Part shown: in pieces, positions 1 to 4,414 of the stretch
Layout: the number at the start of each line of letters is the position of its first letter
How positions within the stretch are numbered: position 1 is the stretch's first letter
Virus record (IMG/VR): IMGVR_UViG_2700989170_000002
Strand: one strand, 5' to 3'
Length of the DNA stretch: 4,414 nucleotides
Origin: a virus
Lineage: Duplodnaviria; Heunggongvirae; Uroviricota; Caudoviricetes
Notes under the pieces: generated by a model
Database searches by the model: none
What the model was told of the DNA's origin: nothing
The model's input: the letters and a program-made list of their open reading frames with translations, nothing else
Position numbers and translations under genes: made by a program

Positions 1-1446
1 TTTTTTGATGTCGCGCATCATTTTTGCGAAGCGGCGCATCATGTATGCATAGCGAACGGCTGAGAGAACGTCATCGTTAAGCTTGACGATCTTCCCGTTT
101 TCATCACGGTGATAGAGGCGGAACTCCTCAAAGAATGGCTCACAGGTGTTGAATACTTTGAAGCGTCCATCGAGCATCATGTCGCGCAATTCAGTGATGC
201 CAGGCTCAACAGCATTACCGCCATCAGGCCATGTCGCATGCTCCTGCAACATCATAAAACCAGCGTCCGCGTACTGCCCTTTAAGCTGCTCACCGCCGCC
301 CTTCTCGTGCTGGTTTCCGTCATGAGGCCATGCGGTTGGCACTTTATGCGCCCAAGATTTAACGGCTCCCCACGCCTGAACGGCTGTTTTTTCTTTCGCC
401 TTCCACACGCGTGAAACGTAGATTGTGTCTGCGTCCTTATCCCACCAAAGCTGAACCTGCGCCTGCGGGTGATCCCATCCGAAATCCATACCGCCAATTA
501 CGTAAAAGTGATCAGGGCACTCGAACGGCTGACACTTAATCGTCTCTTCCGGTATCTGGAAGATTCGCCCGCTACCCATCGTAGGAATACCGCGAGCACG
601 CGCCTCTCTCTCATGCTCAGGATAGGATGCGATGATTTGCTCTTTCTGCTCGTCGGTGTAGTGCTCAGCGTCATAGATGGTCATGTTGACCACTTTCTGC
701 GACTTGCTGGGATTCTTCAGGAACTTGGTAACAACGTCAGACATCCCCATCAGCGGGGTAAACGTCAGAATTGAGAATTGCCCGTATTTGTTGGTACGGG
801 TAAGCCCTTCGCCATAAATGCTGTATGGTGGTTCTTCGTCAAACCACACACCGTGGATTGTGTCACCCTGCCAGCGAGCACGGCCTTGCGAGTATGGTTT
901 GAAGTAGCAGATTGAAATGCCATCTTCAACGCCATCAGCCGTGTGATGCTTAACCAGAAGATGATCAACAAGGTTCGGAAAGAAAGGAGACTTCTTCCAG
1001 CTAATGATGTCTTCTTTAGGTATGGAACCGTAGCCTGGCTCATCATTCTCTTCGATACGACCACACAGGATGCGTTGAGTCGTTTTGGTTACAGTTTCGT
1101 TTGTCTCGCCGCCAATCCAGAAGACAACAGGTTCATAGAAACGCTTACCTTTCCACTCACCGCCATATTTACCATCAGCAGGATAGCCTTTTGTGCCCGG
1201 ATAACGCCCGGTAAGGTGAAACGCGACTTCAGCAGCACCAGTAAATGACTTACCAAGCTGGTTACCAGCCATAAAACATCGCTCTGGATAGTCATGCCCG
1301 GCGTCGATGAACTCACGCTGTTTGCTGTATGGCGTAAATTCATATAGCAGGTGTGTGTTCCGGTAGTTCTCTTCTTCTTCGAGTAGCTCGAGCAATTCGA
1401 TTTGCTCTTCATCGCTCAGGTTATCAAGAATCGCGTCCAGTTCCAC
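1..1446 (-). CDS. Phage terminase large subunit (TerL); N-terminal 482 codons in window, C-terminal end lies beyond position 1
   Basis: Hand translation of the minus strand from GTG at 1446-1444 gives an unbroken frame to position 1: [102 protein letters not shown]...[16 protein letters not shown]...[17 protein letters not shown]...[20 protein letters not shown]. It has a Walker A-like motif AGNQLGKS (about codons 60-67), a Walker B-like VWFDEEPP, and an Asp-containing IGGMDFGWD segment that fits a C-terminal RNaseH-like nuclease domain. An AGGAG Shine-Dalgarno lies about 10 nt upstream of the GTG. It is missing from the ORF track because it has a GTG start and no stop inside the window; the track ORFs at 109-414, 469-774, 943-1248 (+) and 252-497, 765-1064, 1089-1412 (-) are alternative-frame or antisense artefacts of this gene. 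The exact start codon is less certain than the gene call. Confidence 0.88.
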
Positions 1447-1918
1447 GGTTGAATAGCTCCTTGATACGAGAGCGCCGCTTATCGCGATCTCCCTTATCAG
1501 GTGTCACGTCTTCAACTTGCGACTGCTCTTTGAGGCCCAAATCACGGGCGATGATGTTAGCGTTGAGAAGGTCAGCGGCTGCGCCAGAGAACTTCTGGTC
1601 GTAGATGATGTCTTCCGCTCGTGATGTGACGTCAGAAAAACCTTCCATTGACCGGAAGGTTCCCCATGTTTGCCTGGTGATATCAAGGAAGGTACACAAT
1701 CCTGAAATAGTCATGGCTCGCATCTTAGGGACATTAGCCTTAATTATTTCTCCCTGATATGAAAATACCTTACCCTCCCATAGCGGGTTATCATCAGCCC
1801 ACTCGAAGTATTCACAACAAGCAGCCCACAGCGCCTCAGGCGATTCGAATTTAGGGTTTCGCCCATGACTACTGCGGGCCTCCCAAAATCGGTTGCCCTT
1901 TGGTGCTGCCATATTCAT
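1424..1918 (-). CDS. Phage terminase small subunit (TerS), putative
   Basis: A 164-aa ORF lies immediately upstream of TerL, and its stop (1426-1424) overlaps the TerL start by about 23 nt, the usual terS-terL coupling. The N-terminus is basic ([31 protein letters not shown]...), as expected for a DNA-recognition region, and the C-terminal tail is charged. Start could be the ATG at 1918 or 1912. The assignment rests on position, size and composition, not on a verified homology search. Confidence 0.7.
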
Positions 1919-1935
1919 CTCACTTAATCGTTATT

Positions 1936-2115
1936 TCAGGTTAAGGACTCTTTCGCGCCTTCAATCAGTGACTGCTTCAGCAATTCGAGTGTACCAATCG
2001 CCTCGCATAAACTGATTTCACCATCATAATCATGAATAACGCTTTCAAGCCGCTCGTATAGCTCTTGAGTAATTGGGAATTTCTTCTCCTTACCCAAATT
2101 GATTACGCGGCTCAC
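1936..2115 (-). CDS. Small hypothetical protein (59 aa), GTG start, translationally coupled to the upstream 80-aa ORF
   Basis: Not in the ORF track. GTG at 2115-2113 follows a GGAG Shine-Dalgarno at 2125-2122 with a 6-nt spacer, and sits 1 nt past the TGA of the upstream ORF. Translation: VSRVINLGKEKKFPITQELYERLESVIHDYDGEISLCEAIGTLELLKQSLIEGAKESLT, stop TGA at 1938-1936. The frame is closed upstream by a TAG at 2142-2140. Composition is protein-like and probably helical. It ends about 20 nt before the TerS start. Confidence 0.4.
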   Translation of the reverse strand: MSRVINLGKEKKFPITQELYERLESVIHDYDGEISLCEAIGTLELLKQSLIEGAKESLT

Positions 2116-2116
2116 A

Positions 2117-2359
2117 TCATGCTCCGGTAGTAAACAGGTCTAACGCTTCCTTCGATTTACGCACCGCTTCGATAGTTCGGGTCGTGATATCTGAATTAGC
2201 GCCACCTGACTGGAAGTGAATTTTGAATAGCTCAAGCTTCAGCTCGTCAGTGCCAATGAATTGAAATGCTTCTTCTGCGGCTGCGTTCTGGTTCATGACC
2301 AGTTTGTAAATCTCTAACTGGAATTTCTGTTCTTCAGTCATGGGAATAATCTCTGCCAT
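2117..2359 (-). CDS. Small hypothetical phage protein (80 aa)
   Basis: ATG at 2359 is preceded by GGAG with a 6-nt spacer (minus-strand sequence ACGGAGCCAACAATG). Protein: MAEIIPMTEEQKFQLEIYKLVMNQNAAAEEAFQFIGTDELKLELFKIHFQSGGANSDITTRTIEAVRKSKEALDLFTTGA. No motif recognised. GC content is similar to the terminase genes. Confidence 0.55.
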   Translation of the reverse strand: MAEIIPMTEEQKFQLEIYKLVMNQNAAAEEAFQFIGTDELKLELFKIHFQSGGANSDITTRTIEAVRKSKEALDLFTTGA

Positions 2360-2428
2360 TGTTGGCTCCGTTTATCCGTTAAAAGGGATATCAGTTAAGT
2401 TATCCCGTGTAGGGTATAAGCCATTGTC

Positions 2429-2451
2429 GAGACCACTCATTGAATGGTCTC
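2429..2451. repeat. Perfect 7-bp inverted repeat (GAGACCA / TGGTCTC) with a 9-nt spacer in the non-coding spacer
   Basis: Plus strand 2429-2435 GAGACCA and 2445-2451 TGGTCTC are exact reverse complements. No U-tract follows on either strand, so this is not a canonical terminator; it could be a protein-binding site or an RNA hairpin. Confidence 0.35.
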
Positions 2452-2607
2452 TGCAATAACCGATGTCTTTCCATCAGTCCGCCACCACAAAGAATCTTTT
2501 TTTGCCATAAGGCAGGAGGTTCATCTTTCAGTGGCTGCCAGTGTTATTTCCCCACTTACTGGCTTGGGTTGTTTCGCTGTACTGCCGTTAATTAGTGAGT
2601 CCGGGGA

Positions 2608-3093
2608 TTATTTCAGTTCGTTACCAGGCATTTCTTTTAGCTCTTTCAAATGACAACGATTGAGGCTAAACCACTCCCCGTGCGACCTATAGTTGTAATA
2701 TTTTTGGTGCAATTTGGTTTCAAGCTCTCTATCGGCCGGAATCTTTGCAATTAGATTTAGCTTCCCACCACTCATGCGAGATATCTCTGAAATTCGTTTA
2801 TTAACCCTGCGACTAAACCCTATTTTTGTTAGCCCACTATCTTCAGCATGCAGAACGTACACATATGATTTTTGCGAAGCACTGGGTGCGACTTTGTTGT
2901 AATTAATCATGTCAAACATAAAGCCTTGCTTTAGCAAAGTTTCAAAAAAGATAGAATTAACACACCCATTCCTTCTCAGCTCTGCACTTAGCTTGTCAAT
3001 TTCCTCTATGATGTCGCCAGACCCCTTTCCACTTATAAGAAAATCTTGGTACATGCGACCAATTCTTGAGGTAATTTCAACAAAGTTATTCAT
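2608..3093 (-). CDS. T5orf172/MUG113-family (GIY-YIG-like) domain protein, 161 aa; accessory gene of unknown function
   Basis: ATG at 3093 with an AAAGG Shine-Dalgarno-like sequence about 8 nt upstream. The C-terminal half (about codons 77-145, nt ~2659-2865) carries the motif order YVYVL...KIGFS...RRVNKR...GEWF, which matches the GIY-like / (Y/K)IG / conserved Arg / GEWF pattern of the T5orf172 branch of the GIY-YIG superfamily. The N-terminal ~75 aa have no recognised motif. The gene lies in a stretch of about 37% GC, against about 50% GC in the terminase genes. Confidence 0.7.
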   Translation of the reverse strand: MNNFVEITSRIGRMYQDFLISGKGSGDIIEEIDKLSAELRRNGCVNSIFFETLLKQGFMFDMINYNKVAPSASQKSYVYVLHAEDSGLTKIGFSRRVNKRISEISRMSGGKLNLIAKIPADRELETKLHQKYYNYRSHGEWFSLNRCHLKELKEMPGNELK

Positions 3094-3239
3094 AGCGTTT
3101 ACCTTTTAGAAAGATGAGCCTGTTCGCACAGAAAAGCCGCCCCCGAGATGGTCGCCACCATATACGGCAATTCTCAGGCTCAGCTTTCTGAAAGACTCGG
3201 GATTGTTACGCGCTGCGATGCGCGGTTTACTGCAGATGT

Positions 3240-3263
3240 AAAAAAGCCCCGCAAATGCGAGGC
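3240..3263 (-). terminator. Rho-independent (intrinsic) terminator on the minus strand
   Basis: Minus strand reads GCCTCGC-ATTT-GCGGGGC-TTTTTT: a 7-bp GC-rich stem (6 Watson-Crick pairs plus one G-U), a 4-nt loop and a run of six U. On the plus strand the hairpin is followed by TAAATCC, so it would work on the minus strand only. Confidence 0.6.
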
Positions 3264-3344
3264 TAAATCCTGGTATTTGTAATGACTGGCTCTTATCTCA
3301 ACGCAGCCCCTTACCGCGCGCCAGATGCTCAATATCAAGCATCA

Positions 3345-3633
3345 NNNNNNNNNNNNNNNNNNNNNNNNNNNNNNNNNNNNNNNNNNNNNNNNNNNNNNNN
3401 NNNNNNNNNNNNNNNNNNNNNNNNNNNNNNNNNNNNNNNNNNNNNNNNNNNNNNNNNNNNNNNNNNNNNNNNNNNNNNNNNNNNNNNNNNNNNNNNNNNN
3501 NNNNNNNNNNNNNNNNNNNNNNNNNNNNNNNNNNNNNNNNNNNNNNNNNNNNNNNNNNNNNNNNNNNNNNNNNNNNNNNNNNNNNNNNNNNNNNNNNNNN
3601 NNNNNNNNNNNNNNNNNNNNNNNNNNNNNNNNN
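3345..3633. other. Run of 289 N (assembly gap or masked sequence)
   Basis: The sequence shows N at every position from 3345 to 3633. The run removes the 3' portions of Rz and Rz1 and any sequence between them and position 3344. All ORF-track entries that span it (3282-3785, 3298-3762, 3325-3723, 3335-3934) are artefacts of translating N as X. Confidence 0.99.
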
Positions 3634-3735
3634 TGCTGGCTCCGGTCGTTGACTTTGCACAGGTGGCGGCGACTTGCAGGCGCTTACGCCCAGCAGAAAC
3701 ATCAGCACGGAGACTTTCGATAGTCGCGTTAGCAT
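3634..3735 (-). CDS. Rz1: o-spanin Rz1 (outer-membrane lipoprotein spanin), 5' part only; 3' end lost in the N-gap
   Basis: ATG at 3735-3733 is preceded by AAGGAG (3748-3743) with a 7-nt spacer. It lies in the +1 frame inside Rz. Visible product: [34 protein letters not shown], a signal peptide with lipobox (VSAC) followed by a Pro-rich segment, as in lambda Rz1. The upstream ATG at 3762 has no Shine-Dalgarno and is less likely. Confidence 0.8.
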
Positions 3736-3934
3736 CAGCAAGCTCCTTTGTATATCTGGCATCGAGTTCTGCTACATCACGTTGACGCTTCTGCATGTCA
3801 GCAATTGTGGATGCGGCCTTATCGCGCTGCTCTTTGTAGGCGATGGCGTTATCACGGTAGTGATTAACAGCCCATGACAGGCAAACGATGATGCAGATAA
3901 CCAGAGCGGAGATAATCGCGGTTACTTTGCTCAT
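3634..3934 (-). CDS. Rz: i-spanin Rz (inner-membrane spanin), N-terminal 100 codons visible; 3' end lost in the N-gap
   Basis: ATG at 3934-3932 overlaps the R stop as ATGA. Product [100 protein letters not shown]... is near-identical at the N-terminus to lambda Rz (N-terminal transmembrane domain, then a coiled-coil periplasmic region). By analogy with lambda Rz (153 aa) the true stop should fall near 3470-3480 inside the gap; the track's 199-aa length is an artefact. Confidence 0.9.
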
Positions 3935-4407
3935 ACCTCAATCTCTCTGACCGTTCCGCCTGCCTCTTTGAATTTTGCAATCAGGCTGTCAGCCTTATGC
4001 TCGAACTGACCATAACCAGCGCCAGGCAGTGAAGCCCAGATATTGCTGCAACGGTCGATAGCCTGACGAATATCACCGCGATCAATCATCGGTAAAGCGC
4101 CACGCTCTTTAATCTGTTGCAGTGCCACAGCGTCCTGGCTTTTCGGAGAGAAGTCTTTCAGGCCAAGCTGCTTACGGTAGGCATCCCACCAACGGGAAAG
4201 AAGCTGGTAGCGTCCGGCGGCTGTTGATTTGAGTTTCGGATTTAGCGTGACAAGTTTGCGAGGGTGATCAGAGTAATCAGTGAATAGCTCTCCGCCAACA
4301 ATGACGTCATAACCATGATTTCTGGTTTTTTGACGTCCGTTATCAGTTCCCTCTGACCACGCCAGCATATCGAGGAACGCCTTACGTTGATTATTGATTT
4401 CCACCAT
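3931..4407 (-). CDS. R: Endolysin, lambda R-type lytic transglycosylase
   Basis: The 158-aa product [62 protein letters not shown]... is near-identical to phage lambda R, including the catalytic Glu in the LAWSEGTD motif. A TAG at 4413-4411 just upstream is probably the stop of a holin gene lying outside the window. Confidence 0.95.
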
Positions 4408-4414
4408 CTTCTAC

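Follow-up and report, generated by a model that had tools for sequence, protein, structure and literature searches.

The window, that is, the whole stretch of 4,414 nucleotides of Caudoviricetes DNA analysed here, carries the lysis-to-terminase region of a P22-like phage on its minus strand. A lysozyme gene (4407-3931) is followed by an Rz-type spanin gene (3934-3335), part of which is masked; the run of N at 3385-3633 covers the middle of this gene and presumably the embedded Rz1 as well. Next in order come a gene for a 161-aa MUG113/T5orf172 protein (3093-2608; phrog_4284), an orf25-like ORF of 22 codons (2372-2440; MSGLDNGLYPTRDNLTDIPFNG), and two small genes, orf80 (2117-2359; 80 aa) and orf59c (1936-2115; 59 aa), which correspond to P22 orf80 and orf59c and to HK620 hkbM and hkbN, respectively. 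A spacer of 17 nt (1919-1935), which is kept in natural orf59c-deletion variants, separates the orf59c stop from the ATG of terS (1424-1918), whose product is a small terminase subunit of the P22 gp3 type (Pfam GP3_package, E=9e-31; phrog_606, E=8e-72). The gene for the large terminase subunit, terL (1-1446), has a GTG start that overlaps the end of terS and runs off the window as an open frame of 482 codons; its counterparts in related loci carry Terminase_6N/6C.

At the DNA level, the window is 97% identical to HK620 and about 95% identical to P22 (94-97% for the two). Around orf80 there is no difference of substance from P22; upstream, the MUG113/T5orf172 gene stands in place of rha, and pid is missing. 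The former gene, which is GIY-YIG-like, replaces P22 rha or HK620 hkbK (KilA-N), occurs in only 3 of 80 related loci, and encodes a protein with a weak PADLOC match to PDC-S57 (E=4e-4). The stop codon of this gene (window 2610) is precisely where homology to P22 restarts, making it another mosaic joint in addition to the one at the end of orf80 described below. At the site of the pid moron, 27 bp (2374-2400) stand in place of 631 bp in P22 (L001 2712-3342; the end of orf25 plus pid), which matches the "no insert" state reported for this site in related phages (Cenens et al, 2013). The orf25-like ORF agrees with P22 Orf25 (MSGLDNGLYHRLDIIRFIPSMWGGG) over its first nine residues only, the two parting at the pid junction, which suggests that orf25 may encode no conserved protein. 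Between the MUG113 gene and this ORF, a terminator-like hairpin with a T-run (2498-2519) lies on the plus strand, opposite the late genes; in phage L (L095), annotated minus-strand terminators are found in the equivalent region.

The two small genes are arranged very tightly. On the minus strand, orf80 extends from an ATG at 2359-2357 to a TGA at 2119-2117 and is preceded, at a distance of 6 nt, by a GGAG Shine-Dalgarno sequence (2369-2366). A lone T (2116) parts its stop codon from the GTG of orf59c (2115-2113), and a second GGAG (2125-2122), contained within the last codons of orf80, lies 6 nt before this GTG. Rereading the coordinates from the sequence thus bears out the layout of two ORFs, each with its GGAG and with a 1-nt gap between them, which had been proposed in the initial annotation. 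The same annotation described orf59c as hidden by its GTG start. The start codon is indeed GTG, but the gene is present in the public annotation of P22, HK620, and RefSeq Escherichia coli genomes, the last of which label the pair "DUF2560 family protein" and "hypothetical protein".

Both products belong to catalogued families. Orf80, which also appears in the program-made ORF list, matches Pfam DUF2560 (PF10834) with E=1e-43 and 147.7 bits against a gathering cut-off of 25; its residues 5-76 align to profile positions 1-72 of 72, corresponding to full-length coverage. It also matches phrog_571 (E=2e-41), so the view that neither protein has a recognised motif was mistaken for Orf80. Orf59c matches phrog_3546 (E=1.4e-42), with residues 1-59 spanning profile positions 1-59 of 59. 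P22 Orf80 and HK620 HkbM are 98.8-100% identical to the window Orf80 and are encoded in the same place, downstream of the lysis genes and the variable accessory genes and ahead of terS. P22 Orf59c and HK620 HkbN are 97-100% identical to Orf59c over the aligned residues and start at the same GTG, 1 nt past the orf80 TGA; only the C-terminal residues differ, reading ..ESLT in the window and ..ESST or ..ESSA elsewhere. The pair was thus on record before this analysis, and its discovery value is small, both genes having stood in the P22 and HK620 annotations for about twenty years or more and also in Pfam or PHROGs. Our literature search found no mention of orf59c and only incidental mentions of DUF2560; the orf80 described in a paper on an Stx2 phage is a different gene.

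Several observations support the reality of both reading frames. In divergent Salmonella and Hafnia homologues, ATG replaces the GTG of the window at the same position (GGAGCCTGAT-ATG; GGAGCATAGCC-ATG), supporting the assigned start of orf59c. Across 19 distinct DNA sequences from loci picked independently of orf59c itself, pN/pS is 0.26 in the annotated frame versus 0.88 and 1.67 in the other two. For orf80, 75 distinct DNA sequences encode only three proteins, and third positions account for 39 of the 44 variable sites. This set was chosen by protein identity, which biases its ratio; we nevertheless consider twelve percent synonymous divergence without amino-acid change to be telling. The 59-aa frame is also kept in related phages, as seen from purifying selection, its family HMM, and its conserved length. 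As judged from their patterns of substitution, both frames are thus shown to be independent protein-coding genes under purifying selection.

Expression signals were sought around the pair. A promoter scan of positions 1850-3150 returned no sigma-70-like sites, against 2.3 expected, and no same-strand terminator flanking orf59c was found. Since the scan was empty, we dropped the idea that the pair forms an autonomous operon. Both genes would instead be transcribed with the late operon, their own promoter being undetected. From the geometry of the junction (TGA-T-GTG), ribosomes ending at the orf80 stop would restart 1 nt further on and translate orf59c. The RNA fold predicted at this junction shows no structure beyond that of shuffled sequence (z=0.28).

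The interval between orf80 and terS varies strongly among relatives. Among phage records searched with tblastn, 178 have an orf80 match and 45 an orf59c match; similarly, part of the segment has a match in 911 of 5,426 complete E. coli genomes, but most of it in only 143. Of 80 IMG/VR loci encoding an Orf80 with 99-100% identity to that of the window, 17 have orf59c (at least 60% coverage). Where it occurs in P22-like loci, it always begins 1 nt after the orf80 stop. Otherwise, one of the following comes directly after this stop: a terS of the phrog_309 or Sf6 type, a dec gene (phrog_3018, the family of the head decoration protein of phage L), a gene of phrog_1365, to which orf129 of ST64T and phage L belongs, or an HslV-family peptidase gene. 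Loci with a GP3-type TerS hold orf59c, Dec, Dec plus phrog_1365, HslV, or nothing in this interval, and orf59c is found with both GP3-type and Sf6-type TerS. In 11 loci, the window-type terS start is retained and orf59c is cleanly gone, with the junction GGAGCATGATG|CTCAACCTGAAATAAC. Three loci lacking orf59c (L009, L042, and L064) encode a TerS that is 100% identical to that of the window. The end of orf80, GGAGC(A/G)T(A/G)A, is the same before orf59c, three TerS types, dec, phrog_1365, and the HslV-like gene.

These alternative neighbours and clean deletions show the orf80-terS interval to be a hypervariable cargo slot, with a mosaic recombination joint exactly at the orf80 stop codon. Comparison of the loci further shows that orf59c is optional, being one of several alternative cargo genes of this slot, and that it can be lost without any change in TerS. 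By the same comparison, orf80 is shown to be the conserved last gene of the variable region after the lysis cassette, and the GGAG in its tail would serve as the ribosome-binding site of whichever gene comes next. The definition of this slot and of its joint is part of the modest value of the study.

In distant phages, too, orf80 is found at this boundary. In a Klebsiella phage, the order is lysis genes, DUF2560, two further genes, and terS. Salmonella prophages carry more cargo 3' of orf59c (L086; L088-L089, 3170-3313; L091-L094, 3168-3500, with 2045-2377 in L094), including an ORF of 47 aa overlapping the end of orf59c and a gene whose 110-aa product weakly matches DUF1737 (E=0.0015). In the locus with the fused orf80-orf59c (L126), genes for a Tad2-like protein (PF11195, anti-Thoeris family) and Phage_gp49_66 lie between Rz and orf80 (283-783); given this Tad2-like gene, the lysis-to-terminase region of P22-like prophages carries candidate anti-defence cargo. 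HK97 contains an unannotated remnant of the first 28 orf80 codons (L097 1501-1584; 92-96% identical; phrog_23132), which directly precedes the HNH endonuclease gene near cos, at the right end of HK97-like genomes, and also occurs in HK75, HK544, HK446, HK106, and mEp phages. This remnant is the mark of an old recombination joint.

The Orf59c family is wider than the P22-like phages. A profile search of 1.84 billion representatives yielded 199 relatives, nearly all of 50-65 aa; phrog_3546 was matched by 54 of 54 sampled relatives and a Pfam family by none of them. The conserved core comprises V4, L7, F13-P14, E18-L19, an E-Y-x-G-x-x-S turn, and an invariant G41. The family is acidic, with a median pI of 4.7, a net negative charge in 106 of 111 members, and C-terminal tails that are often very acidic, whereas its N-terminal 16 residues are roughly neutral. 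The predicted strand region is variable, contains indels, and is nearly missing in some members. A subset of phrog_3546 relatives has a basic N-terminal extension of 25-40 residues (...KILQP..H...TPE.A..AV...); variants were noted among P0185, P0197, P0200, P0239, P0253, P0267, P0274, P0288, and P0311, and others end acidic (..EDEDDE).

Distant orf59c loci were located with a degenerate DNA pattern; a scan of genome contigs with the Orf59c alignment gave one locus, and three of four single-protein viral scans for distant relatives gave none. The genes found lie in diverse surroundings. For example, one is placed between replication genes and NinB, RusA, and Q (Providencia phage PSTCR7lys; L107), another adjoins a DNA methyltransferase gene near an integrase gene (L105), and a third stands at the left end of Erwinia phage AH03. 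Others lie between TerL and head-morphogenesis/portal genes (L120) or directly 5' of scaffold and major head genes (L113). The lack of a constant neighbour points to an autonomous function of Orf59c. About half of the distant relatives examined are located among packaging or head genes, and we therefore retain the possibility that the family may be loosely linked to head morphogenesis.

Structure predictions were made for both proteins. The AF2 model of Orf80, an acidic protein, has four helices (residues 9-20, 25-35, 39-51, and 58-77; pLDDT 87, pTM 0.74), and the structures that resemble it, generic bundles or viral proteins yet to be characterised, include no informative relative. Orf59c, folded as a monomer with moderate confidence (pLDDT 68), is predicted to form two short strands and two helices, so the earlier impression that both products look helical holds for Orf80 and fails for Orf59c. 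The strand-helix-helix topology of the Orf59c model, a simple unit, superposes on solved ribbon-helix-helix (RHH) domains, which suggests with modest confidence an RHH-like fold. Sequence comparison returned no RHH Pfam family at E<=1 for the window Orf59c or at E<=0.1 for 54 relatives, and profiles of the two families gave nothing significant against solved structures (best PcrA, E=0.4, and ribosomal protein L29, E=0.18). The variable strand region of the family would be untypical of a sequence-specific RHH repressor; together with the absence of an RHH match, the acidity of the family, and the lack of a nearby promoter, it argues against Orf59c as a simple RHH repressor.

Taken together, the pair very probably represents known late-operon accessory genes of P22-like (Lederbergvirus-type) phages, and the initial description of two separate, closely coupled small genes of accessory nature just upstream of terS has held up. 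Previous experiments in P22 showed that orf80 is needed for neither lytic growth nor lysogeny (PMC11016777; bioRxiv 10.1101/2023.08.15.553423) and that a phage deleted for orf25 to orf80 remains viable (PMC11016777). That Orf80 is conserved although laboratory growth does not require it would fit an accessory function needed only under certain conditions. Orf59c would be an acidic dimer with an RHH-like core that most likely acts alone, binding DNA or a protein partner, and its function would be an accessory one, between phage and host or between phages, instead of packaging. Whether its predicted fold engages DNA in the classical RHH manner is a tentative matter on which we lean slightly towards doubt, and a protein-binding or inhibitor role is about equally tentative. 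The RHH-like lead can be put to the test in a model phage that lends itself to clean deletions and binding assays. Moreover, about one in six complete E. coli genomes (911 of 5,426) carries DUF2560, on which purifying selection is strong; any role found for it would apply broadly.

Among the more specific readings, the one that fares best takes both proteins for anti-defence or host-takeover factors, small late products that would neutralise an immunity factor of the host or of a prophage. Action against a defence system or on the host is plausible for Orf80 and Orf59c alike, since it would suit small, acidic, dispensable proteins encoded in an accessory region. Both proteins count as conserved yet dispensable, the deletion evidence concerning orf80. 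Their surroundings are hypervariable, with the Tad2-like gene in one related locus and T5orf172/MUG113, KilA-N, or Rha genes in others, and phrog_3546 genes shift between genomic contexts like accessory cargo. Against this stand the searches of known anti-defence and defence families, in which PADLOC matched neither protein and Pfam and PHROG returned only families of unknown function, as well as the late expression of the pair, which is itself inferred; on balance, we regard this reading as possible but unlikely. A broader version would make phrog_3546 a widespread, acidic, RHH-like family of about 55-60 aa with a mobile accessory or anti-defence role, whose members might, for example, bind a protein or nucleic acid of the host or of a prophage and block it, and DUF2560 a second conserved late accessory factor. 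We consider this combination somewhat less likely still.

A role in packaging, in which Orf80, Orf59c, or both would aid TerS in pac recognition or terminase assembly, was suggested by the position of the pair directly upstream of terS in the late operon. The placement of several distant phrog_3546 members among terminase, portal, or scaffold genes is consistent with it, and the predicted RHH-like fold could bind DNA. However, orf80 is dispensable in P22 and far commoner than orf59c, an identical TerS occurs without orf59c, at least two unrelated TerS types are preceded by orf59c, and other relatives of the gene lie in nin or early regions. A terminase accessory subunit would be co-inherited with a particular TerS and hold a fixed place, and orf59c does neither. 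A packaging role for the pair is thus unlikely, and its specific form as a terminase cofactor is improbable.

We also considered a self-regulated module, similar to acr-aca or toxin-antitoxin pairs, in which Orf80 would be the effector and Orf59c an RHH repressor or antitoxin. The layout, a small effector followed by a tightly coupled small RHH-like protein, would suit such a module, as would the invariable position of orf59c directly 3' of orf80 in P22-like phages. Yet about 80% of the sampled loci have orf80 but lack orf59c, orf59c relatives elsewhere have no DUF2560 neighbour, toxin families gave no match, and no promoter or operator-like signal was found upstream of the pair. These observations make the module very improbable. 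It is harder still to believe that orf59c is untranslated and that its frame persists through a constraint on DNA or RNA. The GTG start could be taken to favour this, but selection confined to the orf59c frame, the ATG starts of divergent homologues, the conserved length and hydrophobic pattern across the 199 diverse family representatives, and a junction RNA structure no better than chance all speak for translation.

The least credible reading, that the pair is a single gene of about 140 aa broken by a frameshift into a pseudogene, rests on one fused 140-aa protein (P0088) from a single Logan contig, a read-archive assembly, which has CTGTTACTACC where the window has CTGTTTACTACC and is thus short of one T in a TTT run. 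An intact single ORF was looked for in relatives and found only there: P0088 is the sole fused product among 93 Orf80 matches, none of the 64 Orf59c matches exceeds 72 aa, and all other homologues are separate. Orf59c homologues mostly measure 55-64 aa and Orf80 about 80 aa where its start is correctly called, each family holds to its own length throughout Enterobacterales (about 80 and 55-62 aa), the family models span each protein end to end, orf80 stands without orf59c in most loci, coupled to other genes, and purifying selection acts on each frame separately. These data refute the split gene, and two tempting readings, this one and the packaging cofactor, can be laid aside.

The pair can be compared with several known systems. 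The RHH superfamily was represented by Arc/MetJ/CopG, the N-terminal domains of the antitoxins ParD, TacA, and MazE7, the TraM N-terminal domain, and the PutA RHH domain. Orf59c differs from these in having no sequence-profile match, in the net acidity of its family, and in an extra N-terminal strand pairing, in which strand 2-6 pairs with 12-16 inside one chain of the predicted monomer, the model from which the likeness is drawn. Whereas a type II toxin-antitoxin locus has an obligate toxin neighbour and an autoregulated promoter, orf59c is flanked by a DUF2560 gene, which mostly occurs alone, and by terS.

Parallels are also found among the lambdoid morons and in the late region of phage L and ST64T. 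Like P22 pid, which lies between orf25 and orf80, orf59c separates, in some phages only, two genes that adjoin each other in relatives (11 loci), and its junctions are sharp. In contrast to pid, which is divergently transcribed from its own promoter and has its own terminator, orf59c is co-oriented with the late operon, shows coupling geometry, and has neither signal detectably of its own. The late regions of phage L and ST64T contain the same slot, with a DUF2560 gene, optional cargo, and then terS; in phage L, the order is Rz, orf118 (DUF2560, 44% identity), orf129, dec, and gene 3. Consistently, the Dec and orf129 (phrog_1365) genes of these phages fill the slot in loci that encode the same Orf80 protein as the window. 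The cargo itself differs, Dec being a capsid decoration protein of known role and Orf59c a putative accessory protein.

What the first reader, a model, noticed from the sequence alone, without database searches (positions are those of the whole stretch)
2400..3130. Low-GC island consistent with a horizontally acquired insert
Hand counts of 60-nt blocks give about 37% GC at 2881-3000, against about 50% at 1201-1260 (TerL) and 2161-2220 (80-aa ORF). The island covers the T5orf172 gene and its flanking non-coding DNA and is bounded upstream by the terminator at 3240-3263. This is the usual signature of a moron inserted into a lambdoid late operon.
Basis: seen in the sequence. Interest (0 to 1): 0.45.

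Follow-up and report, generated by a model that had tools for sequence, protein, structure and literature searches.

The report
Swappable nuclease cassette in P22-like phage
The low-GC stretch is real but modest: it is one small nuclease gene, already annotated as gene 68 of Salmonella phage epsilon34, sitting in a swap-prone slot between the lysis and DNA-packaging genes of P22-like phages, so it is an ordinary case of phage mosaicism.

Summary
The real trough is the 486-bp coding sequence at 2608-3093 (38.9% GC, against 50.5% outside). The non-coding DNA on either side is not low in GC (46% and 50%). An unbiased segmentation instead picks the whole region between the lysis and terminase genes, 1910-3116 (41.9%).

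Measured against a whole phage genome the dip is mild: 5.6th percentile, with ordinary codon usage. Composition alone is therefore weak evidence for transfer.

Synteny supports horizontal exchange much better. The window is a P22-like late region. Its T5orf172/GIY-YIG gene is identical in protein to epsilon34 gp68 and differs at 1 of 486 nt, while the terminase genes are only 85.6% identical. Only 58 of 5426 complete E. coli genomes carry the gene.

Relatives carry Rha, KilA-N or Tad2-like genes at the same position. The homology breaks fall exactly on the stop and start codons, and both flanks are shared. This is therefore a swap of one ORF within a known hypervariable slot. It is not an insertion that brought its own flanks.

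It is also not a textbook moron. I found no promoter, no downstream terminator and no clean empty site. Already known; low interest.

The parts
3931..4407 (-). Endolysin (lambda R-type lysozyme), 158 aa
   Evidence: PHROG phrog_90 endolysin, E=1.6e-63. 95-97% nt identity to the endolysin genes of epsilon34, Sf101 and HZ41.
3335..3934 (-). Rz-type spanin gene. Only its 5' part (3634-3934) is readable, because 3345-3633 is an N mask that also hides Rz1 and the true Rz stop. The 3335 end is an artefact of the ORF running through the mask.
   Evidence: ORF list and N run. Homologous to the annotated Rz-like spanins of epsilon34, Sf101 and HK106.
3298..3344 (-). 3' end of a small ORF homologous to epsilon34 gene 67 / Sf6 gene 65. 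Its start is masked.
   Evidence: The ORF ends ...MLDIEHLARGKGLR*. It aligns to epsilon34 gp67 with 0 differences in 47 nt.
3245..3264 (-). Intrinsic terminator downstream of the lysis cassette, upstream of the cargo gene
   Evidence: 8-bp stem (6 G-C pairs), 4-nt loop, then TTTTTT. Annotated as a rho-independent terminator in epsilon34 and HK106.
3094..3244 (-). Conserved leader with ribosome-binding site (AAAGG, 8 nt before the ATG). It belongs to the slot, not to the cargo.
   Evidence: 98% identical in the Rha carrier Sf101 and the KilA-N carrier ABTNLsp11242, 81-86% in Stx phages, and 67-71% in front of the T5orf172 homologues with about 60% aa identity. GC 50.3%. No promoter-like site.
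2608..3093 (-). Cargo ORF: 161-aa protein with an acidic three-helix N-terminal domain (residues 1-70) and a T5orf172/MUG113 (GIY-YIG-type) domain (77-154). This is the actual GC trough, 38.9%.
2360..2607 (-). Conserved non-coding spacer (46% GC), a mosaic scar. It holds a 23-codon remnant of the start of ST64T orf118 (2437-2508), and further recombination joints at about 2373/2401 and 2438/2462.
   Evidence: 92-99% identical in P22-likes with other cargo, and in HK97, HK022 and mEp234. The epsilon34 record annotates the orf118 relic. P22, Huey and E. coli 18KM2445 have extra DNA at the inner joints. RNA fold z = -4.0.
2117..2359 (-). DUF2560 gene (P22 ORF80 homologue), 80 aa
   Evidence: Pfam DUF2560 E=1.1e-43. 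GC 44.9%.
1936..2115 (-). 59-aa ORF of unknown function (phrog_3546). Variable: absent from epsilon34 and HZ41.
   Evidence: PHROG E=1.4e-42. Homology breaks at 1945/2115 and 1912/2119. GC 43.9%.
1424..1918 (-). Small terminase subunit (P22 gp3 type)
   Evidence: Pfam GP3_package E=8.6e-31. phrog_606.
1..1446 (-). Large terminase subunit, N-terminal 482 aa (runs off the window)
   Evidence: Pfam Terminase_6N and Terminase_6C. 97.5% nt identity to Escherichia phage HZ41 and 89% to P22.

Best explanation
The GC trough is the coding sequence of one accessory gene, a 161-aa T5orf172/GIY-YIG-type nuclease identical in protein to epsilon34 gp68. It occupies the first cargo position of a hypervariable accessory region that lies between the spanin genes and the small-terminase gene in P22-like and other lambdoid phages.

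Shown:
- The position is filled in relatives by at least four other unrelated ORF types: Rha+ORF11CD3, KilA-N, Tad2-like, and a T5orf172 allele with 32% aa identity.
- Short conserved linkers frame the position: the terminator plus leader (3094-3264) and the spacer (2462-2607). The joints fall on the start and stop codons.
- The cassette is much more similar between Salmonella and E. coli phages than the neighbouring genes are.

Inferred:
- Cassettes are exchanged by homologous recombination in the shared linkers.
- The gene has no promoter of its own. It is transcribed late, as part of the PR' operon, when Q-modified polymerase reads through the terminator at 3245-3264.
- The protein is an active small DNA nuclease. 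It serves either phage-phage or phage-host conflict, or its own spread.
- The lower GC reflects membership of a mobile accessory gene pool. The family is 4-9 points below its neighbours in every background examined.
For: Synteny and gene content of a P22-like late region.

Homology with Rha and KilA-N carriers stops at 2588-2610 and resumes at 3087-3089. Base-level alignments show the breaks at the TTA stop and the CAT (ATG) start.

Pfam identities of the alternative cargo.

Rarity: 5 of 319 phage records (3 distinct phages) and 58 of 5426 complete E. coli genomes, always single-copy and chromosomal, with 56 of the 58 at 99% identity or more.

Identity gradient against epsilon34: 1 difference in 486 nt in the cargo, 9 in 241 in DUF2560, 95.6% in R-Rz, 85.6% in the terminase genes.

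In E. coli prophages the same cargo is combined with different neighbours: a PBSX-type terminase in 18KM2445, and a Gp49 gene inserted next to it in EC6.

Homologues with 58-62% aa identity, and one with 32%, sit at the same spanin-to-TerS junction in lambdoid phages with unrelated holin, endolysin and terminase modules. They are also lower in GC than their neighbours: 42.4 against about 49, 44.9 against about 54, and 43.1 against 47.9.

No promoter-like site, and no downstream terminator.

Against: There are no expression data, and the promoter scans are simple consensus matches, so a weak or non-sigma-70 promoter cannot be excluded.

Recombination in the linkers is inferred from the pattern, not observed. 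Illegitimate recombination followed by selection for intact genes would give the same codon-exact joints.

Within the whole phage, GC3 and codon bias are unremarkable, so 'foreign gene pool' is not proven by composition.
Confidence: 0.72

Rival explanations
1. Classical moron. An autonomous promoter-gene-terminator unit was inserted between two late genes. It is expressed from the repressed prophage and benefits the lysogen.
For: The gene is accessory, sporadically distributed and lower in GC than its neighbours. It follows a terminator that insulates it from upstream transcription. The epsilon34 paper defines morons as usually independently expressed genes that appear inserted when relatives are compared (PMC2629481).
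Against: No sigma-70-like promoter lies between the terminator and the ATG (0 hits at the standard threshold; best relaxed match 7 of 12). No terminator lies downstream on the coding strand. The leader and RBS are shared with relatives that carry Rha or KilA-N, so the regulatory DNA did not arrive with the gene. No clean empty site was found. The epsilon34 authors list six prophage-expressed genes and do not include gene 68.
Confidence: 0.08
2. Free-standing homing endonuclease gene. The protein cleaves cassette-less (Rha or KilA-N) alleles near the slot. Double-strand-break repair then copies the gene, plus co-converted flanks, into the recipient phage during co-infection or prophage encounters.
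For: T5orf172 is a GIY-YIG subfamily. It has been proposed as a major class of phage homing endonuclease genes, often located next to essential genes such as terL, and marking boundaries of genetic exchange (PMC10448857). The catalytic-type residues are invariant. Distribution is sporadic, and copies are near-identical across Salmonella and E. coli phages. Identity peaks on the gene and decays outward. GC is lower than in the neighbours. Presence or absence is exactly ORF-sized, between conserved linkers.
Against: There is no recognisable DNA-binding module. The N-terminal domain is an acidic (pI 5.2) three-helix bundle with no Zn-finger cysteines or HTH, whereas 87% of the surveyed T5orf172 endonuclease genes carry CapR/DUF723/DUF4397 Zn-finger domains. 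At 161 aa the protein looks short for a free-standing endonuclease (my own recollection of typical sizes, not checked here). The alternative alleles are other genes, not an empty target. The family has kept the same junction across divergence down to 32% aa identity in different phage types, which looks more like long residence than cycles of homing and decay. All 58 E. coli copies matched at least 80% of the gene, so none looks grossly decayed.
Confidence: 0.15
3. No transfer signal at all. The dip is an ordinary compositional fluctuation caused by the amino-acid make-up of one small protein.
For: GC1 (0.44) and GC2 (0.33) are as depressed as GC3 (0.40). Within epsilon34, GC3 ranks only 15th of 71 and codon bias is average. 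5.6% of all 486-nt windows in that genome are as low or lower.
Against: Synteny shows independently that the ORF is exchanged. GC3 is also 0.10-0.15 below the neighbours in three other backgrounds. The change-point statistic exceeds nearly all shuffles.
Confidence: 0.04

Closest known systems
Salmonella phage epsilon34 gene 68 (YP_002533529, 'GIY-YIG nuclease family protein'), g341c gene 64, and the NM-3 homologue
   Same: The protein is 100% identical. The CDS differs at 1 of 486 nt from epsilon34. The position is the same (Rz - gp67 - terminator - gene - spacer - DUF2560), and the 985-bp block is 99.3-99.5% identical.
   Different: The surrounding modules differ. The terminase genes are only 85.6% identical. 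epsilon34 has gp70/gp71 (Dec-like) where the window has orf59.
P22 rha (ORF201) and HK620 hkbK (KilA-N): the other occupants of the same slot
   Same: They share the flanking leader and spacer, with joints exact to the codon. Rha, KilA-N and T5orf172 domains belong to one domain-shuffling network of phage proteins, as summarised in bioRxiv 10.1101/2020.11.28.402263.
   Different: The protein folds and families are unrelated. Their GC is 43.5-48.3%, against 38.9% here.
Escherichia phage HK106 gp64 (HK97-like siphovirus)
   Same: Same two-domain architecture and length (162 aa). Same position after Rz and the terminator. The left linker is 97.5% identical.
   Different: Only 32% aa identity, with no detectable nt similarity within the gene. 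It is followed by an HNH gene rather than DUF2560-TerS.
T5orf172 homing endonuclease genes of vibriophage ICP1 and T5-like phages (Barth, Dunham & Seed 2023)
   Same: Same Pfam domain (T5orf172/MUG113). Same location next to packaging genes and at a boundary of genetic exchange.
   Different: Those proteins usually carry Zn-finger DNA-binding domains (CapR, DUF723, DUF4397). This one has a small acidic helical domain, and it sits in a temperate lambdoid phage.
Lambdoid morons (for example the 'ant moron' of P22-like phages)
   Same: An accessory, variable region within the late operon whose composition differs from that of the core genes.
   Different: No promoter or terminator of its own was detected. 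The regulatory flanks are shared with the alternative cargo.

Membership tests
Moron (as defined in PMC2629481, citing Hendrix and co-workers) | The gene is present between two genes that are adjacent in related phages | tested here: inconclusive
   The gene is present in few relatives and absent from most. Where it is absent, the position holds another gene. The only near-empty relative is a deletion derivative.
Moron (as defined in PMC2629481, citing Hendrix and co-workers) | Own promoter allowing independent expression, for example from the prophage | tested here: not met
   There are 0 promoter-like sites in 1900-3344 (2.5 expected by chance). The best relaxed match in the leader is 7 of 12. 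These are consensus scans only. Expression itself cannot be tested here.
Moron (as defined in PMC2629481, citing Hendrix and co-workers) | Own terminator downstream of the gene | tested here: not met
   No terminator-like site lies on the minus strand between 2607 and 2360. The only strong one (3245-3264) lies upstream and is shared with relatives that lack the gene.
Moron (as defined in PMC2629481, citing Hendrix and co-workers) | Nucleotide composition differs from the surrounding genes | tested here: met
   38.9% against 50.5%. 6th lowest of 71 genes in epsilon34. The effect is modest, and codon bias is ordinary.
T5orf172 / MUG113 (GIY-YIG superfamily) | Matches the family profiles above the curated cut-off | tested here: met
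   MUG113 scores 50.1 bits (cut-off 22.3). T5orf172 scores 39.2 bits (cut-off 20).
T5orf172 / MUG113 (GIY-YIG superfamily) | Conserved Tyr, (Y/K)IG, Arg and Glu motifs on a b-b-a-b-a core | tested here: met
   Y79, K90-I91-G92, R100 and E125 are invariant or nearly so in 18-25 homologues. They lie on strand 1, strand 2, helix 1 and helix 2 of the pLDDT-94.5 model.
T5orf172 / MUG113 (GIY-YIG superfamily) | GIY-YIG fold by structure comparison | tested here: inconclusive
T5orf172 / MUG113 (GIY-YIG superfamily) | Nuclease activity | not testable with these tools
   Needs biochemistry.
Free-standing homing endonuclease gene | A nuclease domain plus a separate sequence-specific DNA-binding domain | tested here: not met
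   The N-terminal domain (1-70) is an acidic three-helix bundle (pI 5.2) with no Zn-finger or HTH. Structure searches returned only generic helical bundles.
Free-standing homing endonuclease gene | Sporadic presence in otherwise collinear genomes, with an intact cognate empty site | tested here: inconclusive
   Sporadic presence: yes. Clean empty site: none found among the loci examined.
Free-standing homing endonuclease gene | Cleavage of the allele that lacks the gene, and super-Mendelian inheritance | not testable with these tools
   Needs cleavage assays and phage crosses.
P22-like (Lederbergvirus) late region | Gene order holin-endolysin-Rz/Rz1 ... DUF2560 ... gp3-type TerS - TerL, with high nt identity to members | tested here: met
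   94-97.5% nt identity to Escherichia phages APC_JM3.2, E212, HZ41 and IME10, and 89% to P22, with matching annotation.

The most novel reading that the evidence does not exclude
This two-domain T5orf172 family could be a lineage of homing-type nucleases specialised for the lysis-to-terminase junction of temperate lambdoid phages. On this reading, cleavage and repair at the junction would drive two things. One is the unusual 97-99% conservation of the non-coding linkers across otherwise divergent phages (P22-like, HK97-like, Stx). The other is the reshuffling of whole lysis and packaging modules on either side. It would be a temperate-phage counterpart of the 'nuclease genes at boundaries of genetic exchange' described for ICP1 and T4.
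Probability: 0.1. Interest if true: 0.55.

Novelty: already known. Interest (0 to 1): 0.15.

Why it matters
The finding matters little in itself. The gene was annotated in phage epsilon34 in 2008, and mosaic exchange at gene boundaries in lambdoid phages is textbook.

There are two practical points. First, a GC dip of this size is not enough to call horizontal acquisition in a phage, because 5-6% of the genome looks the same. Synteny both settles the question here and moves the borders. Second, the spanin-to-TerS region of P22-like phages is a compact accessory slot. Besides this nuclease it holds Tad2-like (anti-Thoeris-type), Gp49/Sf6-66, Rha and KilA-N genes, so it is a reasonable place to look for counter-defence or inter-phage competition genes.

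Tried and rejected
- Rfam, all families at E<=1 over the window: no hit.
- NCBIfam: no hit for the three small proteins.
- PADLOC: only a weak PDC-S57 match (E=4e-4, 18 bits), not taken as evidence of a defence role.
- phmmer against PDB sequences: designer pentatricopeptide repeats matched residues 17-56, but each repeat scores about 5 bits and the total is inflated by repetition. Rejected as meaningless.
- Profile of the family against PDB sequences: best hit is a GIY-YIG UPF0213 protein at E=0.5, which is not significant.
- Foldseek (PDB) with the full-length model: nothing at E<=0.001.
It was repeated with A2.
- SEN22 first looked like an empty site. Reading its sequence showed that it keeps the 3' end of a KilA-N gene and has lost the leader and terminator, so it is a deletion derivative.
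- Literature searches for a description of this particular slot as a moron or anti-defence hotspot found nothing specific.
- A covariation test of the structured spacer was not attempted, because the available homologues are all more than 92% identical.

Full report
WHAT THE WINDOW IS

All genes run on the minus strand. In order of transcription they are:
- an R-type endolysin (3931-4407);
- an Rz-type spanin (from 3934 downward, partly hidden by an N mask at 3345-3633);
- the 3' end of a small ORF like epsilon34 gene 67 (stop at 3298);
- an intrinsic terminator (3245-3264);
- a 150-nt leader;
- a 161-aa T5orf172/MUG113 gene (2608-3093);
- a 248-bp non-coding spacer;
- DUF2560 (2117-2359, the P22 ORF80 homologue);
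- a 59-aa ORF (1936-2115);
- gp3-type small terminase (1424-1918);
- the first 482 codons of the large terminase (1-1446).

Megablast places the window among P22-like phages (Lederbergvirus). It is 94-97.5% identical to Escherichia phages APC_JM3.2, E212, HZ41 and IME10, and 89% identical to P22 over the terminase genes.

CHECK OF THE OBSERVATION

GC is 36.7% at 2881-3000, 50.0% at 1201-1260 and 51.7% at 2161-2220. The range 2400-3130 is 41.5%, against 50.5% outside.

The trough is the CDS itself (38.9%; GC1/2/3 = 0.44/0.33/0.40). The downstream spacer is 46.0% and the upstream leader 50.3%, so the 'flanking non-coding DNA' is not part of the dip. DUF2560 and orf59 are also somewhat low (44-45%). 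A maximum-likelihood single-island fit on 1-3344 chooses 1910-3116 (41.9% against 50.6%). The fit has 2*dLL = 23.3. On the coarse grid used for the null it is 21.5, and 200 iid shuffles gave mean 9.7, sd 2.9 and maximum 21.5. The compositionally distinct unit is therefore the whole stretch between the lysis cassette and TerS, with the T5orf172 ORF as its deepest point.

For a proper background I used the complete genome of Salmonella phage epsilon34 (43,016 bp, 47.3% GC), which carries the same gene. There the gene is the 6th lowest of 71 genes, and 5.6% of all 486-nt windows are as low or lower. The other low patches are the gtr O-antigen genes, genes 14-15 of the 'ant moron', and the immunity region. 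Its GC3 (0.40) ranks 15th of 71, and its Karlin codon bias (0.45) is 8th of 24 genes of 350-700 nt. The dip is real but mild. Taken alone, it would not establish foreign origin.

WHAT SYNTENY SHOWS

A 985-bp query (2360-3344) finds 319 phage records, but only five cover it fully. These represent three phages: epsilon34, g341c and NM-3, at 99.3-99.5% identity.

In other relatives both flanks match and the middle does not. Pairwise BLAST against nine relatives gives consistent breakpoints. Homology ends at 2588-2610 and resumes at 3087-3089 in phages that carry Rha (Sf101, APC_JM3.2) or KilA-N (ABTNLsp11242), and in HK106, which carries the distant T5orf172 allele described below. P22 (Rha) shares the left break at 2610, but its homology does not resume until 3635. 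Base-level alignments show that the left joint is the TTA stop codon (2608-2610). The right joint is the CAT (ATG) start codon (3091-3093). The ribosome-binding site and leader are shared.

Pfam identifies the alternative occupants:
- Rha+ORF11CD3 in P22 ORF201 and Sf101;
- KilA-N in ABTNLsp11242 (HK620 hkbK is also annotated KilA-N);
- Tad2-like in HZ41 and Huey;
- a second T5orf172 allele in the HK97-like phage HK106. This allele has only 32% aa identity although its left linker is 97.5% identical.

SEN22 looked empty. Its sequence shows the 3' end of a KilA-N gene fused to the region beyond the terminator, so it is a deletion derivative and not a pristine site.

The spacer contains further joints. 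P22 has 630 extra bp at 2373/2401. Huey has a Phage_gp49_66 gene at 2460/2462. E. coli prophages have extra DNA or a Gp49 gene at about the same place. The region is thus a string of cargo positions separated by short conserved linkers. The event behind the finding is the replacement of one ORF, not an insertion that brought its own flanks.

EVIDENCE THAT THE CASSETTE MOVES

Compared with epsilon34, the T5orf172 CDS has 1 difference in 486 nt, and the protein is identical. The spacer has 2 differences in 248 nt, the leader 2 in 204, and DUF2560 9 in 241. R-Rz is 95.6% identical and the terminase genes 85.6%.

In complete E. coli genomes the CDS occurs in 58 of 5426. It is always single-copy and chromosomal, and 56 copies are at least 99% identical. 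It is combined with different neighbours: a PBSX-type terminase in strain 18KM2445, and an adjacent Gp49 gene with no orf59 in strain EC6.

The block is not conserved in all relatives. It supports 'horizontally acquired', but on comparative grounds rather than compositional ones.

IS IT A MORON?

[quoted passage not shown] It names the 'ant moron' as the only one in the morphogenetic cluster, and it does not list gene 68 among the genes expected to be prophage-expressed (PMC2629481).

In this window:
- No sigma-70-like promoter is found anywhere in 1900-3344 at the standard threshold (2.5 expected by chance).
- A relaxed scan of the leader gives at best 7 of 12 matches.
- There is no terminator downstream of the gene on the coding strand.
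- The terminator and leader are shared with relatives that lack the gene. They are recognisable even after the spanin genes of Stx phages, and in front of the T5orf172 homologues with about 60% aa identity.

The most economical reading is late expression by read-through. It is established knowledge for lambdoid phages that Q-modified polymerase initiating at PR' ignores terminators. That it does so at this terminator is my inference.

THE PROTEIN

Pfam gives MUG113 (E=4.2e-13) and T5orf172 (E=1.1e-9) for residues 77-154. PHROGs places the whole protein in phrog_4284, of unknown function.

An exhaustive HMMER search found 5717 proteins sharing the C-terminal domain, but only 22 at E<=1e-10 and about a dozen representatives that align over both domains. 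In alignments of 18-25 homologues, Y79, K90, R100, E125, L128, H129 and E140-W141-F142 are invariant. I91, G92 and R136 are nearly so.

The N-domain is acidic (pI 5.2) and has no Zn-finger cysteines. T5orf172 has been described as a GIY-YIG subfamily and proposed as a class of homing endonuclease genes in ICP1 and other phages. Those genes often lie next to essential genes such as terL, and 87% of them carry Zn-finger DNA-binding domains (PMC10448857). The domain also co-occurs with Bro-N and KilA-N domains (bioRxiv 10.1101/2020.11.28.402263).

A CONSISTENT ADDRESS

Homologues with 58-62% aa identity lie between the spanin and the small terminase in three lambdoid contigs whose holin, endolysin and terminase families differ from those here. 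HK106 repeats the pattern at 32% identity. One degraded prophage carries an Rz::MUG113 fusion at the same place. In each intact case the gene is 4-9 GC points, and 0.10-0.15 in GC3, below its neighbours. Low GC is therefore a property of the family wherever it sits, not a mark of one recent event.

VERDICT

Best explanation (confidence about 0.7): this is an accessory ORF cassette in a hypervariable slot, exchanged through conserved linkers, transcribed late, and encoding a small GIY-YIG-type nuclease. What the nuclease does is not settled. A conflict role is suggested by its slot-mates (Tad2-like, Rha, KilA-N). A selfish homing role is suggested by the family's reputation and by the identity peak on the gene. 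The lack of a DNA-binding module and the absence of empty sites weaken the homing role.

Its interpretation is partly supported: horizontally exchanged, yes; a moron with its own flanks, no. The gene and the phenomenon are already known, so the interest is low.

Noticed in passing
window 2360-2607 (minus strand): This 248-bp non-coding spacer is 97-99% identical to unannotated DNA in HK97, HK022, mEp234 and mEpX2, and 92-97% identical in most P22-likes, even though the neighbouring genes differ. The minus-strand RNA folds unusually well (z = -4.0, 0 of 200 shuffles as stable), with a 10-bp hairpin at about 2430-2452 that coincides with a mosaic joint. It also holds a 23-codon relic of the start of ST64T orf118 (2437-2508).
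   Followed up: partly
window 3094-3264 (minus strand): The terminator plus 150-nt leader is a conserved unit after the spanin genes in many lambdoid phages: 98% in P22-likes with Rha or KilA-N, 81-86% in Stx1/Stx2 phages, and 67-71% in front of distant T5orf172 homologues. It contains a 14-nt palindrome, ATGGTGGCGACCAT (3143-3156), and a CGCGC-N6-GCGCG hairpin. Its function is unknown.
   Followed up: partly
L003 3994-4473 (phage HZ41); L009 997-1497 and 382-762 (phage Huey); L018 3442-3822 (E. coli EC6): The same accessory region carries Tad2-like (Thoeris anti-defence 2-like) genes and Phage_gp49_66 genes in relatives. This suggests that the spanin-to-TerS interval of P22-like phages is a counter-defence or accessory hotspot with at least two or three independent cargo positions.
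   Followed up: partly
L013 5001-5486, L015 5001-5552, L017 4001-4486, L006 1215-1703: Homologues of the two-domain T5orf172 protein, at 32-62% aa identity, always sit between the spanin and the small terminase in lambdoid phages with unrelated lysis and packaging modules. They are always lower in GC than their neighbours.
   Followed up: yes
L016 4001-4498: A degraded prophage next to an integrase gene encodes a 165-aa chimeric ORF with Rz (Phage_lysis) and YbcO matches at the N-terminus and a MUG113 C-terminus. It is apparently a deletion that fused the spanin gene to the T5orf172 gene.
   Followed up: no
window 3345-3633: A run of 289 N masks the 3' part of Rz, all of Rz1 and the start of the ORF like epsilon34 gene 67. 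ORFs listed through it (for example 3335-3934 and 3298-3762) are artefacts of the mask.
   Followed up: yes
window 2926-3045 (protein residues 17-56): The second and third helices of the N-terminal domain resemble a single pentatricopeptide-repeat hairpin (designer PPR proteins, summed E=3e-6, but only about 5 bits per repeat). This is probably a generic helical-hairpin similarity.
   Followed up: partly
window 1912-2119: orf59 (phrog_3546) is itself a variable cassette. It is absent from HZ41 (joint 1945/2115) and replaced by gp70/gp71 in epsilon34 (joint 1912/2119).
   Followed up: partly

What the first reader, a model, noticed from the sequence alone, without database searches (positions are those of the whole stretch)
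3240..3263. Intrinsic terminator inside the late operon, between lysis genes and the accessory gene
A textbook GC-stem plus U6 terminator sits on the coding strand of the late transcript, between the lysis cassette and the T5orf172 gene. Established knowledge: lambdoid late transcription is read through terminators by Q-modified RNA polymerase. Inference: in a lysogen without Q activity, this terminator would insulate the accessory block from upstream read-through, so the accessory gene would need its own promoter somewhere in 3094-3239.
Basis: partly seen in the sequence, partly recalled or inferred. Interest (0 to 1): 0.4.

Follow-up and report, generated by a model that had tools for sequence, protein, structure and literature searches.

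The report
Known terminator after phage lysis genes
The hairpin is a genuine, conserved transcription stop signal at the end of a prophage's lysis genes that public phage records already annotate; the gene after it shows no sign of its own promoter and sits behind a highly conserved RNA hairpin that hides its ribosome-binding site.

Summary
A 7-8 bp GC-rich hairpin plus T6 lies at 3263..3240 on the minus (coding) strand, between the lysis cassette and the T5orf172 gene, and 0 of 5,000 simulated windows contain an equal site. It is not new. The window is 99.5% identical to Salmonella phage epsilon34, whose GenBank record annotates a 24-nt 'Rho-independent terminator' at the aligned position, and phi80 and ES18 records annotate terminators at the equivalent position. 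Among relatives, 85 of 86 distinct sequences keep a terminator-shaped hairpin there, with 21 stem variants and compensatory changes.

The inferred promoter in 3094-3239 is not supported: the window's best sigma-70-like score is beaten or matched by 88% of shuffles, and no candidate is positionally conserved.

That stretch is instead a near-invariant ~145-nt leader. It folds into a long hairpin (-40 kcal/mol) that pairs the Shine-Dalgarno sequence, has no Rfam match, and occurs in 505 of 5,426 complete E. coli genomes. It precedes interchangeable Rha, KilA-N, ANT, T5orf172 or HNH genes.

Best reading: the cargo is a late gene guarded by a terminator and a translational hairpin.

The parts
3240..3264 (-). 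Intrinsic (Rho-independent) terminator. Stem 3264..3245 (AGCCUCGC / GCGGGGCU), loop AUUU, T6 at 3245..3240.
   Evidence: epsilon34 (EU570103) annotates a 24-nt 'Rho-independent terminator' at 41071-41094, which is where the hairpin motif maps (L001 1923-1946). The stem is supported by covariation.
3298..3345 (-). 3' end of a 50-aa ORF (epsilon34 gp67-like, phrog_11822, unknown function) that overlaps the end of Rz. The rest is hidden by the N-mask (3346-3633).
3209..3224 (-). Small GC hairpin (CGCGC-AUCGCA-GCGCG) at the start of the conserved leader.
   Evidence: helix 3; the four inner pairs are kept in nearly all sequences, the outermost in only about a quarter. Leaders that lack an adjacent terminator begin about here.
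3102..3195 (-). Long imperfect leader hairpin. Its base pairs UCUUU (3195..3191) with the Shine-Dalgarno AAAGG (3106..3102).
   Evidence: Folds at -40 kcal/mol, z = -3.2, 0 of 200 shuffles as stable. Near-invariant within family 1. 11 of 33 pairs change on both sides when the P22-type sister family is added.
2608..3093 (-). Cargo gene: a 161-aa T5orf172/MUG113 (GIY-YIG-like) protein with low GC (36-41% against about 50% in the flanks).
   Evidence: RefSeq names it 'GIY-YIG nuclease family protein'.
2372..2607 (-). Conserved 3' flank of the cargo slot, including a 22-aa homologue of P22 orf25 (2440..2372).
   Evidence: near-identical in the window, P22 and Sf101.
2117..2359 (-). DUF2560 gene (homologue of P22 orf80 and HK620 hkbM), the next gene in the late operon.
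1936..2115 (-). 59-aa ORF (P22 orf59c / HK620 hkbN-like, phrog_3546).
1424..1918 (-). Small terminase subunit (P22 gp3 family).
   Evidence: PF16677, E = 8.6e-31.
1..1446 (-). Large terminase subunit. It runs off the window; the start coordinate is approximate.
   Evidence: Synteny with HK620 and the E. coli EC6 prophage.
3931..4407 (-). Lambda-R-type endolysin.
3497..3934 (-). Rz/Rz1 spanin genes, largely N-masked. The end coordinate is inferred from the 438-nt Rz of epsilon34 and E. coli EC6.

Best explanation
The hairpin is a constitutive intrinsic terminator marking the 3' end of the lysis cassette, inside the Q-antiterminated late operon of a P22-like (Lederbergvirus-type) lambdoid prophage.

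Inferred mechanism. RNA polymerase that has not been modified by Q stops here. That includes leak-through of tR' and spurious starts inside the lysis genes. Such polymerase therefore cannot enter the next gene slot, which carries potentially harmful antirepressor-like or nuclease genes (Rha, KilA-N, ANT, T5orf172, HNH). After induction, Q-modified polymerase reads through, so the T5orf172 gene and the terminase genes behind it are made as ordinary late genes.

The T5orf172 gene shows no sign of its own promoter. It sits behind a second, independent safeguard: a near-invariant leader of about 145 nt whose 94-nt hairpin pairs the Shine-Dalgarno sequence and so should hold translation down. Because the leader upstream and a conserved block downstream are the same in many phages, they also serve as homology arms through which the cargo gene is swapped.

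Shown here: the structure, its conservation and covariation, the synteny, the lack of a promoter-like sequence, and the cargo swapping. Inferred: actual termination, Q read-through and translational repression.
For: Terminator:
- Form and chance test.
- Curators annotate a terminator at the aligned position in epsilon34, and at the equivalent position in phi80 ('putative rightward transcription terminator' before rha) and ES18.
- 85 of 86 distinct homologous sequences have a terminator-shaped hairpin upstream of the leader core, mostly 48-55 nt away, with 21 stem variants.
- 4 of 7 stem pairs change on both sides, 97% of cells are paired, and the slid-register controls fall to 40-53% for the whole tested structure.

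Late-operon setting: Q, holin, endolysin, Rz, terminator, cargo and terminase all lie on one strand, and the epsilon34 record annotates PR' and qut between Q and the holin gene.

No own promoter. No coding-strand terminator-like site in the gap after the cargo gene.

Leader:
- -40 kcal/mol, z = -3.2, with the Shine-Dalgarno sequence paired.
- Near-invariant across phages of Salmonella, E. coli, Klebsiella, Enterobacter and Hafnia, with partial matches in Pantoea and Citrobacter phages.
- The core is present in prophages of Yersinia, Rahnella, Pantoea, Buttiauxella and other genera.
- Covariation appears once the P22-type sister family is added: 11 of 33 pairs, 49 cells against 17.6 +/- 3.7 in shuffles, 88% paired against at most 57% when slid.

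Cargo swapping at the start codon: Rha, KilA-N, ANT/KilAC, T5orf172, an unknown 198-aa protein, and genes annotated as HNH/homing endonuclease.

Literature:
- P22 rha is described as a late-operon gene detrimental to lytic growth without IHF (PMC4936722).
- BTP1 late genes form one polycistronic operon, and Rha is not among the lysogen-expressed genes (PMC7067206).
- The roles proposed for intra-operon terminators are given in PMC8022706.
Against: - No transcript-end data exist for this element in anything I could read, so termination efficiency and Q read-through are assumed, not shown.
- The stem contains a U.G pair and is of moderate strength, so termination may be only partial. It could then serve mainly to set the ratio of lysis to downstream mRNA, or to stabilise the 3' end of the lysis mRNA.
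- 3 of 19 genome loci carry the leader without an adjacent terminator, and two phages carry the sister-family leader at another place in the late operon. The two safeguards are therefore separable and need not work as a unit.
- Within family 1 the leader hairpin is almost invariant, so its covariation support rests mostly on one deep split between two families. Invariance at the DNA level could reflect recombination or protein binding rather than RNA structure.
- A promoter that does not resemble sigma-70 consensus, or that depends on an activator, cannot be excluded by sequence.
Confidence: 0.72

Rival explanations
1. The terminator insulates a lysogeny-expressed accessory gene (a moron), which is transcribed from its own promoter located between 3094 and 3239.
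For: The cargo gene has atypically low GC (36-41%) and is present or absent among related phages, as morons are. Secondary promoters do exist inside P22-like late operons: four in the BTP1 capsid cluster, plus the pid promoter (PMC7067206; PMC8835761).
Against: No promoter-like site is found. The window's best score is below the shuffle mean, and nothing is positionally conserved in 74 homologues. The interval is occupied by a conserved structured leader that would lie within the transcript. There is no terminator-like site in the gap after the gene. Rha in the same slot of BTP1 is not among the lysogen-expressed genes.
Confidence: 0.1
2. The hairpin acts mainly as a partial attenuator or as a 3' stabiliser of lysis mRNA rather than as an insulator. 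Even Q-modified polymerase terminates in part, or the hairpin protects processed lysis transcripts from 3' exonucleases. Either way it sets the relative amounts of lysis and downstream messages.
For: Partial termination is one of the two roles proposed for intra-operon terminators in P22-like phages (PMC8022706). A terminator hairpin was shown to be needed for stability of the neighbouring pid transcript in P22 (PMC8835761). The stem is of moderate strength and contains a U.G pair.
Against: Nothing here separates this from insulation, and the two are compatible. The essential terminase and head genes lie downstream, so strong termination of the late transcript would be costly. By established knowledge, Q-modified polymerase resists intrinsic terminators.
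Confidence: 0.13
3. The conservation reflects DNA, not RNA. The terminator and leader persist as a 'boundary' or 'linker' sequence that targets homologous recombination between lambdoid phages, and so allows cargo genes to be exchanged. The terminator shape is incidental or secondary.
For: The cargo slot has near-identical DNA on both sides, and unrelated genes begin exactly after the Shine-Dalgarno sequence. Terminator variants follow the upstream lysis module, while the sequence after the T-run assorts independently, so a mosaic joint lies at the terminator. The conserved boundary-sequence model for lambdoid phages has been published (Susskind & Botstein 1978 and Clark et al. 2001, as cited in PMC3233612).
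Against: The terminator stem varies in sequence yet always keeps its pairing and its T-run (21 variants). That is selection on RNA or terminator form, not on DNA identity. The diverged P22-type leader keeps the same fold through compensatory changes. Recombination explains how the leader spreads, not why a Shine-Dalgarno-pairing hairpin is kept.
Confidence: 0.05

Closest known systems
The annotated 'Rho-independent terminator' of Salmonella phage epsilon34 (EU570103, 41071-41094), with the terminators annotated at the equivalent position in phi80 (NC_021190, 43609-43631, before rha) and ES18 (NC_006949, 45620-45642, before its Rha-like gene)
   Same: It is the same element. Over window 2400-3345, which contains the hairpin, the window is 99.5% identical to epsilon34, and the hairpin motif maps exactly to the 24-nt terminator feature in that record. 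The phi80 and ES18 features sit at the same position, after Rz/Rz1 and before the Rha-type gene.
   Different: Nothing about the terminator itself differs. The window's phage differs downstream of the DUF2560 gene, where it has P22/Sf101-type small ORF and terminase genes rather than the epsilon34 arrangement. All of these annotations are predictions; none cites a termination assay.
Terminators inside lambdoid late operons that are overridden by Q/gp23 antitermination (lambda tR', P22 t-late, and the intra-operon terminators noted in phage L)
   Same: A hairpin-plus-U-tract terminator on the coding strand downstream of PR'/qut, in an operon with a single late promoter.
   Different: tR' lies immediately after the promoter and is the regulated switch. 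This terminator lies about 2 kb downstream, after the lysis genes, and its role is not established ('their roles are not known', PMC8022706).
Morons (promoter-gene-terminator insertions in phage late operons; Juhala/Hendrix, as used in PMC2629481)
   Same: A dispensable, compositionally atypical gene placed between essential late-gene blocks, varying among related phages.
   Different: No own promoter and no own downstream terminator were found. The terminator is upstream of the gene, not after it. The gene is swapped within a fixed leader/flank frame rather than inserted with its own signals.
Long 5'-leader hairpins that occlude the ribosome-binding site in phage mRNAs, such as the lambda N-leader RNase III site (recalled from memory, not tested here)
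   Same: A long imperfect duplex in the 5' leader with the Shine-Dalgarno sequence in its base. Its size and form resemble an RNase III substrate.
   Different: No sequence relationship, and no match to any Rfam family at E <= 1. Processing and regulation are untested.

Membership tests
Intrinsic (Rho-independent) terminator | G+C-rich stem-loop of about 5-10 bp with a short loop | tested here: met
   7-8 pairs with 6 G-C pairs, a 4-nt loop and -13.6 kcal/mol.
Intrinsic (Rho-independent) terminator | U-tract directly 3' of the stem on the transcribed strand | tested here: met
   T6 at 3245..3240 on the minus strand, which is the strand of all the genes.
Intrinsic (Rho-independent) terminator | Intergenic, and far enough beyond the upstream stop codon to escape ribosome interference | tested here: met
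   The stem starts 33 nt after the stop at 3298. The distance effect is described in the abstract of PMC4824070.
Intrinsic (Rho-independent) terminator | Stem pairing kept by compensatory change in homologues | tested here: met
   21 stem variants in 85 of 86 distinct sequences. 4 of 7 pairs change on both sides and 97% of cells are paired.
Intrinsic (Rho-independent) terminator | Produces transcript 3' ends in vitro or in vivo | not testable with these tools
   No Term-seq or 3'-end data for this locus were found in the papers I read.
Q-antiterminated late-operon internal terminator | Lies downstream of a Q gene, PR' and qut in the same orientation with no intervening promoter | tested here: met
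   Outside the window, shown by synteny. epsilon34 has Q, PR' and qut, and the E. coli EC6 prophage, which is 100% identical over the 177-nt terminator-leader query, has a Q-family antiterminator.
Q-antiterminated late-operon internal terminator | Read through by Q-modified RNA polymerase but not by unmodified polymerase | not testable with these tools
   Inferred from established knowledge of lambda Q and P22 gp23.
Moron (self-contained promoter-gene-terminator cassette) | Own promoter upstream of the gene | tested here: not met
   No sigma-70-like site in 3094-3239. The best score is 6.5/12, matched or beaten by 88% of shuffles, and nothing is conserved among 74 homologues.
Moron (self-contained promoter-gene-terminator cassette) | Own terminator downstream of the gene | tested here: not met
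   No terminator-like site on the minus strand in the gap between 2608 and 2360.
Moron (self-contained promoter-gene-terminator cassette) | Atypical composition and presence/absence among related phages | tested here: met
   GC 36-41% against about 50% in the flanks. Replaced by Rha or KilA-N genes in Sf101 and HK620.
Shine-Dalgarno-sequestering 5' leader (cis translational repressor) | The Shine-Dalgarno sequence is base-paired in a stable, non-random structure | tested here: met
   AAAGG (3106..3102) pairs with UCUUU (3195..3191). The fold is -40 kcal/mol, z = -3.2, with 0 of 200 shuffles as stable.
Shine-Dalgarno-sequestering 5' leader (cis translational repressor) | Structure supported by covariation | tested here: inconclusive
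   Within family 1 there are no double-sided changes because the sequence is invariant. With the P22-type family added, 11 of 33 pairs change on both sides and none of 500 shuffles reaches the observed count of such cells, but most of the signal comes from one split between the two families.
Shine-Dalgarno-sequestering 5' leader (cis translational repressor) | Pairing lowers translation, and there is a way to relieve it | not testable with these tools
   Needs reporter fusions with disrupting and compensating mutations.
Any curated RNA family (Rfam 15) | Covariance-model match | tested here: not met
   No match at E <= 1 anywhere in the window, on either strand.

The most novel reading that the evidence does not exclude
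The terminator is one half of a widespread, unannotated two-stage safety catch. The other half is the leader of about 110-145 nt. The leader would be a new cis-regulatory RNA family: it has no Rfam match, comes in two sister types, and is present in about 9% of complete E. coli genomes and across the Enterobacterales. It would gate translation of toxic antirepressor-like or nuclease genes (Rha, KilA-N, ANT, T5orf172, HNH) by hiding the Shine-Dalgarno sequence, possibly until it is processed (for example by RNase III) or opened by a host or phage factor. This could be the missing mechanism behind the old observation that rha expression depends on the host factor IHF.
Probability: 0.35. Interest if true: 0.5.

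Novelty: already known. Interest (0 to 1): 0.22.

Why it matters
The terminator itself adds little, because curated phage records already annotate it and it fits the textbook picture of Q-antiterminated late operons. Its strict conservation at this one junction does give comparative support to the insulator idea, which the literature still lists as unproven. That support is 21 stem variants that all still pair, sitting ahead of a slot that always holds Rha-type, KilA-N-type or nuclease genes.

The more useful result is the correction. The 145 nt after the terminator look like a highly conserved, portable hairpin leader that hides the ribosome-binding site, not a promoter region. No database annotates it, yet it sits in roughly one in eleven complete E. 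coli genomes. If it proves functional, it would explain how prophages keep harmful late accessory genes silent. It would also offer a natural, exchangeable low-leak expression cassette.

Tried and rejected
- **Rfam.** A scan of the whole window at E <= 1 found nothing.
- **Leader peptide.** The window has a 20-codon ATG..TAA frame inside the leader. I rejected it: the ATG is absent in 20 of 74 homologues, and single-base indels change the frame and the stop in the others.
- **Opposite-strand ORF.** Some records annotate a 44-aa ORF here (3148-3282 on the plus strand; g341c gp63). Its length varies from 8 to 53 aa among homologues, so it is not conserved as coding.
- **IHF site.** A WATCAANNNNTTR scan with 1 mismatch gave no hit in 3094-3300, and hits across the window were at chance level.
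- **pid.** I first took the 22-aa ORF at 2440..2372 for pid, a moron with its own promoter. That was wrong. It is an orf25 homologue. pid lies on the opposite strand in a ~600-nt stretch that only P22 has and the window lacks.
- **Defence-system membership of the cargo.** There is only a marginal PADLOC hit (E = 4e-4), which I did not pursue.
- **Papers not held.** Henthorn & Friedman 1995 (rha/IHF) and the phi80/Lula genome paper could not be found under PMC ids I recalled from memory. What I say about rha regulation is therefore second-hand (PMC4936722) or from memory.
- **First chance test.** My first run demanded 8 pairs plus T6 and missed the real site. I corrected it to 7 pairs plus T6.
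- **Gifsy defence paper.** PMC12724215 turned out to be irrelevant.

Full report
**What the window is.** All the long ORFs run on the minus strand. In reading order they are:
- a lambda-R-type endolysin (4407..3931);
- Rz/Rz1, largely hidden by an N-mask at 3346-3633;
- the end of a 50-aa ORF (stop at 3298);
- the hairpin;
- a 161-aa gene (3093..2608);
- a 22-aa orf25-like ORF;
- a DUF2560 gene, a 59-aa ORF, and the small and large terminase genes.

Pfam confirms T5orf172/MUG113 for the 161-aa protein, DUF2560, and the P22 gp3-type small terminase. Over 2400-3345 the window is 99.5% identical to Salmonella phage epsilon34. The 177-nt terminator-plus-leader stretch is 100% identical to a prophage of E. 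coli strain EC6. In both relatives a Q antiterminator gene lies upstream of the holin gene on the same strand, and the epsilon34 record also annotates PR' and qut there.

**The observation.** On the minus strand the sequence reads A-GCCUCGC-AUUU-GCGGGGC-U-UUUUU-A.
- The stem is 3264..3245, the loop is 4 nt, and the T6 run is 3245..3240.
- It is the top terminator-like site in the window.
- It folds at -13.6 kcal/mol alone and at -14.6 kcal/mol (z = -3.4) in context.
- A search for at least 7 pairs, at least 6 G-C pairs, a loop of 3-8 nt and T6 returns exactly 3263..3240 on the minus strand. It returns nothing in 5,000 first-order-Markov simulations of the window.
- The opposite strand has no T-run, so the element is unidirectional.

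**It is already annotated.** The epsilon34 GenBank record carries a 24-nt regulatory feature, 'terminator; Rho-independent terminator', at 41071-41094, and the hairpin motif maps exactly onto that feature. [quoted passage not shown] The phi80 record annotates a 'putative rightward transcription terminator' between Rz and rha. The ES18 record annotates a putative terminator between Rz1 and its Rha-like gene. These are curator predictions, and I found no termination assay for any of them.

**Conservation.** The 207 nt from the cargo start codon to beyond the hairpin match 165 phage records, from hosts including Salmonella, Escherichia, Klebsiella, Enterobacter, Hafnia, Citrobacter and Pantoea.
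- Of 86 distinct sequences, 85 have a terminator-shaped hairpin upstream of the core. In most it ends 48-55 nt before the core. There are 21 different stem versions, for example CUCGC/GCGGG, CUCAC/GUGGG, CUGAC/GUCGG, AGCCAGC/GCUGGCU and AGCCCGG/CCGGGCU.
- On a 52-sequence alignment, 4 of the 7 stem pairs change on both sides and 97% of cells are paired. Sliding the partners by 1-3 columns drops pairing for the whole tested structure to 40-53%.

This is the signature of selection for the hairpin itself.

The stem variant travels with the upstream lysis module, while the sequence after the T-run assorts independently. So the terminator sits on a mosaic joint, yet whichever modules meet there, a terminator is present.

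- The consensus scan finds no minus-strand promoter-like site anywhere in the window.
- My own scoring of -35/-10 hexamers with 15-19 nt spacers gives the window a best of 6.5 out of 12. The mean for shuffles is 7.3, and 88% of shuffles do at least as well.
- Only 5 of 74 distinct homologues reach 8, and no candidate keeps a fixed position across them.
- There is also no terminator-like site on the coding strand in the gap between the cargo gene and the DUF2560 gene. The gene therefore lacks both signals of a classical moron.
- In the published transcriptome of the P22-like prophage BTP1, which has Rha in this slot, the genes highly expressed in lysogens are bstA, cI, pid, gtrC and gtrA. The late genes are described as one large polycistronic operon (PMC7067206).

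The inference does not follow from the terminator. A gene downstream of an intra-operon terminator can simply be a late gene reached by Q-modified polymerase.

**What 3094-3239 actually is.** In Sf101 (Rha cargo) and HK620 (KilA-N cargo) the sequence from the hairpin to the Shine-Dalgarno sequence is conserved, and the unrelated coding sequences begin straight after it. Across the alignment the core from GAGUCUUUCAG to CAGGCUCA is almost invariant.

It folds into a small GC hairpin (3224..3209) and a 94-nt imperfect hairpin (3195..3102). The base of the long hairpin pairs UCUUU with the Shine-Dalgarno AAAGG (3106..3102). That fold is -40 kcal/mol, z = -3.2, and none of 200 shuffles is as stable.

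Within this family the stem shows only G-U wobble changes, so invariance prevents a covariation test. P22 itself carries a diverged sister version with the same three-part architecture:
- a terminator (GCCUCGC-AGAU-GCGGGGC-GUUUUUG);
- the small GC hairpin;
- a long hairpin with different arm sequences.

That sister family occurs in 75 phage records, including BTP1, ES18, Stx2 phage 1717 and HK544.

Aligning 14 type-1 and 6 type-2 leaders gives 11 of 33 pairs with changes on both sides. That is 49 such cells against 17.6 +/- 3.7 in shuffles, with 0 of 500 shuffles reaching it. Pairing is 88%, against at most 57% in slid registers. The caveat is that most of this signal comes from a single deep split between the two families, plus a few changes within type 2.

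The element has no match in Rfam at E <= 1 and carries no annotation in RefSeq E. coli genomes, although 505 of 5,426 complete genomes contain it. The core also occurs in prophages of Yersinia, Rahnella, Rouxiella, Pantoea, Buttiauxella, Lelliottia, Pluralibacter, Shimwellia and other genera.

**The cargo slot.** Among 125 loci, the ORF after the leader falls into at least nine sequence clusters:
- Rha with or without an ORF11CD3 domain (63 and 11 loci);
- an unknown 198-aa protein (12);
- T5orf172/MUG113 (10, 7 and 1);
- KilA-N (8, 7 and 1);
- ANT/KilAC (4).

In Klebsiella phage RothC and Escherichia phage CharmingMan the type-2 leader sits between Q and the holin gene, in front of genes annotated as homing or HNH endonuclease. 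All of these are antirepressor-like DNA-binding or nuclease modules. Rha is reported to block phage growth in hosts lacking IHF (PMC4936722). The block downstream of the slot (window ~2372-2607) is also near-identical in the window, P22 and Sf101. The cargo therefore lies between two homology arms, which fits exchange by homologous recombination at conserved boundary sequences (model cited in PMC3233612).

**Most likely mechanism.**
- Shown: a conserved, structurally selected terminator at the end of the lysis cassette; no promoter-like sequence after it; and a conserved hairpin leader that occludes the Shine-Dalgarno sequence, ahead of interchangeable and potentially harmful genes.
- Inferred: unmodified polymerase stops at the terminator, which keeps the cargo silent in lysogens. 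Q-modified polymerase reads through after induction, and the leader hairpin then limits or times translation.

This agrees with one of the two roles that the phage L authors propose for intra-operon terminators, while stating that 'their roles are not known' (PMC8022706). Their other proposal, partial termination that tunes downstream mRNA, cannot be excluded. Neither can a role in stabilising the lysis mRNA, like the role shown for the pid terminator nearby in P22 (PMC8835761). Three of 19 genome loci have the leader without an adjacent terminator, so the two elements are separable.

**Verdict.** It is an ordinary member of a known class. The by-product worth recording is the unannotated, widely distributed leader and its exchangeable cargo slot.

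Noticed in passing
window 3094-3238 (minus strand); long hairpin 3195..3102: A near-invariant leader of about 145 nt precedes the cargo gene. Its 94-nt hairpin pairs the Shine-Dalgarno sequence. It has no Rfam match and no RefSeq annotation, yet it is present in 505 of 5,426 complete E. coli genomes and in prophages of many Enterobacterales genera.
   Followed up: yes
L130 (P22, NC_002371) 39575-39650: The annotated start of P22 rha (GTG at 39575) lies inside the conserved leader hairpin. ATG at 39645, preceded by AAGAAGG and followed by MNELIANHDFDFRQL (which resembles other Rha N-termini), looks like the true start. If so, orf201 is probably about 23 codons too long.
   Followed up: partly
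window 2372-2607 (minus strand): The block downstream of the cargo gene is near-identical in the window, P22 and Sf101 and contains a 22-aa homologue of P22 orf25 (2440..2372). The window lacks the ~600-nt P22 stretch that carries the opposite-strand pid moron.
   Followed up: partly
L152 (Klebsiella phage RothC) 701-846; L154 (Escherichia phage CharmingMan) 701-825: The P22-type leader also occurs at a different place in the late operon, between Q (or the tRNA genes) and the holin gene, in front of a gene annotated as HNH or homing endonuclease. The leader therefore moves independently of the lysis-terminase junction.
   Followed up: no
L138, L140, L143 (Buttiauxella, Intestinirhabdus, Dryocola genomes): These are copies of the leader with no terminator-shaped hairpin directly upstream. 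The similarity starts at the small GCGC hairpin, which suggests that is the true 5' edge of the leader unit.
   Followed up: no
window 3346-3633: This run of N masks most of Rz/Rz1 and the start of the 50-aa gp67-like ORF. The content was inferred from epsilon34 (L001) and E. coli EC6 (L131).
   Followed up: partly
window 3298-3345 and L001 1981-2133: A 50-aa ORF (phrog_11822, unknown function) overlaps the end of Rz and ends 33 nt before the terminator. It is present only in the epsilon34/Sf6/Sf101-type lysis modules. phi80, Stx and Klebsiella phages have the terminator directly after Rz.
   Followed up: no
window 3137-3166 (minus strand), inside the long hairpin: An inner stem GCCG...CGGC is followed by UUUUCUGUG and resembles a second, weak terminator or pause site. 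The consensus scan did not flag it.
   Followed up: no

Follow-up and report, generated by a model that had tools for sequence, protein, structure and literature searches.

The stretch of DNA analysed here, 4,414 nucleotides in length and referred to below as the window, covers the lysis-to-packaging part of the late operon in a lambdoid phage or prophage of the P22-like (Lederbergvirus-type) group, with its genes on the minus strand. Along this strand the order is the endolysin gene R, the spanin gene Rz with the embedded Rz1, a run of Ns followed by a short coding tail and a terminator, a GIY-YIG/T5orf172 gene, a DUF2560 gene, an ORF of 59 amino acids (aa), and the small and large terminase genes. 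The features discussed below are listed in Table 1. At 97-98% identity, the nearest deposited records are those of E. coli prophages and of two P22-like Salmonella phages, epsilon34 and g341c. Exact copies of the GIY-YIG, endolysin and DUF2560 proteins are widespread, being found in 5,521 to 48,713 blocks by exact-protein look-up, and the first of these genes is annotated in the relatives as encoding a GIY-YIG nuclease family protein. About 250 nt between the GIY-YIG and DUF2560 genes (window 2360-2607) are without a convincing minus-strand ORF; in some relatives (e.g. L002 2450-2830) this interval contains a gene of the Gp49 family (PF13876).

Table 1. Genes and other features on both sides of the N-run, in window coordinates
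Feature	Position	Strand	Basis
Endolysin R, 158 aa, upstream gene of the lysis cassette	3931..4407	-	ORF; endolysin / glycoside hydrolase family 24 in epsilon34 and E. coli relatives
Rz (i-spanin), visible 5' part, codons 1-100 plus 1 nt	3634..3934	-	Pfam PF03245; aligns to epsilon34 gene 66
Rz1 (o-spanin), visible 5' part, codons 1-34	3634..3735	-	+1 frame of Rz; epsilon34 gene 66A
N-run, 289 nt	3345..3633	.	Sequence; 230 nt at the equivalent stretch in every relative
ORF50, visible 3' end: 2 nt of codon 36, codons 37-50, TGA	3298..3344	-	epsilon34 gp67 has an identical C-terminus
Rho-independent terminator closing the lysis cassette	3239..3264	-	AGCCUCGC-AUUU-GCGGGGCU followed by U6; same site annotated in epsilon34
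Structured RNA leader, 149 nt, from the terminator to the accessory-gene start codon	3091..3239	-	RNAalifold and covariation
GIY-YIG / T5orf172 family gene, 161 aa, in the variable accessory-gene slot	2608..3093	-	Pfam PF10544/PF13455 on the identical product

The visible 100 aa of Rz matched the Pfam family Phage_lysis (PF03245) with 75.9 bits (cut-off 25.4) and include the transmembrane segment and the periplasmic domain of an i-spanin. The visible part of Rz1, in the +1 frame of Rz, consists of a signal peptide, a lipobox with Cys20 and then a proline-rich stretch; these 34 aa by themselves gave no match in Pfam. After completion of both genes as described below, Rz (145 aa) scored 126.7 bits with PF03245, and Rz1 (61 aa) scored 67.6 bits with the Rz1 family (PF06085; cut-off 27.9).

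On the other side of the N-run, the minus-strand tail at 3342-3298, read in the frame that ends with the TGA at 3300-3298, encodes ...MLDIEHLARGKGLR before the stop. Taken alone, these 14 visible codons would carry no meaning. In relatives, an annotated 50-aa ORF has exactly this C-terminus. This ORF of 50 codons, designated ORF50 in this study, corresponds to Sf6 gp65, epsilon34 gp67 and phrog_11822, and its function is unknown. The phrog_11822 profile matched epsilon34 gp67 over residues 1-50 with E=5.7e-38, while the window itself displays the last 14 residues, the other 36 being deduced from relatives. The orphan tail noticed in the initial annotation corresponds to the last 14 codons of the ORF50 reading frame.

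The stem of a hairpin begins 33 nt past the ORF50 stop codon. It occupies positions 3264-3245 and is composed of an 8-bp stem with 6 G-C pairs and a 4-nt loop, followed by TTTTTT, the sequence arrangement of an intrinsic terminator. Between 3050 and 3344, one terminator-like site was found against 0.2 expected from shuffled sequences, and the centroid fold coincides with this hairpin. The sequence features of an intrinsic terminator shortly after the TGA, as was initially proposed, are therefore confirmed at 3264-3239. This would be the conserved intrinsic terminator at the close of the lysis module, which is annotated by homology in epsilon34 and phi80.

The length of the DNA behind the Ns was estimated from the relatives. 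The two flanks are 230 nt apart in all of the 138 fetched loci that carry both (both flanking anchors were required, with at most 3 mismatches each), and the fills of these loci represent 76 distinct sequences. By pattern search, flanks at a distance of 217-247 nt were detected in at least 120 viral contigs, the spacing being 230 nt in all the matches listed. When the distance was set to 276-306 nt, no match was obtained in the collections of viral, genome and metagenome contigs. A 401-nt query that includes the fill gave full-length matches of 401-402 nt in complete E. coli genomes. Ns were absent from all the fetched loci.

The closest relative was reached through a 42-mer unique to the window (2015-2056), which is present in 2 metagenome and 6 viral contigs. 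One of the contigs reached by this route, IMGVR_UViG_2869936548_000010, differs from the window by 1 mismatch in 4,125 unmasked bases and carries a 230-nt fill in place of the Ns. Its two pieces (L159 and L109) cover window 1-2984 with 1 mismatch, and 2985-3344 and 3634-4414 at 100%. The sole difference, T against C at position 2261, is located inside the DUF2560 gene. The identical 230-nt fill is present in four other contigs, of which the right flank is 100% identical. A window-specific 38-mer from Rz was found in 19 viral contigs and in none of the genome_contigs collection.

When this fill was inserted into the window, Rz, Rz1 and ORF50 were all intact. The fill includes Rz nt 302-438, Rz1 nt 103-186 and ORF50 nt 1-106, or in codons the last 45 and the stop of Rz, the last 27 and the stop of Rz1, and the first 35 of ORF50. 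Each of the 230 bases lies inside at least one ORF, and the three ORFs occupy all three frames of one strand. The reconstructed Rz ends with ..QEYIRTQCLR and the stop, and the reconstructed ORF50 reads MPSMIAIILLIILHIWLCRQGDDHFWSESRLNISLLMLDIEHLARGKGLR up to its stop. From a contig with a single mismatch in 4,125 nt, we infer that intact C-terminal parts of Rz and Rz1 are present in this genome. The prediction that the gap conceals the 3' ends of the spanin genes agreed with these results (the last 137 nt of Rz and the last 84 nt of Rz1), and so did that of an extra small gene behind the gap, of which the fill holds the first 106 nt. The end of Rz had been predicted near 3470-3480 by analogy with lambda, the Rz protein of which is 153 aa in length. 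This position has to be corrected, since a 145-aa Rz starting from 3934 ends with a stop codon at 3499-3497. No non-coding DNA was found in the fill, the whole of which is covered by ORFs.

Based on this comparison, the N-run is with high probability (about 0.86) a mis-sized but ordinary gap over some 230 nt of densely coding DNA, with ORF50 as the last ORF of the lysis cassette. The figure of 289 nt then most probably comes from scaffolding or masking, as an estimated length and not as a real distance, which would account for the origin of the N-run and for the 59-nt excess. Most E. coli genomes carry the spanin region in several copies (median 2, maximum 10 places per genome), and such a multi-copy region is a repeat at which short-read assemblies break, which favours the scaffold gap. 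That the N-run might be a scaffold gap of another true length had been named from the start as an outcome that would overturn the initial interpretation, and this is effectively what the 230 nt of the nearest contig imply. The converse explanation takes the N-run as true to length and places about 59 extra nt, by insertion, duplication or as another allele, in the overlap of the spanin genes and ORF50. The window itself states 289 Ns, and Rz alleles of 155 and 157 aa are known, but the uniform spacing in 138 of 138 loci, the lack of any match at 276-306 nt in three large collections, and the 230 nt in a contig that differs at 1 of 4,125 flanking bases all make such an extension very improbable. 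Moreover, with the fill entirely covered by ORFs, an insertion of 59 nt, a length not divisible by three, would break either Rz/Rz1 or ORF50. The longer Rz alleles were also considered as the cause by themselves and rejected, because they add just 30-36 nt and because the visible Rz of the window is of the 145-aa type right to the edge of the gap. Another explanation builds on the initial annotation and regards the tail and the terminator as closing a short transcription unit independent of Rz, with promoter and body inside the gap after an Rz of lambda length. A terminator 33 nt after a stop codon is indeed how transcription units usually end, but the unmasked relatives leave no intergenic space, ORF50 starting 13 nt before the Rz stop, and Rz is 145 and not 153 aa in length. 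On the gene strand of an unmasked relative no promoter-like (sigma-70-like) site was detected, the one match obtained being on the other strand and no more than chance predicts. A separate unit is accordingly the least credible of the explanations considered here.

The mis-sized gap has one more consequence. In window coordinates, the tail and Rz1 share one frame, as was initially described, and a single ORF can be drawn through the Ns (3298-3762). In real sequences ORF50 is in the third frame, and this part of the description does not hold. The apparent common frame arises because 289 - 230 = 59 leaves a remainder of 2 on division by three. The caution attached to that description, that 289 nt is not divisible by three and that frame continuity across the gap could not be assumed, was correct; given the wrong gap length, any frame-based reasoning across the gap is invalid.

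With ORF50 as the last ORF of the lysis cassette, we can also predict its mode of expression. ORF50 would be transcribed within the Q-antiterminated late transcript, and its translation, if any, would be coupled to the termination of Rz translation. Q-modified RNA polymerase reads through terminators of this kind, as established for lambdoid phages. By analogy, read-through of the terminator downstream of ORF50 into the accessory and terminase genes would be expected. The start of ORF50 overlaps the Rz stop in every relative bearing this ORF. The annotated ATG is located 13 nt inside Rz, AGGA is positioned 4 nt upstream of Met1, and the ATG of Met4 forms ATGA together with the TGA of Rz. Gene callers take either Met1 or Met4 as the start, giving rise to the 47-aa forms. 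Residues 1-18 of the predicted product are hydrophobic, while its C-terminal half is charged.

On whether ORF50 is a functional protein, the data are equivocal. Its conservation argues for a gene to some extent. ORF50 is open in 123 of 129 loci, like Rz1 (126 of 129), codon position 2 varies least, the hydrophobic N-terminus of 18 residues is invariant, ORF50 accompanies two Rz alleles (145 and 155 aa), and the ATGA overlap together with the AGGA 4 nt before Met1 is typical of coupled genes. The selection data point in the other direction, in favour of a non-functional ORF50, for which the roughly 136 nt from the Rz stop to the terminator would be dispensable 3' untranslated or filler DNA and the 'coding tail' would be non-coding. 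The pN/pS ratio was 0.46 in the ORF50 frame and 0.60 in the +1 frame, compared with 0.15 for Rz at the same loci. The variable sites are distributed over the three codon positions as 11/5/14, without a significant bias for the third. For the three most divergent homologues, non-synonymous and synonymous changes were 11:1, 7:0 and 7:1, compared with 5:15 for Rz in locus L163, although homologues picked by protein divergence are biased to non-synonymous change. Some loci carry premature stops or terminal frameshifts, and many homologous cassettes, including that of phi80, run from Rz (ending with ..QCLK and the stop) straight to the terminator. ORF50 is encoded in just 44 phage records against 366 that match a wider query for the lysis region; by tblastn, these 44 of 50,697 phage records are all from Escherichia, Shigella or Salmonella phages. 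Depositors of HK620, CUS-3, mEp213 and JEP4 left the ORF unannotated, its product matched no family in Pfam and NCBIfam, all of the 65 clusters homologous to it are named 'hypothetical' or are mislabelled fragments, and a literature search for this small ORF returned no paper. Taken together, a non-functional ORF50 is a serious possibility, which we rate at somewhat short of an even chance. At the other end, ORF50 (47-50 aa) may be a fifth component of some lambdoid lysis cassettes, a single-pass membrane peptide translationally coupled to Rz that would modulate the action of spanin or holin, or the timing of lysis, and would be gained and lost as a 136-nt module; such a specific role appears rather unlikely. 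Small ORFs following Rz in Providencia PSTCR7lys and Pantoea PA-1 were inspected as candidate homologues and were rejected, as they are without resemblance to ORF50.

The genes of the gap are already known, being annotated in epsilon34 (66/66A/67 and the terminator), Sf6 (63/64/65) and hundreds of E. coli prophages. In epsilon34 (NC_011976 / EU570103), these are genes 66 (Rz, 145 aa), 66A (Rz1, 61 aa) and 67 (hypothetical, 50 aa), followed by the annotated Rho-independent terminator. The gene order and the position and sequence of the terminator are as in the window, the flanks are 97.6% identical, the C-terminus of gp67 equals the visible tail, and the 13-nt overlap of Rz and the ORF is that of the reconstruction. 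In contrast to the window, epsilon34 has 230 nt in place of the Ns and a few SNPs, and the ORF50 deduced for the window differs from gp67 at 2 residues (G22D, K28E). The epsilon34 genome paper describes a four-gene lysis module and leaves gene 67 undiscussed (PMC2629481). The same arrangement is found in the E. coli EC6 prophage, with Rz of 145 aa, Rz1 of 61 aa, a 50-aa ORF starting 13 nt inside Rz and a terminator annotated, as in epsilon34, at the site equivalent to window 3240-3263. In Sf6, the embedded Rz/Rz1 genes are followed by the 50-aa 'gene 65 protein' overlapping the end of Rz, as in the reconstructed window; Sf6 differs in the accessory genes downstream, and its ORF50 shows 94% identity. 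The equivalent of ORF50 is encoded in HK620 and CUS-3 as well, even though it does not appear in their annotation.

The lambda cassette shares with the window the two-component embedded spanins with the Pfam domains Phage_lysis and Rz1, but differs in the length of Rz (153 aa as against 145 aa). No record named lambda was included among the 44 tblastn matches to ORF50, the lambda-type records matching the wider lysis region. For these two reasons, lambda mispredicts both the end of Rz and what follows it. The phi80-type cassettes ('form B') resemble the window in the Rz family, a near-identical stem of the terminator, annotated in phi80 at the corresponding position, and the downstream leader. 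They differ in that the terminator follows about 35 nt after the end of Rz, the ORF50 segment of about 136 nt being absent. This segment is thus dispensable for a working lysis cassette.

The 3' end of Rz also forms a mosaic junction. The junction lies in the last 30 nt or so of Rz (query 188-216 of L109:3330-3730), a part hidden in the gap of the window. E. coli genomes often match the Rz side only (query 1-216) or the ORF50 side only (188-401) of the 401-nt query, and the 145- and 155-aa Rz alleles have these last 30 nt and ORF50 in common.

The main value of the present analysis is in quality control, for the gap holds nothing unusual and its stated length is 59 nt off. Biologically, the point of interest is whether the small reading frame behind Rz encodes a genuine protein. 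A more promising lead is the structured leader between the terminator and the accessory gene, which could show how lambdoid phages gate the variable accessory genes that follow the lysis cassette.

The accessory slot (window 2608-3093; loci L001-L022 and L162-L174) is swappable, with at least 12 different N-termini following the same leader at the same offset. The types observed include GIY-YIG/T5orf172, Rha, KilA-N, HNH and others, which marks the slot between the lysis and packaging genes as a mosaic accessory-gene site. The leader hardly varies in length, with at least 12 different genes following it, among them genes of the Rha, KilA-N, HNH and GIY-YIG types. For 12 diverse versions, RNAalifold predicted a fold of 26 pairs in nested long-range helices. 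In the outer helix of this model, UCUUU (3195-3191) would pair with the Shine-Dalgarno sequence AAAGG (3106-3102) and thereby sequester it. In the 12-version alignment, 98.7% of the cells were paired, and 10 of the 26 pairs showed double-sided changes, compared with 0-2 in slid controls and 0 of 500 shuffles. A covariance model detected full-length leaders in phi80, Stx2a phages, Salmonella S137, Pantoea PA-1, Klebsiella RCIP0114 and Providencia PSTCR7lys; the leader loci beyond the window are L178 698-843 (phi80), L179, L180, L181, L175, L176 and L177. In the alignment of independent phages, which was fitted to the model, 96% of the cells were paired and 16 of the 26 pairs showed double-sided changes (slid controls, 0-4). 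Altogether, 145 phage records, belonging to several enterobacterial genera, contain the leader, which is almost never annotated. A search of an unmasked relative against Rfam left the leader unmatched, with just sub-threshold noise over the terminator. On the basis of the predicted fold, the leader looks like a translation-gating or processing element for the variable accessory-gene slot.

In phi80 (L178, NC_021190), the structured leader also touches the annotation of the downstream gene. The annotated start of rha, at locus position 805, falls inside the leader (805-843). All relatives use the ATG downstream of the AAAAGGTAA Shine-Dalgarno sequence, and in phi80 this ATG is at 841. The start deposited for phi80 rha is probably too far upstream.
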